IMG/VR virus record: IMGVR_UViG_3300037400_001189
Location: 1 to 64,000 of that record
Length of the DNA: 64,000 nt
DNA from: a virus
Lineage: Duplodnaviria > Caudoviricetes
Reading direction: 5' to 3' (one strand)
Shown here: positions 1 to 64,000 of the stretch, piece after piece
Layout: each line of letters begins with the position of its first letter
Position numbering within the stretch: position 1 is the first letter of the stretch
Notes under the pieces: model-generated
What the model saw: only the letters and a program-made list of their open reading frames with translations
Told to the model about the DNA's origin: nothing
Database searches by the model: none
Position numbers and translations under genes: made by a program

Positions 1-3
1 CAT

Positions 4-3000
4 ATGAGAACAAGTCTTTATGACATGATTTCCGATATGGTTGCTACTACTGCAGCTAATGGAATGCTCAGTGAAGACTTGAACAATGTTCTTAAGCAGC
101 TTCAAGATAGTCTTGGAGTTGAGAACAATGAACAGCTTAAGAAAGAGCTTGCCAGATATGCTGAAGTCTATGGCAGTGCTGCAGTAGGAGACAAGGAAGG
201 CAAGACTGATGAAGTATTCTCCAGACGTAATCTTGTTTCTAGTGACTACTATGAAAATGCCAACGATGTAGAAAACAGAGCTCAGAGATTTGAAGATCTT
301 ATTCAGAATCTTGGAGGCACTAAAGCTGAAGCTAGAAAGCTTCTAGAAGAAGTAGCTGAAGAGAATATCAATGATAAGAATGAAGGATTCAATTCTTCTT
401 TAGCTAAGGCAAAGCAAGCTAGGGAAGAAGGCAATACAGATGTCTATGATTCTGAAGTAAGACATATGACTGACCGTGTTAAATCTATGGTCATGAAGAT
501 GCAGGACATTACTGAAGGTCTTCGCAGCAACATGAACAAGGGAGCCACTACAGACAGCAAAGGCTTCCTTAGCGATGACAAATTCACTATTCAATACGGC
601 AATGAAAAGGATTCCAGCAGAAGAGGAGAGAAAGCTCAGTTCCGTACATCCTTCAAGAAGGAAGCATTCAACTATTCCACTAGAGGTGGACTGTTCAAGA
701 CTACTGACCAGATAGCTAGTGAAGCTAGATACATGGCTGAACAGCTTGACAGCTTGAACCTGTCTGACAAGCAGAAAGCTGATATTAAGCAGCAGCTAGA
801 TCTTCTTCAGGAATACGAGAATGATATCAATCATATGGGTTATGAGCTTCATAGAGGCATTAGAAGAGGCTTCAACTATGAAGCTGACACTGATGGCGAA
901 GCTGTATTGTCTGAAGGAGAAACAGCTAAGATAAAAGGAGCTATGGAAGACTACTTTCACCAGTATGTTACTCCTAATACTGGTGAGAAGAGGCTGTCTC
1001 CAAAGGAAGCTGTAGACCTTAAGAAGTATGTTAATACCCTGTCTCTAGGACAGCTTAAAGCTTTCCAGAAGTCTCTGGACAAGCAGAAGGATTCCATTGC
1101 CTATGAAGGCGTATCTGCAGCTATCAAGGCTAGAGAGTCTGCTAAAGGAATTGCTGCTTCCCATGCTAAATGGAGAGGTACTCACTACCAGAATGGCAAG
1201 TATATTCGTAGTCTAGTCAAAACTACCCAGACTACTGAGAAAGGCAATGAAGCCAAGATAGACAACATGGTTAACGGCACTCATGTAGATGCCATTAACA
1301 ATGCCAATATTCTGGAAGCTCACCATGAACAGCTTCAGCAGAGAATTGCTAAGCTTGAAGCTAAGAAGAATAGAACTAAGAGAGAAGAGAAGAAGCTTAA
1401 TGAGTTAAAGGCTAAGCTGAAGAGTACCAAGGAAAGACTTGGCACTCTTGAAAGAGTTTCTGATGCTAGAGCTAAGACTATCTATAATCAAAATGTAAAG
1501 GCTATCTTAGAGAATCCCACAAAGATTTCTGAACTTATTGCTCAAGTCTATAATGCTAATAAAGCTCAGGATGCCAAGGTAAATGTCAGAGCCATAGAAA
1601 AGGCAATTAAGATGCTTAGAGACACTCTCCATGATGCTTCTTCCATGGAGACTGACAAGGCTAAGCTGAAGGATGCCAAAAAAGCTCTTGAACTGTTAGA
1701 TAAACTTTTAAAGAGAGCAGAGAAGACTGACAGAGTTCTAGAAGGCAGAGATACTATTATCCATAAGCTTATAGACATATGCTCCAAGGAAAATCTTCGT
1801 AATCTTTCTGACATTAATTTCCTTAAGGCATTAAAGCAGTCTATGGAGAAGTTTAAGGATAAGCTTGGAGATAGACTAGAAGCCTATAAGGGTCCCTACA
1901 AGGAAGCTCTCTATAATCTTGCCTATAAGATTAGGCTGATAGAACGCAGTGACGAGAAGCTTGCTAGAGGCATCATCTATGACATTAACCATAATGGCGA
2001 TCTAGATGATCTTAAGTCTAGAGCTGTAGACTATGAAAAAAAGATAGCCAAGCTTCAAGCTAGGAAGTCTCTTTCTCCAGAAGAGCAGAAGACTCTTGAC
2101 AGGTACAAGCAGTACAGCAGTGCCATAGCTAAGCAGACTAAAAAGCTTGAAGACAGAGCTAATGAATTTGAGAATAAGCTTCCTGACAGGCCAGACATCT
2201 TTGCCATTAACGACATAGATGAACTGGAAGATCTTGACAGAACCGTAGTCAATTCTTTGGCTCAGCTGTATGATCTCAAGTCTGAGTTCTATGGCAACAA
2301 GCTTGCCATACAGAAAGTGATGGAAGTCAGGAAAGACATTCAGGCTAAAATAGCTGAACTGTCTGAAAAGCAGGATGCCTCAGAATCGCCTCAGAATGGC
2401 TCAGAATTGACAGAAACAGGTCAGGATGAACAATCTACCACGGATACTCAGGAAGGCTCTCAGAATGGCTCTGAAGGCTCAGAAACGGTATTTGAAGATG
2501 ATGCTTCAGTTAGCAAGTCATTAGAAAACCTTAAGACCAAGTACAGTACTGCTTTAGGCAAGGCAGGCTTGGAAAAGGAACAGGTAAATGCTGTAGTAGA
2601 AGTGCTGATTAATAATGCCAAGATCTTGGCTGATGCTTTTGGCATGTCTGTAGAAGACTATCTGAATACCAGATTTGCTGGTTTTCAGAACATGTCTCAA
2701 AAGGAATTTGAAGAAAAGTATAGTGATGTTCTATATCAAGATGCTTGGCATGGATCTCCATTTGACTTCAATGAATTTAAAACCAGTGCAATCGGTACTG
2801 GTGAAGGAGCCCAGATTCACGGATGGGGTCTATACTTTGCAGCAAGCAAAGATATTAGTGAAGCATATCGTAAAAGATTAACTAATAGTGTTAAAGTACT
2901 TTATAAAGGAGAAGATATAGCAAATGATGCTGATCTATTCCTTACTTTATCTCAAATTTATAATTTAATTAATACTAATACTATTAAAGACCAAGACACT

Positions 3001-6000
3001 CTTCAAACAGAATTAGCAAAAGAACTTGATATCTTAATTAAAGATGAACAAGAATTTTTTGATGCTATTAAAAATGATGATGATCAATCTGGTTCTGAAT
3101 TTGTTGATGAGAAATTAAAGTACTTAAATGATTTAAAAGATAATATTAATGAGTTTAAATATGTAAAAAATGAAGATGAAAAAGGTCAATTATTTAAAGT
3201 TGATATACCTGAAAATGATGTTTTATTAGATGAAGGATTAAAACTAAATAAGCAGCCTAAAAAAGTTATAGAAGCTATAAAGCAAATTCCACCTATAAAG
3301 AAAATTATTGATACAAATCCTTATTACTTGGAGCAGCATACAGGAAGAAATCTTTATGATAAACTTATAGATTTCTTTTTTGAACAAACAGATACTTATA
3401 AAGAAATAAAAGAAGAATACACTGGTGAAAAGCGTAGAGCATTACGCAGAAAACTATATGAAGCTAGAGAAAGTCAAATAGGACCTTTATCTAAACAAGC
3501 TTCTTTGCTTTTAAATAATTATGGCATTGAAGGCATTACATATGAAGGTGGAAGAGATGGTAGATGCTTTGTAGTTTTTGATGACAAGGCTGTAAAAGTT
3601 CTAGAAAAATACTATCAAAGAAAAAGAGGACAGGAAGCTAAGGGTGCTACTACCATTTCAGCTAACCAGTCTCTTATTACTTTGTTTGAAAAAGGTGATG
3701 TAAGCACTGCCCTGCATGAAACATCTCACTTTTTCCTTAATGAAGTAAGAGAGCTTATTAAGTCTGGCAAAGCTCCTAAATGGATGCAGAGCGTATGGAG
3801 CACTCTGCAGAACCAGTACAGCTTTGATGGTCTGCTTGATGGTACTGACAACAAGTCAGTTAAAAGCTGGACTAGAGTGCAGGAAAGATTTGCTAGAGAC
3901 TTTGAAGCCTACATGCGTGAAGGAAAAGCACCTAAGCCTGAACTGCAGAGCATTTTTGATGCATGCAAGAAATGGCTAAAGGCTATCTATAAAACTATTA
4001 GATCTCTTCTTGGCAAGAATAAGCTGTCTCCTGAAATTCGTCAGGCATTTGATGCTTTGTTTACTGGTGAATTCAAAGGAGATGAAAATGTTGCTGTAGA
4101 ATCTGCACTAGAAACATTAAATGTGTGGCATGCTACAGGAGAAAATGCCAATCTTAGTAATTTAGCTCTTAGACCTTTTGACTATGAAGGCAGACACTAT
4201 CAGTCTGTAGAACATGCATATCAGTCTCTTAAATCTGGTTCCTTTGATGAAGCTATATACAATGATCCTAGATGGAGTAATGCAGGAACTAAAATTCAAG
4301 GTAGAAAAGGTACTGACAAGAAAACTAATCTTCAGCTAATGAAGAATCTTATTCTTGAATCCTTTAAGCAGAATGATTCAGCTAGAGAAGAGCTTCTCGC
4401 TACAGGCAATGCCAAGTTTACTCATAAGAGACCTAATGGAAGCAATGGCATATGGGAAACTGAATTTCCTAGAATCTTGGAAGAAGTAAGAGAAGAGCTT
4501 AAAGACTATCAGCCTGAAATAGATAATTCTGATGTATATACATTAGAACAGAATCTACAGCAATTCCTTGATACATATCAGGAAATAGATGAATCACTTC
4601 TTCCTGAAGACATTAGAAATATTCTAACAGAAATATCTGATAGAATGGATGAAGTATCTAAGTATGCTAATGATCCTGCTATATCAAAATATTATGGTAC
4701 TCTGCAGAAACTATATCATGACTATGAACAACTATTAAAAGAAGCTGTTGCTAATGATAATAGTTCTGTTTCTACTACTTCTACGTCTACTTCTATTGAT
4801 GTAACTCTTCCAGAACTGTCTTCTGATCCAAAGGAAGCAGCTATTGAAGCTCAAATTCAGGAAGTTATTAAAAAATACTGGAATCTTGATCCAGACCAAC
4901 CTTCTGGATATTTTGCTAAGGCTATTGATGAAATCTTAGATGCTTATGGATTAACTGCTAAGCTTAGTGCTGAAAAATCTAGCATCTATAATGAATTATA
5001 TATTCAGTTATCTGATCAGTATAATACAGCTTTTTATGAAGCTTTAGACAGAGAAGCAGAAGCAAAAAGAAATAAAAGAGACAAAATTGAGAATACTCCT
5101 AGAGAAAATGAAACTACTGAACAATTAAGAAAACGTCTTATTGTAGGTGGTACAGAAGAAACTGACGAAGCTGATTCAGAAGCAGAGCAGGAAAGAAAAT
5201 ATCATCAGCTGCATTTTCCAAAGCATATAACTTCCAGATGGTCTCAGAAGGCTCTTAACGGTGCTTTCAGAGACATAAAAAATATAAGGAACATATTTGG
5301 TGCTAAAGAATCCTCCATGACTTTGCATGGATTGCCTGACTCCATTATTCCAGACAACTGGAGAGACTATCAGGATGATCCAGAAAGTCCTCTTTATAGA
5401 GATGCTCCATTAGGCAAGCTAGTTGCTTTAGCTGTAGACAGCTTAAGCAAAATTCTTGTTACCTATCATTTCTCTAAAGATACTCCTTTAACTAGATGGG
5501 ATTCTAAGAAGAAAAAGTATGTACCTATAACTGAGTTGAATGGCATTCTTAATAATGTTCTTAGAAATGCTCCACATGTGCAGCTTCTGTATCAACCTGA
5601 TTTAAGCACTATGGAGATTGGTAGAAATTATAAGGGATTTAAATCTTCCTATATAATGGATGCCATGATTAATCCTAATACTGCAGTAGCTATTATTCTT
5701 GGCGTAGCTGAACTGTTTGCCAATAGATCAGTATCCAGCATTTTCAACCCAAAAACTAATGAAGAAATAGCTAGTGCCTTTGGCATGAATCCAGACAATA
5801 TTGATCCTATGGATCTGCAGGTATTCACTAAAGTAGCTAACAAGTATGGTGTATTTAAAAAGAATATTTCCACTACTCTTGGTCATCTTATAATGGATAA
5901 CTTAGGACTAAAGAGAGGAAATAAACTAGAAGAAGAATCATACACTATCTATGACAATTCCGTAGCTGCATTAGGCAACGTAGGACTGCTCTTAGCTGAA

Positions 6001-9000
6001 GAACTTGGTTTCATTACGTCTACAAGAGTATACACTGGAGAATTTCCTACGGCTCCCAGTCCTACTGCTTCTCAGCAGGAAAAGGATGCTTTTCAAAGAG
6101 AAGTATCCAAGTACCTTAAAAGCCGTCATTTAGATGAATTGGACATTACGCCTGAACAGGCTGTTCATCTTGGCTTAGGCCAATCTAATGTAAGATATTT
6201 CTACAAGTACAATGAATCCCAAGAAACTGACAATGCAGTAAAAGAGCTATGGCTCGGTCCAGTAGTAGATACTGCTGATAAAGGTGAATATCTTGGAGAT
6301 TCTGCTCCTGTATACACTAGAGAAGAAAAGTTTGGTGCCAAGTCGTTTAAAGCAGGTAGAGATACCCTTACAAGAACTCCTTTGCTTAATGCTAAAGATG
6401 TTCATAACTCTCCTACTAGACGCAAGCAGCCTAACTTTAAACTTACTGAAAATAGGATGAGAGTATTAAATGAAGAAAGTAAAGCTCCTTACTATATCAA
6501 TACTCCTATTCTAGATGAGATTCTTAAAACATGCGATGGTAATGAAACTAAGATGAGAAAGCTTCTTCTCACTCGCATGGGATGGGATAGCAGAATTGAA
6601 GACGATGACTTTGATGATTTGTCTTATGATGAGAAGACCAAGATTAAAGGCAAGAATGAAAATCTTGAAAGAGAGCTTGATGCTTTCCTAGACTATGCTC
6701 GTCTGCAAAAAGACTTGGAGAGTGAAGGCAAGTTCTTTGGATACTTCTTTAGATACTTTGGTTCTGCCAACGGTCGTTCTTTCATGGATACCAATACCTT
6801 GAATCCTCAGACTTCCAAGGCATTTCCACGTTTCCTATGCCAGCCAGAAACTACCTATCAGGCATATGACCTAAATGATGCAAACGACATTCAATGTGAA
6901 TTGTTTGCTGTAGCTCAGGCATTTGACTGCCTTAAGTCCTATTACAGCTCTAAAGAGAATGAAAGCAGAAATGGCGTATCTCTTGCAGGCAAACTGCTTG
7001 GTCTAGATGTAGTTAATGGAGACATAGCTGATATACAAAAGAGACTAGAAACTCTTAGAGGCATTCAGAGAGATCTTATTCTTAACGATAGCGATACTAA
7101 TGCAGATAAGTATAGTAAAATTGGATGGAATGGTGGATTTGAAAACTTTGGTCAAGCAGTAGTAGCTATAGACCACTGCGTTAGAAGACTTGAAGCTGTT
7201 TTAGCTAAGGGTGGAAAAACTGAAGGAGCTACTATCAGCTCGTATCTTTCAGTAGAGAACGACTCTACTACATCCGGCTATGTAATTAAATTTTTACTTA
7301 TGCCTTTAGACAAGGATCTATTAGCTGAATATGGCTTGAAGATTGGTTATCTTAATCATGCTCTTATACAGAACAATCCTAACTTCTCAAGTGCTTTTAA
7401 GGAAAGAATTAAAGGCTATACTTCTATTGATCAGTTAAAGGCAGACCCAGAATTTTTGGATATCTATAAAACTGGTGCTGTTGAAATGGTCAATGAATAC
7501 GAAAGTATGAAGAGAGAAGCTGAGAAAAAACAGGAGACATTAGGTGAAGTAGCTTTTAATTCTTTATGCACTGTTGAATCTAATGATAAAGAAGATGATA
7601 CTAGAGAACTAAACAGTTTTGGAAAAAAGGTAGACAACGCAGGCATAGATGCAGTTGATGTAGATCGTGCCATTAAAACAGTAGAAGCAGCTATTCCTCA
7701 TCCAGAAAAAGATCCAAAAACTGGCTTATGGAAAGTTTCCAGTGTCTTAAGAAACTTGATGAAGCCTATTATTATGATTTTTGGCTACAATGCTTCAAAT
7801 GAATCTTGTGAAAAGAGATTCGGTGAAGCTGTTATGGATGAGCATATAAAGATTTTTGTCAATCTTTATAATAAGCAAGGTATTTATGGCTCTAAAGGAA
7901 AAGCTGTATTAGCTCCTATAGCTTATGATCTATATAAAGGTAAAAGAAGCAAGGAAGAAATTGATGCTATATTCAATTTCATGACTGACATAGCTCAAAG
8001 AGTTACAGGCTATAAAAATCAAAAGAGTGCCATAGATAAACTTGTAAAAGCTTTAAGAGCTAAATCTCCTTATGCCATTAAGTTTAAATCAATAGCTAGA
8101 GATCAGGTAGGAGTATATAATACCATATCAGTAGCTGAATGGTATAAGCTTGTAGTAGGTGGTACTTTTGGTAAAGCTGTAACCAAATTCTTGGACAAGA
8201 AATTTGGTGCATATGGCAAAGCTAATAGACATCTTAATAATGCTTCCAAGATTACGTTTAAGCTATATTCCCATGTGCGTAATGCTCTTATTAAGCAGCG
8301 TTTAGCTAAGCTTATTGAACAGGATGGCAATCCTGATGCTAGCGATGCAGCTAAGTCTCGCATTCAGTCTTTGAAAAAGAAATATGCATCTCAGGTAGCT
8401 AAAAATGGAAACAAGCTAAGTGTTAATTTCATGGGCATATCCGACTTAAAAACTAGGGAAGTAAGAGTTATAGACAATATATGCAGACCTCTTCTTCCAG
8501 TATTCCAGATGCCTGAAACTGATGCTGACAAAGTTAATCCTAAAACAGGTGCTGTAGTTAGCACCAATATTAGATCTGTTGATACTGCGTCTGCAGATCT
8601 AAGCAACTCTTCTGCAGCTACTCCTATCAAGTCTAGAGACATAGATGGCAACTCTATGCCTGAATACGTTCCTAGAAGCGATAATGAAGCTGATGGCTAC
8701 AAATTTGAAAACGATACTCTCAATTCATACGGTGACATAACAGAGTTTTCTTCTGGTGACCGTATGCTGGCAGTTCTGCTTATTCACTTCGTAGATGGCG
8801 TACTGGCAGAGCATACTATGGATCATATGCTTCAGTTAAAGAAGTATCTTACCGTTATCCATGATGCTTTTGTACTGTCTGCAAAAGATGGCAAGTTCCT
8901 TGACCAAGGCTTTAATGAAGCTCTTGCTAAAGTATGCGAGTATTTCAATCCATTTGAGATAGTTGCTATTGCTCTAAATCAAATGAAAAAAACTTCTCTT

Positions 9001-12000
9001 GAAATATGTGAAAAGAACGGTATTCCAGATTTTGACTTTAGAGCTCCTTTAAATCCAAAAAGATTTGGTTCAAAATTGTTTAATCCTACCTATGGTCAAG
9101 TGCAGCATGAAGTAATTGAACTTAGCAAGTTAGTGCGAAATATTAAAAGAGAGATTTTTAACAGCAATGATCAAATCATTCTTGCTAACTTAGGTGGTGA
9201 TACAGGAGGTCAATATACCATAGCTGGAACAGCTAAAGTACCCGGTGTAGGCAATGAAGTATCCACTCTTACTGCACAGGAAAAGGCTCAAGCTGAGTCT
9301 AGTGCTTTAGGTAGCAGAGCTTCTGCATGGAAGGATAAATATGACATTCAGAGAATAGAACAGGAAGCTAATTCCTCTAAGGAAGGAAGAGCCAAGATAT
9401 TCCAGTCTCTAAATGAATGGGATGAAGCTGAAGGTCCAGTAAAGAATGATGAAGAGTATCTGAAGCAGGCTCAGGAACTTCTTAATGAAATTAATCCTGA
9501 AAGGTTCACTAATCTTCAGTACGAAGAAGCTGTATCCCAGCAGGATGCTGAAGCTAAAGGCGTATACTTTACAGGCAGAGATGGAAGTCAGAGAAGAGTA
9601 ACTGTAATTAAGCCTACAGCTATTGCCAATGAAGCTGATAGGAAGAACAGGCTAGCTTCCAGACAGCTTTCCGCTGCAGCAGTGTACATGCATGAAATGA
9701 TTCACCCTGCTGTCAGTGAAGCTATAGCTAATCCTGATCTGTATGGCGTTACCAGAGAAGTAAGTGTTCTTAGAGAATTCTATAATGCTGTTGCTGACAA
9801 GATTGACTATACATTCTTCAGACCAGATAACTATGATTCTTTAACTGAAGCAGAGAAGAAGCTAGCTGATGAATCTGCTCAAAAGTACTATGACTACATG
9901 TTCAACAGTACTGACAAAGATACGTTAGGAGGCTTCCAAGAATTTATTGCCAATGCTCTTAGCGATCCTAGAATGATTAAGCTTCTAAAGGGCATGGATG
10001 CATCTGCCTATAGCGAGGAGTATAGAGGCAAGAACTTCTTTGAAAAGATATTCTACATAGTCAAGCATATTTTCAAGGCTATGTTTGGCAATGAAGAATC
10101 TAAAGGCAAGGTACTGCGTACTATGGGCACTCTTGGCTTGGAATCCAAGAGGCAAGGCTCTATCTATGATGCCATGAGAAATCTTACTGTGCAGATAAGC
10201 TATGCCAATGCCTATGCTGCCAACAAGATGCAGAACGGCAAGCTGTCCAAGCTTGAAAACGTATTTGAAGCTCTCAACTCTGCTGCTCAGGTAATCAAGC
10301 CTGTAAACGACTTTGTATCCGACAAAATTAAATGGGCATTCGACCTAGGCGGAGTATCCAACAGGTTTGAACGTACCTACAAGAGCTTGGAAGAGATTAT
10401 CAGAGCTCAAGGCATTACAGAAGGTTCCAGTAAAATGGATACTTTGAAGACTCTTCTGATGTGTCCATTCAGCCATAACATGAGAGTAGCCTTGGCAGAC
10501 ACTCTCATAGACTGCTGCTCTCTTGGACAGAGAAGCACCTTTGCACACTTTATCAGAGACATATCCGACAAGGATGACGCTACTAGACAGCTTGAAGGGC
10601 TAGCTTCTCTTAGAAACAACATAGACAGAATGTCCAGAGGTGCAGGAGCTGCATATGCTGCCAATATCCTAGATTCCTTTGGAGGAACCATATCTGACGA
10701 AGACTCCATAGCCTGCACCAAGATAGGCGTAGCATGCGATCTGCAGTCTCTTCTTACAAATGGATATTCCATTGAAGAGATACAGAAGCTGTCCAGCGGT
10801 GACGGCATAGAGGAAGCCATTGCTTCTCATGAAGCTGCCATTGCAAAGCATTACGAGAATGACAAGCATGGCAGAGAAAAGACTACATGGACTAGAAACC
10901 AGTGCATTGGTCTTGCCCACTTCATGAATACCAACAAAGGCAATCCTGCACAGTGCCTCAATGCCTATGCCATTGCCAGAGGCTTCCTCTGCACTTGGAA
11001 GAATGACAAGGCAGACGAGAAGCTTATAGGCCATATCGACTGCTTAACTTCTCTTATTGCCATGCAGAATGCTGATCCTAGCCATAGGCTAGCTATCTCC
11101 AAGATGAATTCAAAGGGATTGAAGACTGTACTGGAATGCCATAGAAGCCTTATAGGCAAGGCATTTGATGCAGGCTACATTGAAAGAGCTCACATGATTA
11201 AGGGATGGCATTCCTCTATCATAGACGATACCAAGGACTATGCAGTAGCTCCTGTAGATCCTGCTACAGTAAAAGCTATGGCTGACGATGGATACAAGCT
11301 CAATACAGAGCTTCCTGTAGACGGCATGACCAATGCTGTAATGGGATTCTACATCAAGAGTGTAACTACTCCACAGCATAGGCAAGGTGCAGCTCTTCAG
11401 ATTACAGGAAAGAGAGCTATAGGCCAGTCTCTTAACTCCTTCATGGAAAGCAACGAGCATATTATAGGAGACAGAAGAGACTACATTACAAGGCAGATAA
11501 AGAAGGCTCACTTCATTAGAACCAAGATGCAGGCTAGAATGGAAACTCTAGACGGTCTTAGCTATGAAGATTTCGACAATAGAGGACTAGTTGGTTCCTA
11601 CTATACTCCTGTAATTAGTCCTAATGGAGACGTAACAGACTTCCGCATTACCATGTTTAACGACTTCAAGGATGCAGTCATGAACAGAAACAACAATATC
11701 TGCGATGTCATGTCCAAGATGGCTATGACAAATACTGTCAAGACAAGTGCAGGAGGACAGAATACCAACATAGTTCATTTCCTTATAGACGACATGGAAA
11801 AGAACATGGATCCAGATACCCATAGAGCTAGGAGACAGTTTGAAAATCTTGGCGAAGTAGTGCTTGGAAGCAAGGAGCTTAGAAACAAGCATGACATCAA
11901 GTATGTAAGAGTAAGAATTGATCCTGACTCTGAATTTGCTGCTCCAGACGTTCCTGCTGCTATCATTCCAGAAGAAATGAGGGAAGCTATGAGAAGACTG

Positions 12001-13104
12001 GAGAAGAATGGAGACGGTCTATGGGTTAGGGAAGACTGGCTCTATCAGATATTTGGCACTCCTGACATTTCTCTTGCAGATGCCAAGGTAATGCAGAAGG
12101 AAAATATGAGAGCTGCCAAATTTGGCATTAGGCTAGCTGAAAACATTGCCAAGGCAGTAGCCACTCTTGCCAAGGTAGCTATCGTATTCAAGAAGCCTCA
12201 GGTACTAGTAGGCAATGCCGTATCCAACTATCTGTTCCATATAATGAATGGACATAATCCAGTTACTGCAGCTGCTATGGATACCGAGAATCTGCAGCTA
12301 GTAATCAAGTACATGCAGACGGAAAAGGAAATCAACAGACTGGATATCAAGAAGGACATTGGAGAAGCTACTGCATCAGAAAAGGCTAAGCTTAACAGGC
12401 TAAGATCTGCTCTGGAGAACAATCCTATTCACAAGCTAGTTCAGGCAGGACTCTTCTCTGCAGTTGTAGAAGACAACAGCAAGAAGGATCAGGATGCCAT
12501 GAAGGCTATGCTTAGATACATTAGCGACAATCCAAAGATGCAGAAAATAGCCAAGTCTGCTTTAGGCGATGCATTCGACATGAAGACTGTAAAAGGAAAG
12601 ATTGCAGGACAGCTCTACATGAGAGAAGGAACTCCTCTCTATGACTTCATCTATGCAATGACCCAGTATTCAGACTTTGTATCCAGATGTACCGACTACC
12701 GCATTGGAATGAAGCAGATGCCTGAATCGTTCAGAGGCAATGCCGACATGAAGAGAAAGTATGAGACTGCTCTTATTCAGCAGATAAGAGACGACTACAT
12801 CAACTACGATTCTCCTCAGTCCAAAGCTATGAACTACGTCAATGCAGTAGGCTTGACATTCTTTACAAAATACTTTTTCAGAATTCAGAGAGTAATACGC
12901 AGAACAACCACTAGACGGCCACTAATGGCATTTAGTATGATGGCTGCCAATGCTCATTTCGATACGCCTGACAACATATTTGAACAAATGCCACTAAGCA
13001 AAAACTATGGAGCCATATTCCATACTCCATGGGGCAATGCTGCTGACTTGGTATTTCCACCTGCATTTGGTGCATACAATCCAGCAAACTGGTGGCCTTT
13101 CTAG
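4..13104 (+). CDS. Virion-encapsidated RNA polymerase (N4 gp50-like) with extra N-terminal-half modules
   Basis: T7-type motifs: SANGR (DxxGR-like, ~6760), motif A ENDSTTSG (~7255), motif B RNLMKPIIMIFGY (Rx3Kx7Y, ~7750), HFVDG, motif C IHDAF (~8857). Giant size and late-strand position match N4. The frame is open at the window edge (CAT at 1-3), so the true start may lie upstream. Confidence 0.9.
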   Translation: MRTSLYDMISDMVATTAANGMLSEDLNNVLKQLQDSLGVENNEQLKKELARYAEVYGSAAVGDKEGKTDEVFSRRNLVSSDYYENANDVENRAQRFEDLIQNLGGTKAEARKLLEEVAEENINDKNEGFNSSLAKAKQAREEGNTDVYDSEVRHMTDRVKSMVMKMQDITEGLRSNMNKGATTDSKGFLSDDKFTIQYGNEKDSSRRGEKAQFRTSFKKEAFNYSTRGGLFKTTDQIASEARYMAEQLDSLNLSDKQKADIKQQLDLLQEYENDINHMGYELHRGIRRGFNYEADTDGEAVLSEGETAKIKGAMEDYFHQYVTPNTGEKRLSPKEAVDLKKYVNTLSLGQLKAFQKSLDKQKDSIAYEGVSAAIKARESAKGIAASHAKWRGTHYQNGKYIRSLVKTTQTTEKGNEAKIDNMVNGTHVDAINNANILEAHHEQLQQRIAKLEAKKNRTKREEKKLNELKAKLKSTKERLGTLERVSDARAKTIYNQNVKAILENPTKISELIAQVYNANKAQDAKVNVRAIEKAIKMLRDTLHDASSMETDKAKLKDAKKALELLDKLLKRAEKTDRVLEGRDTIIHKLIDICSKENLRNLSDINFLKALKQSMEKFKDKLGDRLEAYKGPYKEALYNLAYKIRLIERSDEKLARGIIYDINHNGDLDDLKSRAVDYEKKIAKLQARKSLSPEEQKTLDRYKQYSSAIAKQTKKLEDRANEFENKLPDRPDIFAINDIDELEDLDRTVVNSLAQLYDLKSEFYGNKLAIQKVMEVRKDIQAKIAELSEKQDASESPQNGSELTETGQDEQSTTDTQEGSQNGSEGSETVFEDDASVSKSLENLKTKYSTALGKAGLEKEQVNAVVEVLINNAKILADAFGMSVEDYLNTRFAGFQNMSQKEFEEKYSDVLYQDAWHGSPFDFNEFKTSAIGTGEGAQIHGWGLYFAASKDISEAYRKRLTNSVKVLYKGEDIANDADLFLTLSQIYNLINTNTIKDQDTLQTELAKELDILIKDEQEFFDAIKNDDDQSGSEFVDEKLKYLNDLKDNINEFKYVKNEDEKGQLFKVDIPENDVLLDEGLKLNKQPKKVIEAIKQIPPIKKIIDTNPYYLEQHTGRNLYDKLIDFFFEQTDTYKEIKEEYTGEKRRALRRKLYEARESQIGPLSKQASLLLNNYGIEGITYEGGRDGRCFVVFDDKAVKVLEKYYQRKRGQEAKGATTISANQSLITLFEKGDVSTALHETSHFFLNEVRELIKSGKAPKWMQSVWSTLQNQYSFDGLLDGTDNKSVKSWTRVQERFARDFEAYMREGKAPKPELQSIFDACKKWLKAIYKTIRSLLGKNKLSPEIRQAFDALFTGEFKGDENVAVESALETLNVWHATGENANLSNLALRPFDYEGRHYQSVEHAYQSLKSGSFDEAIYNDPRWSNAGTKIQGRKGTDKKTNLQLMKNLILESFKQNDSAREELLATGNAKFTHKRPNGSNGIWETEFPRILEEVREELKDYQPEIDNSDVYTLEQNLQQFLDTYQEIDESLLPEDIRNILTEISDRMDEVSKYANDPAISKYYGTLQKLYHDYEQLLKEAVANDNSSVSTTSTSTSIDVTLPELSSDPKEAAIEAQIQEVIKKYWNLDPDQPSGYFAKAIDEILDAYGLTAKLSAEKSSIYNELYIQLSDQYNTAFYEALDREAEAKRNKRDKIENTPRENETTEQLRKRLIVGGTEETDEADSEAEQERKYHQLHFPKHITSRWSQKALNGAFRDIKNIRNIFGAKESSMTLHGLPDSIIPDNWRDYQDDPESPLYRDAPLGKLVALAVDSLSKILVTYHFSKDTPLTRWDSKKKKYVPITELNGILNNVLRNAPHVQLLYQPDLSTMEIGRNYKGFKSSYIMDAMINPNTAVAIILGVAELFANRSVSSIFNPKTNEEIASAFGMNPDNIDPMDLQVFTKVANKYGVFKKNISTTLGHLIMDNLGLKRGNKLEEESYTIYDNSVAALGNVGLLLAEELGFITSTRVYTGEFPTAPSPTASQQEKDAFQREVSKYLKSRHLDELDITPEQAVHLGLGQSNVRYFYKYNESQETDNAVKELWLGPVVDTADKGEYLGDSAPVYTREEKFGAKSFKAGRDTLTRTPLLNAKDVHNSPTRRKQPNFKLTENRMRVLNEESKAPYYINTPILDEILKTCDGNETKMRKLLLTRMGWDSRIEDDDFDDLSYDEKTKIKGKNENLERELDAFLDYARLQKDLESEGKFFGYFFRYFGSANGRSFMDTNTLNPQTSKAFPRFLCQPETTYQAYDLNDANDIQCELFAVAQAFDCLKSYYSSKENESRNGVSLAGKLLGLDVVNGDIADIQKRLETLRGIQRDLILNDSDTNADKYSKIGWNGGFENFGQAVVAIDHCVRRLEAVLAKGGKTEGATISSYLSVENDSTTSGYVIKFLLMPLDKDLLAEYGLKIGYLNHALIQNNPNFSSAFKERIKGYTSIDQLKADPEFLDIYKTGAVEMVNEYESMKREAEKKQETLGEVAFNSLCTVESNDKEDDTRELNSFGKKVDNAGIDAVDVDRAIKTVEAAIPHPEKDPKTGLWKVSSVLRNLMKPIIMIFGYNASNESCEKRFGEAVMDEHIKIFVNLYNKQGIYGSKGKAVLAPIAYDLYKGKRSKEEIDAIFNFMTDIAQRVTGYKNQKSAIDKLVKALRAKSPYAIKFKSIARDQVGVYNTISVAEWYKLVVGGTFGKAVTKFLDKKFGAYGKANRHLNNASKITFKLYSHVRNALIKQRLAKLIEQDGNPDASDAAKSRIQSLKKKYASQVAKNGNKLSVNFMGISDLKTREVRVIDNICRPLLPVFQMPETDADKVNPKTGAVVSTNIRSVDTASADLSNSSAATPIKSRDIDGNSMPEYVPRSDNEADGYKFENDTLNSYGDITEFSSGDRMLAVLLIHFVDGVLAEHTMDHMLQLKKYLTVIHDAFVLSAKDGKFLDQGFNEALAKVCEYFNPFEIVAIALNQMKKTSLEICEKNGIPDFDFRAPLNPKRFGSKLFNPTYGQVQHEVIELSKLVRNIKREIFNSNDQIILANLGGDTGGQYTIAGTAKVPGVGNEVSTLTAQEKAQAESSALGSRASAWKDKYDIQRIEQEANSSKEGRAKIFQSLNEWDEAEGPVKNDEEYLKQAQELLNEINPERFTNLQYEEAVSQQDAEAKGVYFTGRDGSQRRVTVIKPTAIANEADRKNRLASRQLSAAAVYMHEMIHPAVSEAIANPDLYGVTREVSVLREFYNAVADKIDYTFFRPDNYDSLTEAEKKLADESAQKYYDYMFNSTDKDTLGGFQEFIANALSDPRMIKLLKGMDASAYSEEYRGKNFFEKIFYIVKHIFKAMFGNEESKGKVLRTMGTLGLESKRQGSIYDAMRNLTVQISYANAYAANKMQNGKLSKLENVFEALNSAAQVIKPVNDFVSDKIKWAFDLGGVSNRFERTYKSLEEIIRAQGITEGSSKMDTLKTLLMCPFSHNMRVALADTLIDCCSLGQRSTFAHFIRDISDKDDATRQLEGLASLRNNIDRMSRGAGAAYAANILDSFGGTISDEDSIACTKIGVACDLQSLLTNGYSIEEIQKLSSGDGIEEAIASHEAAIAKHYENDKHGREKTTWTRNQCIGLAHFMNTNKGNPAQCLNAYAIARGFLCTWKNDKADEKLIGHIDCLTSLIAMQNADPSHRLAISKMNSKGLKTVLECHRSLIGKAFDAGYIERAHMIKGWHSSIIDDTKDYAVAPVDPATVKAMADDGYKLNTELPVDGMTNAVMGFYIKSVTTPQHRQGAALQITGKRAIGQSLNSFMESNEHIIGDRRDYITRQIKKAHFIRTKMQARMETLDGLSYEDFDNRGLVGSYYTPVISPNGDVTDFRITMFNDFKDAVMNRNNNICDVMSKMAMTNTVKTSAGGQNTNIVHFLIDDMEKNMDPDTHRARRQFENLGEVVLGSKELRNKHDIKYVRVRIDPDSEFAAPDVPAAIIPEEMREAMRRLEKNGDGLWVREDWLYQIFGTPDISLADAKVMQKENMRAAKFGIRLAENIAKAVATLAKVAIVFKKPQVLVGNAVSNYLFHIMNGHNPVTAAAMDTENLQLVIKYMQTEKEINRLDIKKDIGEATASEKAKLNRLRSALENNPIHKLVQAGLFSAVVEDNSKKDQDAMKAMLRYISDNPKMQKIAKSALGDAFDMKTVKGKIAGQLYMREGTPLYDFIYAMTQYSDFVSRCTDYRIGMKQMPESFRGNADMKRKYETALIQQIRDDYINYDSPQSKAMNYVNAVGLTFFTKYFFRIQRVIRRTTTRRPLMAFSMMAANAHFDTPDNIFEQMPLSKNYGAIFHTPWGNAADLVFPPAFGAYNPANWWPF

Positions 13105-13116
13105 GAGGATAAATAC

Positions 13117-13473
13117 ATGCAAGGATTAGCAGGTAGCAATGATGCTAAAAGATATCAGAAACAGCCTTACAAGATGCCTGATGAGCCTATCTTGGACTAT
13201 AGCAAAAATTCACTAAGCAACATGGATAAATTGCCAGACATAGAAAAGATTCCTGATCTTGAATCTAGTGAAGGTCTTGTAGACAAGAGAAAAATTCCTA
13301 ATGGAGTTAAAGATGAGCTAGGTGCAAGTCCTGATGAACTAATGGCTTCTGTTGAAGACAAAAAGCAGTCTGGCAAGAAGAAAAAGAAGAAGAGAAGGAA
13401 GAGTGCTCCTGATGAAGTAGATGATTCCGATTCTGATATTAAGAACCTAGTAGATGAGGCTAGTGAGTTGTAA
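13117..13473 (+). CDS. Hypothetical protein, charged, with a Lys/Arg tract
   Basis: GGAGG SD upstream; directly follows vRNAP. Confidence 0.7.
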   Translation: MQGLAGSNDAKRYQKQPYKMPDEPILDYSKNSLSNMDKLPDIEKIPDLESSEGLVDKRKIPNGVKDELGASPDELMASVEDKKQSGKKKKKKRRKSAPDEVDDSDSDIKNLVDEASEL

Positions 13474-14165
13474 TGGCTAAAGAATATGAATTTAATCCAT
13501 ACTTTAAATGGGGGTTAGCAAAACCAGAGGAGGTATTGTATCCTTCAAATCTGTCTGACGATTATTCAGATACAGTTTCTACCAGCTACTTAAATGGTGC
13601 TTTTAACGATAGGCTTACTCCTAGAGAACTAGCAACTAAGTATGCATGGCTAGCAAATAAAGGCAAAGATTTTAGCTATCCGGGTAATTCTTATGACTAT
13701 AACTTAAATGGATTTGTTAAGCATAATTTAGCTAGACAGCAGAATAGTGCCGTAGGAGGCAATGGTCATTTGGATGATTCTGGAAAGAAATGGAACCATT
13801 TTACTCCTAGCACTGGAGCTCTTATTAGCGATGAAAGAATGCTAGGTCTTGCTAGACCTACTGGAGAAGTAGGACAATGGATAGACCTTGATTTAAATAA
13901 GCCTGATGTAAGAAATTATTATAGAAGTCTATCTCCTGAAGGACAAAGACTAGTAAGACAAATGGCTAGAGATGGAGCTATAGGTGGATACATAACTGGT
14001 AGAGCTAACATGCATGGCAATAAACCTCTTCAAAGATATTTTGATGAAAGAGAAGAAGGATATATTCTTTTAGATCCTAGAAGACCTGAATATTCTTCAT
14101 CTATAGAATATCCTTCAAATTATGAATTAATAAATAAACAGCATACTGGTTTAGAAAGAAGGTAA
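13473..14165 (+). CDS. Hypothetical protein (230 aa)
   Basis: TAATG-coupled to the previous ORF; ends at the terminator. Confidence 0.7.
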   Translation: MAKEYEFNPYFKWGLAKPEEVLYPSNLSDDYSDTVSTSYLNGAFNDRLTPRELATKYAWLANKGKDFSYPGNSYDYNLNGFVKHNLARQQNSAVGGNGHLDDSGKKWNHFTPSTGALISDERMLGLARPTGEVGQWIDLDLNKPDVRNYYRSLSPEGQRLVRQMARDGAIGGYITGRANMHGNKPLQRYFDEREEGYILLDPRRPEYSSSIEYPSNYELINKQHTGLERR

Positions 14166-14171
14166 TAAAAT

Positions 14172-14197
14172 AAACCCCCTCTTTTCAGAGGGGGTTT
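14172..14197. terminator. Bidirectional intrinsic terminator at the late/middle convergence
   Basis: aaaccccctct-tttc-agagggggttt, with an A-rich run on the left and a T-rich run on the right. Confidence 0.9.
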
Positions 14198-14205
14198 CTT
14201 TTTAT

Positions 14206-14361
14206 CTACTTCATCTCAATCATGAGCTTTGGCTCTTCAAGCATCTGCCTTACTTCCTGAAGGCATTCCATGAAGGTTCTCATGTCTACTGTCTTGTCGT
14301 CAATTTCTTTTCCTTTATCAAGCATCTTGTTAATCATTAGCTTTAAAGTATCTAATACCAT
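14206..14361 (-). CDS. Small hypothetical protein (51 aa, MVLDTLKLMINK...)
   Basis: Translated by hand; GAGGG SD; fills the gap after the endolysin. Confidence 0.5.
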   Translation of the reverse strand: MVLDTLKLMINKMLDKGKEIDDKTVDMRTFMECLQEVRQMLEEPKLMIEMK

Positions 14362-14370
14362 ATGACCCTC

Positions 14371-14925
14371 CTACAGGCACTTAACTGCAAGACGTTCACA
14401 TGCATTAGTCCTGTTCAGCCATCCTTTTAGAAATTTCTTTTGGGTAGGTTTCTTTGCAGCTAGTCCATTATAGAACTTCCGTCTCTGGTCACAGAATCTG
14501 GCAATAATCTGAGATACAGGCATTGATTCTGCTGCAGCAATAGTCTTGGGACCAATAATGCCGTCATCTGCAGCATTTACAGCTCTCTGTAGAAGCTTGT
14601 TAGTTTGTCTGCATCCACAGTTTACATTGCTGTCAAACATCATCATTGCAACAATGGGATGAAACCTTTCAAGCCTAGGCTTGTCCCAGAATTCTTTCTT
14701 GAAGATTTCCTTAGCATCCTGCTTAGTGACTGCAATGACATCCCTGCGGTCTACAACACCGTCATGGTTGATGTCACCGCCTCCTCTAGTGCCTAGGTCT
14801 CTAAGAAATTCCATGCAGACTCCGTATTTAGTTTCTCCGCCTGCATCATATTTGTCATTGGAATATACTCCTTCCCATTCGGCTACATGAGCCATTGCTT
14901 TTTCAAATGCTTCTTCATGCGTCAT
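14371..14925 (-). CDS. Endolysin, glycoside hydrolase family 108 with a C-terminal peptidoglycan-binding domain
   Basis: EGVYSNDKYDAGGETKYGV, FDSNVNCG, DGIIGPKT, FLKGWLNR. Confidence 0.9.
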   Translation of the reverse strand: MTHEEAFEKAMAHVAEWEGVYSNDKYDAGGETKYGVCMEFLRDLGTRGGGDINHDGVVDRRDVIAVTKQDAKEIFKKEFWDKPRLERFHPIVAMMMFDSNVNCGCRQTNKLLQRAVNAADDGIIGPKTIAAAESMPVSQIIARFCDQRRKFYNGLAAKKPTQKKFLKGWLNRTNACERLAVKCL

Positions 14926-15449
14926 GATTTACCCTCATAGTTTACAATGTCAAAAAGTACGTCTGTATCTTCTTCCCATCCATGCAGATAGCTGTTCCAT
15001 GATTCTACATGATCTACAATTATGTCCTGAAGAGCTCCATAGGATAGTGCTTCCCATTGAGCAAACTTTCGTACATCTATGGTATCATTGATGTAGCCGA
15101 AAGTATGCTTTAGAGCTTCCTTCAAGTCAAAGGAAAAGGCATATTTTCCTGTTCCTCCTGCCTTCAGTTCATCAAGCCTCTGCTGTGCAAGAATTCTGCC
15201 TATCTTCCTGTCCCATCTGTCTTCAGGATTTCTTAATGCAAAGCCTACGTCTACATATACCTCTCCTGAAGAGTTGGGAGGATTGACGGAATATGCAATG
15301 GAAGCACATGGAAGATACGATTCGAGATGCAGCCTGTAGAATTCATCGCTGAATTTCTCTACATTGTCTTCTCCTACATACATTGCACTATGCTGTCCCG
15401 GATAGGAGGAAGGCTTTGGATAGATATACTTAACTGTATTGAACTGCAT
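14922..15449 (-). CDS. Hypothetical phage protein
   Basis: Coupled ORF; GFALRNPEDRWDRKIGR segment resembles common phage proteins. Confidence 0.7.
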   Translation of the reverse strand: MQFNTVKYIYPKPSSYPGQHSAMYVGEDNVEKFSDEFYRLHLESYLPCASIAYSVNPPNSSGEVYVDVGFALRNPEDRWDRKIGRILAQQRLDELKAGGTGKYAFSFDLKEALKHTFGYINDTIDVRKFAQWEALSYGALQDIIVDHVESWNSYLHGWEEDTDVLFDIVNYEGKS

Positions 15450-16018
15450 TAGATAACTCCTAGAATCTTAGCTGCAAGAGCAACACTCCACTTAAGAGTG
15501 GAATGTTTGCTTACCATTTCATACTGGTAGACATCTTCCTTGTATGCCTTGGCAGTAGGACAATATCTTACGATAGGATCTTTTACCTGATAGCCTAGAT
15601 TGATTAAAGCCTTGTTAATTATCTGTGCACTGCACTTAATGTTAAAATTAGTCTTGATGTATTCTGCCATCTCTTTTGGAGTAAGCATTTCATTATCTTT
15701 AGGCATGTTTGCTTCCATTACAGACTTGGCAGCATCAACGGCACTATTAATCTGCTCTTTCTGATTTTCTGAAGATACGCTGTTCAGAATTTCTGCAATT
15801 TCATTGCATGCATTCGCAAGATCATCTTCCGTCATGGTAAGTAGTGCAGCTAGAATATATGAACTGTTTTCAGAGAATTTAGTTTTGCTTAGCATAACCA
15901 TGAAATCATTATAGTCTTCTCCAGAACAGGTATAGAAAGCTTCTGCTGCATTGACTATGCCGTCAGAATAGAGCTTCATAAGCAGTTCAGTAGTCATTTT
16001 CTCCATAAGAACCCCCAA
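15449..16018 (-). CDS. DNA-binding protein with a KilAC/antirepressor-like C-terminus
   Basis: LTPKEMAE...SAQIINKALINLGYQ...PTAKA resembles the KilAC domain. Confidence 0.5.
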   Translation of the reverse strand: MGVLMEKMTTELLMKLYSDGIVNAAEAFYTCSGEDYNDFMVMLSKTKFSENSSYILAALLTMTEDDLANACNEIAEILNSVSSENQKEQINSAVDAAKSVMEANMPKDNEMLTPKEMAEYIKTNFNIKCSAQIINKALINLGYQVKDPIVRYCPTAKAYKEDVYQYEMVSKHSTLKWSVALAAKILGVI

Positions 16019-16024
16019 ATAAAT

Positions 16025-16052
16025 AAGCCTCCTATATTGCTATAGGAGGCTT
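16025..16052 (-). terminator. Intrinsic terminator after SSB
   Basis: aagcctcctata-ttgc-tataggaggctt, with an A-rich run on the left (+). Confidence 0.75.
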
Positions 16053-16096
16053 TGCTAAGGCATGTTGTTCTTTCTATTCTATACTTTTATCATTAT

Positions 16097-16792
16097 CTAT
16101 TTCTTGATTGAGAATGATCTCTTTCCTGCAGCTGGCTTTGAAGCAGCCTTAGCAGAAGTGTCTCTACCACTCCTGCGAGAATTAATCCAGTCCTGTATGT
16201 CAGTTTCGGTAAGATCATCCTTGTAAACAGTCTTGTCAGCATAGGCCATTTCCTTCTCATACTGCTTTGCTTCTTCAGAACCATTAATGATTTCAGAAGC
16301 AGTTAGATGCGTAATGGAATCAAAGAAGTTCTTGATACGCTTTTTCTGCTGAATCTCTCCATTATAAAGAGAATACTCCATCTGAATCCTGACAGTGATG
16401 GGAGCATCTTCAAACTGTTCAAGAACAGCACAGTCCTTCATTGCACCACCAGCACCGATAGGACATTTCTTTTCAACAGGATCGTCAATTTCAATCTCTT
16501 CTCCACCACCTAGAATGATGCAGAGCTTGTTAAACAGAGATGCCTCAAAGTTCTCTGAACCATCCTTGTTGGTAAGACGGATTGCAGTATAGATGGTCTG
16601 AGGCTGACCGTCATATTCAAAGAATAGATTGATATACTCAGAACCGGATGGAGACCTGTCTACAATGACTTCCTTGATAAGAATGTCATAGATGCCAGAC
16701 TTGTTGATGTACTTGCTGCCATTGCCGTCAGTATCGCGAACTGCTTCTGCGTCCTTTTTAACCTTGAAAAATGCCATAGCTAAATCCTCCAC
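16097..16792 (-). CDS. Single-stranded DNA-binding protein (N4 gp45-like position)
   Basis: OB-fold-like YINKSGIYDILIKEV...YINLFF; follows the Sak4-like ATPase as in N4. Confidence 0.7.
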   Translation of the reverse strand: MEDLAMAFFKVKKDAEAVRDTDGNGSKYINKSGIYDILIKEVIVDRSPSGSEYINLFFEYDGQPQTIYTAIRLTNKDGSENFEASLFNKLCIILGGGEEIEIDDPVEKKCPIGAGGAMKDCAVLEQFEDAPITVRIQMEYSLYNGEIQQKKRIKNFFDSITHLTASEIINGSEEAKQYEKEMAYADKTVYKDDLTETDIQDWINSRRSGRDTSAKAASKPAAGKRSFSIKK

Positions 16793-17439
16793 TGATCAGC
16801 AATGCTGTCAGCTTTCTGTTGTAAAAGGTTGAGATATTCCTGCAGATTAAACTGTTCTACAGGTTCCTTGTCGGGAAGAGAATCAATAAGAGTCCTGCAC
16901 ATGTTGCTTCCTCTATGATGGATGATTCTCTTTGTTCCCTGCATGTCCAGATAGACTGCTTCATCTACCGTTGATATGAATCCTCCAAGCTTTGCAAAGG
17001 AACCCTTTGCTACCTCAGAGTAGTTTCCTGTCTTTTCATCATAGGAGCAGTGAGCAATAAGAACTACGTTGAAGCCATTGGCATTCAGCTGATTAATGCA
17101 TTCACAGAATGCATTTACGTCCTTGTTGACATTGCTCCATACATCAAAGCCTTTGTACTTGTTTGAATTGAACGTCTCTATGTCAGTGAAGATTCTGGAT
17201 ACAGAATCAAAGCAGATAGTGTCTGGAGTCTGTCCAAACTTGTCTGCATACTTGCCTACCGCTTCTTCCACGGTATCAAGAAATGAATTGATTCCTTCAA
17301 ACTCCACTATGTTGACATGAGCCATAGGAAGACTGAAAGGCTTTCCATCATCTGCTATGACAAGAGCATTTTTCAGAGACTTCAGCAAAGTAGTCTTTCC
17401 TACATTTGAACGTCCAATGATAAGAATCTTTGCAGGCAT
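16780..17439 (-). CDS. Sak4/AAA_24-like ATPase (N4 gp44-like)
   Basis: Walker A GRSNVGKTT; CFDSVS; VVLIAH. Confidence 0.8.
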   Translation of the reverse strand: MPAKILIIGRSNVGKTTLLKSLKNALVIADDGKPFSLPMAHVNIVEFEGINSFLDTVEEAVGKYADKFGQTPDTICFDSVSRIFTDIETFNSNKYKGFDVWSNVNKDVNAFCECINQLNANGFNVVLIAHCSYDEKTGNYSEVAKGSFAKLGGFISTVDEAVYLDMQGTKRIIHHRGSNMCRTLIDSLPDKEPVEQFNLQEYLNLLQQKADSIADQWRI

Positions 17440-18201
17440 CTATGCCTCCTTTAGTTTCATTGACTTGAACAGAAGGTATACAAGAGAAGGATCTTCCTTA
17501 GCCTTTAAGCATGTATCTGCTATGAGATCCATGCAGTCTTTGAACTGCTGTTCTAGTTCATAGTCTATGGCTTTATCTGCAACTAGACATCTGGCAGGAA
17601 GAGTCTTGGTAGGCTTAATGCCGTATATGAGCCTTAGACTGTCAACTATCTTGCCAGTCTTTCTCAATGCCCAAGCATAGGCCATCATCTGCATTAGATA
17701 CTTGAATGGAAACTGTTCGTTAGGAACTCTGGAGACATTCTTGTAGTCGCACAGTATAGTGCCTTCAAGCCTGTCATAAGTTCCCTTGATATAGATTCCA
17801 TCTCTGTATTCTACAGCTATTTTCTCTTCTAACCATAGATTCTTTGTCTGATGCTTTAGAACATATTCGTTCACTACAGCCATAGCTACGCTAGGATAGG
17901 TTGCCATCACTTCATCTATATTGACATCAGGATTGTCTGACATTTCAGCTATGAGTTGTGCATTTATCCCTTCCCTGTCTACAGGTTCTCCCTTGGATAC
18001 CTTTTCATAGATGTAGTGGCATATAGTTCCAGTTACAGAAGCAGTATTGCCTTTAAACTCTGGTTCTTCTCCTAAGAAATTCTCCCTGTACCATACAGGA
18101 GGATAGTCGAAGAACTTATATATACCGCTTGGTGATATTCCTATGCATCCTTCAGGAATGCTGGGAGATTCATATTGAAACAGATCACTGCAGTCTTGCA
18201 T
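17440..18201 (-). CDS. PD-(D/E)xK exonuclease
   Basis: ISPS...GTICH, E-K, KGTYD, CDYK, QMMAYAW. Confidence 0.75.
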   Translation of the reverse strand: MQDCSDLFQYESPSIPEGCIGISPSGIYKFFDYPPVWYRENFLGEEPEFKGNTASVTGTICHYIYEKVSKGEPVDREGINAQLIAEMSDNPDVNIDEVMATYPSVAMAVVNEYVLKHQTKNLWLEEKIAVEYRDGIYIKGTYDRLEGTILCDYKNVSRVPNEQFPFKYLMQMMAYAWALRKTGKIVDSLRLIYGIKPTKTLPARCLVADKAIDYELEQQFKDCMDLIADTCLKAKEDPSLVYLLFKSMKLKEA

Positions 18202-18469
18202 TGTATATCTCCAGAAAGAACTTGGCTAAGTCTGAAGGAGTCTTGCATTCAGCAAATGCCTTCTGCTGCTCCTTGTTGAATGAAAGCTCATTCTCTTCGT
18301 AGCCTAGCTCTTTTTCTACATCTACAAGAATATCCATTCTATCTAGTGAATCTAATTCCAAGTCTTCCTTAAGATCAGAATCAGGTTCTGCATGCTTTTC
18401 AAATAAATTGTATATTATTCTGCATATTAGTGCAGTCATTGAATCTTGGCTGTATTTTTTTGTAGCCAT
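18185..18469 (-). CDS. acpP: Acyl carrier protein
   Basis: 94 aa, acidic; DLKEDLELDSLDRMDILVDVEKELG matches the ACP consensus including the phosphopantetheine Ser; T-x-x-D-L at the C-terminus. Confidence 0.8.
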   Translation of the reverse strand: MATKKYSQDSMTALICRIIYNLFEKHAEPDSDLKEDLELDSLDRMDILVDVEKELGYEENELSFNKEQQKAFAECKTPSDLAKFFLEIYNARLQ

Positions 18470-18921
18470 AAGGTTAAGTCCTCCTCTATTTCTCCATTGT
18501 CTAGCTTGAACAGTCTCTGATTGGTATTGGGAGACTGCAGTCCTCCAAGTTCCTTCATATAGGGACCTACTTTGAGATAGTCCAGATAGTCCATATATTC
18601 GGTGCCTTCAAAGAAGGCTAGCTCCTGTCCGCTGTACAGTGCAGTCTTTTTTTCAGGATAGCCTCCTTTGACATATTTTATGAAGTTTATAAGAGAACTG
18701 TCCCATTCTCCTCCCATGAAGAGAACACAGGTAGCTTTGTCATGCCTTTCCAGCATGTAGGATAAAGCTTCATAGGTGAATGGAGTTCCAAGCCTGTCAT
18801 CCCATAGAGGCTCCCAATGGCATCCTTCACAGTGAATTGGACAGCCTGTAAAGGATATGCCAAGAGATATCTCTTTCGGTATTTCATTAAGGTATATATC
18901 GCAGTCAAAGTAGCTTAGCAT
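18436..18921 (-). CDS. nrdG: Anaerobic ribonucleotide reductase activase (radical SAM)
   Basis: GCPIHCEGCH (CxxxCxxC), VLFMGGEW, YLKVGPY, TNQRL. Confidence 0.92.
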   Translation of the reverse strand: MLSYFDCDIYLNEIPKEISLGISFTGCPIHCEGCHWEPLWDDRLGTPFTYEALSYMLERHDKATCVLFMGGEWDSSLINFIKYVKGGYPEKKTALYSGQELAFFEGTEYMDYLDYLKVGPYMKELGGLQSPNTNQRLFKLDNGEIEEDLTLWLQKNTAKIQ

Positions 18922-19038
18922 GGCATACCTCCATATGCCTTAAAAACGCTCCAGAATCGTTTCTAAGCGACTTTGGAGCGTTTTATGATAAATCATACGT
19001 CTCTGCTTAAACAGAGCATTCTAGGGGCACTGCAGGGC

Positions 19039-19461
19039 TCAGAAAGGGTATCCTTTCTTTAGTGCTGAAAGCAGTTCCTGAGTCTGGCTGTAGATCGCCT
19101 TGCTGAGCAGAATGTTCGGATCGTCTTCAAGCACTTCAGGCTCTATTACATATGGAACTATTTCCTTTGACTTGGATATTCTGGAGTTTCTTATTTCCTC
19201 CATGCCATCACTTATCATTTCCTTTATTGGATTGAACCACATGCGTACAGTTATGATGCTTAGCATTATGCATCCCGGCAGTATGGTCATGCATGCCATT
19301 ATCATGAGATATAGCTTGTCTCCTTTGCATCCTAAGGTTTCCTGAACTGTCTCATATCCTAAATATCCAAGCATCATTAAGGAGGCTATGAGAACAAGCA
19401 GAAAGCAGCATGCAAAGACTATTTGAAACGTTCCATGTATCCTTTTATCCATCATGTCCAT
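19039..19461 (-). CDS. Membrane protein with two predicted TM helices
   Basis: Two long hydrophobic stretches. Confidence 0.7.
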   Translation of the reverse strand: MDMMDKRIHGTFQIVFACCFLLVLIASLMMLGYLGYETVQETLGCKGDKLYLMIMACMTILPGCIMLSIITVRMWFNPIKEMISDGMEEIRNSRISKSKEIVPYVIEPEVLEDDPNILLSKAIYSQTQELLSALKKGYPF

Positions 19462-21310
19462 GGTAATACCGTTTAGACTCCTCTATCTGCCTGTCTTTGG
19501 AGAAGTTTGATATTCTCCTTAGATAGCCGATAATTCTAGTGGCATAGTCCAAGTCTGCAGAACCGCAGGAAGGACAGTACTTCAAGGTATGCTTGTCGAT
19601 ATGTCCACACTGGTTGCAGATTGTAATCTTCACGTTGGTAGTCCAGTAGCTGCACCCTACCTGTGCAGCTATGTCCAGAAGCTTTTCATAGGTTTCCTTG
19701 TCTGGATATTCTTCAAGCTGAAGATGGCATGCAGAACCTCCATCCAGATAGTCTACAATTTCCTTTCCATGAAGAACCATCTTGTCAAGAATGGTTATGT
19801 CTTCAGATTCAGATGGGAAGAAATAGGAATTGTAGCAGTCTCTTGGAACATAGTATCCATCCTTCTTGTCCCATTGGGCAAACTTGACTCCAAGGGATTC
19901 GCCGGGAACCATTTCAGTGTTGATTTTAACTCCTGCATGCTTCCTGCATGTTTCCTTGTTGCAGTCGCTGATGGCTTCAAGAATGGCTGCACAGAACGAC
20001 TTATATTCCTGATTGTTGGAAGGCTCTATTCCGCATGCTTCTGCAGCTTCCACTAGACCATTGATGCCAATGGTAAGAAACTGCTTGTCAAGGGAAATGT
20101 AGCCTGCATCGTATACAGGAAGCATTCCTCCTGCCTGCAGATCCTTGAACAGAGATCTGTAAGCTAGCTGATACTTGTGCATGAGGAATATCTGTTTTTT
20201 CAGTTCAGGAACCAGATCATCTCTTACGTCTACTACAGGATTTATTCTGGAATATACGTCTTGAGTGAATCTATTCAGATTGAGAGATATTACGTTCATT
20301 GAACCAGTCTGAACTCCTCCTGCTCCCAATGAATAGGAGAAGTCATTTTTGATTTCTTCCAGCTGGTCTCCAATGTAGTTCCTGAGACGGCAGCAGGAAG
20401 AGAGACTGTCTACAGTATCTGAAGTGTAGATAAAGAAAGAATTGCCTTCAGATAGTTCTTGTGCAGTGAATTCTCTATAATCCTTGTCCAGTACACTATG
20501 TCCATCGTGCAGAAGAGCTACGGTTACTACAGGGAAAGTAAGAAGAGCCTTGGTACGTTCCTTGTTGAACCATTTCATGAAGAACTTCTGCAGCTTGTCT
20601 ACGGATTCCCATTTAGGCTTGTCTCCGTCTGGGAAATAGAAGTTTCCAAACAGGGAATCAAAATAGAACTTGTCAAAGATTGACACGTTCCAAAACACGG
20701 ATTGAAAACCGCGTGCAGATGCAGGCTGGTTAAGAGCATACACAGTCTGCTGAAGCTCCTGAGTCACTTCATGCTCATGCGTATCCAGATAGTCGTCTCC
20801 ATAGTCCTTTCTTGCAAAGTGATCGAAGCACAGGAAGTATTCTACGGTAGCTACTGCTCCTGCAAACTGGGAAGATATTGCAAAGATAAGATTGATGAAT
20901 CCGCCATTGAATGAAGACAGATGCCTAGGTGCCTTGGATTCCCCACCAAATGCTTTCAGTCCATCCGTGAGAAACGGATACATGGAAATAGCTACGCAAT
21001 AGGGAAGAAAGGCGCTAGTTTCGTCATGAGCATAAATAAGGTGGTCTTCAAGCTGCTTAATATACGTTTCAGCAATCTCATCTCCATACAGTTCCTTAAT
21101 TTTTCTAGTTACCAAGCCTCTCTTGACCTGAATGTTGATATCCTTGTTTAATTCAGCAAGCATGGTAGCTACGTTCTTGTTGGATACATTGCTGTTAGCG
21201 TCAAAGGTGCTTCCAGTAGCTGCATTGGAAGCCCCTATATAGCTGTCGATGAAGTCTAGTTTAGTTTTTAGCTGTGATTCGGACAGCCTGCACATTTTAG
21301 CTTTTGCCAT
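19445..21310 (-). CDS. nrdD: Class III anaerobic ribonucleoside-triphosphate reductase
   Basis: PYCVAIS, SCCRL, TGSMNVISLNL, PGESLG, CxxC...CxxC Zn site, RIIGYL glycyl-radical motif. Confidence 0.96.
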   Translation of the reverse strand: MAKAKMCRLSESQLKTKLDFIDSYIGASNAATGSTFDANSNVSNKNVATMLAELNKDINIQVKRGLVTRKIKELYGDEIAETYIKQLEDHLIYAHDETSAFLPYCVAISMYPFLTDGLKAFGGESKAPRHLSSFNGGFINLIFAISSQFAGAVATVEYFLCFDHFARKDYGDDYLDTHEHEVTQELQQTVYALNQPASARGFQSVFWNVSIFDKFYFDSLFGNFYFPDGDKPKWESVDKLQKFFMKWFNKERTKALLTFPVVTVALLHDGHSVLDKDYREFTAQELSEGNSFFIYTSDTVDSLSSCCRLRNYIGDQLEEIKNDFSYSLGAGGVQTGSMNVISLNLNRFTQDVYSRINPVVDVRDDLVPELKKQIFLMHKYQLAYRSLFKDLQAGGMLPVYDAGYISLDKQFLTIGINGLVEAAEACGIEPSNNQEYKSFCAAILEAISDCNKETCRKHAGVKINTEMVPGESLGVKFAQWDKKDGYYVPRDCYNSYFFPSESEDITILDKMVLHGKEIVDYLDGGSACHLQLEEYPDKETYEKLLDIAAQVGCSYWTTNVKITICNQCGHIDKHTLKYCPSCGSADLDYATRIIGYLRRISNFSKDRQIEESKRYYHGHDG

Positions 21311-21318
21311 TGCACCTC

Positions 21319-21807
21319 CTATCGGGTGCCTGAACTGCCGAAGCCTTCAGCACCCCTTTCAGTTGAGTCTAATGTCTGAACTTCAATCATCTGCATGAGA
21401 TAGGATTTCTCTATGCAGAACTGGCCTATCCTGTCTCCCTTGGAGATGTTGAATTCATAGTCGTTGGAGTTGTGCATGATAACTCCAATGCTGCCACGAT
21501 AGGTTTCGTCTATGGTTCCAGTATGAACAAACAGTCCTCTTGACGCTAAACCGCTTCTTCCTCTTACTATGCCGTGATAGCCTCTGGGGAGCTGCACGGC
21601 TATGTTGGAGTGAACTATGGTAGTGTCGTGAGGATAAACTACGATATCTACATCCGAATAGATATCTAGGCAAGCATCTCCTTCACGGGAATACTTGAAG
21701 GGAATGGCAGTGTCTGTAAGCTTTTTAAAACATACCTGAGCTAGAGTACGGTTAGACGATACTCCAAATTCTACATATGAAACGTCTGTTACTGTTGGGT
21801 TGAGCAT
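21319..21807 (-). CDS. dut: Trimeric dUTPase
   Basis: GRSGLA, GTIDETYRG, GDRIGQ, RGAEGFGSSG. Confidence 0.95.
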   Translation of the reverse strand: MLNPTVTDVSYVEFGVSSNRTLAQVCFKKLTDTAIPFKYSREGDACLDIYSDVDIVVYPHDTTIVHSNIAVQLPRGYHGIVRGRSGLASRGLFVHTGTIDETYRGSIGVIMHNSNDYEFNISKGDRIGQFCIEKSYLMQMIEVQTLDSTERGAEGFGSSGTR

Positions 21808-22907
21808 TTATCCTCCAGAGAAGCTATTGCATTCTCTATGTCTTCTAGGGAGGCTCCATTAGGAACCTCTGCAGTGTCGTACCAGTTGTAGCCTATCTCT
21901 CCTACTGCTTCGTTATGAACTATCTGGTCTTCCAGAAAGTCTGCAGTCATTATAGGGATGATAGTATCATTTACCCATTTAACTAGCTCTGCATCCTTGT
22001 CAATGTGAATATAGAGAGCATCGTAGATGGAAGAGATAACTTCCACTCTATTTTCTAGATGGTTCTCTGCTATCTTTTCATTGAATCTATGAAGAGAGAG
22101 AAGAGATAGAATTGACCAGAACTGCGAACAGGCATTGAACACTGTCCGTATTTCCTTTTCAGGATGGTCTGTAGTGATTCTGCATCCTAATCCTAATGGG
22201 ATATAACCTTTGCTTTTAGCCTTGACTAGAACAGTGCTTCTCATCTTGTCTACTCCCTTGTACAGTTCATCGTGATATCTATGAAAGATATTCTCTGCCT
22301 GTTCTAGAGAGCATTTAATGGAAGAAGCTACTTTCTCAGGATATGCGCCGTAGTTTAATCCGAAGCTAACTGGTTTAGACTTTTGGCGTATAGCCTTCAA
22401 TGCCTTATTGCCATTGTCTACTTCTCTTTTAAATCTCTTTACGAATGCATAGAGGTCTTCTCCTTCTTCTCTAGGAAGAATGGCTTCTACTTCATCTGTA
22501 AAATAGTAGTAGGCATTCAAACAGTGACCATCTATGCCTTGAGTGAAGATTGCACATTTATTCTTGTCTCTGGACAGATTGGCTATTACCCTGTCTTCTA
22601 GAGCAGAGAAGTCAACTTGATAGATTAAATGGTCTTTGTCTGTAGACAAGCATTGTTTGATTGGCTTTGCATAGACAGAACCAGTGGAAGGAGCATTTAA
22701 TAAATTAGGAGCAGAAGAAGTGAGACGAAATGTTTTAGTACCAAACAGTTTGAAAGAACCGTACAGCCTCCCATTAACAGTATTGTCATAGAAAGCTTTA
22801 ATGAAGTTGTTTCTAATGATAGCTGCATTGCTGTAATCTAGCATAGCATTAACTACTTCCTTTAGCTGTTTCAGTTCTTCCAGAGACAAATCGCTTACTA
22901 TAGGCAT
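21789..22907 (-). CDS. polA: Family A DNA polymerase, palm/fingers fragment
   Basis: TFRLTSSAPNLLN, motif A VDFSALEDR, motif B RQKSKPVSFGLNYG, motif C IYDAL. Confidence 0.9.
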   Translation of the reverse strand: MPIVSDLSLEELKQLKEVVNAMLDYSNAAIIRNNFIKAFYDNTVNGRLYGSFKLFGTKTFRLTSSAPNLLNAPSTGSVYAKPIKQCLSTDKDHLIYQVDFSALEDRVIANLSRDKNKCAIFTQGIDGHCLNAYYYFTDEVEAILPREEGEDLYAFVKRFKREVDNGNKALKAIRQKSKPVSFGLNYGAYPEKVASSIKCSLEQAENIFHRYHDELYKGVDKMRSTVLVKAKSKGYIPLGLGCRITTDHPEKEIRTVFNACSQFWSILSLLSLHRFNEKIAENHLENRVEVISSIYDALYIHIDKDAELVKWVNDTIIPIMTADFLEDQIVHNEAVGEIGYNWYDTAEVPNGASLEDIENAIASLEDKCSTQQ

Positions 22908-23224
22908 TACAGTTCATCACTCTTTTCATCAAAGATTTCGTTAGGCTTAAGCCAGCTGTACATATCAGCAAAATAAGCATAGCCTGCAATGTCCACTGCA
23001 TTGTCTTGATTCCACTGGTCTAGATCTGGATGGATTCTAGCTATCTTTAACAGCATCATCATTACGGCTACGTCTCTAGGACGTATGTCTATGCCTAGAA
23101 AAGTACTCCAGTATCTAGATATTAAGACAAATACATCTTCAGGATATCCACCACGTTTGCCAGAAATGATGTCCAATGCCTGACTAAGAACATTCTTTGT
23201 TTCCATTCTGTTCTCCTTGCTCAA
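22907..23224 (-). CDS. DUF6378-like small protein
   Basis: ALDIISGKR...YWSTFL...DVAVMMMLLKIAR...DNAVDIAGYA. Confidence 0.7.
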   Translation of the reverse strand: MSKENRMETKNVLSQALDIISGKRGGYPEDVFVLISRYWSTFLGIDIRPRDVAVMMMLLKIARIHPDLDQWNQDNAVDIAGYAYFADMYSWLKPNEIFDEKSDEL

Positions 23225-23990
23225 TTAAAGTATCTAGAAGCTTGTTAAGCTTCTCCAGTTCATCCCTGTTCCAGCAGGGATTGCCTTTGCCAGTAGTAGC
23301 TTCAGACTGTATGCCAAGAGAGGAGAAGAATTCCGTCTTCTGCTTTGCAGAACCACAATTGAATTCTTCTGCTTCTTCAGTCATAGCCTTGGTAAGCCTA
23401 GGCTCTATTTTGCTCTTATAGTAAATATCATACTTGTCTGAAGCTAGCTTAAGCATTGCTCTATGCTTTAAATCGTCTAAGCTTTTATGCTCAGGTTCTT
23501 CCAATAAAAGAGAAAGAACAGGATCCTTATGTACCTTTAGAAGAAGCTTCAGATCTTTTAGAGTCCATTCAGGCTGATAGTAATCCATTTGATTCGTATC
23601 TTTCAGTCTCTGATTAACTAGATAGCTTCTATGAATCTTGTTAGATGGATTGCATTCCTTTGGAGTGAAGTCTTCTACAGTCTTTGCCTTCTGCTGTATG
23701 CTAGTGCATTTTACAGCTTGAGACATTGCAGATTGTTCCTGTCTAAACTTCTGCATAAGAGGATTCTGAAGCATAGTATGCTGTACGTTAGCTAATACGT
23801 CTTCTACGGTATCTTCTAGAACTCTGACTTTGGAAAGGTCTATTGGAATGCCTGCATTTTGCATTTTAATAATATCCGGAAGAAGCATTGAAACTATATG
23901 GTCATAGAACCATTTGCCATCCTGTTCAGGAGGCACTTCCATAGGTCTAGGAATAGGTAGATATTCAGACATTTCATTCATATCTTCCAT
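23184..23990 (-). CDS. Family A DNA polymerase, linker/thumb fragment
   Basis: MQNAGIPIDL (post-exonuclease GxxxD) and FNCGSAKQKTEFFSSLG...TTGKG...LEKL (thumb). Confidence 0.75.
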   Translation of the reverse strand: MEDMNEMSEYLPIPRPMEVPPEQDGKWFYDHIVSMLLPDIIKMQNAGIPIDLSKVRVLEDTVEDVLANVQHTMLQNPLMQKFRQEQSAMSQAVKCTSIQQKAKTVEDFTPKECNPSNKIHRSYLVNQRLKDTNQMDYYQPEWTLKDLKLLLKVHKDPVLSLLLEEPEHKSLDDLKHRAMLKLASDKYDIYYKSKIEPRLTKAMTEEAEEFNCGSAKQKTEFFSSLGIQSEATTGKGNPCWNRDELEKLNKLLDTLIEQGEQNGNKECS

Positions 23991-24649
23991 GCCTCCAAGT
24001 CTTTGAGTATGTCCTGATACAGTGCATAAGTTGCACAGGCATCAGTAGCTGAATATTCAAGCATATAATCCTTATTCTGCTCTTCAAGAGTGAAACTGTC
24101 TTTAGACAGTCCCCATTTGGAATACTTGTAGGACATTAATGTTTTCAAGCCAGTTTCTCCCTTGAGATGGTCTGCATTGTTGAGAATAGATTTAGCTAGA
24201 AGCTGAGTGTCTATTACATGCTTGGGAAGCTTATGAGTATAGTAGTAGATTATGCCTCCATCATAACCAAAGTTATGAAAGAGCATTGTCTTGTCTGTAT
24301 TGACAAGAAATCTCATTAGCATGTCTACCATGTTAGGGTCTTCACAGACTAGAACATAAGCATCGTGGTCAGACCATGCCACTGACAGATGGGTAACTGT
24401 AGTTAATGATGGATGTGATAGACCTGTACTGTTGACTGATTGCTTAAGCAGACGCTTCTCTTCTCTAGACAGAACAGGAGAGAACTTATCCAGTCTCCAC
24501 TGATCCATCTTCTTTTGAGAGCCATCTGCTCTTGGAGCCACTTCAAAGTCAGCAGCAAACAGGTCTGGAAGGCTTTCAAGCCATTTGCTTCCCCAGTATG
24601 TGCTAGACGTGCTCTTGAAGCTTACATGCAGCGGCTGAGAGCTTGTCAT
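23978..24649 (-). CDS. 3'-5' exonuclease domain of the family A DNA polymerase
   Basis: ExoI ADFE, ExoII FHNFGYD, DTQLLA, GLK, ExoIII YSATDA. Confidence 0.85.
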   Translation of the reverse strand: MTSSQPLHVSFKSTSSTYWGSKWLESLPDLFAADFEVAPRADGSQKKMDQWRLDKFSPVLSREEKRLLKQSVNSTGLSHPSLTTVTHLSVAWSDHDAYVLVCEDPNMVDMLMRFLVNTDKTMLFHNFGYDGGIIYYYTHKLPKHVIDTQLLAKSILNNADHLKGETGLKTLMSYKYSKWGLSKDSFTLEEQNKDYMLEYSATDACATYALYQDILKDLEAWKI

Positions 24650-24866
24650 AGACTGTGTTCCTTATGTATTCCTTAATAGGACCAAGAGCATCGTACCATG
24701 AAACAGGGATATTCTCTGCATTGATAGTAATATTATTGTTTTTAATGTTAAATTCGTATTCTAGCAGAAATGGATAGTCGTTAATAGTGCAGATGACTGA
24801 ACCAGTGCATTTATGCAGTTCATTTACATTTGCAAAGAAACAGTTGACATTAATTGGTTCACTCAT
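24603..24866 (-). CDS. Hypothetical protein, paralogue of 24876-25148
   Basis: HKCTGSVICTIN...LEYEFNI. Confidence 0.7.
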   Translation of the reverse strand: MSEPINVNCFFANVNELHKCTGSVICTINDYPFLLEYEFNIKNNNITINAENIPVSWYDALGPIKEYIRNTVYDKLSAAACKLQEHV

Positions 24867-24875
24867 GAAATCCTC

Positions 24876-25148
24876 CTAAAATTTACAGAGATAGCTTCTA
24901 AGCTGATTCTTAATAAATTTCTTTATTTCATCTAGGTGTCTATATGCTTCATCTAAATTAAAGCCTGATATATTGAAGGTATTAAGGTCATCCATAGTAA
25001 CATCATACTCATATTCAACCTTATAGTTGTTTCCATTAATATGGCATACTACGTTGCCTTTGCACTTGTGAGTTTCATGAATCTCTACTGCAAAAGGAAT
25101 AAATGTATCTTTCTCTTTAAGTTCTTCAGCTTCCATCGTTATCTCCAT
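24876..25148 (-). CDS. Hypothetical protein, paralogue of 24603-24866
   Basis: HKCKGNVVCHIN...VEYEYDV. Confidence 0.7.
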   Translation of the reverse strand: MEITMEAEELKEKDTFIPFAVEIHETHKCKGNVVCHINGNNYKVEYEYDVTMDDLNTFNISGFNLDEAYRHLDEIKKFIKNQLRSYLCKF

Positions 25149-25353
25149 ATTGGTGGTTTTCCTGATAAAAAAAGAGTGCTCTATATTTCAAGAGCACTCT
25201 AATAGCAATGTACGACTTCCGTGCTTCAGTTGCCGTACCTCCTCTACTCCTATAGCACTCAAGTATCCGGTCATGGAGGATTGGAGTCAGGACTTTTAAG
25301 CAGTAGTGCTCATTTAAGTAGTTCGCTGCTGCCTGAAAAAGATTGTTAAACAT
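25126..25353 (-). CDS. Hypothetical protein
   Basis: Fits the operon packing. Confidence 0.55.
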   Translation of the reverse strand: MFNNLFQAAANYLNEHYCLKVLTPILHDRILECYRSRGGTATEARKSYIAIRVLLKYRALFFYQENHQYGDNDGS

Positions 25354-25374
25354 AACCTAATGCACTTTAAGGTT

Positions 25375-25686
25375 CTATTCATGTTCCTTATCTAGTCTGC
25401 ATTCTTTGCCTTCCTTGCATTGACTTATCACATCCTGCTGATTTTCATATGGATCAGTTTTCAATGCATCGTAGACAGTCTCTCCAACTACAGTTCCAGC
25501 TGCAGCTCCTCCCATTGAACTGAATGCAGTTCCCCAATGGCTAGAAGTTCTTGCTGGAGCTTTTCTAGTCATCATACGCATGACTCTTATATAGCTTCCT
25601 CTTCGTGCATCTGCACAGTCGGCTAATGCAAGACTTCCTGCCATAGCGACAATCAATGCAATGGAACATAGCTTAAGAAGTTTCAT
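25375..25686 (-). CDS. Hypothetical protein with a signal peptide-like N-terminus
   Basis: MKLLK followed by a hydrophobic helix; GGAG SD. Confidence 0.65.
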   Translation of the reverse strand: MKLLKLCSIALIVAMAGSLALADCADARRGSYIRVMRMMTRKAPARTSSHWGTAFSSMGGAAAGTVVGETVYDALKTDPYENQQDVISQCKEGKECRLDKEHE

Positions 25687-25705
25687 GGAATTCTCCTAAT
25701 ATGAG

Positions 25706-25777
25706 AGCCAGAGGCAGGACTTGAACTTGCAACTTTGAGATTACAAGACTCTTGCTCTACCGTTGAGCTACTCCGGC
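25706..25777 (-). tRNA. tRNA-Thr(UGU), possibly degenerate
   Basis: GCCGGAG/CTCTGGC acceptor stem, D arm GCTC/GAGC, CT-TGT-AA loop, TTCAAGT T loop; mismatches in the anticodon and T stems; no CCA. Confidence 0.7.
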
Positions 25778-25856
25778 AGAAATTTGAAGAGGACAATTAG
25801 GCTTCCGGTTTCGGCTCTGCCTCTATCGCGAGGCGGTCTACTCCCGGAAGCGTTGT

Positions 25857-25890
25857 AAAAAGGAGGGGTCCATCACCTCCCCTCCTTTTA
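25857..25890. terminator. Intrinsic terminator, possibly bidirectional
   Basis: aaaaaggagggg...cccctccttt hairpin with A and T tails. Confidence 0.75.
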
Positions 25891-25893
25891 TGC

Positions 25894-26073
25894 CTACCGA
25901 TCCTTCTCTCTTTCGGTACCTCTGTGCCTAGGCTTGTACTTGTACAGAGGACATTCCTTGATGCTGCATAGACGTGCTTGTGCCACATCATTGCCGCAGC
26001 AGTCAACACATTTGTTGTAGCAGGCTTTCTTGATGGTTCTAAGCTCTTTTTCCAGTTCAGTCTTTGTACTCAT
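25894..26073 (-). CDS. Small Cys-rich protein (59 aa, MSTKTELEKELRTIKKACYNKCVDCCG...CSIKECPLY), paralogue of 26057-26287
   Basis: Translated by hand (below the track cutoff); shares KCxxCxG...CSxKECPLYxYK. Confidence 0.75.
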   Translation of the reverse strand: MSTKTELEKELRTIKKACYNKCVDCCGNDVAQARLCSIKECPLYKYKPRHRGTEREKDR

Positions 26074-26287
26074 ACAATGGACATTCCTTGAAGGAGCAGG
26101 AAGCTACCTTGTCATGGTAGCCTCCTACGCATGCAATGCACTTAGCTTTGATAGCCTTCTTCATAAGCTCTTCTGCCGTAAGCTTTGCAGGAGACTTTAC
26201 TTCCTTGACTTCTTCAGTCTTCACTTCTGATTTCTTGACCATCGAATCTCTCCTGAGGAATGGCACCTCTATAGTACCTTCCTCCAA
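26057..26287 (-). CDS. Small Cys-rich putative zinc-binding protein
   Basis: KCIACVGG...CSFKECPLYEYK. Confidence 0.7.
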   Translation of the reverse strand: MEEGTIEVPFLRRDSMVKKSEVKTEEVKEVKSPAKLTAEELMKKAIKAKCIACVGGYHDKVASCSFKECPLYEYKD

Positions 26288-26732
26288 TGTTTGAGTTAAT
26301 GTAGCTGGGATCTACAATGGCATCGTACTTGAAGAGATTCTTTTCTTCCAGATACGTCAATTCAAGTTTTGAAAAGGCGAAAGCCAGTATTGCACGTTCT
26401 ACCGGCTTTCTGCCTTTAACTTCCTTTGAACTGCCTTTGTAGGACTTCCAGTTGGATTCAAGCTTGATAATGTCATATCTCTGCCTGAATCCCTTTCCTG
26501 TATTTCTAAACTTAATGCTTACTATGGCATCCTTGCGCTTGTTAGCCTCAGACTTCACAGTACGCAATGAATACAGGCTTTTCTTTCCGATGTACAGGGT
26601 TCCATCTTCAAATAGTATTCTATAGACGAACCCTGTACATCCTTCTGGAAAGTCCTTTAGAGACAGATACTTCTTTATTTCCTTGCCATGTACCTGAACC
26701 CAGTCTGGTAGACTAGAGCGGGTTGTCATCAA
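26214..26732 (-). CDS. GIY-YIG family endonuclease
   Basis: GFVY...LYIGKK, WKSYKGSS, E...YINSNIGG. Confidence 0.75.
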   Translation of the reverse strand: MMTTRSSLPDWVQVHGKEIKKYLSLKDFPEGCTGFVYRILFEDGTLYIGKKSLYSLRTVKSEANKRKDAIVSIKFRNTGKGFRQRYDIIKLESNWKSYKGSSKEVKGRKPVERAILAFAFSKLELTYLEEKNLFKYDAIVDPSYINSNIGGRYYRGAIPQERFDGQEIRSED

Positions 26733-27750
26733 TCTTCTTAAGAGTGTTTTCGTTTACCCACCATGTCATGTCATTAATAAAGAGCTTGATATGATAGGTA
26801 AGATCAGGATCGTTACGGTCAATGGCAACCACAGTGCCTGTAGTCCACTGGTCATTGCTGTAGTCGCCACGGTACCAGACCTTCTCGCCTTCCTTGAACT
26901 TGTAGTCTACAGGTGCGTCTTCTTCCTTTTTGCTGCTAGTATCGACACAGGCTTCACGAAGCTGGTCAAGCTTGCACCAAAGGTAATCTTTGTCTCCGTC
27001 TTCATCAATGAAGTCTACACGGTAGATATAGCTGTCACCCTTCTTTTCCTTAGTGGAAATTTCAGCAAGAGTGCCACGGAACCACTTGTCTCTCATAAGA
27101 TAGAGGAATTCAACTGCATCACCTTCCTTGAAACTAGTCTTAGCAGTAGCCTTTGTAAAAGTCATTTCCTCATTATAAGGAATGCAATAGCGATACTTGG
27201 AAGTAAGAGTAATGTAAGGATACTCTGCTTTATCACCGTCTTCGTCTTCAGGGACAAAGCGGATGAAAAGATCAGGATTCCATTCCTGATCAATAGAATC
27301 ACGAACAAGAACACGGTCAAAGGTTTCGAATTCATAAGAAGTTTCGTTAGACATAGCAGTCTCCTTTAAATTAGTTTGATGGGTATTGTCAGTCTCTTCG
27401 ATAGAATTTTGTTCATCAAAAAGACGTTTTCTCTCTTTATATAACCAGTCTTCAAATTTCATGGCTACTTTTTTAGGTGGAACAGCTTTATTCCATACAG
27501 TTTCCCCTATTGAATATTCAAATTCATATTTTTCTCTAGGTATAGATTCACATTTTGAAAGCCAAGCATATGGATAATTTTCAATCCATACTTTATAAAT
27601 ATTATCTTTATACTCTATGAAAGCATAAAAATCATTTTCTTTTATAAGCTTTCCTTCATCTATAAAGCTGCCTACCAAATAGCCTATCATGTCACTTGAT
27701 GGATAGATTCTGTTGGCAAAGAACCATTTTATTTTTTTAAATGCATTCAT
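26713..27750 (-). CDS. Multi-module hypothetical protein with repeated SH3/Tudor-like units
   Basis: Three units start FETFDRVLV, FKEGDAVEF and FKEGEKVWY, each followed by a W-x-x-G-like motif. Confidence 0.65.
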   Translation of the reverse strand: MNAFKKIKWFFANRIYPSSDMIGYLVGSFIDEGKLIKENDFYAFIEYKDNIYKVWIENYPYAWLSKCESIPREKYEFEYSIGETVWNKAVPPKKVAMKFEDWLYKERKRLFDEQNSIEETDNTHQTNLKETAMSNETSYEFETFDRVLVRDSIDQEWNPDLFIRFVPEDEDGDKAEYPYITLTSKYRYCIPYNEEMTFTKATAKTSFKEGDAVEFLYLMRDKWFRGTLAEISTKEKKGDSYIYRVDFIDEDGDKDYLWCKLDQLREACVDTSSKKEEDAPVDYKFKEGEKVWYRGDYSNDQWTTGTVVAIDRNDPDLTYHIKLFINDMTWWVNENTLKKIDDNPL

Positions 27751-27751
27751 G

Positions 27752-29962
27752 CTACTCCTGCCAGTTCCATCTGGATATCTGCCTCTCTAAAGCCAGCAGC
27801 CTGTCTTCAGGAAAAGGCTTTACCCAGTAGGAACTGATTTGATGAACAAGATCTAGTGCATAGTTCAAGTCTGCTCCAAGCTCTCTTGCATACTTTACAG
27901 CCCATATAAGCTTTCTGGAGCCTTCTCCATCCTTAGCCTGAAATGCCTGTTCAAAGGTGCTTAATGGATTCTCAAGCATCTTGCTACAGGAACTTTTTGT
28001 AGGAGCTTTCTTAGGAGCTACAGGCTGTGCAGCAAGAAGATCTAGTACAGGCTTTACGTCAAATGGTTCTGCTTCCAGATTCTCCAAGAGAGTGAAAGCA
28101 GACTTTGCATAGCTGAAGAATATCTGGCTCTTTGGAAGCAAATCGCAGTTTAGTCCCAGTTCATTGGATACCAGTTCAAGAAACAGTCTCCATTGAATGT
28201 CTGGAACATCTATTACGCAGGACAGTTCCAGCAGCACTCTATACTTGCTTTCATTGTCTGGATTGGATGTACGGCATATGAAATGCCTTATGTCTCCTAG
28301 AAGCAGATGGGCTTCTGCATCAACTATTTCTGAATCGTCAATGTCAAGTACAAGCCATTTAGTTCCTCCTTCTATATTCTCTTTAGATCTTACTCCATTG
28401 GAGAATACAAAGTTTGAATAGGCAAAGTCTCCCTGAAGAAGATTCTTCAAATCCTTGAATTCCACCTCTTCAGATTGATAGCCCATAGCTACCTTGGTAG
28501 CTCTCTGCTGCTTGGTTCCAGATGCTTCTACATATGATACTGTAAGATACAGGGGCTTCTGCAGTTCTTCATAGAATACTTCATCTCCCTTGACAGTATA
28601 GGCTCCATCCTTGTCGAATGAATTAGCAAGCTTAACCAGCTCTTTCATTTGAGTAGTAGAGCTTCCTTTTAAAGAGATAAATCCATGCTTTCTTAGATTA
28701 TGCAGAGACATACTGTATCTGCCATCTAAAGCATACATTCTACAGTAGCTTGTAAAGAGTTCATATGGTTCCTTGACAAGCTCCTTTTCGAACAATCCTA
28801 TGTCTTCAGAGATAAGCTCTACATAGCTGACTGCCTGTATGTAGTGTTCCTGCATGATAGTTGGAGAATACTCCAGAAGAGCCAATGCTCCAGCAAGCTT
28901 GAATGCCTTCCAGTACATGTGCTGTCTGCACAGCTTTGCAATAGGAAACATTGAGTTCATTGGCTTAGCCATTTCCTCGCAGTACTGCTTGTATAGAGTG
29001 CATAGCTCTCTGGCTTCCTTTGACACTGTTAAACAGGAGAATGGACAGGAAACTAGATCAACAGTGAGAGAATCTATGAACGTAGACAGTCTCTCTCTGC
29101 TTTCCTTTGCCTTGTCTTCCATAGCTGTCTGTGCAGCAAGAAGCTCGTCTACAGAATTGTAGTCTAGAACTTCTTCCTGATCATTGGCGAATATGAAGAA
29201 GGATCTTCTGGCAAGTTTAGTAGTGAATTGATCCTTAAACTTTCTTTTAATAGATTCATCAAACAGAAGATGGTCAGGGGATGATATGAACAATGCTGAG
29301 ACGGGAAGATTCTTTATTTCCTTTCCCTGACGTTCTCTGTCCTTCAAGATTTTAACTTCCTTAGTTCCTTCATCATAGAGTTCAGAAATGATCTTGCACA
29401 TTTCCACCATATTGGCATTGGATTCCAGTTCCTGTCCAAATTCTCCTGAATATATGTAGCCTGCTCCCATAGGATTCTCAGCCAAGTCATTTAGATGCTG
29501 AAGAAATCCTTCAGGAGTGGAAACAGCTACAAACAATGGATTAGGAGGCACTAAGAATTCCTTGTAGACTGAAAAGTCATTTGGATTTCTTTTACCTGCC
29601 TCCTTGGCTGCTTCCTTTGCATGTATCCTAGCAAAGTCAGCACGGTATTCATTTATTTTCTCATAGCTAGACTGAAAGCATTTCCGTGCATTTCGCAGAG
29701 AAGAATCTTTTGCTGCACCAGACTTGGCAATGCAGAAGGTAATGGCATTCACTGGTATCATGCTGTCGTTCCAGTGCCTGATGTTGATGCGGAACTGGGA
29801 AGCATACAGCATCAGTTCAGACACTGCAATGGCAGTCTTCATCCGATAGGGAAGAGTGGTAGTTGGAATGGAATCTGCCACTGCCTTTACAATTTCAGGA
29901 AGCTCTCCACTGAATGCTCCACGGCTGTAGAGTTCCTTTTCAAGCATGTCCAGCATGTTCAT
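27752..29962 (-). CDS. DNA primase-like replication protein (N4 gp43-like; DUF3987-type ATPase N-half, primase-like C-half)
   Basis: AKSGAAKDS P-loop-like; LVLDID...CRTS...KYRVLL in the C-half; size similar to N4 gp43. Confidence 0.7.
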   Translation of the reverse strand: MNMLDMLEKELYSRGAFSGELPEIVKAVADSIPTTTLPYRMKTAIAVSELMLYASQFRINIRHWNDSMIPVNAITFCIAKSGAAKDSSLRNARKCFQSSYEKINEYRADFARIHAKEAAKEAGKRNPNDFSVYKEFLVPPNPLFVAVSTPEGFLQHLNDLAENPMGAGYIYSGEFGQELESNANMVEMCKIISELYDEGTKEVKILKDRERQGKEIKNLPVSALFISSPDHLLFDESIKRKFKDQFTTKLARRSFFIFANDQEEVLDYNSVDELLAAQTAMEDKAKESRERLSTFIDSLTVDLVSCPFSCLTVSKEARELCTLYKQYCEEMAKPMNSMFPIAKLCRQHMYWKAFKLAGALALLEYSPTIMQEHYIQAVSYVELISEDIGLFEKELVKEPYELFTSYCRMYALDGRYSMSLHNLRKHGFISLKGSSTTQMKELVKLANSFDKDGAYTVKGDEVFYEELQKPLYLTVSYVEASGTKQQRATKVAMGYQSEEVEFKDLKNLLQGDFAYSNFVFSNGVRSKENIEGGTKWLVLDIDDSEIVDAEAHLLLGDIRHFICRTSNPDNESKYRVLLELSCVIDVPDIQWRLFLELVSNELGLNCDLLPKSQIFFSYAKSAFTLLENLEAEPFDVKPVLDLLAAQPVAPKKAPTKSSCSKMLENPLSTFEQAFQAKDGEGSRKLIWAVKYARELGADLNYALDLVHQISSYWVKPFPEDRLLALERQISRWNWQE

Positions 29963-29964
29963 GT

Positions 29965-30552
29965 CTACACCTCATATGCCACAATAAAGTCTCTATTTAC
30001 AAACTTTCCTGATTCAAATTTGGACATGTAGTAGAGAAGCTCTTCAAGACGTTCTGCTATGGAAAACTCTTCTTTAGGCTTCAGCTTAAGATGACGGCTA
30101 AGATACCTTACATATTCACGGTTTCCTCCACAGAACCTTTTTATCACTCCTTCAAGAGTCTTGATTCCATGTCTCCTTTCATAGTTAAGAAGAGTAATGG
30201 CTCCTGCTCTAAGTCCATAGTGAAGATTCTTGAAGACAATATGCTTGTACTTGTCTACTCCTATCTGTCCCTTCCACTTCTTTCCATTGACATCAACCTT
30301 GATGTTCAATGGATTATTGTTCTGGCAGGAAAGAGTTCCTTCTTTGCCAGCCTTGTAGGAAAGCAGAATAGCTCTTTCTTCATCAGTAACTCCAACTGTT
30401 CTAGTGACAATTTTTGGAGCTTGAGGAACACTGAGCTTTGCGATGGCATTCTCTGCTTTAGTAATCTTTGAAAACCATTGAAGTTCATGGACACTCAAGA
30501 ATCCAAGAACAATAAGAACCATCACTAATTTAAATTTCCAGTTGGATTTCAT
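29965..30552 (-). CDS. Membrane-anchored protein with a lysozyme-like (NNPLNI) domain
   Basis: N-terminal TM; NNNPLNIK...WKGQ...F.....GLRA...LLNY...TLEGVIKRF. Confidence 0.6.
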   Translation of the reverse strand: MKSNWKFKLVMVLIVLGFLSVHELQWFSKITKAENAIAKLSVPQAPKIVTRTVGVTDEERAILLSYKAGKEGTLSCQNNNPLNIKVDVNGKKWKGQIGVDKYKHIVFKNLHYGLRAGAITLLNYERRHGIKTLEGVIKRFCGGNREYVRYLSRHLKLKPKEEFSIAERLEELLYYMSKFESGKFVNRDFIVAYEV

Positions 30553-30561
30553 TTCAGTCTC

Positions 30562-30798
30562 CTAGTCTGAATCTGATATGAAAAGCTTTTTCCAGTCTTC
30601 TTCTGTTATGGTAAGACATTCCCTTTCCAGTTCATCAGGAAAGGGACAGTTAAATACTTCACCTAAAGGACAATGCTTTTCCCATTTTCTTTTCTGCTCA
30701 TTCTGGCCTTCCAGAAGCTGCTCTCCAAATGCATGACATCTCTTGTAGAGCATTTGTGCAGAAAATGGAGTTGGACATGCTACATAGTTCATAGTCAT
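30562..30798 (-). CDS. Hypothetical Cys-containing protein
   Basis: Operon packing; SD upstream. Confidence 0.6.
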   Translation of the reverse strand: MTMNYVACPTPFSAQMLYKRCHAFGEQLLEGQNEQKRKWEKHCPLGEVFNCPFPDELERECLTITEEDWKKLFISDSD

Positions 30799-30861
30799 CC
30801 TTTGCAGCTCTCTCTGTCCTAGGAGGTATTCAATGAACTCTCTCTAGGACAGGAGGCACTG

Positions 30862-31503
30862 CTATTTAAACTTGCATCCAGATACTTCAGTGCATGCATC
30901 GCAGTTGGGTCTGCACAATTCATGCACAGATGGGTAGATTTCCTTGATGGATTCTCTCAACAGTCCAAACAGATCTCTTATCTCTTTCTGTGCTCTAAGG
31001 CATAGCCTTAGCTTGCAGATTTCAACAAAAGCTCTGGCATTCATGCTGAGAATTAAATTGGTGAGAGTGCAGTTGGGAAGAATATATCTGGCATCTTCAG
31101 GCTTTATGCCTTCCTTCAGGAAATGTTCATAAGTCTGCTTTATTAGATTAAGCAGTCCAAAATATGTTTTGCTTATTTCATCATCCTTCTGAAAGCATTC
31201 AGGCACATGCCATTCAGGACTGTCCATAGCTACATATCTCTGGCTTTCCACTGAAAGAGAAATATGCCTATGCCTAGACAGCTGTGCCAGAAGAGCTCTG
31301 GAAACTCCTCTGACGCTCCATGTCAATGGCAGATGCTCTATTAGAGAGTAATGTCCACTTGCCAGAGCCTTTTCCAGACCAATAACGGAAGGAGTTTCCT
31401 TTCCAACGCAGTATGATGCTCCCAGCTGTGCAGCTTCTTCGTTTTGATAGCTATATAGAAGTTTTACTTCCATTAGACCTTTTCTCCATGGCATTCTTAT
31501 CAT
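30862..31503 (-). CDS. thyX: Flavin-dependent thymidylate synthase
   Basis: GHYSLIEH, SRALLAQLSRHRHISLSVESQRY, ARYILP, MNAR, AQKEIR. Confidence 0.95.
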   Translation of the reverse strand: MIRMPWRKGLMEVKLLYSYQNEEAAQLGASYCVGKETPSVIGLEKALASGHYSLIEHLPLTWSVRGVSRALLAQLSRHRHISLSVESQRYVAMDSPEWHVPECFQKDDEISKTYFGLLNLIKQTYEHFLKEGIKPEDARYILPNCTLTNLILSMNARAFVEICKLRLCLRAQKEIRDLFGLLRESIKEIYPSVHELCRPNCDACTEVSGCKFK

Positions 31504-31861
31504 TGTCTTCTTTTATTACATCCATCATCCATTTGTTGGTAAGTGCAGTTAAAGTTTCGAGAAGGTTGGTTCCCATGGTTGCAACCTTCTCGTTGTTTAC
31601 CACAGCCGGGACTATGTACATGGCTGCTAGAAGCTTCGTATCTGGCAAGAGGGTCTTCCCCGCAACCAAAATGCTCAATATCAGCAAAGCACGTTTAGCA
31701 TGCTTCCAAAATCCGTCTGGAATGTCAGAACTATCATGGCGATTTAAGAAAACAGCCATTCCAACAGCCCCTATGACTGTAACGGATGCAAATATTGAGA
31801 AACCAAGCACTGCATGAATATTGTCAAGAATGCCTATCAGATACACTTCTAGAGCAGTCAT
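31451..31861 (-). CDS. Phage membrane protein
   Basis: Two to three hydrophobic segments. Confidence 0.7.
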   Translation of the reverse strand: MTALEVYLIGILDNIHAVLGFSIFASVTVIGAVGMAVFLNRHDSSDIPDGFWKHAKRALLILSILVAGKTLLPDTKLLAAMYIVPAVVNNEKVATMGTNLLETLTALTNKWMMDVIKEDNDKNAMEKRSNGSKTSI

Positions 31862-31869
31862 GCTTCCTC

Positions 31870-32055
31870 CTAGGCTACGGGTAGATCTACTACTAGATCG
31901 ACATTATCGACTTCACCTACAGTTTCATCGCCTTTCTTGCCAATCATGGTAAGATTGGTTTCATCAACTTCAGGAGAATTTGGATTGAGAGATTTAAGCT
32001 GGTCATTGAGAACCTTGACAAACTGATCTTTGCCAAACCTAACTGATACTTGCAT
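31870..32055 (-). CDS. Hypothetical protein
   Basis: GGAGG SD; operon packing. Confidence 0.6.
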   Translation of the reverse strand: MQVSVRFGKDQFVKVLNDQLKSLNPNSPEVDETNLTMIGKKGDETVGEVDNVDLVVDLPVA

Positions 32056-32056
32056 T

Positions 32057-33037
32057 CTAGCCTCCGTAAGTGCGAATTATTTCGTTCATCTTTCTCATGT
32101 AGCGTTGACAGGTAGACTTCTTGATGCCCATCTTCTTACAAATCTGGGCTTCAGAAAGACCATCTGTCTTAACGTACTTGTACAGATCCTTGTAACGTCC
32201 AGTAAGATACCTAGGACAGTCATCCTCTTCTGGAAGAAGATCAGATTCCTCTTCATATTCCTCCTCTTCAGCACGAAGAAGATTAGTGTCTCCAATGGTA
32301 TCATACTCTCTGAGCTTCTTCAGCTTAATAGCTTCATTAGCCTTTTCTTCGAGAATAGCCACTGTCTTGTACTTCCTGCACCTTCCCTTAGAGAAGTTGT
32401 AGTCGTCAGGAATGGCTACAATGTCCCTAGGATCAACTTCTACTGCAATGACCGTATCTCCGCTGAAGCAGTTGAGATAGCTGTAGGAGCAGAAGTGAAG
32501 GCCATTGGAGCATGTCCTAGTGCGATCTGTATCGAATTCCTTCTCTTCAGTGTATTGGCCTACTGCATGCTGAGTAGTTCCATCATGGCAGGAAGTAAGA
32601 TCTGAATTCACTCTCTTGTAGGCAATAAGATTGCCTTCTCTAGTGATTTCAAAATCTCCTGCTTCGCAGAATTCATACAGTTCAGTAAGACAGTTGATGA
32701 ACTTGTTTTGAAGAATCTTCATCAGGAAAGGCTTTACAGGCTCGATGTCTGCGTTTTCAGAAATCATGCCTCTCTTAACGAGAAGCTTGATAAAGTTGGA
32801 AAGCTCGTTCCTGCTGACGATTTCAGTGCCGTCTTCAGTAACTGGAATTCCATTCTTTACCTTGACAGTGCCAAGAATGATAAGCTTGGTGCTTTCAAAA
32901 TAGTTTCGTATGAAAGCTTCATCGTCATTGACTGCAGCTTTATACACCCTGTTGAAATTAGGTTCATCGGAAGAAATGGAATAGAGCTCTCCGTCAAGAA
33001 CGATGGTAAGCATTCCGTCTGTCTTGATGTAAGTCAT
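32057..33037 (-). CDS. rIIB: RIIB-like protein
   Basis: LIAYKRV, RTCSNGLHFCS, VEVDPRDIVAIPDDYNFSKGRC; adjacent to rIIA as in N4. Confidence 0.88.
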   Translation of the reverse strand: MTYIKTDGMLTIVLDGELYSISSDEPNFNRVYKAAVNDDEAFIRNYFESTKLIILGTVKVKNGIPVTEDGTEIVSRNELSNFIKLLVKRGMISENADIEPVKPFLMKILQNKFINCLTELYEFCEAGDFEITREGNLIAYKRVNSDLTSCHDGTTQHAVGQYTEEKEFDTDRTRTCSNGLHFCSYSYLNCFSGDTVIAVEVDPRDIVAIPDDYNFSKGRCRKYKTVAILEEKANEAIKLKKLREYDTIGDTNLLRAEEEEYEEESDLLPEEDDCPRYLTGRYKDLYKYVKTDGLSEAQICKKMGIKKSTCQRYMRKMNEIIRTYGG

Positions 33038-33046
33038 TTGACCTCC

Positions 33047-35365
33047 CTACAGATGGTTTTTGTTGTTTAAAATGAAATTGGCAATCCTGTACTGGTCTTC
33101 CTTGCTAGGAAACCTGTAGCTGCTTCTCCTCTCGGAGAAATAGTTATAAAACTTTGCCAGTCTAGGCAGAATGGCAATGTTTCTGTACTCGCATATCCTG
33201 ACTGTGGAAGAACCTTTGAAAAATCTTTCCATTAGGTCTGTCATGCTGTCATACAAGCTATCCAGTGAATTTCTAGCTATCTTTTCTATAAAAGACAGAT
33301 ACATCTCATGCATTTTATAGATATAGCTGCTTTTCAGTCTTCTTATAAGACTGAGATGCAGCTTTATGCCTCTCTGCCTTCTGATTTCATGATCTTCAGT
33401 AAACATTTTGCTTACGAAATAAAGTTCAGAGATGTCTACAGAACGAGACTTTATGTACATGGATATGCTCATTGCCTTTACGTCTTCTATCAGCTTGTTA
33501 AAGTCCAAAGGCTTCAATCCCATGTCTAGTGCCTGTTTATAGCCTCTTGAAGACAGAAAAAGAACATGATGCTTGGAATTTACATCATTTATTCCTTTTA
33601 CATTGATGCCTTGATTTGCCAATGCTTCGTCAACTGCAATGTTTCCTTTGGAATTTGTAATCTTGCGGTTGAATAGAAACATAAGGGCTCTAAGGTCTTC
33701 AAGATGTGGACAGTCCTTCTTTAATGCAACTCCAATTACGTTCCAGCTGTTTACCTGCTTTTCCAGAGTAGAATCTCTGAAATACATTGGACATGCATTG
33801 TTGTAGTTGGACATTTCAATAACGCCTACAAGAGTGTTCACAGGAGCAGAAGGAGTTTTTCTTTTTGCTGGAGCACTCTTGAACTTCCTAAGGAAAGTCT
33901 TTATCGGCATTATCTGAATGTCGAAATTAAGCTCTGGAATGCTATTGTAAGTCCAAACTATGTTTTTAAGATACTGAATTGCTTCTTTAGGTTCTATTCC
34001 AGTAGCACAGGGAATTCCTTTAGTTAAAGCATGTGCACATATTGGATATTCACTGTCATTGGGATGATTAAGCCAACGGTCATAATTAAATCCCTTTACA
34101 TAGATGTTCATGTCCTTAAAGTCAGGATAGGTTGACATCTTACGTTTTACCTTGCTCCAGTCAGGATCATTTCCTTTTCCAACAACAATTATCATTGGAA
34201 TATCATCTCTTACGGATGACTCTGAAAGACTGAAATAATCCTTTACATAGCTTTTTATTTCAAACAGTCCTGCTATGTAACCTGTATAGGCAATCTTATG
34301 CATTGACCTGTCTTTATAGGATTTCTGTACATCTATGGAACTGCTGTCTCTGTAGTATGTGTAAGTACTCAGGAAAGACTTAGTTGGAAAATACTTTTTC
34401 CTTAGTGCTTCAGCTATAGGTTCATGAAGATAGGAATTAAACACGAATGTAGAATGAGGTTCAAATTCGTTAAGAATGTTGGACATTAGTTTTTGAACTG
34501 AATTCTTCATTCTAATGAGATTTCTTTTGTTGGATTCACTTTCTGACAAGGCTTCCCTTGAAGGAACTATTTCAAATGTTCCAATGGGAACTTCCACCAC
34601 TGCAGTGAATCCATATAGAGAGATATCTTCCTTGCATTGAAAGATATTCATGCCCTGCTTAATGTAAGGACATGAATTTCTGTATGAACTATTGTCCATA
34701 GCAAGTCTTACCTTGCAGAAGCTGTCTTCATATTCCTTAAAGAATTCTACATATTCTACAGATGCATTGGCTTCTATAGCTTTTCCCAAGTCAGGCTGAT
34801 ACTTAACGTACTTGCAGAATTCATAGTAGAAGTCTTTGTCTCCTTCAGGAACAGGGATAGTAATCTTAAGGCCATTGCCTTCATCAGTTTCCTTTTCTCC
34901 AATCTTGGTTACCTTAGGATAGCCATTCATCTTAGCCATAAGATACTTTTTGGAAATTCCATTCTGGAAAGATTCAACCATAAAGCTGTCTCCATAGGCA
35001 AATGGAGACTTGGAACCTAAGCCATAGCAGCCTGTGAATTCATTTGAATCACGCTTAGTGGACTTAAAGAAAGTAGTGTACAGATTGAACACTTCTTCTT
35101 CAGACAGTCCATTGCCGTAGTCCCTGACAATGAATCGGGATTCCATCATGTCTGGAAAGTGGACTTCTATCTTTTTGCTTTCAAGAGTTCCTGCCTCTGC
35201 CATTGCATCGTAGGCATTTGACAGAATCTCCCTGACGATAGCTAAAGTCGTGTTTGAATACAGCCTTGAAGACAGGATGTCGAAGGCAACTGGACTAGCT
35301 TCTATTCCAAAAGACTTGAAAGTGTTCTGGAAATTGGATTCAGTGGCTGCAGTGGCCAGTAGCAT
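33047..35365 (-). CDS. rIIA: RIIA-like protein with an N-terminal GHKL/HATPase domain
   Basis: LSSRLYS...VREILSNAYDA, VRDYGNGLS, GCYGLGSKSPFAY. Confidence 0.9.
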   Translation of the reverse strand: MLLATAATESNFQNTFKSFGIEASPVAFDILSSRLYSNTTLAIVREILSNAYDAMAEAGTLESKKIEVHFPDMMESRFIVRDYGNGLSEEEVFNLYTTFFKSTKRDSNEFTGCYGLGSKSPFAYGDSFMVESFQNGISKKYLMAKMNGYPKVTKIGEKETDEGNGLKITIPVPEGDKDFYYEFCKYVKYQPDLGKAIEANASVEYVEFFKEYEDSFCKVRLAMDNSSYRNSCPYIKQGMNIFQCKEDISLYGFTAVVEVPIGTFEIVPSREALSESESNKRNLIRMKNSVQKLMSNILNEFEPHSTFVFNSYLHEPIAEALRKKYFPTKSFLSTYTYYRDSSSIDVQKSYKDRSMHKIAYTGYIAGLFEIKSYVKDYFSLSESSVRDDIPMIIVVGKGNDPDWSKVKRKMSTYPDFKDMNIYVKGFNYDRWLNHPNDSEYPICAHALTKGIPCATGIEPKEAIQYLKNIVWTYNSIPELNFDIQIMPIKTFLRKFKSAPAKRKTPSAPVNTLVGVIEMSNYNNACPMYFRDSTLEKQVNSWNVIGVALKKDCPHLEDLRALMFLFNRKITNSKGNIAVDEALANQGINVKGINDVNSKHHVLFLSSRGYKQALDMGLKPLDFNKLIEDVKAMSISMYIKSRSVDISELYFVSKMFTEDHEIRRQRGIKLHLSLIRRLKSSYIYKMHEMYLSFIEKIARNSLDSLYDSMTDLMERFFKGSSTVRICEYRNIAILPRLAKFYNYFSERRSSYRFPSKEDQYRIANFILNNKNHL

Positions 35366-35406
35366 TTTAAATTCTCCTTTGCAGTTCTAGTGTCTTCTCA
35401 ATTAAA

Positions 35407-35426
35407 AAGCCTCCTTTCGGAGGCTT
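35407..35426 (-). terminator. Intrinsic terminator after the tRNA pair
   Basis: aagcctcc-tttc-ggaggctt with an A run on the left (+). Confidence 0.75.
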
Positions 35427-35432
35427 GAAATT

Positions 35433-35509
35433 TGGCGGGTCTAGAAGGAGTCGAACCTTCGACCAACAGCTTAGAAGGCTGATGCTCTATCCTACTGAGC
35501 TATAGACCC
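35433..35509 (-). tRNA. tRNA-Arg(UCU)
   Basis: Full cloverleaf GGGTCTA...CT-TCT-AA...GGTTCGACTCC...CCA; AGA looks like the dominant Arg codon here. Confidence 0.95.
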
Positions 35510-35512
35510 TTA

Positions 35513-35596
35513 TGGTACAGGCAGAGGGATTCGAACCCTCATGGCATAAGCCGGAGCATTTTGAGTGCTGTGCGTATTCCATTCCGCCATGCCTGC
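35513..35596 (-). tRNA. tRNA-Leu(CAA)
   Basis: GCAGGCATGGCGGAATGG...CT-CAA-AA, long variable arm, GGTTCGAATCC, CCA end. Confidence 0.95.
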
Positions 35597-35605
35597 ATTG
35601 TAATT

Positions 35606-35740
35606 CTAGTTGTCTCCACCACCTAGATGGAAAAAGAACATGAATGCCATAGCCAGAATTATTGGAGCAAGAATGAAGCAGCAGAACACTCCAGTTCCAG
35701 CTATAGCTGCAGCTATCAAAGTATCAACTATCTGGTTCAT
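35606..35740 (-). CDS. Small membrane protein (44 aa, MNQIVDTLIAAAIAG...)
   Basis: Hydrophobic C-half of track ORF 35606-35941; trimmed to the internal start. Confidence 0.55.
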   Translation of the reverse strand: MNQIVDTLIAAAIAGTGVFCCFILAPIILAMAFMFFFHLGGGDN

Positions 35741-35909
35741 GATCGTTCCTGCCTGTTCTTTCATTAAATTCAAATTCATCTTCAGGTTCCTCTTCCTCAT
35801 ACTCTCCGTCTTCGGAATATTCCCATTCAGTACATGGAAAAGGAATTCCCTTTCCCCAAGTGCAGTGTCCATATGTGTTTTCATATGGACATCCCATTCC
35901 GTAGCACAT
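35724..35909 (-). CDS. Small Cys-rich and acidic protein
   Basis: GGAG SD; MCYGMGCPYE...CTWG...C, acidic tail. Confidence 0.6.
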   Translation of the reverse strand: MCYGMGCPYENTYGHCTWGKGIPFPCTEWEYSEDGEYEEEEPEDEFEFNERTGRNDHEPDS

Positions 35910-35918
35910 GGCTTTCTC

Positions 35919-36113
35919 CTATGCTTCAAATCCTTCAACATCTCTCATGAGCTTGTCATGCTTGTACTGGTATCTTGCTTCCTTTCTCATCTTGGCTAAA
36001 TGCCTTGCCTCCTTCTGCTTTCGTTCCCGCCTCTGCACTTTCTGCTTCAGCTTGTACTCTTCGTCATCGTCATCAATGTCTTCATAGCAGTCGTAGCGGT
36101 AGTAGCGTGACAT
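35919..36113 (-). CDS. Hypothetical charged protein
   Basis: Coupled to the deaminase gene. Confidence 0.6.
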   Translation of the reverse strand: MSRYYRYDCYEDIDDDDEEYKLKQKVQRRERKQKEARHLAKMRKEARYQYKHDKLMRDVEGFEA

Positions 36114-36488
36114 CTAGTCCTCCTTCAGTTTTACGATTTCGCCTTCTTCGTTAGTATAGAAGACGTTCTTTATTCCTATGTAGTTCATCAGCTTTCTGCA
36201 CATCTCGCATGGACATGCATTGCCAAGCCTTTCCTCAGCCCTGCTTATCTTCACGACAAGCATGGAGCAGCCTTTCAGCTTCTTCCATTCCAAACCAAGT
36301 AATGCAGACTGTTCCGCATGTAAAGAGTTCTCGTAGTTTTTATGTTTGAGGGAAGAGGAACGTATCTGGTTCCAGCCAGTAGACAGAATCCTCTTTCCCT
36401 TAAACACGACAGCTCCAAGTTTAACCCTGTAGGTGGATTTCCTAGCAGCTTCTATGGCTGCATGGAGTATGCCTGTAGACAGTGCCAT
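36114..36488 (-). CDS. Zinc-dependent cytidine/dCMP deaminase-fold protein
   Basis: LGAVV...STGWN, HAE, PCEMC. Confidence 0.85.
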   Translation of the reverse strand: MALSTGILHAAIEAARKSTYRVKLGAVVFKGKRILSTGWNQIRSSSLKHKNYENSLHAEQSALLGLEWKKLKGCSMLVVKISRAEERLGNACPCEMCRKLMNYIGIKNVFYTNEEGEIVKLKED

Positions 36489-36596
36489 GGATATGCCCTA
36501 ATTTTGCACGAGGATGGCTTCTCCTGCATTTCTTTTAGCTTCATGGATGATTTATCCTGAAACTTCAGGAAATGCCTTAGAGAGCCTTCTAGGGGC

Positions 36597-37595
36597 CTAA
36601 ATAGACGTTCGTATGCAAATGGATGCACAATGTCCATTTAAACCTACCGAATTGATGCAGGCTACGGAGTTCTTAGGAGAGGATGCCACGGTAAGAGCAG
36701 TCTCCACTGCTCCACATGCTCCCAGCATGTGTCCCAGATGCTTCTTCCAAGTGAATGTCTTAGGCTTCTCTTTAAATTCAAACATCTCGCAATGTCTCTT
36801 TACTGCTTCCATCTCTACTTCGTCTCCCATTGGAGTGCCTGTGGCATGCATGGAGAGAACGGAAGGAACGAAGTTGAAGCATGCAGTTCTCATGCATGCA
36901 AATATTTCGTCTGGAGAAGATGCAGTTCTAGACATTCCTGTATGTTCAGAGAAGCCTTCTATGATTCCATAGATGTTTCTGCCATGCTCTAGTGCATCGT
37001 AATAGTCTTCCAGAACAAGCAGTCCACAGCCTGAAGAGAGAACTGTTCCTGTCCTGTCTGGATCTAGAGGCATGCATTCATGCTTAGTGAGAAGATGCAT
37101 CTTCCTGAAGAACTCAAGAGTGTTGAGGTCTAGTGCATTTGTACCTCCCACTACTGCCATGTCTGCATAGCCATGCCTGATAGCCTTCACTCCTGCTATG
37201 ATGTTGGAAAGAGAAGTGCAGCATACGGAAGATATGCCTTGCACTGTTCCTCTGAATCTGTTTGCAAGAGCTACAGTATCTGCAACATTGGAATTAAAAG
37301 ACTTGTAGAAGTCTGATGCACGTTCTAGTTCCTTTCCATGAGTACTGATCTCTCCTATGTAGACATCAGTGTTAGGAGCAAACCATAGAGCTTCCTTTTC
37401 CTTGATGGCATCTAGAGTGTCTAGTGCCATCTTTGAAGAAGAAATGTTTCCACAGGAACCATACGGATAGGGATAGTCTTCATGCTTTCTATAGCATTTC
37501 ATTCCCTTCTCTATGAATTCCTTGGTGGATTCTAGTGAGCCAAGAGGAGTAGTCACTCCCATTCCAACGATAGCTACTGGAATATAGTGGTTCAT
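36597..37595 (-). CDS. fabF: Beta-ketoacyl-ACP synthase (FabF/FabB-like), compact
   Basis: VAIVGMGVTTPLG, catalytic Cys (SSVCCTS), His (MHATGTPMGD), KKHLGH, SSGCGLLVLE, NSVGLNGH. Confidence 0.85.
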   Translation of the reverse strand: MNHYIPVAIVGMGVTTPLGSLESTKEFIEKGMKCYRKHEDYPYPYGSCGNISSSKMALDTLDAIKEKEALWFAPNTDVYIGEISTHGKELERASDFYKSFNSNVADTVALANRFRGTVQGISSVCCTSLSNIIAGVKAIRHGYADMAVVGGTNALDLNTLEFFRKMHLLTKHECMPLDPDRTGTVLSSGCGLLVLEDYYDALEHGRNIYGIIEGFSEHTGMSRTASSPDEIFACMRTACFNFVPSVLSMHATGTPMGDEVEMEAVKRHCEMFEFKEKPKTFTWKKHLGHMLGACGAVETALTVASSPKNSVACINSVGLNGHCASICIRTSI

Positions 37596-37719
37596 TTAAT
37601 AGCCTCCTATAGGGGTATTTGACATAGTGTCACTATAGGGAAAATAGGGTTCAAAAAGAGATTTGTCATATAGGTTGACAGATTTTTTTACAAGATTATT
37701 TCTGAATAGAAAGCTGTAC

Positions 37720-37757
37720 AAAAAATAAGGGAGAGACTCCGAAGAGTCCCTCCCTTT
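37720..37757 (-). terminator. Terminator after the RNA polymerase gene
   Basis: Hairpin with a UUCG loop on the - strand, followed by a U tract. Confidence 0.8.
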
Positions 37758-37769
37758 GTAATTTTCCTG

Positions 37770-39494
37770 CTATTTCATGGCTGTGCCAAAGAACTGAGGC
37801 ACTTCCTCTCTGTTAACGTCACGGATAGTCTTGGTGTTGCCTATGCTGTCCATGAAGTTTCTGAGAATGGAATGCCTGTCCTTGTATATCTCGTAGAGCT
37901 TGGACGTATAGAGAATTCTGACTCTATGAGCATCGTTTGGATGAACTATGGCAGCATCATGATTGCATAGAATCCAGTTCATGTTAGCTCCTATATAGTT
38001 CATCACCTGAGAATCAAGATTGTGGACTAGCAGAGTGCAGTGGTATCTGACAAACTGCTTAACGTCTACAACCCTATCAGCTCTAGCGTACGGCTTATAA
38101 TAGCCGTTAGTAGTAGTATATATCTTGACATGCTGCTTTTCCTCTGAATCCTTGAATTTGGAGCAGTTTACAGTGAATTCCTCGTTCCATATCTTCACTT
38201 TCCTAGTCTCTGCAGGAACGCACTTGAGAATGGTATCCTTGAAGAGATTGGGAGCAAAGAATCTTCCTCCTCTCTCGAAATCCTTCTCTATGTTCTCCTC
38301 GTCTTCCTGAGTATACTCAAGATGGTGACGATCCCATAGATCTGCAGGAGAGGCAGAAGAACCATAGATTCTAGGAGTTACTGCAAACTTGACATACTTC
38401 CGAGGAAGATAGTCTACAGTCCAGTAGTCTTCTAGAACATACGGATTTATCAAGTTAGTAAGATTCATGAGATTATGGTCGTTCATGAGAACACCCATAA
38501 TCTGGACAGCAGATGCAGTAGCATCTACCTCGATAGGCACTGTCCAGTGGTCAGTGTCTTCCAGATTCTCATAGATTCTCTTGAGCCATATCTGTTCGTG
38601 AAGGTCTGCAGATTCAGGGATTTCCCTGTTCTCTGCATGAAGCTTTCCAAGCTCTATCTTCTCCTTGAGAGTTCTAGGCTTGTCTCCGAATATCTCTGCT
38701 ATAAAGAGATATACGTTCTTCAGTCCAGCAGTGGTAAGCTTCTGGACAGGACACTTCACGATAGATCTGGCTACCTTATGAGAGATGGGATTGAACACTC
38801 TATGAACGCAGTCGAATATAGCTCTTCCACGGGAATCGGAAGTGCATTCGCCTAATACATAGCGTTCATCCTTGGATGCTCCCGTATAGAGCAGAAGAGA
38901 TTCAACTATTTCGGAATATGTAGGCTTCTCTCCTTCATATCCTTCTTGAGGCTTCTGATAGTCTGCATAGACTTCCTTAGCCATCTCTTCAAGATATTCC
39001 TTGACGTACTTTACGTCATACTTGAAGGGACAGGAGCCAGACTTGGCAAAGCCAAGACGCTTGAGACCTACGTCTCTAGTAACCTTGGCTCCATGACTGT
39101 TCACAGTCCTAGTCCTGTTCCAGTGCCTAGGGAGCTTGGAAGACATCATAGTCTTTCTTATCTTGAACTCTCTAATCACTGAATTAAGCTCTTCTTCGCT
39201 TACCCACTTGAGAAGCTTTTCATAGTTGAGTTCAATGGTTCCAAACTTGCCTACAGTCTTGACCAGTATCCAGCCCGTAACGCCCAAGATCATGAAGATC
39301 TTGTTAAGATGCTTGGAATCTATGCGTTCAATCCAAGCATTGAGACTCATGGTCTTTCCATGGAAGAACTTCACAACCATGCGGTTCCAAAGTTCCTCTA
39401 TGTCTCTCTTTTCATCTTCATTTACATGAATGTATTCCCACAGCTTTGCAGGAATGTTCACGATTCCTTGAAGAATCTCTTCACGTCTAGCCAT
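37770..39494 (-). CDS. T7-superfamily RNA polymerase (N4 RNAPII equivalent) in one polypeptide
   Basis: DSRGR, motif A EVDATASAVQ, motif B RKYVKFAVTPRIYG, HNLDS, motif C NHDA. Confidence 0.9.
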   Translation of the reverse strand: MARREEILQGIVNIPAKLWEYIHVNEDEKRDIEELWNRMVVKFFHGKTMSLNAWIERIDSKHLNKIFMILGVTGWILVKTVGKFGTIELNYEKLLKWVSEEELNSVIREFKIRKTMMSSKLPRHWNRTRTVNSHGAKVTRDVGLKRLGFAKSGSCPFKYDVKYVKEYLEEMAKEVYADYQKPQEGYEGEKPTYSEIVESLLLYTGASKDERYVLGECTSDSRGRAIFDCVHRVFNPISHKVARSIVKCPVQKLTTAGLKNVYLFIAEIFGDKPRTLKEKIELGKLHAENREIPESADLHEQIWLKRIYENLEDTDHWTVPIEVDATASAVQIMGVLMNDHNLMNLTNLINPYVLEDYWTVDYLPRKYVKFAVTPRIYGSSASPADLWDRHHLEYTQEDEENIEKDFERGGRFFAPNLFKDTILKCVPAETRKVKIWNEEFTVNCSKFKDSEEKQHVKIYTTTNGYYKPYARADRVVDVKQFVRYHCTLLVHNLDSQVMNYIGANMNWILCNHDAAIVHPNDAHRVRILYTSKLYEIYKDRHSILRNFMDSIGNTKTIRDVNREEVPQFFGTAMK

Positions 39495-39538
39495 TGAATA
39501 CCTCCTAGTACTAGTCGTAGGTGATTTTCCTGAGACTT

Positions 39539-39570
39539 AAAAAACAAGGGAGAGCCGAAGCTCTCCCCTA
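39539..39570 (-). terminator. Early terminator
   Basis: gggagagc-cgaa-gctctccc (cUUCGg in the RNA) plus U tract. Confidence 0.85.
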
Positions 39571-39577
39571 TTTCTAG

Positions 39578-40105
39578 CTAATCAAAGCTCTCGCGAAGAG
39601 CCTGACGGATGTCCTCGTCAGACTCCTCTTCATCGTTTTCCAGAAGCTCACGCTTCTTTTCGACAAAGGCTTCCCAGTTCTCGTCAGTGATGTCGGCAAA
39701 GTCTTCATCGCTGTAGGACAGGCTGTAGCCATCGCAGAATGCCTTGACGATTTCAATCGTCTTGGCACAGTCGCGCTTCTTGCCTTCCACCATAGTGCCA
39801 TCGGCACTGATGAAGGGAGCAACGCCACAATACTTCCTGTACATGTCGATAAAGACAGGAGGAAGGCCAATGGCCTTGTGCACCGGAGACTTGGCATTGC
39901 GAGAGTTCACGCATTGCTTGATCATGCCAAGGACAAACTGGCAGAGTTCGTTCTGGGTGCTATAGTCAACCCAGACCTGAGAGACCTTGCGACCGAGACA
40001 AGAAAGAGCCTGAGAGCGAAGCTCGTCCATGATTGCAGCATTCTTTTCAGAAGTGGCAATAGCGGCAGAGAAGGCACCAGAGATACGGGAAGAATCGAAC
40101 GACAT
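39578..40105 (-). CDS. Early protein with an acidic C-terminus; candidate RNAPII cofactor (N4 gp2-like role)
   Basis: Own promoter hairpin, SD and terminator; biased codon use; sits directly upstream of the RNAP. Function is inferred from position only. Confidence 0.7.
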   Translation of the reverse strand: MSFDSSRISGAFSAAIATSEKNAAIMDELRSQALSCLGRKVSQVWVDYSTQNELCQFVLGMIKQCVNSRNAKSPVHKAIGLPPVFIDMYRKYCGVAPFISADGTMVEGKKRDCAKTIEIVKAFCDGYSLSYSDEDFADITDENWEAFVEKKRELLENDEEESDEDIRQALRESFD

Positions 40106-40139
40106 GGTAGTACTCCTTATGATTTTGATGGATTATTTA

Positions 40140-40153
40140 AGGACTAGTGTCCT
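40140..40153 (-). promoter_or_regulatory. Putative vRNAP hairpin promoter
   Basis: aggac-TAGT-gtcct on the template (+) strand. Confidence 0.7.
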
Positions 40154-40155
40154 CT

Positions 40156-40207
40156 AAATAAAAAAAGAAAAGGGTGGAACACGAACCATGAAGTTCATGT
40201 CCACCCT
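40156..40207 (-). terminator. Early terminator
   Basis: agggtgga...ccaccct stem plus long U tract. Confidence 0.75.
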
Positions 40208-40214
40208 AGTCTCT

Positions 40215-40457
40215 TTAGAGGAGAGCCCTAAGGCTCTCTACTGCCTTGGGATCTACAGCAGCCAGCTTCTCGCTGGCATCCTTGGCAATCTCACAGGAGA
40301 GAGCCTTTGCCTGACCTCGAAGCGAGGTTGTAACATCTGACACAGTGTCAATGGAATCAGACATCACATTGAGACACTTTTCGTAAGTGTTAGGAGAAAC
40401 CTTTTTAAGAATGAGAGCACCAAGACCAAGACCGATAACTGTACGAATCATAACCAT
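40215..40457 (-). CDS. Early protein, paralogue of 43800-44096
   Basis: N-terminal hydrophobic helix; RGQxKA...A.D...L.AV.P.A.E.LRALL shared. Confidence 0.8.
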   Translation of the reverse strand: MVMIRTVIGLGLGALILKKVSPNTYEKCLNVMSDSIDTVSDVTTSLRGQAKALSCEIAKDASEKLAAVDPKAVESLRALL

Positions 40458-40480
40458 ACTCCTTGAATTAAAGATAATTT

Positions 40481-40492
40481 GCGCTAGTGCGC
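40481..40492 (-). promoter_or_regulatory. Putative vRNAP hairpin promoter
   Basis: gcgc-TAGT-gcgc. Confidence 0.6.
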
Positions 40493-40615
40493 TATCTAAA
40501 AAAAGAAAAGGAATAGGAAGGAATCTAGACGGTAGGCCGCAAGGAAGAGAATTGAAGAGAGAGTTGGAGGAAGATAATAGGCTGGGACGGTGCAGACGTG
40601 TATAAAGTGTATTTC

Positions 40616-40650
40616 AAAAAACAAGGAGAGACCTTTCGGTCCCTCCTTGT
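40616..40650 (-). terminator. Early terminator
   Basis: acaaggag...ctccttgt stem plus U tract. Confidence 0.8.
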
Positions 40651-40663
40651 CTTCTGCACCTCC

Positions 40664-40960
40664 TTATGCAGCAATGTGAAGACGGATATAGTCAGCTAGC
40701 CATTGAGGCAGCATTGTCGTATCTCCATATCTCTTGCCATAGCCACCCTTGTAGACGGATATGAGAGGAAGATACGGATATACTAGTGCCACACGGACAG
40801 CTCCCATAGTCTTGAAGACTACGAGAAGACGTTCCTTGCCAGATTGGCTAATATCCTTGCCAATCACTGTCACTTCCTTGAAGGAAGTGTTCCCTTCAAA
40901 CATGAAGGAAACGATGCGCTGGTAAGGATCGCAGAGATGGAAACGGGAAGAAATTCTCAT
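40664..40960 (-). CDS. Early hypothetical protein (98 aa)
   Basis: Start trimmed to the ATG after AAGGAGG. Confidence 0.7.
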   Translation of the reverse strand: MRISSRFHLCDPYQRIVSFMFEGNTSFKEVTVIGKDISQSGKERLLVVFKTMGAVRVALVYPYLPLISVYKGGYGKRYGDTTMLPQWLADYIRLHIAA

Positions 40961-40971
40961 GGCAACCTCCT

Positions 40972-41193
40972 TTAGTTTAGCCACTCAATTTCGGAACTGA
41001 ATTCATGCGTACCTTGGTGCATATGCACGATGTAGGAAGGATAGCCTTCACATTCCACCAAGGCATTGAAGTAATGGCTATTGCTGTTCTGGTCATCTTC
41101 TTCAACAGTATCCTTCTGGATGTAGCTAAGAAGAGAACGGTCAGAACGAATGGCACGATGCATGATTTCGAGATAATCAGAATCAGAATACAT
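40972..41193 (-). CDS. Early hypothetical protein (73 aa, acidic)
   Basis: Start trimmed to the ATG after AGGAGG. Confidence 0.7.
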   Translation of the reverse strand: MYSDSDYLEIMHRAIRSDRSLLSYIQKDTVEEDDQNSNSHYFNALVECEGYPSYIVHMHQGTHEFSSEIEWLN

Positions 41194-41221
41194 AGCAGTA
41201 CCTCCTAATGGATTGCTATCT

Positions 41222-41268
41222 AAAAAAAGAAAAAGATGGAACACTGCTCTAGACAGCATTTCATCCTT
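41222..41268 (-). terminator. Early terminator
   Basis: Imperfect gatggaa...tttcatc stem plus U tract. Confidence 0.65.
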
Positions 41269-41276
41269 TCTCTCTC

Positions 41277-41639
41277 CTAAAGCTCCACTATATTCATGTT
41301 AAACCTAACATTCATATAGTCAGCTAGCAATCTTCTATGGCAGAACTTGCCACTTGCTTCCCAGCATAACAATAGCACATTCTGCCTACGTTCCTTAGCA
41401 ATTAGCCTTTCAGCTAAATACTTTAAAGTATTATCCTTATCCAAAAGGATATTTAAATACTTTCTAGTATATTCATTGCTATCGCCTGTAGCCTTATATC
41501 TAGTCAGCATCTCCCATGTAGGAGCCAGCCAAGTCAACTGGCAATCTGGCTTAAAATAGCTAGGAACAGTACGGCTAATGGCAATCCTGAACGTATCAGG
41601 ATACTTTACTGCCTTGGCATAGTAACTAGTGCAAATCAT
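41277..41639 (-). CDS. DUF488-family protein
   Basis: ICTSYY...IAISR...LAPTWEML...LLCWE...FCHRRLLA; start trimmed to the SD-supported ATG. Confidence 0.75.
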   Translation of the reverse strand: MICTSYYAKAVKYPDTFRIAISRTVPSYFKPDCQLTWLAPTWEMLTRYKATGDSNEYTRKYLNILLDKDNTLKYLAERLIAKERRQNVLLLCWEASGKFCHRRLLADYMNVRFNMNIVEL

Positions 41640-41670
41640 ATCTACCTCCTTAGGCATAATTACCCTAGTT

Positions 41671-41716
41671 AAAAAAAGAAAAAATAAAGGAGCCTAGGAT
41701 TTCTCCTAGACTCCTT
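41671..41716 (-). terminator. Early terminator
   Basis: aaggag-ctagga/tcctag-ctcctt stem plus U tract. Confidence 0.8.
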
Positions 41717-41723
41717 CATCTAT

Positions 41724-42008
41724 TTAGTCCTCGAAGTAGTGGTATTCCGCATCGTCAATAGCCTTTTGAGCTATTTCAGACCATGTGTGAATCTTATAGT
41801 TGCATTCGAAAGCCCACTGAATAGCGTTATACGACTCCTCTTCAGAGAGGTAGAACTTATAGCTCTGCTGAGAGTAGTCGTACCACCTCACCACGATCTC
41901 CAGATATTCTGGATACTCGTAGATATCCAGATCCATGACCTGTGCATGCTCGTCTGCATCCTGAAGGGACATGAGAATGCTCTTGAAATTGTGGTAGCTA
42001 ATCGACAT
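41724..42008 (-). CDS. Early acidic, Tyr-rich protein
   Basis: Own cassette; AAGGAG SD. Confidence 0.75.
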   Translation of the reverse strand: MSISYHNFKSILMSLQDADEHAQVMDLDIYEYPEYLEIVVRWYDYSQQSYKFYLSEEESYNAIQWAFECNYKIHTWSEIAQKAIDDAEYHYFED

Positions 42009-42036
42009 GGCTAATCTCCTTGGATTTAGATTGTCA

Positions 42037-42050
42037 GAGGCTAATGCCTC
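42037..42050 (-). promoter_or_regulatory. Putative vRNAP hairpin promoter
   Basis: gaggc-TAAT-gcctc. Confidence 0.7.
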
Positions 42051-42052
42051 CT

Positions 42053-42085
42053 AAATAAAAAAATAAAGGGAGCCGTTAGGCTCCC
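42053..42085 (-). terminator. Early terminator
   Basis: gggagcc-gtta-ggctccc plus U tract. Confidence 0.8.
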
Positions 42086-42092
42086 AGTATTG

Positions 42093-42242
42093 CTAAGACT
42101 GATAGGGCATAGGCCCAATGGATTCTCCCATGTCTTCCTCTGTACCATTAGGCATAAAGGATTCCATCATTTCCATTTCTTCTTCTCTCTGAATGAGCAT
42201 TTCAATCTGCTCTTCAGACAGGCTGTCAATAGTGCATCCCAT
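42093..42242 (-). CDS. Small acidic early protein (49 aa, MGCTIDSLSEEQ...)
   Basis: Translated by hand; AAGGAG SD. Confidence 0.6.
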   Translation of the reverse strand: MGCTIDSLSEEQIEMLIQREEEMEMMESFMPNGTEEDMGESIGPMPYQS

Positions 42243-42262
42243 TGCTAGTCTCCTTGAATTTT

Positions 42263-42285
42263 AAAGGAGGAGCCGAAGCTCCTCC
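42263..42285 (-). terminator. Hairpin with a short U run (weak terminator)
   Basis: ggaggagc-cgaa-gctcctcc. Confidence 0.6.
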
Positions 42286-42292
42286 CATTCTG

Positions 42293-42475
42293 CTAGAAGT
42301 CAGGACAGTAGTCTTCGTAGTTGTACAAAGCACTATCACCGAATGAAGAATCTATATCTTCATACAGATCTCCATTCATAATTGCCTCTATAGCTCTCTT
42401 TGAGTTCTCTTCAACAGTGAGTTCATCGCTGTAGTCGAGTTCAAAGCCAAGTGCCATAAGAGTAGCAGTATCCAT
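42293..42475 (-). CDS. Small, highly acidic early protein
   Basis: AGGAGG SD; rich in D/E/Y. Confidence 0.75.
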   Translation of the reverse strand: MDTATLMALGFELDYSDELTVEENSKRAIEAIMNGDLYEDIDSSFGDSALYNYEDYCPDF

Positions 42476-42500
42476 AATTTCCTCCTAGGGATTTAAGGAC

Positions 42501-42516
42501 TAGGCATAATTGCCTA
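42501..42516 (-). promoter_or_regulatory. Putative vRNAP hairpin promoter
   Basis: taggca-TAAT-tgccta. Confidence 0.75.
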
Positions 42517-42519
42517 TAT

Positions 42520-42552
42520 AATAAAAGAAAAAGGAGGAGCGTTAGCTCCTCC
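42520..42552 (-). terminator. Early terminator
   Basis: ggaggagc-gtta-gctcctcc plus U tract. Confidence 0.8.
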
Positions 42553-42561
42553 AATTCTTCT

Positions 42562-42864
42562 TTAGCTGTTTTCTATCTGCCTCATTCTCTTTTCGAGAAT
42601 AGATGCAGCTTCTAGAACAGCTCTTGCTGCTGAATCAGTCATTTCTCCCTGTTTTTCAATTAAAGAGAAATACATCTCTTCAATTTCAAAGTAGGAGAGA
42701 ACCTTATGGTACTTTCTGTACCATAAAGATTCTTCTTCAGTATTCTGTTCTCCATTCCATTCATGATCTAATGAATAGATGGAGACTTCATAAGCAAGAT
42801 TCTGGATTTCTGGATTTTCAGATACTCCTGAAATCATGCTTGCGATTCTGAATACTTCTGTCAT
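42562..42864 (-). CDS. Early hypothetical protein
   Basis: Own cassette; AGGAGG SD. Confidence 0.75.
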   Translation of the reverse strand: MTEVFRIASMISGVSENPEIQNLAYEVSIYSLDHEWNGEQNTEEESLWYRKYHKVLSYFEIEEMYFSLIEKQGEMTDSAARAVLEAASILEKRMRQIENS

Positions 42865-42890
42865 TTTCTAATCCTCCTTTGGATTGATAA

Positions 42891-42904
42891 AGGCATAACT
42901 GCCT
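42891..42904 (-). promoter_or_regulatory. Putative vRNAP hairpin promoter
   Basis: aggca-TAAC-tgcct. Confidence 0.7.
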
Positions 42905-43131
42905 GCATAATAAAATAAATACTTGACATTGGGACTAGGGAAGACATAGGTATGGAATGTCAGGAAAATGACAGGGAAATTTGAGTAGTGATGTACTCAT
43001 GTACTACTGTACATATATCTTATACATGAGAATGATGTGCCAATGCACTTAGTACTTAAGTGCTAGTAATAGTGCTAGTAAAGTACTAGTGGAAGTGTCT
43101 AATGTGTATAACATGTGTCTAACCTCTCGAC

Positions 43132-43168
43132 AAAAAATAAGGAGGCAGGAGCCTAAGCTCCCACCTCC
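43132..43168 (-). terminator. Early terminator
   Basis: ggagg-ca-ggagc-ctaa-gctcc-ca-cctcc plus U tract. Confidence 0.8.
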
Positions 43169-43173
43169 AGATA

Positions 43174-43410
43174 CTACAGCAAACCGTAGTCGCCTTCGAG
43201 GACATCCTCGATTGAACGACAAGTCTTCTTGTCCCTACGGCGCATAGCCGTATCGAATTCAGCTTCCGAGTAGTTGGTGTGCAGGATATCCACAGTCCTC
43301 TCCTGCCAGTAGGCGAAGATGGACCACATGTGGATCTGATCGTCCCTGTTCATAAGAGCAAGGTCAATATTCCTGTAACCGTAGTACTCGAACATATCGT
43401 TGATAGACAT
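43174..43410 (-). CDS. Early hypothetical protein
   Basis: Own cassette; AGGAGG SD. Confidence 0.75.
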   Translation of the reverse strand: MSINDMFEYYGYRNIDLALMNRDDQIHMWSIFAYWQERTVDILHTNYSEAEFDTAMRRRDKKTCRSIEDVLEGDYGLL

Positions 43411-43436
43411 AACAGCCTCCTATGGCTTTAATTGTC

Positions 43437-43452
43437 AGGACATAATTGTCCT
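43437..43452 (-). promoter_or_regulatory. Putative vRNAP hairpin promoter
   Basis: aggaca-TAAT-tgtcct. Confidence 0.75.
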
Positions 43453-43456
43453 ATCT

Positions 43457-43498
43457 AAAAAAAGAAAAGGTCCACACCTCCGAAGAGATGCAGACCTT
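43457..43498 (-). terminator. Early terminator
   Basis: aaggtc...ctc-cgaa-gag...gacctt plus U tract. Confidence 0.75.
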
Positions 43499-43506
43499 GT
43501 TGATGT

Positions 43507-43731
43507 TTAGAAGGGAAGCTCCATGACTTCTAAGCCATAGAACTGGAGCACAATAACCTGAGATGCAGTGCCTTGGAAGCACCAGTCACCGTCTTCACGG
43601 TCCCAGAGCTTCCAGCCACAGCGATACTGCAGGTTGGAGTACCGAATGTTCCTGCCTTGTGACAGCGTAGCCATGACCTCATCCATAAGGTCACGGTCGT
43701 TACATTCGAAGTAAACGAACTCTTCGCTCAT
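43507..43731 (-). CDS. Early hypothetical protein (74 aa)
   Basis: Start trimmed to the ATG after AAGGAGG. Confidence 0.7.
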   Translation of the reverse strand: MSEEFVYFECNDRDLMDEVMATLSQGRNIRYSNLQYRCGWKLWDREDGDWCFQGTASQVIVLQFYGLEVMELPF

Positions 43732-43748
43732 GTTGTCCTCCTTTGGAC

Positions 43749-43785
43749 AAAAACTGACCTGCATCCCCGAAGGGACACAGGTCAG
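43749..43785 (-). terminator. Early terminator
   Basis: ctgacctg...tccc-cgaa-ggga...caggtcag plus U tract. Confidence 0.8.
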
Positions 43786-43799
43786 GAAGGGAGCAACGG

Positions 43800-44096
43800 T
43801 TACGGACGGCGAACTGCACGGCGAGATGCAGGACGCACAGGCTGCTGAGGCTGCTGTCCATCGAGCAGAGCACGGAGCTCTTCGATAGCAGCAGGGTTCA
43901 CTGCCTGCAGACGCTGGGTAGCATCCGCAGCAGCCTCGGAAGTGTAAGCCTTCACCTGACCACGGACAGCCGTGGTGAGGTCAGCAGCGGAGTCGATGAT
44001 GTCGGTAGCAGCCTGCACTGCCTGCTCGTATGCACGAGGGCAAGCACGCTTTGCGACAAAGCCAGCGACAGCGAGACCGATGATGGTCTTAAACAT
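43800..44096 (-). CDS. First early gene; Ala-rich protein with an N-terminal hydrophobic helix
   Basis: AGGAGG SD; GC-rich, biased codons; paralogue of 40215-40457. Confidence 0.8.
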   Translation of the reverse strand: MFKTIIGLAVAGFVAKRACPRAYEQAVQAATDIIDSAADLTTAVRGQVKAYTSEAAADATQRLQAVNPAAIEELRALLDGQQPQQPVRPASRRAVRRP

Positions 44097-44123
44097 GGTA
44101 TACCTCCTACGGTATATTTTGTT

Positions 44124-44139
44124 GCAGCATAATTGCTGC
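44124..44139 (-). promoter_or_regulatory. Putative vRNAP hairpin promoter (first)
   Basis: gcagca-TAAT-tgctgc. Confidence 0.75.
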
Positions 44140-44193
44140 TATTTAACAAAAGAAAGGAGCGAAGCGACCAGATACATTTCCCCTGTGGCAGGA

Positions 44194-44307
44194 GCACAGG
44201 ACAGCATAGCACACACCTACCCCCACCCCCTATGGCACAGGGACAGCATGGCACAGCAGGGACAGCAGGCAGGAGAGAGCACAGTGCAGCACAGCACAGG
44301 TGCACAG
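44194..44307. repeat. GCACAG short-repeat cluster in the probable genome terminus region
   Basis: Seven GCACAG copies (44194, 44235, 44251, 44279, 44289, 44294, 44302) plus GACAG variants. Confidence 0.8.
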
Positions 44308-44544
44308 GCAGCACACAGTACCGCAGGCTCGATAAGGGGCTCCACAGCACACGACACCGGGGGGAGTCTTCGATTTCTTGAGCTCGGTGGCGCAGTGCTA
44401 CCTCCATAAAAAATTATTAAAATTTCAAGTATAATTTTGACCAGTATGCTATGGAGATTTATATGGAACAGAACAGATGGTTTTTCTTTATATGGCTTTG
44501 GAACTTGATTAAGAAGGTTAATAAATTATTAGGAGGACACTAGT

Positions 44545-44862
44545 ATGAAAGCTATGATTAGCCAGCCTATGGCTGGAAAGACTGATGAAGAAATACAGAT
44601 GGCTAAGATTAAAGCTTCTAAAGATTTGGAAGATATGGGATATGAAGTGGTAGATACTCTCTTTAGCGGTGACTGGTGCAATCGTGAATCACTGAAAAGA
44701 CTAGGCATAGCTAATATTCCTTTATGGTTTCTTTCCAAGTCTCTTGAGAAGATGAGCGAATGCGATGCAGTGTATTTCTGCAAGGGATGGGCTAATGCAA
44801 GAGGATGCAAGGTAGAGCATGAAGCTGCTCTTAGATATGACTTAAGGTGCATTCATGAATAG
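44545..44862 (+). CDS. DUF4406-like protein (nucleoside deoxyribosyltransferase-like fold)
   Basis: MISQPMAG...MSECDAVYFCKGWANARGCKVEHEAA. Confidence 0.8.
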   Translation: MKAMISQPMAGKTDEEIQMAKIKASKDLEDMGYEVVDTLFSGDWCNRESLKRLGIANIPLWFLSKSLEKMSECDAVYFCKGWANARGCKVEHEAALRYDLRCIHE

Positions 44863-45019
44863 ATTCAAGATAGCCAGAAGACTTATAGTATGGTTTATGA
44901 GTCTATGGGACGATAACTGGTGGTACAGCTACAGGTATGACAGATGGTTTCCCAAGTGCAGGAACTGCTATGGAGAAAGAACATGGAAATGTCCTGTAGA
45001 CTGTGAAGGAGACAGGTAA
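44855..45019 (+). CDS. Small Trp/Cys-rich protein (54 aa)
   Basis: Translated by hand; TAATG-coupled to the next gene. Confidence 0.55.
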   Translation: MNRFKIARRLIVWFMSLWDDNWWYSYRYDRWFPKCRNCYGERTWKCPVDCEGDR

Positions 45020-45699
45020 TGGAAATAGAGGCTGTTAAAAGGCTCGTTCCCAAGAACCAGAGAGGAATGATAACTCCTGAGTTCTGCGAGAAGGTGGAGA
45101 AATGCGTTAACGATCCAGTTCTTGCAGAACAGGTAAAGAGCAATTTCATTTCCTATCTGAATGTGCTTAGCACTGGCAAGTTCTCCATGGACGAGTATCT
45201 TAATGCAGTGAAGTATGTATCGTTCAAGCTTCTCAACTATACCAATAGAGATGCCTATGCAGCTACCTTCCCTGACAGATGGGAGAGAATGGTGAAGGAA
45301 GGTGTAGAAGAGAAAAGGATGGATGCATATGTGGCAATGTACAACAAGTCCAAGCTTGTGATGGCTATCTATGAGCAGACTATTGTTCCTACATATGTTC
45401 TTAATGCTCCTCTGCATCAGGAAGCATTGAATGTTCTTGCAAAGATGATAAAGGATCCTTCTGTAAGAGGAATGGCTAAGGTAAAGGCATGCGAAGCTAT
45501 TCTTACCCATACTAAGCAGCCAGAGATAGTGAAGGGAGAATTGACCATAGGACTGCAGGAGAACGAGACTATAGCAGAGCTTAGGGAAGTTACTGAACAG
45601 CTTGCCAATACCTTTAGAGCTTCCATAGGAAAGGGAAAGACATTGCAGGATGTAGCTGAAGCACAAATCATAGATGTCAAGGTAGAGGAGATAGAGTAA
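45019..45699 (+). CDS. N4 gp69-like protein, putative terminase small subunit
   Basis: Directly upstream of terL; YLNAVKYVSFKL...AYAATFPDR...VAMYNKSKLV resembles N4-type homologues. Confidence 0.75.
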   Translation: MEIEAVKRLVPKNQRGMITPEFCEKVEKCVNDPVLAEQVKSNFISYLNVLSTGKFSMDEYLNAVKYVSFKLLNYTNRDAYAATFPDRWERMVKEGVEEKRMDAYVAMYNKSKLVMAIYEQTIVPTYVLNAPLHQEALNVLAKMIKDPSVRGMAKVKACEAILTHTKQPEIVKGELTIGLQENETIAELREVTEQLANTFRASIGKGKTLQDVAEAQIIDVKVEEIE

Positions 45700-47309
45700 T
45701 GGATGCTGAAGTTAATTCTACCTTGGATGATCTGCTTAAGAAAGTAGACTACCATAAGTTCAATGAAGGATATGTCCCTACTGCCTTTGCTGTTAAGTTT
45801 ATTAACTTTATTAAGCTAGTTAATGGAGAAGCAGGAGAAGAAAATAAGTCTCCTTTGTTTCACTATGACATGCTTGATGCAGTGCATGACAATAGCAATA
45901 CTCTCATAGTCAGCTTCCGTGGTTCAGCCAAGTCTACTGTCATGGCAGAATACATGTTTCTGTACATAGCAGTATTTGGACAGCTTGATGGATTTGGAAA
46001 TGTCACTGTAGCCATGTATGTAGGCGATACTATGGAGAATGGCTGCAAGAACCTTAGAGCCAACATAGAGCACAGGTATACTAATTCTGAGTTCTTGAAA
46101 AAGTTTATCCCAAAGACTAGGTTTACTGATGTAGAGATGGAGTTTGTCAATGCAGAAGGACACCAGTTCTGTGTCAGAATGTTTGGTGCCAATACAGGTG
46201 TCCGTGGTTTCAAGAAGTATGGACAGAGACCTCAGTTTGCAGTGCTTGACGACTTGATGTCTGATAAAAGTGCAGAGTCAAAGACTATTGTCAAAGACAT
46301 AGAGAATGTCATATACAAAGCTGTCAGGCAAGCTATGCATCCTACTAAAAGAAAAGTTGTATGGATAGGAACTCCTTTTAATAAGAAGGATCCTCTTTAC
46401 AAGGCTGCAGGAAGTCCAGCATGGACTACTAGAGCCTATCCCATATGCGAGAAGTTTCCCTGCATCAAGGGAGAATTCATAGGAGCATGGGAAGACAGAT
46501 TCAGTTACAAGGCTGTGAAGGCAGAGTATGATTTGCTTAAAAGCACTGGCAAGATAGATGCCTTTAATCAGGAATTGATGCTGAGGATTCTTAGCGATGA
46601 TGACAGGCTTGTACTGGATGAAGACATTATCTGGTACAAGAGAAGTTCAGTAATGGATAGCTTGGAAGACTATAATGTCTATATAACTACTGACTTTGCT
46701 ACCAGTGAAGATGATAGGTCTGATTTCTCTGTTATATCAGTATGGGCAGTGGATTATACAGGAAGGTTTCACTGGATAGATGGAATAGTTAAGAGACAGG
46801 ACATGGCTAAGAATATGGATGATCTGTTTAGGCTTGTAGACTTGTATCATCCATTAAGCACTGGCATAGAGGTGTCTGGACAGCAGAAGGGATTTGTAGC
46901 TTGGGCTAAGAGAGAGATGGTAACTAGAGGAATATTCTTTGGAATAGCTTCAGACAAGACTTCTGGAGAGGAGGGATTAAGACCTAATACTAGCAAGCTT
47001 ACTAGGTTTAATGTAGCTCTTCCTTTATTCAAGGCTAGGAAGATAGCTTTTCCAGAAGAATTAAAGGAATCTGCTTCAATGGTGGAATTCATGGATGAAT
47101 TGACTAGCGTTACTCCCAGTGGATTCAAGTCTCAGCATGACGACTGTGCAGATACAATTAGTCAGCTTCCATTGATAGATTATTTCTCTCCAATGGATCC
47201 TAAGCTGAAAAAGAAGAGTCCTGCAGTTGAACCAGTATGCAGAGGAAGATATTTTGACTTAGGTGTAGAGCAGGCTGAAACCAATCAGCTTGCTTCATAC
47301 ATCGTATAG
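45699..47309 (+). CDS. terL: Terminase large subunit
   Basis: FRGSAKST Walker A, VRG, VLDD Walker B, IGTP, DFATS and HDDCAD nuclease motifs. Confidence 0.93.
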   Translation: MDAEVNSTLDDLLKKVDYHKFNEGYVPTAFAVKFINFIKLVNGEAGEENKSPLFHYDMLDAVHDNSNTLIVSFRGSAKSTVMAEYMFLYIAVFGQLDGFGNVTVAMYVGDTMENGCKNLRANIEHRYTNSEFLKKFIPKTRFTDVEMEFVNAEGHQFCVRMFGANTGVRGFKKYGQRPQFAVLDDLMSDKSAESKTIVKDIENVIYKAVRQAMHPTKRKVVWIGTPFNKKDPLYKAAGSPAWTTRAYPICEKFPCIKGEFIGAWEDRFSYKAVKAEYDLLKSTGKIDAFNQELMLRILSDDDRLVLDEDIIWYKRSSVMDSLEDYNVYITTDFATSEDDRSDFSVISVWAVDYTGRFHWIDGIVKRQDMAKNMDDLFRLVDLYHPLSTGIEVSGQQKGFVAWAKREMVTRGIFFGIASDKTSGEEGLRPNTSKLTRFNVALPLFKARKIAFPEELKESASMVEFMDELTSVTPSGFKSQHDDCADTISQLPLIDYFSPMDPKLKKKSPAVEPVCRGRYFDLGVEQAETNQLASYIV

Positions 47310-47317
47310 GAGGACAG

Positions 47318-47728
47318 ATGAAAACAGCTGTCTGTAATTTGGAACTGTATCAGGGAAATGATGATATCTATGTTCTTAAGTTTGAAGACGTAGACAATGA
47401 TGGAAACAAGACTCAGTCGGATCTTACAGGATACTATTTCTTTATGGCTGTAAAGGCTGAAATAACTGGAGATGCATTGGCTGAATTGAGTACAGGCAAT
47501 GGCTGTATTCGTTCAGGTATACTGAATGAAGAAGGAAGCTTTGAAGATTCAGAAGTTAAGCCTTATGCCATTAGACTGCAGTTTCCTCACGAGTTTACTG
47601 AAACTCTTCAGTTTCCCAAGTATGTATATGACTTGTTTGGCATAAAGAAGGACGGAACTAGAGAAGTGCTCATGAAAGGCTCTCTAGACGTGTCTAGGAG
47701 CGTTAGCTATGGGTCTAAACGCAAATAG
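47318..47728 (+). CDS. Tail adaptor protein (BppU-like beta-sandwich)
   Basis: LELYQGND...DLTGY...MAVK...YVYDL...LMKGSLDV. Confidence 0.6.
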   Translation: MKTAVCNLELYQGNDDIYVLKFEDVDNDGNKTQSDLTGYYFFMAVKAEITGDALAELSTGNGCIRSGILNEEGSFEDSEVKPYAIRLQFPHEFTETLQFPKYVYDLFGIKKDGTREVLMKGSLDVSRSVSYGSKRK

Positions 47729-48026
47729 CATAGTTACAGTCCAGAAAGTAAGGCATAATGTTTCTGCCATAGAAAAGCCAAAGCATACTGAAATACTTGT
47801 AATGAAGGCTGCTGCTGGATCTGACGGCAGAGATGGCAGAAATGGATATGACGGAAGAGACGGCATAGATGGTCAGGATGGAGAAGTGTTTGTTCCTCAT
47901 GTAAATGACAGAGGCATTATAGAGTGGACAAAGGAATCTAATCCTGAATCTGCCAGTTCTATTAACATGCTGGCTAACATAGCTAGCATAACTAATATTG
48001 AAATTTTGAATATAGTAAATAGCTAG
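47709..48026 (+). CDS. Short collagen-like tail adaptor
   Basis: Eight G-X-Y triplets (GSDGRDGRNGYDGRDGIDGQDGEV); C-terminal SITNIEI. Confidence 0.7.
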   Translation: MGLNANSIVTVQKVRHNVSAIEKPKHTEILVMKAAAGSDGRDGRNGYDGRDGIDGQDGEVFVPHVNDRGIIEWTKESNPESASSINMLANIASITNIEILNIVNS

Positions 48027-48034
48027 GAGATGGT

Positions 48035-49510
48035 ATGGCTGCTACAAAATATCTAGATTATGATGGTTTGCTTTATTTCTGGTCTTTAATCAAAGCTAAG
48101 CTTGCTCTTAAAGCTGATGCACAGTCTGTAACTGCAGGTTCATATGGACCTAGTGCTGATGCTAGTCCTGCACATAGCGGTACATTCAAGGTTCCTTATG
48201 TACAGGTAACTTCTCAAGGTGTTGTTACTGCTATTTCAGAGAAGACTATTACTCTTCCTGCTAGTGGCAATACTGATACCAAGGTAAAGCAGAACCTTAA
48301 GGCTACTTCTGATACTGGCAAGTATCCTATTCTTTTAAAGAATAGTACCACAGCTACAGATAACCCTACAGGTGAAGCTAACTATGCTGCAGCTATTACT
48401 GTACAGCCTTCTACAGGTACAGTTAAAGCTACCAAGTTTGAAGGTGCAGTAACTGGCAATGCTGATAGTGCTACTGAATTTAGTTCTGCCCAGTCTGTGA
48501 CTCTTACTGGAGATGTTACTGGTACAGCATCTAGCAAAGCAGGATGGTCTATTGCCACTACTCTTGCTGATTCTGGTGTTGCTGCAGGAACAGTTGGCAA
48601 TACTACTCAGCAGACTCCTTCACATGGCGGTACATTTAATATTCCTTATGTAACTGTTGATGCTAAAGGCAGAGTTACTGCTGCAGGAACTACTACAGTA
48701 AAGCTTCCTGCTGATAACAATACAGATACTTTAGTTACTCAGAACGTTTCTACTGCTAATGAAGAACATCCTATTCTTTTAACTGTAACTAAGGATGCTG
48801 TTAACAATCAAGGAGCAAAGACTTCTATATTTGCTGCTGGTGTTAAAGTTAATCCTTCTACCGGAACCATTACTGCTACAAAGTTTAGCGGTGCTGTACA
48901 AGGTAAAGCTACAGATGCAGATCATGCAGATGAAGCAGATGTTGCTGATAAAGTAACTAACGATTTAGTCCTTAAGATTAAAACTGGTACATCTGAAGGA
49001 ACTAGTCTTTATACTTATAATGGCAGTGCAGGAAAGACTTTAGATATTAAACAGGGAAGTAATATTACTCTTACTGCTGCAGCTAACAGTCTTACTATTG
49101 CCGGTGTAGGTGATACAAAAAATACTGCTGGTTCTACTGATTCTTCTAGCAAGTTGTTTATTATAGGTGCTACTTCACAAGCAGCTAATCCTCAGACGTA
49201 TAGCCAAGATACTGCTTATGTAGGTACTGATGGATGTTTGTATTCTAATAGCAAGAAATGTTTTACTTCAGATGATGCTTATACCAAAACTGAAATAGAT
49301 AATAAACTTACTTCTGCTATGCATTATAAGGGCAGTAAAAATACTTATGCTGATCTTCCTGCTACAGGTAATGCAGTAGGTGATTTTTACAATATTACTC
49401 AAACTGGAGAAAACTATGCTTGGACAGGTGATACATGGGATGTAACAGGCAGCATAGTTGATCTTCAGTCTATTACTAATGCTGAAATTGATACTGTAGT
49501 TGCTAGCTAA
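48035..49510 (+). CDS. Tail fibre protein with an internal duplication
   Basis: Two copies of PxHxGTFxxPYVxVxxxGxVTA...LPA..NTDT.V.QN...PILL; Thr/Ala/Gly-rich. Confidence 0.8.
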   Translation: MAATKYLDYDGLLYFWSLIKAKLALKADAQSVTAGSYGPSADASPAHSGTFKVPYVQVTSQGVVTAISEKTITLPASGNTDTKVKQNLKATSDTGKYPILLKNSTTATDNPTGEANYAAAITVQPSTGTVKATKFEGAVTGNADSATEFSSAQSVTLTGDVTGTASSKAGWSIATTLADSGVAAGTVGNTTQQTPSHGGTFNIPYVTVDAKGRVTAAGTTTVKLPADNNTDTLVTQNVSTANEEHPILLTVTKDAVNNQGAKTSIFAAGVKVNPSTGTITATKFSGAVQGKATDADHADEADVADKVTNDLVLKIKTGTSEGTSLYTYNGSAGKTLDIKQGSNITLTAAANSLTIAGVGDTKNTAGSTDSSSKLFIIGATSQAANPQTYSQDTAYVGTDGCLYSNSKKCFTSDDAYTKTEIDNKLTSAMHYKGSKNTYADLPATGNAVGDFYNITQTGENYAWTGDTWDVTGSIVDLQSITNAEIDTVVAS

Positions 49511-49520
49511 GGAGTAGGTT

Positions 49521-52385
49521 ATGGCTGTAAAGTTTCTAGATAATACTGGCCTTGCTTATTTTTGGACGAAGATAAAGAACTACGTTATAAATTTGCTTAG
49601 CTCAAAAGCAGATGATTCTGCTGTTGTGCATATTGCTGAGGCAGAAACGGTAACTGGAGCTAAGACATTCACATCAACCGTTGCTACTAATGGCTCTTAT
49701 ACAAAAAAAGCAGGTAACATAGATAAAACGGCAACTGGTACTGGAGAACAGGAATCTGTAATATTCAATACCGTCGATAAAAATAACATTGCAATATGTC
49801 AATTAAATGCAGAACGAAATCTTGTTGAAGCATTTCAAGAACTTCGATTTAGAAATTGGAATATCAATAATCTTTGGAGTGATTTTAGACTAAGATGTAC
49901 TGATGATAACAAATATTGGCTTACTATGGCGGCCAAAAATGGAATGAGTTTTGGTCTTTCTGCAACAGATAATAGTCTTAGCATTCCAACTACATCTTGG
50001 GTAAGATCTGCAACTGGAAATTTTGCCTGCAATGCAGCCACCGCTTCTGCTGTTGCATGGTCTGGTATTACTAATAAACCTACGACTATATCTGGTTATG
50101 GTATTACTGATGCCAAGATAGCCAATGGAACAATAACCCTTGGTTCCAATAGCATCACACCTTTAACTTCTCATCAAACATTACCTACTCTTAGTAGAAC
50201 TATATCTGGTTCTGGTAATGCCATTACAGACATTACTGTATCCAATCATGCTATAACTGCTACTAAAGGAAGCACATTTCTTACATCTGCTTCTACTTTA
50301 GATGCTACTAAGTTATCTGGTACTATTCCTTCTAGTTGCTATACTAATACAACTTATACTGCTGGTACTGGGTTATCTCTTAGTGGTACAAAGTTTTCTT
50401 TAGCTAGTCATAATCAGGCATCGAATACTATCAATGCTATGACCGGATACAGCAAGCCCAGTTCTACGTCTGCTATCGCGGCTAGTGATACTCTCAACCA
50501 AGCCATAGGCAAGCTGGAAAAAGCCGTAGACGATGCAGATATTTCAAATGTTGTACATAAAACTGGCGATGAAATTATTCAAGGTGTAAAAACTTTTAGT
50601 AATGCTCATAATTGGTACACAGATGGTGCTGAAACTTTATCAAGTATTCAAATACAATGTCCTTTTTTAGAAAGGAACACAGTACCAGTAGATGCAAGTT
50701 ATGGTGGTTTAATTATTTTAGATAAAAATGCTAATGGAGTTGATATAGATTATAGCCATAGATTAGCTGCATTAGAATTTTCTAAGTTAGCTGATAATAC
50801 TTCTTATATACGATTAAAAACATATAATCCAACAACTATAGGTGCTGGTTTTGAACAAATATCTGTAGGATATGATGAGAATACTATACCATATAGTACT
50901 GCTCCATCTACATCTTTAGATAGAACTGATGGTGAAGATATTTTAACAAGAAATTGGATACCAAAAGATACAAGAATAGTACACACAACAGGTGCTGAAA
51001 CTGTAGCTGGAGCTAAAACCCTAAATGATAAGTTAACTATAAATAATGAAATTCAAATAAATAGGGATAACGGTTCTGTATTCGGGTTATATCTTAGAGG
51101 TGCTAATCAAAATTTTGGTATTTGTCTATCTGCTACAGATATAACTAAAGGTACAAATCCGAGTGCTACAGAACAATATGGTATAGGTTTTTACGGTACT
51201 GATGTAAGTAGCTGGAAGCAACGTATTGGTTATATAGGTGGTAAAGTAGCTACAAACGGATTGTGTACTTTTGGTATATATACCTATGATTTTCATAAAA
51301 CTGATGGAACTAGTAGTGGTATTGAAGTTACTATAGATGCTAATGGTGCAGCATATACTTCTGCTGTTACTCCTGCAGCATCTTCAAATACAACAAATAT
51401 TGCTACTACTGCATGGGTAAGAACATTTTGTGATACTACTCAAAAATACATGAAAGCTGTATCTGTTACAGGATCTGGTAATGCTGTAACTACTGCTTCT
51501 CTTTCTAATGGTACTCTTACTCTTACTAAAGGAACTACATTTCTTACTAGTCATCAAAGTTTAGCTAATTATGCTACTTTAAATACTGAACAAACTTTTT
51601 CTCGTGGTAAACACTTTTGGTATTGGTCAGCTTTTAAAGATCAAACTTATACATATAAGCAACAAGTATATTGTGTAGTTCAATTTAGAGATAAAAATAA
51701 TGCTATTTATGCACAGAATAAAGTATTTGGATCAGAGGATGGTACAACAGCATATTATCAATGGATTTTAAACGATCCTAAAAAAACTATTAGTGATAGT
51801 AATAACGTAACTATAGAATTAACTGTTACTAATTCTTCATGGACGTTTTGTCCAGTATCTAATAATGATAATGTTGTTACCCTAGGTTCTGCTGGAAGAA
51901 GATGGAAACAATTATATGCTGGTACTACTACTATTGGAACATCGGATAAACGGCTAAAAAATAGTATATCTGATATTCCTAGTAAAGTGTTAGATGCTTG
52001 GGATAAAATCAACTGGGTGCAATTCAAATTTAATGATGCTACTGATGAAAAGCCTGCTGATCAAGTTAGGCTACATACAGGTCTTATTGCCCAAGATATT
52101 CAACAAATAATGTTGAATGATGATGTTGATATTAGTAAGTATGGACTATTTTGCTATGATGTATGGGAACATAAAGATCCTATATATGATAAAGAAGGAA
52201 ATATTATTCACAACGAGGTACAAGCTGGTGATAGGTATTCCTTACGTTATGAAGAAGCTCTCTGCATGGAAGCAGCATATCAAAGACGTAAAAATAAAAT
52301 TTTAGAAAACCGTATCTCTGAACTTGAAAAGCAGGTTTCAGATATGCTAATTCTGTTACAGAATTTAACCAACGGTAATGGTTAA
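49521..52385 (+). CDS. Long tail fibre with a C-terminal peptidase S74 intramolecular chaperone
   Basis: Repeated VHxxxxETxxGxKTF units; SDKRLKNSI...W..F...GLIAQDI...LRYEE plus coiled coil. Confidence 0.88.
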   Translation: MAVKFLDNTGLAYFWTKIKNYVINLLSSKADDSAVVHIAEAETVTGAKTFTSTVATNGSYTKKAGNIDKTATGTGEQESVIFNTVDKNNIAICQLNAERNLVEAFQELRFRNWNINNLWSDFRLRCTDDNKYWLTMAAKNGMSFGLSATDNSLSIPTTSWVRSATGNFACNAATASAVAWSGITNKPTTISGYGITDAKIANGTITLGSNSITPLTSHQTLPTLSRTISGSGNAITDITVSNHAITATKGSTFLTSASTLDATKLSGTIPSSCYTNTTYTAGTGLSLSGTKFSLASHNQASNTINAMTGYSKPSSTSAIAASDTLNQAIGKLEKAVDDADISNVVHKTGDEIIQGVKTFSNAHNWYTDGAETLSSIQIQCPFLERNTVPVDASYGGLIILDKNANGVDIDYSHRLAALEFSKLADNTSYIRLKTYNPTTIGAGFEQISVGYDENTIPYSTAPSTSLDRTDGEDILTRNWIPKDTRIVHTTGAETVAGAKTLNDKLTINNEIQINRDNGSVFGLYLRGANQNFGICLSATDITKGTNPSATEQYGIGFYGTDVSSWKQRIGYIGGKVATNGLCTFGIYTYDFHKTDGTSSGIEVTIDANGAAYTSAVTPAASSNTTNIATTAWVRTFCDTTQKYMKAVSVTGSGNAVTTASLSNGTLTLTKGTTFLTSHQSLANYATLNTEQTFSRGKHFWYWSAFKDQTYTYKQQVYCVVQFRDKNNAIYAQNKVFGSEDGTTAYYQWILNDPKKTISDSNNVTIELTVTNSSWTFCPVSNNDNVVTLGSAGRRWKQLYAGTTTIGTSDKRLKNSISDIPSKVLDAWDKINWVQFKFNDATDEKPADQVRLHTGLIAQDIQQIMLNDDVDISKYGLFCYDVWEHKDPIYDKEGNIIHNEVQAGDRYSLRYEEALCMEAAYQRRKNKILENRISELEKQVSDMLILLQNLTNGNG

Positions 52386-52413
52386 ATTATTCACTAACAT
52401 TTAACAAAGGAGT

Positions 52414-53184
52414 ATGCCTATGGACAGTGTAGCTATGCCTGTTCTTGAAAACAGTGGTTTTGGTGGTGCTGGTATGGGTGCTGGTTTCATTGGTGGTTTA
52501 GTTCTTGGCTCCATCTGGAATGGTGGATGGGGAGGCTGGGGAGGCAATGGCAGAGGTGCTATGCAGGCAGGAGCAGATGTTGCTCTTGCTAATGCAGTAG
52601 AGCATGTTGGTGATGCTGTTAATCAGGGCACTATTTCTCAGCTTCAGTCTGCTAATCAGCTTGGTCTTCAGATTGCCAACAGCAATGCAGGTACTGTTAA
52701 CGCTGTGAATCAGAATACCATTGCAGGCATGCAGGGCAATGCTCAGCTTGCTCAGCAGATGTGCATGTCTACTGGCAGATTGTCTCAGGAAATTGATCAG
52801 ACTGGTGACATGACTAATGCTGCCATTAATCAGGTTAATATCCAGAGCATGCAGAATACTCAGGCTCTTGGTGAGAAGCTCTGTGCTATTAATAATAACA
52901 TTACTTCTCAAGGCTACGAGAACAGGCTACAGGCTCAGGCATTAGCTTCTCAGCTTCAGGCTCAGCATGCAGAACTTTCTGCACAGATTTCTGATGAAAA
53001 CTGCAAGGACAGGGAACTTATGCGTGAGATTGCTGCACAGAATGTCAGAGATCAGCTTGCTCAGGCTCAGGCTCAGAATGCTGCTCTTGTTGCTCAGATT
53101 AATCTTCAGGGACAGCTTCAGCAGCAAACCTTGTATCTTATCGACCAGTTGAAGACTACAACTACACCTACTGCAGGTGCATAG
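52414..53184 (+). CDS. Gly/Trp-rich N-terminus plus Gln/Asn/Ala-rich coiled-coil protein
   Basis: GAGFIGGLVLGSIWNGGWGGWGG, then Q/A/N-rich heptads. Confidence 0.8.
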   Translation: MPMDSVAMPVLENSGFGGAGMGAGFIGGLVLGSIWNGGWGGWGGNGRGAMQAGADVALANAVEHVGDAVNQGTISQLQSANQLGLQIANSNAGTVNAVNQNTIAGMQGNAQLAQQMCMSTGRLSQEIDQTGDMTNAAINQVNIQSMQNTQALGEKLCAINNNITSQGYENRLQAQALASQLQAQHAELSAQISDENCKDRELMREIAAQNVRDQLAQAQAQNAALVAQINLQGQLQQQTLYLIDQLKTTTTPTAGA

Positions 53185-53209
53185 TAGACAATAGGTAGAA
53201 ATTTGTATA

Positions 53210-53245
53210 AGGAGCTTTATCAGTAAAGGTAAAGCTCCTATTTTA
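53210..53245 (+). terminator. Probable terminator
   Basis: aggagcttta...taaagctcct followed by ATTTT. Confidence 0.55.
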
Positions 53246-53260
53246 TATAAGGAGTATGGT

Positions 53261-53722
53261 ATGGTGAGATGGATTTACCTTACTGGCAAGAAAGATACTA
53301 CTGATGGTCTTATTGATGAACAGCTAAAGGAACAGATGCCTAACCATTCTTTTAGCGAATATGACCTTGAAGACCATGCTACTAAGCATAAGCTTGAACA
53401 AGTAATGCATAATCTGGATGAATGGGTTAAAAAGCATATAGAAGAAAAAAAGGAAGAGCATTTCTATGACACTCAGAAGGAAATGATTACTTTTGAAAAA
53501 CCAAAGGACTGGGCTTTCATGAAGCAGTCTGGAAATGTTCTTAAGAATTATCCTGCTACATGGATGACCTATCCTAATACTATAGAAGGAGCTAGGGGCA
53601 TCATAGACATGGAGTATAATGAGTATAAGAATGCAGCTTCATATCAGGATATAAGCCATGAACTGGTGCATCTAGCTTCAGCTTGTCTCTTGTTATGGAG
53701 GAAATTAAACAATGCTGAGTAA
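53261..53722 (+). CDS. Hypothetical helical protein
   Basis: GGAG SD; C-terminal helical hairpin EYNEY...HELVHLASAC. Confidence 0.7.
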   Translation: MVRWIYLTGKKDTTDGLIDEQLKEQMPNHSFSEYDLEDHATKHKLEQVMHNLDEWVKKHIEEKKEEHFYDTQKEMITFEKPKDWAFMKQSGNVLKNYPATWMTYPNTIEGARGIIDMEYNEYKNAASYQDISHELVHLASACLLLWRKLNNAE

Positions 53723-54284
53723 TCCCTACTTGCAGTCTTTTCAGCAGAACTATCTGCAACCACAGAGTTCTGACATGATAAAGATGCCTTCTTTGTCTCA
53801 GAATCTAGTGAAGCCTACTCTTGGTCTTACTCAAATAGAAAACTTCAAGCCAGTAGAACGGTTTACTGACAGTACTGGTACTCTATGGAAATTATCCAAA
53901 TCTAGCTTTGATTCTACCAAGGATGTACCTGATCCTAAAGGAGTACAGATTTTAGACTACTGGAATCATGAGTTTCTTAATGTAAAGCAGAAGTTGTATG
54001 TTTATGTGGTAGAAGGCACTAGATTACCTAGAGTTGACACTGAGCAGCCTTCACGCATAATGTATCAATGGTTTAGTCAGACATTTGTTCCAAAGTTTGA
54101 TCCTACAATGATTACAGAGAAAGAATGGTTAAAAGCTAATATTTATTCTGCTCCAATAGTTGACTCTCGTGTAAGCAAGCTGTATGCGATATGTCATGTT
54201 ACAGCTCCTGAACCACAAGTTGAAGCTGTCATAGACGAAAATGGTCTATTGAAAGTAGAGGAGCTGACTGATGAAACTGCTTAA
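53712..54284 (+). CDS. Hypothetical protein with a Gln-rich N-terminus
   Basis: Overlap-coupled; MLSNPYLQSFQQNYLQPQ. Confidence 0.7.
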   Translation: MLSNPYLQSFQQNYLQPQSSDMIKMPSLSQNLVKPTLGLTQIENFKPVERFTDSTGTLWKLSKSSFDSTKDVPDPKGVQILDYWNHEFLNVKQKLYVYVVEGTRLPRVDTEQPSRIMYQWFSQTFVPKFDPTMITEKEWLKANIYSAPIVDSRVSKLYAICHVTAPEPQVEAVIDENGLLKVEELTDETA

Positions 54285-54489
54285 AGATGTAGAGGATTTC
54301 ATTAAGAAAGATGACAGAAATCCTGCAGAGCAGATGAACTATATAAAACAGCTTGGTACAATGATGATGTTCAGCTCTAGGCTGCATAGGGATCATGTAG
54401 TAGCTTTCTGTGGTTCATTATTAGGCATGTATGAAAACTTAAATAAAGATGCTGATGAGCAGGAACAGCTCATTAAGCTGGAGAAGTAA
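54271..54489 (+). CDS. Hypothetical protein
   Basis: Overlap-coupled; GGAG SD. Confidence 0.65.
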   Translation: MKLLKDVEDFIKKDDRNPAEQMNYIKQLGTMMMFSSRLHRDHVVAFCGSLLGMYENLNKDADEQEQLIKLEK

Positions 54490-56967
54490 ATGGCATATTT
54501 AGATTATCCCGGACTAGCCTACTTTAAAAGTCTCTTGGATCAAACCTACCTTCGTGTAGATTATGATGGAGACACTACTATTGCAGGTCATGTCACTTTC
54601 ACTAATCCAATTACTGGAGATATTGATGGCAGAGCTAAAAAAGATTGGCTAGGTCAGCAATTTGATACTACTTATCTCAAGGACATTCAGCCTGATGAAA
54701 GTGGTGCATTAAAGCTTATTCTTGGCAATGGACAAGTATCCCATCTAGTAACTGATACTACAGTTACTCAGGAACGTTCTAGTGCTAATGAAACCTATCC
54801 TATTCTTCTTTGCTATGATGAAAATGCAACAGCTGATCAAATAGCCAAGAAAGTTAAGTATGGTCATGATGTGCAGATTAATCCTGCATATGGCTATATC
54901 TATGCTCAAGGCTATGTAGAAAAGCATCCTGCGTACAACCGTACTACTGCTCAGTCTTCTAGAGTAGAATGGATGTTTGATTTTAGAGATAGTGTTCTTA
55001 ATCCTGTTGGTCAGATTTACAGCTATATTGATCCATCTGGTCAAGGTGGAGAGCATAGAATGGAATTTAGGCTGTATGGTAATCCTCATACAACTAGCCT
55101 TAATCTTCCAAACTATAACTTTGAGACAGATACTGTAAGCCTTGGTGTAAGTTCTACTAAAGGTGACAAGCTTACCTTCTTTGGTTATGCACCTTCTACC
55201 CCAATATACCTTGAAAACGGTTCTACTATGCGTAAGTCTACTGTTCGTGGTGACCAGTATGGTAGAGATATTATTACTCGTGACTGGCTTAATTTAAATG
55301 GTTCCATTACTGGCTTAGTTCATACCTATATGGATGAAACTATTGATGGTTACAAAACATTCTTAAAGACTGTTACTATTGATAGTGGCAATGATAATGC
55401 CAAGGCTGGACTAAATGTTCAGGGTGATGTCAATATTGATAGTGGAGATGCTAGCAAACCTAGCAACCTTTATGTTCAGGGCAATAGTCATATCCACGGC
55501 AATGAGGACATTGACGGTAATCTGAATGTTGATGGTACTAGCGATCAGCATGGCAATGTTCATATGTATCATAATCTTGATGTAGATGGTAATGCCAATA
55601 CCGATGGTAATCAGACCATAGGTGGTATTCTTACTGTTACAGGCAAGATTACTGGCAATGGTGGTGCTGAAATCAGTGGTGGTAGTGGATTAAAAGTTAA
55701 TGGTACTACAACTACTACTAATCTTTCTGTTACTGATGATGCTACTATTGGTGATGATTTAACTGTTAATGGTGATACTTCTGTTGCAGGATCTTTAAAT
55801 AAAATCGTTAATAATGCTGTAACTGAATATGTTCAATATATTACTAATCAACCTTCTAATAGACAGCAAATTGCTGCTAACTTAATAGATACCTCTAAGG
55901 GTTTAAAGCTTTATAGTGGTAAGATTGGTGTTAATGCTGGTCAGAGTTTATCCTTTGATTCTAATGGTGTAATTGATGTTGATTTTGATCAAATGCCTAC
56001 TGATAAATTTGAAAAACTTTTACAGCAATTACATTTACCTCTTTATGTAGGTGAAAAGAATGGTTCCAGCACTATCGGTACTGAATTTTATGTAGCTCCT
56101 AATGGTGTAAACAATACTGCAGATGGTCGTGGTAGATCTGCAGATAAGCCTTGGCAGACTATTGCTTATGCTACTCAAACTATTGCTAAAAACTATAACA
56201 TTAGCACAAAGACTGTTCATATTAATGTAGCTGCAGGTGAATATGATGAACATGTAGATTTGCCTATGCTCCAACGTACTACAGGTAAAGTGGTTATTCG
56301 TCCTGCTAGTTCTAATGCTTCTGTTACAATTTCTAGGAATGCTGCATCTGGTGGTTGTATTGCTCATACAGGTGGTGCTTGGGAGCTTCATAAAATTACT
56401 TTAAAAATGACGATTCAAACTGCAAGTTCTAATTCATTTCCATATTTAGTAGAATCTACAGATTCAACTGGTTATGTTGAATTGCATGGATGTCCAATGC
56501 AAGTTATTGATAGTACGTCTGGCACTACTCAAACAGATGCTAGATTAATTTGGGTTGCTGGTGGTAAAATTAATATCAATACTCATAACGATTTTACAGG
56601 AACAGATTCCCAGATTACTTGGTCCCGTACTGGTACTAATATTAACTCTTTACATTGGCTGTATATTGAAAATAGTGGTGTAGTTCAGTTTCTTAGAAGT
56701 ACAGCATCAGGTAATAAAGTTATTAATGTAACTGGTACATTTAATACTTTTGCTAAAGTTCTTTACATGGGATTACTTAGGTATTTAGGTACAGGTACAG
56801 GTGTTTCATTTACGGGTAATGCTACCGGTACTGAATTTGCTGTTAGTACTGGTGGTGCTATTACTACAGATGCTGAAAACAATGCTCACTGGTTCCCCGG
56901 TGATACTAATGGCTGGGTATCTTCTGGTACTGGTTCTTGGATTTCTCCTGCCGCTAACTATGAATAA
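54490..56967 (+). CDS. Second tail fibre/spike with a beta-helical region
   Basis: N-terminal YLDYPGLAYF; shares T.VTQ...YPILL and DIITRDW...VH...ETI.G.KTF modules with the other fibres; G-N/D beta-roll repeats. Confidence 0.82.
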   Translation: MAYLDYPGLAYFKSLLDQTYLRVDYDGDTTIAGHVTFTNPITGDIDGRAKKDWLGQQFDTTYLKDIQPDESGALKLILGNGQVSHLVTDTTVTQERSSANETYPILLCYDENATADQIAKKVKYGHDVQINPAYGYIYAQGYVEKHPAYNRTTAQSSRVEWMFDFRDSVLNPVGQIYSYIDPSGQGGEHRMEFRLYGNPHTTSLNLPNYNFETDTVSLGVSSTKGDKLTFFGYAPSTPIYLENGSTMRKSTVRGDQYGRDIITRDWLNLNGSITGLVHTYMDETIDGYKTFLKTVTIDSGNDNAKAGLNVQGDVNIDSGDASKPSNLYVQGNSHIHGNEDIDGNLNVDGTSDQHGNVHMYHNLDVDGNANTDGNQTIGGILTVTGKITGNGGAEISGGSGLKVNGTTTTTNLSVTDDATIGDDLTVNGDTSVAGSLNKIVNNAVTEYVQYITNQPSNRQQIAANLIDTSKGLKLYSGKIGVNAGQSLSFDSNGVIDVDFDQMPTDKFEKLLQQLHLPLYVGEKNGSSTIGTEFYVAPNGVNNTADGRGRSADKPWQTIAYATQTIAKNYNISTKTVHINVAAGEYDEHVDLPMLQRTTGKVVIRPASSNASVTISRNAASGGCIAHTGGAWELHKITLKMTIQTASSNSFPYLVESTDSTGYVELHGCPMQVIDSTSGTTQTDARLIWVAGGKININTHNDFTGTDSQITWSRTGTNINSLHWLYIENSGVVQFLRSTASGNKVINVTGTFNTFAKVLYMGLLRYLGTGTGVSFTGNATGTEFAVSTGGAITTDAENNAHWFPGDTNGWVSSGTGSWISPAANYE

Positions 56968-56969
56968 TT

Positions 56970-57557
56970 ATGATAGTTCAAGACATTATTTCTTTAATAC
57001 AGATTAGATCTCAGCATCTTGCTATAGCCAAGAATAATGATGCTATTATTCATTTCATTAATCTTGGAATGGAAGAGCTTTATCGTAGATTTAATCTGTC
57101 TATTAAATCAGAAACAGTATTAACTGTATCTGATAGAGCTCTCTATGAGCTTTCTAATGAAGATGTGCAGATGCTGTTATCTCTTAATCATAGAACTGGC
57201 ATAGAAATGAAACAGTCTGATGTACTAGATTCTATGAACTATGACTATAAGATAGTAAACTATAGATCTTTTATATTAAGAAAACCATTTGATGGCTATG
57301 TCTATGCTATTTATAAAGCATCTCCAGTTATGTTAAGAGATATAAACGACAAGATAAAGCTTCCTGGTACTATGATTCCTGCACTGCTTACTTATGTCAT
57401 GTACATGAGTCATGATGTCATAAATAGAGATAATAAGACTGAATCTAATAATTTCTACAAGATGTTTGAACTGCAGTGCAGGGAACTTGATTTACAAGGC
57501 TTTACAGTTCCTTTAAATACTGAAAGCACAGCTGTACAGGCTAGAGGATATGTATAA
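56970..57557 (+). CDS. Head-tail adaptor-like structural protein
   Basis: Position in the N4-type structural block; FINLGMEELYRRFNL...PALLTYVMY. Confidence 0.55.
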   Translation: MIVQDIISLIQIRSQHLAIAKNNDAIIHFINLGMEELYRRFNLSIKSETVLTVSDRALYELSNEDVQMLLSLNHRTGIEMKQSDVLDSMNYDYKIVNYRSFILRKPFDGYVYAIYKASPVMLRDINDKIKLPGTMIPALLTYVMYMSHDVINRDNKTESNNFYKMFELQCRELDLQGFTVPLNTESTAVQARGYV

Positions 57558-57979
57558 TGATATATACATGCATAGGTAATATACCTCTTCAGGTACATCC
57601 TAGATGCAGACATGCTCCTATGGATGTGTATCATAAGAAGAAATGGTGCAAACCTGTTAAAGGTACATTAAGCGAGATAAATGCTTCTCAGCCTTATCTG
57701 TATGTCAATGAAACTATGGATGGCTGTAAGGAAGTTAAATATCATGTTAATTTGATTGATCTGTTAGACAGGGTTTTTATGAATGACAATTTGAAGAATC
57801 TCAGCGAGGAGCAGATGGAGTTTATTACTGCCTTCTTTGAACAGGCAGGACTAGCTACAGACAGAATTAGGTCCAATGTTCCCAATCCATACAGCGGCAT
57901 GGATGAAGCATTCATGGACTTAAACAGCTTCTTAGGAGGTTATTCAGGAGTTGACTATGGGCAATATGCACGACTGTAA
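57557..57979 (+). CDS. Hypothetical structural protein
   Basis: TAATG coupling. Confidence 0.6.
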   Translation: MIYTCIGNIPLQVHPRCRHAPMDVYHKKKWCKPVKGTLSEINASQPYLYVNETMDGCKEVKYHVNLIDLLDRVFMNDNLKNLSEEQMEFITAFFEQAGLATDRIRSNVPNPYSGMDEAFMDLNSFLGGYSGVDYGQYARL

Positions 57980-58661
57980 CTGTACACCTCCACCTTCTGG
58001 TGGACTTCCTCCTAAATTTCATCCTATGCCTCCATACTGGGGCTATGGATTTCCACCTCCTCCAATGGGAGGCTGCATGCCTCCTCCACCTCCTGCTCCT
58101 TATAGGCCAGCTCCTTATCCTCATGTGCATGGATGTCCTGATCATCCTCATATGCTAGATCCAAAGCATCTGCATTTGTTTCTAGAGGAAAGGAACAACA
58201 AGAATAACAGTTTCATCGCCAATGTTAACGTAGTAGCTGCTAATATTAATTCTCTTAATCTAGTGGCTAACCATATGTGCGAAATCATCAGGGTTGCATA
58301 TGGCATGGAAGATATTCAGATGGTTTCTGAACATCTGGAATACGTTAACTTTCTTGCCAAGAACATTGGTCCTATTACTGCTCTTATTTCCCAAAATTCT
58401 GGTCTTGCATTTAGATTTGTAGATACTGTAGTCATTGATGAACCACAGGATGAACAGTATGTGATTACATTTGCAGACGAGTATGCTGGATACCTTCCCG
58501 GCAGTGCAATGCTGCTAGTATCCTATAATGGAGCAGACTGCAGAATTGGAGAGCAGTACGAGGAAGTGGGAGATATTGGAGTTCTTTCCAATAAAGTGAA
58601 GATGCTGTTCCCGTTGAGAGCAGGAGACGAGATTACATTCAGAGTTATTGCACAGTGCTAG
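57951..58661 (+). CDS. Structural protein with a Pro-rich N-terminus and a coiled-coil tail-attachment-like segment
   Basis: PPPP runs; INSLNLVANHMCEIIRVA heptads. Confidence 0.65.
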   Translation: MTMGNMHDCNCTPPPSGGLPPKFHPMPPYWGYGFPPPPMGGCMPPPPPAPYRPAPYPHVHGCPDHPHMLDPKHLHLFLEERNNKNNSFIANVNVVAANINSLNLVANHMCEIIRVAYGMEDIQMVSEHLEYVNFLAKNIGPITALISQNSGLAFRFVDTVVIDEPQDEQYVITFADEYAGYLPGSAMLLVSYNGADCRIGEQYEEVGDIGVLSNKVKMLFPLRAGDEITFRVIAQC

Positions 58662-58725
58662 TATAGTGGAGGCTCTGCTTCGGCAGAGTCTCTGCTATGT
58701 GTAATGTTCCTGATAGGAGGATGCT

Positions 58726-59028
58726 ATGGGTAAAGCCCCTAAAGTATGGATTCCAGTAGCAACTGGTACTACTGCTGAACGTGATCTCAGAGATCGTTTT
58801 GCAGACTTTATTAATTTGAAAGACTATGGTGCTGTAGGTGATCAGGTAACTGACGATACTACTGCTTGGAATTATTTTCAGACTGCAGAAGGTGGAGTGA
58901 AGTACATTCCTAGAGGTCACTATCGGGTTAATGGAGAAATTCTTCATTATCCAGATGGAGAGATTCTTGGCTATGTAAAGATTCCTGACACTATAACTAA
59001 TCCGCAGATTCTTGCACTGTTCGAGTAG
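58726..59028 (+). CDS. Mini tailspike-like adaptor
   Basis: LRDRFADFINLKDYGAVGDQVTDDTTA (pectate-lyase-3-type tailspike entry motif) with no beta-helix after it; ends TITNPQILALFE. Confidence 0.7.
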   Translation: MGKAPKVWIPVATGTTAERDLRDRFADFINLKDYGAVGDQVTDDTTAWNYFQTAEGGVKYIPRGHYRVNGEILHYPDGEILGYVKIPDTITNPQILALFE

Positions 59029-59033
59029 TAGCC

Positions 59034-59213
59034 ATGGGAAACATAGTAGGTGCATGTCCATTTTATCATGACGATCATCCCTGTCTCTATGGAAGCAAAT
59101 GTCCCAGCTGCAAGTATTTTATTAAGTTTCAGAAAAGACAGAAAATCTTTAGATGGTTGCTAGTGGCTATTGGCATTGCCTTTGTAGCAACTCAACTATA
59201 TGTGATGTGGTAG
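59034..59213 (+). CDS. Small protein with a Cys-rich N-terminus and a C-terminal TM (59 aa); possible lysis accessory
   Basis: Translated by hand: MGNIVGACPFY...RWLLVAIGIAFVATQLYVMW. Confidence 0.55.
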   Translation: MGNIVGACPFYHDDHPCLYGSKCPSCKYFIKFQKRQKIFRWLLVAIGIAFVATQLYVMW

Positions 59214-59216
59214 CAT

Positions 59217-59552
59217 ATGTTTGATTTAAGCACTTTACAGTTAACCATATTTGCTGCATTTGGTGGCTTTATTGGTTTCTTTGCTTTTAGCAACAAGCCT
59301 TCCATGACTCGCATTGAACGATGCTTTGGACTGCTTGTTTCTGTTGGCATAGGAGTTATTCTTGCCTTGCCAGTGCATGCTTATCTGGTTGACTATGAAA
59401 TCTGCTCCAAGCATCTAGCCGACATGATAGTTGGAGTTGTGGGATTAGGCATGCCTGATTTAGTAAAGACTAATCTTCCACAGCTGCAAAAGTTATTTGT
59501 AGAAAAATTCCTTCGTGGAAGCATTAATGCTGGAAAGGTGAAAGATGACTAG
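59217..59552 (+). CDS. Putative holin
   Basis: Three TM segments, charged C-terminus, next to the portal as in the N4 lysis region. Confidence 0.65.
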   Translation: MFDLSTLQLTIFAAFGGFIGFFAFSNKPSMTRIERCFGLLVSVGIGVILALPVHAYLVDYEICSKHLADMIVGVVGLGMPDLVKTNLPQLQKLFVEKFLRGSINAGKVKDD

Positions 59553-61686
59553 AGAAGAATTAAGAACAGTGCTTGAAGAAGGGATTGCTGAAGCAGAAGA
59601 TAGGCAGGATGAACTGCAGGAAAGGGATTCTCTCGTTGACTGGGAGAATCCCCCTACTGTTAAAGATTTAAAGGCTGACTTAGATGAAGCTAGAGGAAGC
59701 CATCAGCAGCATGTAGCAAAAGTAAATGAATGGATAGACTCTCTTCGTGGCAAATTGAAGATCAAGGTTCAGGATGGCAGAAGCAGAGTTCAGCCTAAGC
59801 TTGTTAGAAAGCAGAATGAATGGAGATATTCTGCTCTTGAAGAGCCTTTTTTAAGCACTGACAAGATGTTTGTAGTTGATCCTGTTACTGCAATGGACGT
59901 AGAAGCAGCTAGGCAGAATCAGCTTATACTTAACAAGCAGTTTCGTACTGACATTAATAAAGTTAAGTTCATTAACAAGTATGTAAGAACTGCAGTCAAT
60001 ACAGGTACAGTAATTGTTAAGCTGTCATGGGAAACTCAAACAGGAGTTGTTACTGAAGAAGTTCCAACTATGACAGAGACTCCTGAACAGCTCTATTTTG
60101 CTCTTGAACAGATGATGATGCAGGGAGAAATAGATCCTGAAACTGCACAGCAGATGATGGCTTCTGGTGAACCTATTCAGGTAGGCACTCATTATGAAGA
60201 AGTAGAAAAGGAGATAGTTAATCGTCCTGTACTGGAAGTTAAAGATAGCAGAGATGTTATTATAGATCCTTCTTGTGAAGGTGTTATAGAGCATGCACAG
60301 TTTATTATAGACAGATTTACTTCTGATCTGTCTACGTTGAAGAAGGATGGAAGATACAGTAATTTAGATAAGATACCTGAATCTGCCTATAATACCTTTG
60401 ATGACTATGGCTATAGAAAAGTGGAAGAAGATGTAAGCTTCAGGTTTAATGACAAGGCTAGAAAGAAGCTTACAGTATATGAATACTGGGGATTCTGGGA
60501 TATTCATAATGATGGTACTGTACTGCCTATTGTAGCTACATGGGTAGGAGATACCATGATTAGACTGGAAGAGAATCCTTATCCAGACAAGGAACTTCCA
60601 TTTGTAGTGGTGCAGTATCTTCCTCCAGACAATGATACAGTATATGGAGATGCAGATGCTTCATTGCTGAAAGACAATCAGGACATTATAGGTGCTGTTA
60701 CAAGGTCTATGGTAGATCTTATAGGAAGATCAGCTAATGCACAGCAAGGTGTTAGAAAAGATATACTAGATCCAATTAATCGTGACAGGTTTAACAAAGG
60801 ATTAGACTTTGAATTTAACCCTGTAGGCAATCTTCAGGATGGCATCTATATGACCAAGCTTCCAGAGATTCCTCAATCTGCTATGGAAGTAATAGGTCTT
60901 CAGAATAGCGAAGCAGAAGCTCTTACAGGCGTTAAGAGCTTTAGCCAAGGTATTACATCTGAATCTTTAGGCAATGTAGCTTCAGGCATTAGATCTGCTA
61001 TGGATGCTACAGCTAAAAGAGAATTAGGCATTCTTAGAAGACTATCTGATGGCATTAGACAGATTGGAAGAAAGATAATGGCTATGAATTCTGTATGGCT
61101 TTCTGATGAAGAAGTTATACGGATTACAGATGACGAGTTTGTGAACATTAGCAGAGCATCTCTTGCAGGAAATTTTGATTTAAATATCAATGTTTCTACT
61201 GCAGAAGTTGACAATCAGAAAGCAGAAGAGTTAGCTTTCATGCTTCAAACTACAGGCAATACTCTTCCCTTTGACATTACAAAGATTATATTGTGCAAAA
61301 TAGCTGAACTTAGGAAGCTTCCTGATTTAGCTAAAATGATAATGGATTATACTCCTCAGCCTGATCCTCTTATGCAGCAGAAGGCACAGCTTGAATGTCA
61401 GCTGCTTGAAGCTCAGATTGCCAATGAACAGGCTAAGGCTTACGAGAATGAGGCTGACATTGACCTTAAGAGAGCTAAGACTGATTCTGAACGTGCCAAG
61501 TCTAGAAAGACTGTCAGTGAAGCTGATAGAATTGATCTTGATTATGTCAATGAGGCTACAGGAGTTAATAGAGCTAATCAGCTGCAGGACAAGCAGATGG
61601 ATGCTCAAAATGCACAGGAACAGACTATGCTTAAAGGTCATTACGACTTAAGAAAGCAAAGTCAGAAACCAAGTCAATCCAAATAG
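59545..61686 (+). CDS. Portal protein (N4 gp59-like)
   Basis: W.NPPTV..LK.DL...GRSRVQPKLVRKQNEWRYSALEEPFLS; RENPYPD...PFVVVQY. Confidence 0.92.
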   Translation: MTREELRTVLEEGIAEAEDRQDELQERDSLVDWENPPTVKDLKADLDEARGSHQQHVAKVNEWIDSLRGKLKIKVQDGRSRVQPKLVRKQNEWRYSALEEPFLSTDKMFVVDPVTAMDVEAARQNQLILNKQFRTDINKVKFINKYVRTAVNTGTVIVKLSWETQTGVVTEEVPTMTETPEQLYFALEQMMMQGEIDPETAQQMMASGEPIQVGTHYEEVEKEIVNRPVLEVKDSRDVIIDPSCEGVIEHAQFIIDRFTSDLSTLKKDGRYSNLDKIPESAYNTFDDYGYRKVEEDVSFRFNDKARKKLTVYEYWGFWDIHNDGTVLPIVATWVGDTMIRLEENPYPDKELPFVVVQYLPPDNDTVYGDADASLLKDNQDIIGAVTRSMVDLIGRSANAQQGVRKDILDPINRDRFNKGLDFEFNPVGNLQDGIYMTKLPEIPQSAMEVIGLQNSEAEALTGVKSFSQGITSESLGNVASGIRSAMDATAKRELGILRRLSDGIRQIGRKIMAMNSVWLSDEEVIRITDDEFVNISRASLAGNFDLNINVSTAEVDNQKAEELAFMLQTTGNTLPFDITKIILCKIAELRKLPDLAKMIMDYTPQPDPLMQQKAQLECQLLEAQIANEQAKAYENEADIDLKRAKTDSERAKSRKTVSEADRIDLDYVNEATGVNRANQLQDKQMDAQNAQEQTMLKGHYDLRKQSQKPSQSK

Positions 61687-61687
61687 G

Positions 61688-61716
61688 TTGACATAATTTT
61701 AATTTACGATTAACAG
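61688..61716 (+). promoter_or_regulatory. Possible sigma70-type late promoter for the capsid operon
   Basis: TTGACA-17 nt-TAACAG; weak -10 element. Confidence 0.3.
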
Positions 61717-61749
61717 CGAAAGCTGAATCGAAGACACAAGGAGAATTTT

Positions 61750-62136
61750 ATGTCAGAAGAAACCAAGACTGAACAGATTTCCATTACTCCCGAACAGGCT
61801 AACGAGATTCGCAAGGAGTGCAACAAGCGTATTGAAATGGCTAAGGCTCTTAGGAATCTCTATGACAATGCAGATTTCAAGAAGGTGTTTCTTGAAGGCT
61901 ACCGTAAGGATGAAGCTACTAGGCTTGTAGGTCTTCTAGGTGAAGCTAACTTTAATGCTTCAGACAAGAAGGCTGCATATCGTGAAGAGCTTCATGAATG
62001 CATGGTAGGCATTGGCAGATTTACAGAGTATTGCAGAAATGTATTTAACATTGCAGAACAGGCAGACAAAACTCTTCATGATCTTCATGAAGCTGAAACT
62101 AGTTCTGAAGAGCCTGCAGTGGAAACAGTTCAGTAG
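61750..62136 (+). CDS. N4 gp58-like protein
   Basis: AKALRNLYDNADFKKVFLEGY...EATRLV; position between portal and scaffold. Confidence 0.75.
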   Translation: MSEETKTEQISITPEQANEIRKECNKRIEMAKALRNLYDNADFKKVFLEGYRKDEATRLVGLLGEANFNASDKKAAYREELHECMVGIGRFTEYCRNVFNIAEQADKTLHDLHEAETSSEEPAVETVQ

Positions 62137-62145
62137 GAGTAGAGC

Positions 62146-63252
62146 ATGGCAGACGATACCGAAAAGGAAGATCAGACTCTTGACGAAGAAGAGCAATTTG
62201 ATGACTCTGAAGAGGTAGAAGAAGCTGAATCTTCTGAAGAAGAGGAACAGCAGGAAAGTTCTGAAGAAGAAAAATCTGAGGAGATTGACTTTGAATCAAT
62301 GTCTGATGAAGAATTCTCTCAGTACATGGCTAATGAAGAGAAGATTATTGCTTCTCAGAAAGAGCCTAAGGAAGAACCTAAAGCTGAACCTAGGCAGAAG
62401 GAGAAGGTTGAAGATGCTCCTGAAGTAGAGGAATCTGACAAGACTCCTTCATTCGACTATAAAGCAGCCTATGAAAGCTTATTCAAGCCTTTCAAGGCTA
62501 ACGGAAAGGAAATAGCTCCACGTTCAATGGAAGACATTGTGAGCCTTATGCAGATGGGTGCCAACTACACCAAGAAGATGCAGCTGATGGCTCCAATGAA
62601 GAGAGCAGTAGAATCTCTCAATAAAGCAGGCATTAATGAAGAGGAGCTTAATTTTCTTATAGACGTGCATAGGGGAGATAAGGAAGCTATCAAGACTCTG
62701 CTAAAGAGAAATGAGATTGACCCTATGGACGTGGATTTGGAGGATACAAACTATCGTCCAAATGCAAACCTAGCTTCCGATGAAGACGTAGAATTTTCTG
62801 ATGCACTTCAGGATGCACATGATTCTCTTCCAAGGATTAATGAGATTCTCAAGGATACTTGGGATGCAAAGAGCAAGGAACAACTCCTGCAGAATCCTGC
62901 TCTTATCAGAGGTCTGCATGAAGAGATTCAAATGGGCAGATTTGACGGTGTACAGAAGATTGTGGAAAGCGAGAAGATGTTTGGCAGATATAAAGGAGTT
63001 TCCGATATTGATGCCTACATTGACGTGGTTACAAAGCTGGTAGCACAGCAGCAACAGCAGCAAGGCATGGCTAAGCCTCAAGCTCCTAAGTCTGCAGCTC
63101 CAAGACAAAGCAAACCTGTCCCAGACAAATCCAAGGCTGCTCCTACTAGGACTAAAGCTAAGTCCAGCAAGAAGAGCCAGATGACTATGGAAGATCTATT
63201 CTCTCTTTCTGACGAAGAGTTCGAAAAGTTATCAATTAAAGACATTATTTAG
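62146..63252 (+). CDS. N4 gp57-like scaffold/tape-measure protein
   Basis: Acidic N-terminus; PFKANGKEI...LMQMGANYTKKMQ. Confidence 0.8.
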   Translation: MADDTEKEDQTLDEEEQFDDSEEVEEAESSEEEEQQESSEEEKSEEIDFESMSDEEFSQYMANEEKIIASQKEPKEEPKAEPRQKEKVEDAPEVEESDKTPSFDYKAAYESLFKPFKANGKEIAPRSMEDIVSLMQMGANYTKKMQLMAPMKRAVESLNKAGINEEELNFLIDVHRGDKEAIKTLLKRNEIDPMDVDLEDTNYRPNANLASDEDVEFSDALQDAHDSLPRINEILKDTWDAKSKEQLLQNPALIRGLHEEIQMGRFDGVQKIVESEKMFGRYKGVSDIDAYIDVVTKLVAQQQQQQGMAKPQAPKSAAPRQSKPVPDKSKAAPTRTKAKSSKKSQMTMEDLFSLSDEEFEKLSIKDII

Positions 63253-63263
63253 GAGAATAGACT

Positions 63264-64000
63264 ATGCCCTTTGACGGAATGAAATATAACAATGGCAACA
63301 GTGCTCCAGTAAGCACTATGTATCCTCAGCTTAATGATTTCTATTGGCAGAGAAAGTCCCTTATTGAACTCCAGAAGGAGACCTTCTTTGGTCAGCTTGC
63401 CGACACTACTACAATGCCCAAGCATTTTGGCAAGACCATTAAGCTCTATCACTATCTTCCTCTCTTGGATGATAGGAACATTAACGACCAAGGCATCAAT
63501 GCTGCAGGTTCATCTACCGGTACTGTCTACTACATTACTGCTGTAGTTGCTGCAGGCAAGAAGAATGCTGGTCGTCTTGTAAAGAAGTTTACCTCTACCG
63601 TTTCTGCTGCTGATGCTCAGAACAAGGCTATCAAGTGGGCTACTGAAGCTAGAATTACTAGCTCCACTACTTGGGCTAATGTTCAGGCTGATCTTGCTGC
63701 AGACATCACTTTTACTGAATCTACTCTTTCCAAGGTTAATCCCGGCAACCTCTATGGTTCCAGCAGAGATATCGGTACTATTCCTTCCAAGCTTCCCACT
63801 CTTTCTGAAGATGGTGGCAGAGTCAACAGAGTTGGCTTTAGCCGTGTAACTTTGGAAGGCACTATCAACAACTTCGGTTTCTTTGACGAGTACACTCAGG
63901 AATCTCTTGACTTCGATACTGATGCTGAGCTTATGTCCCACATTACCCGTGAGACTACTAGAGCCATGAACCAGATGAACGAAGACATGATTCAAATGGA
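63264..64000 (+). CDS. Major capsid protein (N4 gp56-like), truncated by the window end
   Basis: Translated by hand: MPKHFGKTIKLYHYLPLLDDRNINDQGI...GNLYGSSRDIG...KLPTLSEDGGRVNRVGF...FGFFDEYTQESLDFDTD. Confidence 0.95.
   Translation, partial: MPFDGMKYNNGNSAPVSTMYPQLNDFYWQRKSLIELQKETFFGQLADTTTMPKHFGKTIKLYHYLPLLDDRNINDQGINAAGSSTGTVYYITAVVAAGKKNAGRLVKKFTSTVSAADAQNKAIKWATEARITSSTTWANVQADLAADITFTESTLSKVNPGNLYGSSRDIGTIPSKLPTLSEDGGRVNRVGFSRVTLEGTINNFGFFDEYTQESLDFDTDAELMSHITRETTRAMNQMNEDMIQM

Follow-up and report, generated by a model that had tools for sequence, protein, structure and literature searches.

Does the virion RNA polymerase (vRNAP) of an uncultured phage carry enzymes of ADP-ribose metabolism, and what might they do when the phage DNA enters the cell? 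The question is raised by a stretch of viral DNA of 64,000 nucleotides (positions 1 to 64,000 of IMG/VR record IMGVR_UViG_3300037400_001189, hereafter the window), where the first-pass annotation placed an ADP-ribosyltransferase (ART)-like domain at 2740-3620 (aa 913-1206) and a NADAR/YbiA domain at 4119-4505 (aa 1372-1501). Both sets of motifs are found there, in frame 1 of the plus strand and within one uninterrupted ORF, and both regions lie upstream of the polymerase core, in the flexible linker region.

The polymerase and its architecture

The ORF (P0001) occupies positions 1..13104 of the plus strand as a single open frame. We also observe, beyond the first-pass annotation, that its 5' end is open in the window. 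The source record is a complete 75-kb genome, and 661 further in-frame codons continue upstream across the circular assembly junction (127-bp terminal overlap) to a start located 1983 nt upstream of the window, at G000 72897 (L002:8897); the full polymerase is therefore about 5028 aa long. The upstream 661 aa align with sister proteins at 59-67% identity.

The single-subunit RNA polymerase core is located at 5671..9195 on the plus strand (aa ~1890-3064), where positions 1028-1535 (E=6.6e-14) and 1559-1882 (E=3.1e-5) of phrog_2206, the "virion RNA polymerase" family, are matched; there is also a weak match to the T7-type RNA polymerases of phrog_414, and T7-like motifs (R-x3-K-x7-GY, HDAF) are legible in the translation. 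The vRNAP C-terminal domain follows at 9667..12984 (plus strand, aa 3222-4327; phrog_2206 positions 2342-3376, E=5.5e-105), so that the family is collinear with the ORF over both regions. This domain is 22-25% identical to Schitoviridae vRNAPs in tblastn comparisons and contains an HExxH motif, HEMIH (nt 9691-9705), the second in the ORF; in N4, the C-terminal region of vRNAP is required for encapsidation (PMC5512222). Sister polymerases match Pfam vRNAP_dom_2 weakly. The clade is divergent: a phmmer search of PDB with this polymerase gave no match to the N4 mini-vRNAP. The genome context is N4-like, with a portal of phrog_1216, rIIA/B and primase, and the polymerase gene closes the block of structural genes. 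Judged by these matches, an uncultured N4-like podophage encodes its virion RNA polymerase in this ORF, with the architecture of a polyvalent protein, and the first-pass placement of both domains upstream of a vRNAP core stands.

All eight sister polymerases share a low-complexity linker rich in Ser, Thr, Glu and Gln (2389..2499, plus strand, aa ~796-832, delimited in the sister alignment), and additional domains are joined directly 3' of it.

An ART-PolyVal domain followed by a zincin

The first cassette spans 2500..4092 on the plus strand (aa ~833-1363), as delimited by indel boundaries in the sister alignment, and its first domain occupies 2734..3621 (plus strand, aa 911-1206). Pfam ART-PolyVal (PF18760) matches the region with E=1.3e-5 and 26.4 bits, which is below the curated 31.2 cut-off; the family profile is matched by 29 of the 38 rows of an alignment of this segment with 37 homologues (best E 5.9e-30). 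The family is very large, as phmmer retrieves 10,495 cluster representatives at E<=1e-3, 137 of them at E<=1e-30, with the best E-value of 4.5e-71. The predicted structure (pLDDT 81.7) has a PARP/diphtheria-toxin-like fold that is split and bears two helical inserts. Its VIA-align Z-scores are 8.1 with PARP13, 8.0 with tankyrase 2, 7.6 with PARP10 and 7.3 with PARP1 and diphtheria toxin, and range over 6.2-8.1 for PARPs, diphtheria toxin, ParT, MbcT and exotoxin A together; each of these scores is middling when taken alone, and what counts is how consistent the list is: ARTs of the PARP, diphtheria-toxin, ParT and MbcT types make up more than 20 of the best 50 matches and cover both halves of the model (residues ~11-320). 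The agreement of Pfam, phmmer and the model confirms the region as an ART-PolyVal domain with a predicted ART fold.

The predicted NAD pocket includes H916 (nt 2749), Y944 (2833) and Y955 (2866), whose family positions are kept in 142, 147 and 147, respectively, of 147 aligned divergent representatives; the GxGxYFA motif flanking the pocket residues is also conserved. The two tyrosines are 11 residues apart, as are Y896 and Y907 in PARP1. The position of the canonical ART glutamate, E988 in PARP1, corresponds by spacing to C1188 (nt 3565; EYIVYD in PARP1, CFVVFD here). The first-pass annotation was wary of RCFVVF at the place where an acidic residue is often found, but DGRCFVVFDD is the consensus of the whole ART-PolyVal family rather than a sign of decay. 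Aspartates on either side of the RCFVV strand are candidates for the catalytic acid and are well kept: D1185 (nt 3556) in 138, D1193 (nt 3580) in 139 and D1194 in 137 of the 147 sequences.

The domain could nevertheless be catalytically dead and act either as a NAD-binding module or, within the ejection apparatus, as a structural bead, a reading that we regard as somewhat unlikely. The Cys/Arg at the glutamate position would fit such a role, as would the top fold match of the model, a chain from one structural layer in the pre-ejectosome of cyanophage A4 (9k3a_B, Z 11.0), and our literature search found no biochemical study or report of activity for any ART-PolyVal member. A pure scaffold, however, would have no need of the H/Y/Y residues and GxGxYFA, which are kept in 142 to 147 of 147 sequences. 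Mono-ARTs that lack the glutamate can be active, as is PARP10 (H-Y-I). ART-PolyVal has, moreover, been placed in the H-Y-D clade and assigned an H-Y-D active site (Iyer 2017, PMC5512222).

The second domain of the cassette, which the first-pass annotation did not mention, is a zincin-like metallopeptidase at 3646..4083 (plus strand, aa ~1215-1360; phrog_9880, E=2.5e-35), with the motif HETSH at nt 3715-3729, between ART and NADAR. The consensus of the 38-row ART alignment likewise has HExxH directly after the ART. In tblastn searches, the zincin matches large proteins that small phages encode (BPP-1 bbp10 is an example), and some of these are annotated as lysin or lysis protein; a metallopeptidase (MPTase) of polyvalent proteins has been described (PMC5512222). 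Hundreds of polyvalent proteins of 2400-4200 aa share the ART-zincin unit (E 1e-53 to 1e-102). The cassette is thus a widespread two-domain unit of ART-PolyVal and zincin protease.

A compact NADAR domain of the phage type

The second cassette is the NADAR domain, at 4117..4518 on the plus strand (aa 1372-1505). Pfam NADAR (PF08719) matches it with E=3.8e-7 and 30.9 bits, below the curated 35.1 cut-off, and matches 15 of the 31 rows of an alignment of the domain with 30 homologues. The profile of this alignment retrieves the solved structures of YbiA (2b3w, 3.2e-8) and a NADAR (8bau, 5e-4). The predicted structure (pLDDT 93) matches three solved NADARs, 8bau (Z 13.4, rmsd 2.5 over 130 residues), 2b3w (Z 13.3) and 8bat (Z 8.0), and the next fold scores only Z 2.6. 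Structure prediction, which the first-pass annotation had suggested as a check, therefore bears out both of its assignments, with ART and NADAR folds matched by the respective models.

All 31 sequences share E, K, H, W and FP without exception; E1403 (nt 4210), K1410 (4231) and H1474 (4423) are among these residues. H1474 is aligned with E125 of 8bau. The first-pass annotation had taken TH in place of an acidic motif as a reason to doubt catalysis; this doubt falls away, as such a His, replacing Glu of the YbiA type or Asp of DarG1 in the last strand, is the hallmark of phage NADARs (PMC11543638, PMC11125620), and T4 gp30.3 (AdfN), which has the phage-type His, is active, with E36 and K43 being essential (PMC11257639). 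Pfam Phage_30_3 (PF08010) gives only 17.8 bits against a cut-off of 36, and we tentatively file this NADAR of ~130 aa as a separate compact subgroup, apart from the gp30.3 family proper. Its alignment indicates a 130-aa His-type NADAR with the Glu-x6-Lys catalytic pair intact. In comparison with six sisters, aa 1401-1500 are 87-97% identical and represent the most conserved 100 aa of the polymerase; segments from aa 1501 to ~2100 are mostly 24-41% identical.

Two independent cassettes

We surveyed other vRNAPs, as the first-pass annotation had also proposed. The ART-zincin cassette is found in two of the eight sister polymerases, this one and P0003, and is cleanly absent from the other six. 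NADAR is present in seven of the eight: P0003 has ART without NADAR, six sisters have NADAR without ART, and only this phage has both. Outside this group, at least seven further ORFs of N4-type vRNAPs (phrog_2206) in IMG/VR have this NADAR in frame, and 53 other giant viral ORFs that bear NADAR all lack the ART module, so that obligate co-occurrence of ART and NADAR is ruled out. ART-zincin and NADAR are two independent cassettes, placed after the low-complexity linker that precedes the core.

This distribution bears on the idea that ART and NADAR form a matched writer and eraser, similar to DarT and its NADAR antitoxin, with NADAR shielding the phage DNA from the phage's own ART. The two domains do share one polypeptide here, and ART-NADAR toxin-antitoxin pairs exist, namely DarT1-NADAR and YarT-YbiA (PMC11543638, PMC11125620). 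Such a couple is nevertheless very improbable, because the domains come and go independently, both among the sisters and in the giant ORFs, and thousands of proteins that lack NADAR have the ART-zincin unit. Of the first-pass interpretation, the two domains and the N4-type identity of the polymerase stand; a writer/eraser couple is not supported.

A model of delivery with the phage DNA

The reading that we favor, and hold to be moderately probable by analogy with known systems, is that of a polyvalent N4-like polymerase delivering ART, zincin and NADAR into the cell. In N4, gp50 is ejected, and its polymerase is held at the membrane by residues 907-1006, the linker between the N-terminal domain and RNAP (PMC13434306). 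From N4 and DEV (PMC13434306), and from the gene position at the end of the structural block, we infer that the window polymerase is likewise packaged in the virion and ejected; since the carrier protein is an N4-type vRNAP, delivery together with DNA is a reasonable expectation. The capsid would contain the whole chain, to be threaded like a string of beads into the cell, where, on the cytoplasmic side, the extra domains would fold again, flanked by the membrane-anchored N-terminal part and the polymerase, beside the entering DNA. There, NADAR, as a pre-made version of T4 AdfN, would strip ADP-ribose from guanine of phage DNA, or from another N-glycosidic conjugate, before phage gene expression; ART would mono-ADP-ribosylate a host target, as does T4 Alt; and zincin would either process the polymerase chain or act as an effector. 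We infer that ART and NADAR are active and that the latter has an anti-DarT role; it may plausibly shield hairpin promoters from DarT.

NADAR might instead destroy soluble immune signals or toxins derived from ADP-ribose, or ADP-ribosylated or NAD-capped RNA, at entry, with no part in DNA repair. Phage NADARs have been argued to target mostly soluble ADP-ribose derivatives (Iyer et al. 2022, PMC9503650), and NADAR is fused in sister P0022 and in phage AgentSmith to DUF4326, which is predicted to process ADPr phosphates; according to two reports, the ADP-ribosylation of cytidine, and perhaps that of RNA, is likewise undone by NADARs (PMC12945103, PMC11833690). In one study, T4 gp30.3 failed to rescue E. 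coli from DarT1 (PMC11125620), and the specificity of NADAR is therefore context-dependent. On the other hand, guanine in DNA is stripped of ADP-ribose by all phage NADARs tested, three of which counter DarTG1 in vivo (PMC11257639); the Glu and Lys required for the guanine reaction are invariant in our 31-row alignment, and a DNA substrate agrees with the repeated tethering of NADAR to polymerases whose template is injected DNA. We consider soluble or RNA targets unlikely.

Comparison with known systems

An ART in an N4-like vRNAP has a precedent. The ART family of polyvalent proteins has its published prototype in the vRNAP of Roseovarius Plymouth podovirus 1 (RPP1, CBX87992.1; Iyer 2017, PMC5512222), from which the ART-protease-polymerase order is already known. 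That protein is an N4-type vRNAP with ART-PolyVal, zincin and core in the same succession and with the same predicted role of injected effector; on rechecking, we find ART at aa 1023-1096 (36.5 bits), zincin at 1252-1387 and N4 RNAP domains from 2043. Its ART is only distantly similar to that of the window (hhalign E=0.003), and the RPP1 protein lacks NADAR and is shorter (3760 aa, against ~5028 aa here). The fusion of NADAR to an N4-type virion polymerase was not found in searchable papers, though it recurs in many phages.

N4 gp50 shares with the window polymerase an N-terminal part, a linker, a single-subunit RNAP and an extensive C-terminal domain with HExxH, as well as the beads-on-a-string logic and the N4-like genome context, and the window linker is analogous to its low-complexity linker (PMC13434306). 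Unlike gp50, for which neither ART nor NADAR is reported (neither term appears in the 2026 structure paper, PMC13434306), the polymerases of this and other lineages have ~700 aa of enzyme cassettes in the linker region.

Phage NADARs, namely T4 AdfN (gp30.3), Bas32 and Bas60, defeat DarTG1 (PMC11257639, PMC11125620). T4 gp30.3 has the NADAR fold, essential Glu and Lys seven residues apart and the phage-type His, as has the window NADAR: in the hhalign alignment, E36, K43 and His fall on E1403, K1410 and H1474 (E=2.6e-4, probability 42%, 25% identity), a remote relation in sequence. AdfN, however, is an early protein that stands alone and is synthesized after infection, and the window NADAR belongs to a polypeptide that the virion probably contains ready-made. 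Giant proteins of crAss-like phages also have this compact type of NADAR; a 2402-aa protein of cr126_1 and gp48 of cr131_1 (1401 aa) are examples.

For ART, a domain with the shape of our model is physically present inside a podophage capsid, in gp27 of the outer layer of the cyanophage A4 pre-ejectosome (9k3a chain B, PMC12002296; 164 residues aligned, chain positions 1418-1610, 13% identity), though gp27 is not part of a polymerase; the A4 paper never labels it as an ART, and "ADP-ribosyl" is absent from its text (PMC12002296). T4 Alt is a head-packed ADP-ribosyltransferase injected with the DNA, as predicted for the window domain, but it is a member of the R-S-E clade and has no polymerase fused to it, whereas the window ART is of the H-Y-D (PARP/diphtheria-toxin-like) clade.

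Virion RNA polymerase of the phage

The virion RNA polymerase (vRNAP) is encoded by a single open frame on the plus strand, at bases 1-13104 of the window, with the 5' end open. The source record is a complete viral genome of 75,006 bp, of which the window covers bases 1-64000, and its 'direct terminal repeat' consists of 127 bp over which the two record ends overlap exactly (window 1-127 and record positions 74880-75006, or L002:10880-11006 in the portion of the record that follows the window); the length of this overlap suggests that the assembly is circular. Across the overlap, the vRNAP frame stays in phase from record position 72897, which adds 661 codons, and the sister polymerases (seven proteins, on contigs of 18-77 kb) start about 645-665 residues ahead of residue 1 of the window protein, P0001, whose start at window base 4 sets the residue numbering used here. 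The added 661 residues are 59-67% identical to the three sisters compared. Because of the in-phase continuation, the sister starts and the upstream alignment, the full vRNAP is estimated at about 5028 aa; its gene is split by the record ends, and gene callers therefore give 4359-4366 aa. This upstream extension (L002:8897-10879) contains no cysteine, and has only weak matches, to PBECR3 nuclease (E=0.029, aa 168-213) and DUF1149 (E=0.0019).

The 'virion RNA polymerase' profile phrog_2206 (3406 positions) matches the window protein collinearly, with profile positions 1028-1535 at aa 1890-2512 (E=6.6e-14), 1559-1882 at aa 2574-2997 (E=3.1e-5), and 2342-3376 at aa 3222-4327 (E=5.5e-105). A tblastn search matched 270 phage records, and the matches listed are to Schitoviridae-type virion polymerases, with 22-25% identity in the C-terminal third that is aligned. 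The same genome encodes a portal of N4 type, rIIA/B and a primase. By sequence comparison, the protein is an N4-type virion RNA polymerase, and its clade is a divergent one. A phmmer search of PDB with the polymerase core did not reach N4 mini-vRNAP and matched nothing meaningful, and the N-terminal 899 aa have no phage matches. The first-pass annotation placed ART-like and NADAR domains upstream of the polymerase core, and so they are, as the core match to phrog_2206 begins at aa 1890. A second HExxH motif (HEMIH, window 9691-9705) lies at the start of the C-terminal domain; in N4 gp50, a zincin-like motif is likewise found downstream of the polymerase, in the region required for encapsidation (Iyer 2017, PMC5512222).

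ART and zincin domains

The ADP-ribosyltransferase (ART) region spans aa 911-1206. Its direct match to Pfam ART-PolyVal scores 26.4 bits, below the threshold of 31.2. A phmmer search with this region against 1.84 billion representatives retrieved 10,495 sequences at E<=1e-3, of which 137 reach E<=1e-30, with many matches covering the entire 310-residue unit, and the Pfam family is matched by 29 of the 38 rows in the alignment of the window segment with 37 homologues. Homology to ART-PolyVal can be regarded as secure despite the sub-threshold direct score. Nearly all positions that are highly conserved in a 147-sequence alignment are retained, i.e., H916-G; G-W-G-L-Y944-F-A; Y955; the block GQLFKVDIPENDVLLDE; Y1180; and D1185-G-R-C1188-F-V-V-F-D1193-D1194. 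The RCFVVF stretch, on which the first-pass annotation had placed a caveat, is the family consensus in this alignment and no sign of decay.

The AlphaFold model of the ART region (pLDDT 81.7) consists of a split β-core with two helical inserts. In an exhaustive structural search with VIA-align, its top match is chain B of the cyanophage A4 pre-ejectosome (9k3a_B, Z 11.0, 164 residues aligned), followed by ARTs of the H-Y-E clade, namely PARP13 (8.1), tankyrase 2 (8.0), PARP10 (7.6), diphtheria toxin (7.3), PARP1 (7.3), ParT (6.8), MbcT (6.7) and exotoxin A (6.2). Both halves of the model are covered by every one of these matches. The fold is visible by VIA-align and not by Foldseek, which gave nothing at E<=0.001, its output being limited to tankyrase matches of 63 residues and to 9k3a_B at 0.017. 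Sequence searches of PDB returned nothing meaningful for the ART-zincin region (phmmer), and only designed helical proteins for the profile of the 38-row alignment. The matching domain of 9k3a chain B (cyanophage A4 gp27) occupies residues 1418-1610; ADP-ribosylation is absent from the paper on that structure, in which the presence of an ART-like domain may have been overlooked.

The spacing between Y944 and Y955 is 11, the same as that of Y896 and Y907 in PARP1. Aligning EYIVYD of PARP1 with CFVVFD puts Cys1188 at the position of the canonical ART glutamate. ART-PolyVal has been described as an H-Y-D family (Iyer et al. 2017, PMC5512222). The main rival to a catalytic role is that the ART domain is structural and without activity. 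No biochemical studies of the family were found in the literature.

The ART is immediately followed by a zincin domain (phrog_9880, E=2.5e-35), whose HETSH motif is encoded at nt 3715-3729, and the consensus of the 38-row alignment runs from ART to HExxH without a break. Hundreds of polyvalent proteins of 2400-4200 aa share 47-74% of the ART-zincin region (E 1e-53 to 1e-102), and the two domains form a conserved unit.

NADAR domain

The NADAR (ADP-ribose remover) domain occupies aa 1372-1505. It scores 30.9 bits against Pfam NADAR, just short of the cut-off of 35.1, and has 30 compact homologues, 126-237 aa long and 39-59% identical; some NADAR homologues bear TARA ocean labels. The profile built with the 30 matches YbiA (3.2e-8) and a Phytophthora NADAR (5e-4), and the structural model (pLDDT 93) matches exactly the three solved NADARs, with Z of 13.4, 13.3 and 8.0, the next match being at 2.6; on these profile and fold matches the NADAR assignment holds.

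The residues invariant in the alignment with the 30 homologues include E1403, K1410 (seven residues further on) and H1474, and hhalign places these three at E36, K43 and the phage-type His of gp30.3 (AdfN) from T4. The relation of the compact NADAR to that protein is only remote. AdfN strips DarT1 marks from phage DNA, with E36 and K43 essential (PMC11257639), and the His is a stated hallmark of phage NADARs (PMC11543638; PMC11125620). The 'TH' that the first-pass annotation had given as a caveat on catalysis contains this very His, which settles the caveat on the side of a probably active enzyme belonging to a known subtype. Elsewhere in the genome there is no further NADAR or ART, nor any Macro domain. 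Searches of GenBank phages by tblastn (E<=1e-3), with one divergent domain as the query, matched no Schitoviridae records by ART or NADAR, and also missed Roseovarius Plymouth podovirus 1 (RPP1), though it bears an ART.

Distribution of cassettes among sister polymerases

All eight aligned sister polymerases have a Ser/Thr/Glu/Gln-rich linker at aa ~796-832, and differ in what follows it. In the window protein, this is the ART-zincin cassette (aa ~833-1363) and then NADAR; in P0003, the ART-zincin cassette without NADAR; in P0007, P0009 and P0011, NADAR directly; in P0006 and P0008, a ~100-aa module of no known function and then NADAR; and in P0022, the same module, NADAR and then DUF4326. NADAR is thus present in seven of the eight, P0003 being the exception. 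The ~100-aa module is unrelated to ART-zincin and takes the place of the cassette (window ~2500-4090).

Identity of the window protein to six sisters is 87-97% in the NADAR (aa 1401-1500), mostly 24-41% from aa 1501 to ~2100, and 40-74% in the core, which points to either strong constraint on the NADAR or its recent exchange. P0003 has no Pfam match at E<=0.01, yet the alignment shows its ART clearly. Against window 2500-4092, its lead-in and zincin look near-identical and its ART core much more diverged; by BLAST, P0003 is 44% identical to the window protein overall across aa 737-1605. A mosaic cassette, with recombination within the ART-zincin unit, is suggested by these alignments. G+C content is 0.35-0.36 at window 2001-6000, the cassette region, vs ~0.40-0.44 elsewhere, and the low value fits horizontally acquired modules.

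NADAR in other viral proteins

In IMG/VR, 307 viral loci encode this compact NADAR. Among the best 80 of these, 47 are inside open frames of at least 1000 aa, and a further 26 are stand-alone genes, 131-168 aa in length. When 20 giant NADAR ORFs were compared with phrog_2206, seven were N4-type vRNAP ORFs with NADAR in frame (open frames of 3941, 3942, 4043, 4459, 4667, 5151 and at least 2975 aa), and an additional locus, L008, is a member of the sister clade. At least eight lineages of N4-type polymerases have the NADAR fusion. In most of these vRNAPs, NADAR is at aa ~1020-1360, and in one record it falls into the gap between phrog_2206 positions 820 and 1023. In IMGVR_UViG_3300026260_000015 (L087, locus 10001-10390), NADAR follows the core and precedes the C-terminal domain, between positions 2012 and 2259, and the acquisitions were therefore independent; this arrangement indicates a separate insertion at the second linker.

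The compact NADAR type also occurs within two large crAss-like phage proteins, gp48 of cr131_1 (L003, 1401 aa), which is located between two giant genes, and QOR59539.1 of cr126_1 (L004, 2402 aa). On an 89.9-kb viral contig (L009, IMGVR_UViG_3300031994_000053), the open frame that contains NADAR is 6018 aa or longer and has no phrog_2206 match; it encodes an unclassified giant protein.

Possible role of the cassettes

N4 gp50 is built as beads on a string, with a 100-residue low-complexity linker (907-1006) separating the membrane-binding N-terminal domain (NTD) from the polymerase, which refolds in the cytoplasm while tethered by this linker (2026 structure paper, PMC13434306). The second N4 linker is at residues 2102-2123. 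The window cassettes come directly after a low-complexity linker and upstream of the core, where N4 gp50 has its NTD-RNAP linker, and closer N4 relatives in our survey carry NADAR in the equivalent phrog_2206 gap. Because of both placements, the cassettes may be extra beads, which would lie on the cytoplasmic side beside the entering DNA.

The best reading of the NADAR is that of a pre-made, AdfN-like de-ADP-ribosylase, which would be active before expression of any phage gene; the main rival is that its substrates are soluble ADP-ribose signals or RNA (PMC9503650). The ART, like Alt, would modify a target in the host. The presence of both domains in one protein might also be read as a writer and eraser couple. 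This is unlikely, because the two occur independently: the sister alignment separates them, and the ART module is absent from all 53 viral ORFs with NADAR that were examined. The reading was rejected on these grounds of co-occurrence.

If an AdfN-like NADAR is delivered ready-made with the polymerase, DNA ADP-ribosylation could be undone ahead of the first phage transcription, in a period out of reach for free-standing early proteins such as AdfN. Recruitment to vRNAPs would be explained by the hairpin promoters of N4 vRNAP lying on single-stranded DNA, the substrate of DarT-type ADP-ribosylation. Templates of the crAss-type polymerase may be single-stranded as well. We offer, as a rather improbable generalization, that injected polymerases, both N4-type single-subunit and the unrelated crAss-type two-barrel ones, repeatedly recruit their own de-ADP-ribosylase, and that a linker-tethered NADAR at the site of DNA entry would clean the template in cis, coupled to first transcription. 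The comparison of polymerases points to the linker, at the N4 NTD-RNAP position, as a plug-in site for counter-defence modules and a place to seek new ones.

Relation to known systems

Phage NADARs are already known in counter-defence, and virion-packaged NADARs were predicted by Iyer et al. 2022, but as stand-alone proteins. No paper linking NADAR to an N4-type vRNAP was found; the searchable N4 literature is silent on such a fusion, and the word NADAR is absent from the 2017 paper on polyvalent proteins (PMC5512222). The same paper named the RPP1 vRNAP as the prototype of the ART-PolyVal family (Iyer et al. 2017). In that protein, ART-PolyVal is at aa 1023-1096 (36.5 bits), zincin at aa 1252-1387, and the N4 RNAP domains begin at aa 2043, so that the order of ART, zincin and polymerase is identical to that in the window vRNAP. 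The ART-in-vRNAP architecture has therefore been known since its publication in 2017, and the window ART is one more member.

Follow-up and report, generated by a model that had tools for sequence, protein, structure and literature searches.

The locus and its gene context

We analysed a stretch of 64,000 nucleotides (the window) that forms part of a complete viral genome of 75,006 bp with direct terminal repeats. The genome has several N4-like features: a 4,367-aa ORF for a virion RNA polymerase and an unsplit 574-aa RNAPII, with a dCMP deaminase gene, two tRNA genes, rIIA and rIIB downstream. Its source is probably an uncultured N4-like phage of the rumen, and the features of the window point to an anaerobic host with Shine-Dalgarno sites, which is therefore probably not a member of the Bacteroidota. 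The gene that follows RNAPII encodes a ketosynthase (KS), and the genome also carries a gene for a protein resembling an acyl carrier protein (ACP). The features of both regions are collected in Table 1.

Table 1. Coordinates, in the window, of the ketosynthase gene, its surroundings and the candidate carrier gene
Feature	Position	Strand	Basis and remarks
Trimmed KAS I/II-type ketosynthase (KS) ORF, 332 aa, P0001	36597..37595	minus	ORF and translation, Pfam, AF2/Foldseek, dN/dS, 25 variants
T7-like RNA polymerase (RNAPII homologue), unsplit, 574 aa	37770..39494	minus	PHROG RNA polymerase families; directly upstream of KS
Conserved intergenic region, 174 bp	37596..37769	minus	Sequence, terminator scan, five-phage alignment
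RNAPII terminator: 13-bp stem, UUCG loop, then T run	37756-37727	minus	Terminator scan
Palindrome TGTCA-N7-TGACA	37680-37664	minus	Sequence
Palindrome ATAGTG-A-CACTAT	within 37596-37769	minus	Sequence
Shine-Dalgarno AGGAGG	37608-37603	minus	7 nt ahead of the KS ATG
dCMP deaminase	36114..36488	minus	Pfam and PHROG; downstream neighbour of KS, variable slot
ACP-like protein, 94 aa	18185..18469	minus	PF00550, 26.7 bits; candidate KS partner, 18.1 kb away

The window as a whole has a GC content of 40% and contains an anaerobic NrdD/NrdG pair. AGGAG or GGAGG stands 4-22 nt upstream of 33 of its 62 ORFs, against a background of 3%. Its three tRNA genes are Thr-TGT, Arg-TCT and Leu-CAA (25705-25777 and 35433-35596), and those for Arg-TCT and Leu-CAA lie between rIIA and a small ORF downstream of the dCMP deaminase gene.

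An earlier note on this DNA had proposed that the KS gene has its own promoter behind the RNAP terminator, after a gap given as 170 bp. The terminator and the gap are there, and the gap is strongly conserved: in pairwise comparisons of five sister phages, the terminator is 99% and the next ~100 nt are 95.5% identical, whereas the synonymous sites of KS reach only ~67%. As identity in the gap is far above that at synonymous sites, the region between RNAPII and KS is constrained, and we infer that it holds a dedicated promoter or a 5'UTR/leader. The proposal of a promoter thus stands in part, although a sigma-70 promoter scan upstream of KS returned nothing above chance. The 5' region of KS folds no better than shuffled sequences (z -1.06), and CCCTATAG and the two upstream palindromes, both perfect, were found nowhere else in the window.

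The ketosynthase is cargo of one phage lineage

To place the locus among related phages, we used the unsplit RNAPII as a marker. Searches returned at least 86 homologues of 564-600 aa at 30-42% identity, many of them on contigs of 73-80 kb, which define a group of N4-like phages that is broad and for the most part uncultured. Four relatives on contigs of 46-77 kb, which we take from their record labels to come from ruminant gut samples, have an RNAPII that is 37-41% identical to that of the window; in all four, small unknown ORFs and no KS follow the RNAPII gene. The slot between KS and rIIA also varies in content. It is occupied by dCMP deaminase in the window and in L005, and by small ORFs and a T4 Rnl2-like RNA ligase in L002 (11483-13153) and G002, a 68-kb contig that gave no KS match but begins at the RNA ligase just downstream of the KS slot, so that it is cut off there and does not bear on the presence of KS. 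The lack of KS in relatives and the variable slot downstream together indicate that a single lineage acquired KS as cargo, in a region of variable content.

Database searches gave a similar picture. Neither KS nor the ACP-like protein belongs to a PHROG or a PADLOC family. A tblastn search with KS in 50,697 phage records found host-like FabF on contaminated or unannotated records only, and megablast of the 15-kb KS neighbourhood gave no match. With its absence from the four RNAPII relatives, this agrees with the statement of the earlier note that KS lies outside the usual N4-like gene set. In the literature on phage or N4-like ketosynthases we found lists of auxiliary metabolic genes (AMGs) only, and no diverged phage-specific KS.

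A trimmed ketosynthase with a complete catalytic set

The KS matches PF00109 (ketoacyl-synt, 79.3 bits, E 4.6e-22) and PF02801 (Ketoacyl-synt_C, 39.9 bits) above the Pfam cut-off of 20.8; the PF00109 match covers profile positions 139-252 only, that is, the second half. As both Pfam ketosynthase domains are matched, the ORF is not a chance ORF. Among NCBIfam models the top match is fabF (TIGR03150), at 105 bits against a cut-off of 493.75, followed by a spread of other KS families at 80-97 bits; the third-best match is the KS-like acyltransferase subunit AmcF (88 bits), and the FabB model NF005935 gives 83 bits against a cut-off of 630. Since fabF is so far below its cut-off and many families score 80-97 bits, no equivalog fits the phage KS. 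An AF2 monomer model, built on a 30-sequence alignment (pLDDT 90.6, pTM 0.92), has a thiolase fold, and its best Foldseek matches in the PDB are FabF and FabB structures (TMq 0.82-0.88, E 3e-26 to about 1e-25).

KS enzymes condense acyl-ACP with malonyl-ACP, and the residues for this reaction are present in the phage protein. The triad is Cys125-His250-His289, together with Lys284 and Thr252/254; Cys125 lies in SSVCCTS, His250 in MHATGT, and Lys284 and His289 in KKHLGH, the lysine standing five residues ahead of the second histidine. In the 30-sequence alignment with cellular ketosynthases, the motifs of C125, H250, K284 and H289 are invariant. Phage residues C125, H250, T252, T254, D258 and E261 align to C163, H303, T305, T307, D311 and E314 of FabF (E. 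coli reference from the annotated K-12 record), and K284, H289 and E298 align to K335, H340 and E349. The three motif contexts in a protein of only 332 aa, as reported in the earlier note, are thus all present.

We also asked how this set varies among sister phages, whose contigs reach 74-77 kb and from which we obtained 25 distinct full-length KS sequences, each exactly 332 aa long. Although 93 of the 332 positions vary among the 25 variants, none of these is a catalytic or core position, and the pivot glycines are likewise invariant. Pairwise dN/dS of the KS gene is 0.10-0.24 at a dS of 0.35-0.5 (five DNA copies). That all catalytic residues are kept under purifying selection argues for catalysis by the phage KS. 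From these features we infer a decarboxylating enzyme of the Cys-His-His (KAS I/II) condensing type that is catalytically competent though heavily trimmed. The description as a streamlined FabF-like KS is upheld by the Pfam domains, the FabF/FabB fold, the selection on the gene and its constant length.

Loss of the FabF gate, pocket segment and docking residues

The phage KS shares with E. coli FabF and FabB (for example PDB 2gfw, 1dd8 and 6okg) the thiolase fold, both Pfam domains, the triad and the equivalents of Lys335, Thr305/307, Asp311, Glu314 and Phe202. In contrast, it has 332 aa where FabF/FabB have 406-413, and identity is about 27%. Three deletions stand out: about 17 residues at FabF ~52-68, about 18 at FabF ~109-126, and about 35 at FabF ~355-389, after the GAxGAVE helix. 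The last of these had been recognized in the earlier note as a missing loop; the FabF stretch beginning PPTINLDNPD (about 35 residues) has no counterpart in the phage protein, which runs from the helix directly into the last two beta-strands by a FabH-like link. FabH (KAS III, 317 aa) is indeed of similar size and also has its last helix joined directly to two C-terminal strands. The FabH triad, however, is Cys-His-Asn, and Pfam places that enzyme in other families than KAS I/II. Unlike FabH, the phage KS has the second histidine, and Pfam gives for it the KAS I/II domains and, under threshold, a thiolase match, but no family of the KAS III type.

Crosslinked FabF-AcpP structures have defined two ACP-contact regions of FabF, one formed by K65, R68 and K69 and the other by R127, K128 and R206 with I129-F132 (PMC7138838). 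The same study describes a gate that opens for long acyl-ACPs and consists of loop 1 (G399-F-G-G402, with N396 and N404 at its flanks) and Asp265 of loop 2 (PMC7138838). Asp265, which is kept in 26 of 26 cellular homologues, has no counterpart in the phage KS. In loop 1 (phage N315-S-V-G-L-N-G-H-C323), GFGG has become GLNG: G401 (conserved in 25 of the 26) is N320, N404 (24 of 26) is C323 and F400 (23 of 26) is L319. The docking residues have changed as well, with K65 falling in a deletion, R68 replaced by C, K69 by G, R127 by E and K128 by L, and R206 aligned to a histidine with R164/K165 close by; the alignment of these loops is uncertain. Residues 83-93 of the phage protein replace a pocket-lining segment and are the least confident part of the AF2 model.

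Segments 83-93 and 157-172, which align with ACP-contact region 2 of FabF, are the two most variable segments among the 25 variants. They occur in two co-varying versions, ISTHGKELERA with DLNTLEFFRKMHLLTKH and STTPHYPSDKV with DPETMEFFKKMHILSRY. Recombination may lie behind this pattern, or else an adaptation to differing partners in the host.

The loss of the FabF gate and docking residues argues against a plain replacement of FabF. Taken together with the missing segment of the deep pocket, this loss speaks for a short or special primer rather than bulk C12-C18 elongation. E. coli FabF mutants with D265A/N or a blocked pocket lose long-chain handling and keep short-chain handling (PMC7138838). 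Together, these mutant data and the alignment of the loops, which is its least certain part, suggest a short or special substrate for the phage KS. The change of Gly401 to Asn and the loss of Asp265 could also impair normal catalysis.

A diverged clade with no stable sister

The sole close relatives of the phage KS are metagenomic proteins at 83-92% identity (647-719 bits). Among 5.8 billion proteins, the best match outside this clade is a cellular FabF that scores 78 bits, with about 33% identity across 60% of the length. An exhaustive HMMER scan of 1.84 billion representatives found one KS cluster above 50% identity and no other match above ~172 bits, in a listing dominated by multi-domain polyketide synthases (PKSs) in which weaker single-domain KS relatives would be hidden. 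The ESM Atlas holds a 327-aa KS-like cluster that is 94% viral and represents either the KS's own cluster or a wider family.

The earlier note had considered that the gene might nest among recent host fabF copies and show decay. We rule out a recent, decaying copy of a host fabF: the nearest cellular protein is only about 33% identical, dN/dS is low, protein length is constant, and the GC content of KS is that of its neighbourhood. That note had also proposed a phylogeny. In a mixture-model tree the KS clade sits on a stem of 3.06 substitutions per site with an attachment support of 22/0 and has no stable sister. A 383-aa viral KS group that appeared as sister in two quick trees (SH-aLRT 92 and 87; long branches meeting) was rejected, as this grouping dissolved in the mixture-model tree.

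An ACP-like protein and a search for further pathway enzymes

The ACP-like gene is placed in a nucleotide-metabolism operon, where it overlaps both of its neighbours, nrdG on the upstream side and the gene for a PD-(D/E)XK exonuclease on the other. Its product scores above the PF00550 (PP-binding) cut-off of 20.8 bits and under the NCBIfam ACP cut-offs. It carries the motif LELDS41LD, in which Ser41 is conserved. All 58 of its 58 PDB sequence matches and its top fold matches are ACPs, although these matches are weak (E >= 0.005, TM ~0.5). AF2 predicts a bundle of four helices (8-26, 41-54, 66-73 and 78-93; pLDDT 72), and helix II begins with Ser41. The phage ACP reported in the earlier note is therefore a real ACP-like gene at about the distance given there.

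Column identity among 15 variants of the ACP-like protein is 97%, and we detected no relatives beyond this phage clade; phages with NrdD-NrdG at 52-62% identity have no ACP after nrdG. Co-occurrence of KS and ACP is seen directly in the genome of the window and, for sister genomes, deduced from identically sized contigs (76,353 and 77,084 bp). On the basis of this co-occurrence within one phage clade, the two proteins are candidate partners, with genes that lie 18 kb apart in different operons. The variable KS segments 83-93 and 157-172 and the almost invariant phage ACP make a poor fit with a tight interface between KS and phage ACP.

To see which further steps of an acyl-chain pathway the phage encodes, we searched the complete 75,006-bp genome with profiles, with positive results for the controls. 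PF00698, PF13561, PF07977, PF03061, PF00501 and PF01553 gave no match at E<=1, nor was there a match to PF01648 (phosphopantetheinyl transferase, PPTase). By these searches the genome is without a malonyl-CoA:ACP transacylase, an SDR/FabI-type reductase, a FabA/Z-type dehydratase, a 4HBT thioesterase, an adenylating enzyme and a PlsC-type acyltransferase. The acyltransferase, thioesterase and PPTase that the earlier note suggested looking for were thus not found with these profiles, and its notion of a phage mini-FAS/PKS was overstated, as only a condensing enzyme and a carrier, unlinked to each other, are phage-encoded. With no other FAS/PKS enzyme in the 75-kb genome, host enzymes would be needed, including a host PPTase to activate the phage ACP.

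Ketosynthases on other viral contigs

Other solitary ketosynthases of 383-404 aa occur on IMG/VR viral contigs. These groups reach 248-326 bits on the fabF model and mostly keep D265, GFGG and N404; N404 is S or A in one group, and the enzymes of L022 and L033 lack D265 and have AFGG instead of GFGG. The phage KS is at most 29% identical to any of them. Because the others mostly keep the gate and score 248-326 bits, the phage KS is an outlier even among phage ketosynthases, and it differs from most of them in having lost the FabF gate; its candidate carrier is unlinked. All of these viruses encode a condensing enzyme of the Cys-His-His type, in many cases together with a carrier of their own and without further lipid enzymes.

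The surroundings of these genes vary. A solitary KS of 382-387 aa recurs on viral contigs of 27-127 kb (L015; also L009-L020, L024 and L030). In L015 (32-8743) it stands in a block with an AAA/MoxR ATPase, an AMP-binding enzyme, a tryptophan-halogenase-family protein, a 205-aa unknown protein and a DUF2201 VWA-metallopeptidase; the block has the look of a small virus-borne cluster of natural-product type. In the 119-kb viral contig L029 (5013-6730), the gene for a 404-aa KS shares an overlap with the dCMP deaminase gene that follows it, the same type of neighbour as in the window, and TauD, GMP reductase and redoxin genes are close by. The 397-aa KS of L022 (3711-5798; a 172-kb contig) lies directly behind a fatty-acid desaturase gene.

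A further case comes from an unrelated phage, G003 (IMG/VR, 55.9 kb; L112 717-1827), which also has NrdD-NrdG. It encodes a 289-aa mini-KS with Cys/His/His motifs and a Ketoacyl-synt_C match of 36 bits, which is smaller than, and barely similar to, the 332-aa KS. The start of the mini-KS gene is overlapped by an upstream 84-aa ORF containing IDSFGY, which is ACP-like by eye and has no Pfam match. Host-type fabG-acpP-fabF sets have been listed in predicted roseobacter prophages as AMG carriers (PMC8224337). Overall, carriage of ketosynthases by phages is recurrent and apparently undescribed, and the locus studied here represents a split, extra-trimmed variant.

Possible roles of the phage ketosynthase

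The arrangement of a private condensing enzyme and a private carrier, with the other steps taken from the housekeeping type II fatty-acid synthase (FAS II), has a parallel in rhizobial NodE/NodF. NodE is of full length, and nodF and nodE are adjacent. In the phage, in contrast, the KS is trimmed and the two genes lie far apart, so that the likeness is one of arrangement, with no specific sequence relationship shown. On balance, we think it somewhat probable that the KS, possibly with the phage ACP, acts as a NodE/NodF-like add-on to the host FAS II that handles a short or special substrate. KS would be transcribed after infection from its own conserved control region behind the RNAPII gene, and an acyl primer would be loaded onto Cys125. 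The enzyme would then condense this primer with malonyl-ACP, or possibly malonyl-CoA. The thioester carrier may be the host ACP or the phage ACP-like protein, the latter presumably activated by a host phosphopantetheinyl transferase. Malonyl loading, reduction and dehydration would be provided by the host type II FAS, as in the rhizobial system.

Other readings assign the enzyme a broader or a different task. It could be a generic substitute for FabF/FabB that keeps up or boosts bulk membrane fatty-acid synthesis, for example after host shutdown. The fabF model is indeed the top NCBIfam match, and FabF and FabB are the best structural matches; solitary FabF-like genes exist on other viral contigs, one of them directly after the desaturase gene of L022, and the roseobacter prophages carry fabG-acpP-fabF. 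Nonetheless, the phage KS stays far below both the fabF cut-off and the scores of the other viral groups, it has lost D265, GFGG, N404, K65/R68/K69 and R127/K128 as well as a pocket-lining segment, and a private ACP would be needless for such a role, which leaves us regarding a generic substitute as distinctly unlikely. A KS scaffold that does not condense at all, and instead serves as a malonyl-ACP decarboxylase, as an acyltransferase of the AmcF type, or as an ACP binder that redirects resources by draining or blocking fatty-acid synthesis in the host, would account for the altered gating and docking elements of the normal ping-pong cycle and for a genome without a companion pathway gene, and AmcF ranks high among the NCBIfam matches. 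We hold this to be improbable, as the cysteine, both histidines, Lys284, Thr252/254 and the pivot glycines are invariant in the 25 variants and a pure binder would need no full catalytic set. Decarboxylase-only ketosynthases (KSQ/CLF types) replace the cysteine, which also counts against a non-condensing role.

The remaining alternatives concern the product rather than the reaction. By themselves, KS and phage ACP might produce a small beta-keto acid or a short molecule resembling a polyketide, such as a signal, a cofactor precursor or a modifier of proteins or nucleic acids, and not a membrane lipid. Neither protein occurs outside this phage clade and both are strongly constrained within it, more distant relatives are without KS, the NrdD-NrdG phages are without ACP, and G003 offers a candidate ACP-KS pair in another phage lineage. 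However, the KS and ACP genes are unlinked, and the genome has no thioesterase for release and no loading enzyme, so that we consider such a self-contained pathway highly unlikely. A related reading that we judge unlikely is a two-protein, phage-private system in which the gate and pocket of KS were rebuilt for one short, specific substrate. During infection, such a system would yield a dedicated beta-ketoacyl product that acts as a signal, as a cofactor precursor or as acyl donor to some component of the phage, and not a membrane lipid. The pair would then belong to a wider class of phage ACP-KS systems.

With its catalytic set kept, but with neither the FabF gate nor the deep pocket segment nor the usual docking residues, the phage KS comes near to a naturally occurring minimal ketosynthase of the Cys-His-His type. 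It should therefore be useful for separating those parts of the KAS I/II fold that serve catalysis from those that serve substrate gating. It is the condensing enzymes that determine how long a fatty acid or polyketide becomes and which one is made, and a lytic phage must gain from a changed acyl chemistry in its host if it maintains such an enzyme. If the product of one phage ACP-KS pair were known, a type of phage accessory gene that recurs in the viromes of gut and rumen would probably be explained as well.

Follow-up and report, generated by a model that had tools for sequence, protein, structure and literature searches.

A T-rich box and a short four-base-loop hairpin precede almost every early gene of an uncultured N4-like phage

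The early region of this phage raises the question of which signals its injected virion RNA polymerase would use to begin transcription. In N4, the early promoters P1–P3 are read by the virion RNA polymerase gp50, an enzyme unable to use double-stranded DNA (PMC4496689), and in LUZ7 the early promoters mapped by ONT-cappable-seq place a hairpin upstream of the start (PMC9163698). The stretch analysed here, called the window below, comprises 64,000 nucleotides of a 75-kb genome from a small uncultured N4-like phage clade. To our knowledge, experimental maps of the hairpin promoters that injected N4-type polymerases read exist for those two phages only; in both the loop has 3 nt and the start is fixed. 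In the present genome a two-part signal, a T-rich box and then a short hairpin whose 4-base loop is fixed, precedes almost every early gene. The nine elements are read here as early-promoter cassettes with the box as their core, a start at its invariant G and the hairpin transcribed first, a reading to which we give a probability of about 0.45; that the hairpins form part of the early start signals is very likely.

The presence of an N4-type virion polymerase, as the original prediction assumed, is borne out by comparison with N4 mini-vRNAP (hhalign probability 96.5–98.7%), with all five catalytic residues invariant (D2420, R2583, K2587, Y2595 and D2954) at 17% identity over the polymerase domain. 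N4 gp50 was reached by hhalign alone: a jackhmmer search from the virion polymerase did not arrive at it, and phmmer searches of the PDB with the whole protein and with its polymerase part gave no match. The hairpin-contact residues of N4 are not recognisably kept, those aligned to K114, R119, W129, D901 and R904 being D, K, L, G and M at a low hhalign confidence of 0–2 of 9. As a gene of the RNAPII type lies directly downstream of the cassette-bearing block, the block is assigned to the early region; gene 39578–40105, behind cassette 9, is the last before this second phage polymerase. All cassettes are confined to 40140–44156, upstream of the RNAPII-type gene and on one strand (−); the middle and late regions contain none (Table 1).

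Table 1. Positions of the two polymerase genes and the nine cassettes in the window; loops are given on the sense strand.
Feature	Position	Strand	Remarks
Virion RNA polymerase, 4366 aa	4..13104	+	N4 mini-vRNAP-type polymerase domain at about aa 1700–3100
RNAPII gene, N4-type, fused, 574 aa	37770..39494	−	directly downstream of the cassette-bearing block
Cassette 1, T-box	44139..44156	−	most degenerate copy, 3 mismatches; no terminator upstream
Cassette 1, hairpin	44124..44139	−	6-bp stem, loop ATTA; precedes 98-aa early gene 43800–44096
Cassette 2, T-box	43451..43468	−	perfect consensus; also T-tail of terminator 43467–43498
Cassette 2, hairpin	43437..43452	−	6-bp stem, loop ATTA; precedes gene 43174–43410
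Cassette 3	42891..42925	−	degenerate T-rich stretch without TAG, and hairpin 42891–42904 (5 bp, loop GTTA); precedes gene 42562–42864
Cassette 4	42501..42531	−	T-box 42514–42531 behind terminator 42533–42552; hairpin 42501–42516 (6 bp, loop ATTA); precedes gene 42293–42475
Cassette 5	42037..42068	−	T-box 42051–42068 behind terminator 42068–42085; hairpin 42037–42050 (5 bp, loop ATTA); precedes gene 41724–42008
Cassette 6	41653..41682	−	T-box 41665–41682; imperfect 4-bp hairpin 41653–41664; ribosome-binding site 2 nt past stem
Cassette 7	41216..41233	−	perfect T-box, no hairpin; ribosome-binding site 12 nt on; ATG 41193–41191
Cassette 8	40481..40509	−	perfect T-box 40492–40509; hairpin 40481–40492 (4 bp, loop ACTA); precedes gene 40215–40457
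Cassette 9	40140..40171	−	T-box 40154–40171; hairpin 40140–40153 (5 bp, loop ACTA); precedes gene 39578–40105

The hairpin family is real and specific to the early region. All seven perfect hairpins that had been noticed are found where predicted, with stems of 4–6 bp and + strand loops TAAT, TAGT or TAAC, and the degenerate copy of cassette 6 exists as well, with a wobble or mismatch in its stem. Seven such hairpins in the region compare with 0.65 ± 0.81 in 300 dinucleotide shuffles (maximum 4). A genome-wide count of hairpins with a stem of at least 5 bp, the same loop and the same strand placed six out of ten within these 4 kb, and a scan of both strands for a T-rich box, any hairpin and a ribosome-binding site returned just the seven perfect-stem copies plus three weak AT-only matches. 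The further claim that the stems vary freely is not upheld, as they covary around a G/C-rich consensus. Across 24 copies from three related genomes, 91.7% of the stem cells are paired, versus 57.8% in shuffled controls, none of the 500 reaching the observed value, and 23–42% in slid controls, and all six stem pairs change on both sides, so that the inverted repeat is kept as a structure. The cassette 3 ortholog of one relative (L024), in which the TAG is present, shows a compensatory stem change.

The loop rule of the original prediction describes the perfect hairpins of the window correctly; with the relatives added it becomes T-A-R-N on the template. On the sense strand, the final two loop positions are fixed in 23 of the 24 copies, one loop column is invariant, the loop-closing pair is A:T or C:G, and the conservation is strand-specific. 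Predicted energies are modest for the DNA hairpins (−3.8 to −6.6 kcal/mol, with no asymmetry between strands), and the RNA forms are stable at −4.1 to −9.3 kcal/mol. G–T versus A–C mismatches within the stem, which would distinguish a hairpin of the RNA or coding strand from one of the template strand, amount to one event each way and are thus uninformative; a fourth genome (G001) adds one outermost G–T on the coding strand.

Directly 5′ of each hairpin lies an 18-nt T-rich box ending in TAG, which the original prediction had passed over. Its coding-strand consensus is TTTTCTTTTTTTANNTAG, with 94% A+T and 12 invariant columns among the same 24 copies, which makes it better conserved than the hairpin. 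The G that follows TA at the box end is invariant (24/24) and sits at the stem foot. Box matches number 8 in 40154–44156 versus 1.35 expected in the window, and 11-mers from the box, at five copies each, rank in the top three of the genome's repeated words. All nine copies in the window lie in the early region on the gene strand, eight of them with a hairpin; the ninth, cassette 7, likewise unremarked before, persists without one, and its counterparts in two relatives (L024 and L056) have theirs. Between TAG and loop there are 3 to 5 nt depending on stem length, and the box is thus anchored to the stem foot, not to the loop. The statement that the elements follow the terminator of the previous gene holds for five of the nine copies, where a GC-rich stem adjoins the box, and fails for four. 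Boxes 40492–40509 and 41216–41233 are perfect though no terminator is called alongside; at 40492–40509 none is visible by eye either, and the flanks of this box differ among the three genomes. As the box is of low complexity and forms a terminator tail in those five copies, part of its conservation may reflect termination. The GC-rich terminator stems upstream were rejected as the true promoter hairpins, since four boxes lack one.

The predicted start 10–12 nt beyond the loop, as in N4, finds no support in the alignment: the 24 copies show neither a conserved column nor a preference for G beyond the stem, and the nearest approach, seven nt past the loop, is an A shared by 18 copies. In N4 P1–P3, re-read from the genome, the tenth nucleotide after the loop is an invariant G. 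An N4-like start on A would be compatible with the C–A step that about half of our copies show near that position. The ribosome-binding site of cassette 6 and of its two orthologs begins 1–2 nt past a stem that is maintained by compensatory changes, and a start at the N4 distance would therefore fall inside that site. The start codon of the cassette 6 gene is likely 41639–41637, the ATG chosen by the ORF caller (41657) falling within the hairpin. All genes and ribosome-binding sites face left, and for this reason the hairpins were rejected as starts of rightward (antisense) transcription.

From this anatomy we infer promoter function, the polymerase that would use the cassettes and the position of the start. 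The injected virion RNA polymerase would read the box as the promoter proper; its size and copy-to-copy identity fit a promoter of a single-subunit polymerase, ending TA|G like those of the T7 group. Transcription would begin at or beside the invariant G, in which case the hairpin is transcribed first and each early mRNA would receive a 5′-terminal stem-loop with 0–1 unpaired bases, about 12–25 nt ahead of the ribosome-binding site. The same hairpin could also form in the displaced coding strand and so help to keep the bubble open. Strand-specific loop conservation implies a further reader of the loop, be it a second factor or the polymerase itself. Behind an upstream GC-rich terminator the box would double as the T-tail of that terminator, so that termination and re-initiation signals overlap. 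A box core is suggested by conservation exceeding that of the hairpin, by the anchoring of the box to the stem foot, by the lack of a conserved base past the hairpin, by the close ribosome-binding site in the cassette 6 family, and by cassette 7, in which box, gene and ribosome-binding site stand without a hairpin. Counting against it, the mapped vRNAP promoters of N4 and LUZ7 put the hairpin upstream of the start, a linear box offers no obvious route to opening the duplex, and a hairpin that merely stabilised the mRNA would need no fixed final loop bases while its stems change. It is also conceivable, at a little short of even odds, that this N4-type lineage has dropped the upstream hairpin promoter altogether and reads a linear T-rich box, initiating at the base of a repeat that forms a cruciform. 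The downstream hairpin with its conserved 4-nt loop would then act on the displaced strand or the nascent RNA, inverting the N4 geometry.

The original prediction instead proposed an N4-style promoter, a template-strand hairpin with a new 4-nt loop and a start about 10 nt downstream, which we regard as a serious but less likely alternative. Supercoiling would extrude the inverted repeat and the virion polymerase would bind the template-strand hairpin (loop T-A-R-N), with the T-box as an accessory, either an AT-rich flank easing extrusion or, on the non-template strand, a poly-T site where host SSB could land and selectively melt the hairpin of that strand; such roles are proposed for AT-rich flanks and for the poly-dT preference of SSB. 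The precedents of N4 and LUZ7, the N4-type polymerase and a location like that of P1–P3, upstream of RNAPII, all speak for this arrangement, as do the strong stem covariation, the strand-specific loop and a loop-to-ATG distance of 32–35 nt in six of eight copies. Against it, the box out-conserves the hairpin and carries an invariant TAG that this model does not foresee, and N4 promoters have no conserved upstream flank. The box of cassette 7 persisting by itself, the modest and strand-symmetric DNA hairpin energies, the absence of any constant start base at a set spacing from the loop, unlike N4, and the clash with the ribosome-binding site in the cassette 6 family weigh against it further.

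An improbable reading denies the cassettes any promoter role: one or two upstream starts and leaky terminators would serve the block, with the T-boxes as termination or pause signals and the small hairpins as RNA processing sites, stability elements or sites for translational regulators ahead of each cistron. Boxes directly behind GC-rich terminator stems (5/9), the stability of the hairpins as RNA and their roughly constant spacing to the ribosome-binding site fit this, and early genes 43507–43764, 42093–42242 and 40664–40984, having no cassette of their own, need read-through for their expression in any case. Cassette 1 (44124–44156), however, is the first after the presumed genome end, with no gene upstream to terminate, and boxes 40492 and 41216 have no called terminator. 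The fixed C and the invariant TTA-NN-TAG would be superfluous in a terminator tail, and a repeated-word count of the genome gave no other repeated motif fit for an early promoter. We consider it more improbable still that the boxes serve the second phage polymerase (RNAPII type) or the host polymerase rather than the virion enzyme. N4 RNAPII does use a minimal AT-rich promoter (−7 to +2), which the composition of the box would suit, but the cassettes lie solely upstream of the RNAPII gene, with none in the middle and late regions, and RNAPII must itself be transcribed before it exists. As to the host enzyme, a sigma-70 promoter scan showed no enrichment, no match on the cassettes and no −35/−10 pattern.

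The cassettes share with N4 and LUZ7 short inverted repeats with 4–7 bp stems and a conserved loop, several copies restricted to the early region upstream of RNAPII genes, and a giant, homologous virion polymerase whose catalytic residues agree. They differ from N4 in the loop (4 nt, template T-A-R-N, versus 3 nt, template 5′-G-R-A-3′, closed by C:G), in the start base, which in N4 is a G in the RNA, 11 nt from the loop centre, in copy number (nine versus three) and in the upstream box, to which N4 has nothing comparable. Promoters of the T7 group are linear and end in TA followed by G, and T7 late transcripts carry a 5′ stem-loop. The present boxes resemble them as a linear conserved element of about 17–18 bp in many near-identical copies with the same ending, with a stem-loop beginning at or beside the G and, as proposed here, a single-subunit polymerase of the same superfamily as reader. 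Beyond the terminal TA|G there is no sequence similarity to the T7, T3 or SP6 consensus, the box being almost pure T, and the loop is conserved, unlike in the T7 group. Intrinsic terminators are matched in five of nine copies by a T-tract behind a GC-rich stem-loop; their order is reversed at the small hairpins, which the T-tract precedes rather than follows, and four boxes without a called stem and the fixed non-T positions set the element apart.

Depending on where transcription starts, either a re-coded 4-nt loop is still accepted in hairpin recognition or the lineage has moved to a linear box with a downstream hairpin. Both outcomes would inform how N4-type polymerases find promoters on DNA they cannot melt, and both would provide a second, probably orthogonal, polymerase–promoter pair for transcribing templates that are single-stranded or supercoiled. 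With terminator tail and promoter box overlapping, this early region would be a tidy case, in a phage, of transcription units of one gene each.

The signal was also sought elsewhere. The early region gave no blastn match in the GenBank phage collection and the cassette region no Rfam family at gathering score, and IMG/VR scans with the box alone found only single, apparently random matches. Combining the box with ATTA at the right spacing yielded 31 loci, with real stems in the known relative alone, and this outcome served as a negative control. Loop-count and hairpin scans of 31 loci of distant relatives (RNAPII 29–40% identical) found no shared NYTA-loop family. One distant relative (L028) has an early box of its own, whose six copies lie ahead of RNAPII on the gene strand, with 8 matches versus 2.2 expected in the locus; in three of the six a hairpin begins at GG right behind the box and its loop is not conserved, an arrangement counted here in favour of a box core. 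The early motif seems to be peculiar to each lineage. G001, the fourth genome (its vRNAP being 53% identical), ends shortly past the second cassette and has no RNAPII, and hence contributes the first two cassettes alone. Intermediate relatives are about 41% identical in RNAPII and about 50% in vRNAP.

The window belongs to a contig of 75,006 bp (40 % GC) whose end repeats its start, and the region gave no nucleotide match among GenBank phages. Besides the two phage polymerases listed in the table, rIIA, primase and large terminase are likewise encoded on the window. The early block occupies the same position as the early region of N4, and the switch of gene direction and GC skew near 44400 is probably the genome end. 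At this switch, just upstream of the first cassette, a GC-rich stretch carries repeated CTGTGC-like words and a C6 run, and is probably the physical end itself; it is kept in the genome record G001 (L173-L176; L176 7340-7540), and C-runs occur at the equivalent place in L035, L039 and L040.

Features of the early region and its surroundings
Feature	Position	Strand	Remarks
vRNAP (virion RNA polymerase)			4366 aa; phrog_2206, E 5.5e-105
RNAPII-type polymerase, fused	37770-39494	minus	second phage polymerase
Early block	39578-44100	minus	small genes, strong ribosome-binding sites; immediately upstream of RNAPII
Perfect hairpins (seven)	40140, 40481, 42037, 42501, 42891, 43437, 44124		4-nt loop
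Degenerate hairpin (cassette 6)	41653-41664		
Box of cassette 7	41216-41233	minus	perfect box
GC-rich stretch	44160-44450		non-coding, 56-60 % GC
Early gene, 98 aa	43800-44096	minus	own cassette
Early gene, 80 aa	40215-40457	minus	own cassette
Terminator	43754-43785		
Terminator	43141-43168		
Gap before cassette 3	42905-43140		non-coding, ~235 nt
Spacer between RNAPII terminator and first middle gene	37600-37727	minus	core 37623-37637

The original prediction described seven perfect hairpins and one degenerate copy as a candidate promoter class read by vRNAP. All seven were recovered, and the degenerate copy is present as well. Hairpins with the family loop number 7 in the region compared to 0.65 ± 0.81 in shuffles (n = 300, maximum 4), and 6 of the 10 stems of at least 5 bp that carry such a loop on the hairpin strand of the genome fall within these 4 kb. 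A composite scan of 75 kb on both strands, combining a T-rich box, any hairpin with a 3-6-nt loop and a ribosome-binding site, returned only the seven perfect-stem cassettes plus three weak AT-only matches. The same cassettes occur in the same place in the partial genomes of two relatives, L056 and L024 (RNAPII 94 % identical; L024 shares one contig with L001, L057 and L200), and the G001 record holds the first two only. The alignment comprises 24 copies from three genomes.

Stem covariation, as proposed, is evident in this alignment: 91.7 % of cells are paired vs. 57.8 % in shuffles, none of 500 shuffles reaching the observed value; slid alignments reach 23-42 %, and both sides change in 6 of 6 pairs. 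Compensatory double changes are found at the orthologous sites 42891/L024 6585, 41653/L024 7528 and 40140/L024 9345. The loop had been described as fixed, TA[A/G][T/C]. Two of its bases are indeed fixed, one loop column being invariant and one 90 % conserved; still, the coding-strand counts (ATTA 14, ACTA 5, GTTA 2, GCTA 1, TCTA 1, ATCA 1) imply a broader template rule, T-A-R-N, which holds for 23 of 24 copies. Both hairpin structure and loop are under selection. As RNA, the hairpins have predicted energies of -4.1 to -9.3 kcal/mol; the DNA values, the degenerate copy set aside, span -3.8 to -6.6 kcal/mol for the template strand and -4.0 to -7.0 kcal/mol for the coding strand.

An 18-nt T-rich box located 5' of the hairpins on the gene strand, with the consensus TTTTCTTTTTTTANNTAG, was overlooked in the original prediction. 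Eight matches with up to three mismatches lie within 40154-44156, all on the minus strand, where 1.35 are expected in the window; the stretch before the 42891 hairpin is T-rich but degenerate and makes the ninth. With five copies each, the box 11-mers rank among the top three repeated words of the genome. Twelve columns of the box are invariant across the 24 copies, final A and G included. This G, the last base of the box TAG, stands at the stem foot with 0-1 unpaired bases between, and the TAG-to-loop distance of 3 to 5 nt tracks stem length. Cassette 7 lacks the hairpin, its gene and ribosome-binding site being kept. Two early genes have ORF-caller starts at 41657, inside the hairpin of cassette 6, and at 41259, upstream of the cassette 7 box; in the same frames, the ATGs that follow the ribosome-binding sites lie at 41639-41637 and 41193-41191.

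Comparison of vRNAP with N4 gp50, which reads the N4 early promoters P1-P3, gave a BLASTP match limited to 88 C-terminal aa (E 1e-5), and phmmer against the PDB returned no match. A profile of 37 homologs aligned by hhalign with the N4 mini-vRNAP over ~1020-1045 columns (probability 96.5-98.7 %, 17 % identity). N4 D559, R666, K670, Y678 and D951 correspond with high alignment confidence to D2420, R2583, K2587, Y2595 and D2954, all five of which are invariant or nearly so across the vRNAP family. By this profile comparison, vRNAP is of the N4 type. The hairpin-reading residues of N4 (K114, R119, W129, D901 and R904) have D, K, L, G and M as their counterparts, at low alignment confidence, so that this part of the comparison is only suggestive; nothing in vRNAP links it to the loop code of N4.

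The cassettes very probably act as early start signals (probability about 0.8): they are the sole repeated signal of the early block, stand ahead of most early genes from the first after the genome end onward, are absent elsewhere and are unlike host promoters. That they serve RNAPII or the host polymerase is the least credible reading. Non-promoter RNA elements appear improbable as well. For the boxes at 44139, 41216 and 40492 the terminator call gave no adjoining stem, so that termination alone does not account for their conservation.

Regarding the start site, we tentatively favour a model in which transcription would begin at the invariant G of the box TAG, with the hairpin downstream, because it accounts jointly for the invariant TAG, for a box anchored at the foot of the stem, for the ribosome-binding site abutting the hairpin and for the cassette that lacks a hairpin. 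Less well accounted for are the conserved loop and the opening of the duplex, for which no route is evident. An N4-style hairpin promoter accounts for the loop and has precedent, but leaves the upstream element unexplained and requires a flexible, unconserved start; we consider it rather unlikely. N4 P1-P3, re-read from the N4 genome, combine stems of 5-7 bp with a loop of 3 nt; the tenth base past the loop is invariably G, and no upstream flank is conserved, consistent with the published geometry (PMC4496689). In LUZ7, early transcripts start at a G that lies 13-14 nt away from the centre of the hairpin (PMC9163698). The cassettes differ from P1-P3 in their 4-nt loop, in the invariant TAG at the stem foot and in the absence of a fixed base downstream: in the loop-anchored profile of the 24 copies no base past the stem is conserved (at best A at the seventh nt, 18 of 24), and G is not favoured. 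The originally predicted start ~10-12 nt past the loop would thus fall, unlike in N4, on a position without a conserved base. The ribosome-binding site of cassette 6, like that of both orthologs, starts 1-2 nt past the hairpin, so that an N4-like start would lie inside it; the stem is nevertheless kept through compensatory change.

Hairpin early promoters are already known in N4-like phages; new is the combination of a 4-nt loop with an invariant T-rich box, in a vRNAP lineage that has diverged very far, and the N4-like literature searched yielded no paper on it. In IMG/VR, 31 loci have the box with an ATTA downstream at the cassette spacing; stems occur there in this clade only, besides one chance 4-bp AT-only stem. 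The distant relative L028 (113-kb contig; RNAPII 37 % identical) carries an early box of its own, made up of a T-run and a 10-nt word that ends in TTGG, in six gene-strand copies (4913-8178) within the 5 kb before RNAPII (8 locus matches vs. 2.2 expected). Three of these six run straight into a hairpin that begins at GG and whose loop, 5-8 nt long, is not conserved. Among other relatives, repeated motifs specific to the lineage or combinations of a T-run with a small hairpin are seen, and no loop common to their early motifs was found.

Mosaicism between G001 and the window is strong, with identities of 98 % for primase, 82 % for terminase, 67 % for rIIA and only 53 % for vRNAP. Directly behind the upstream terminator in the table the window has a gene; in the three relatives a cassette and a different gene come after the same terminator. 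Hairpin, leader and gene seem to be exchanged together, the junction lying within the T-run. The 98-aa and 80-aa early proteins are paralogs (45 % identical, E 1e-27). The gap between the second terminator and cassette 3 is rich in short repeated words with ACTAG and GTAC. Finally, the spacer behind RNAPII holds a short T-run, then TATAG, which opens a near-palindrome; its 10-nt core, which we take to match the SP6 promoter core, has one copy in the window, and is kept in L024 and L056 with one palindrome change. The element might serve as a middle promoter or as an operator.
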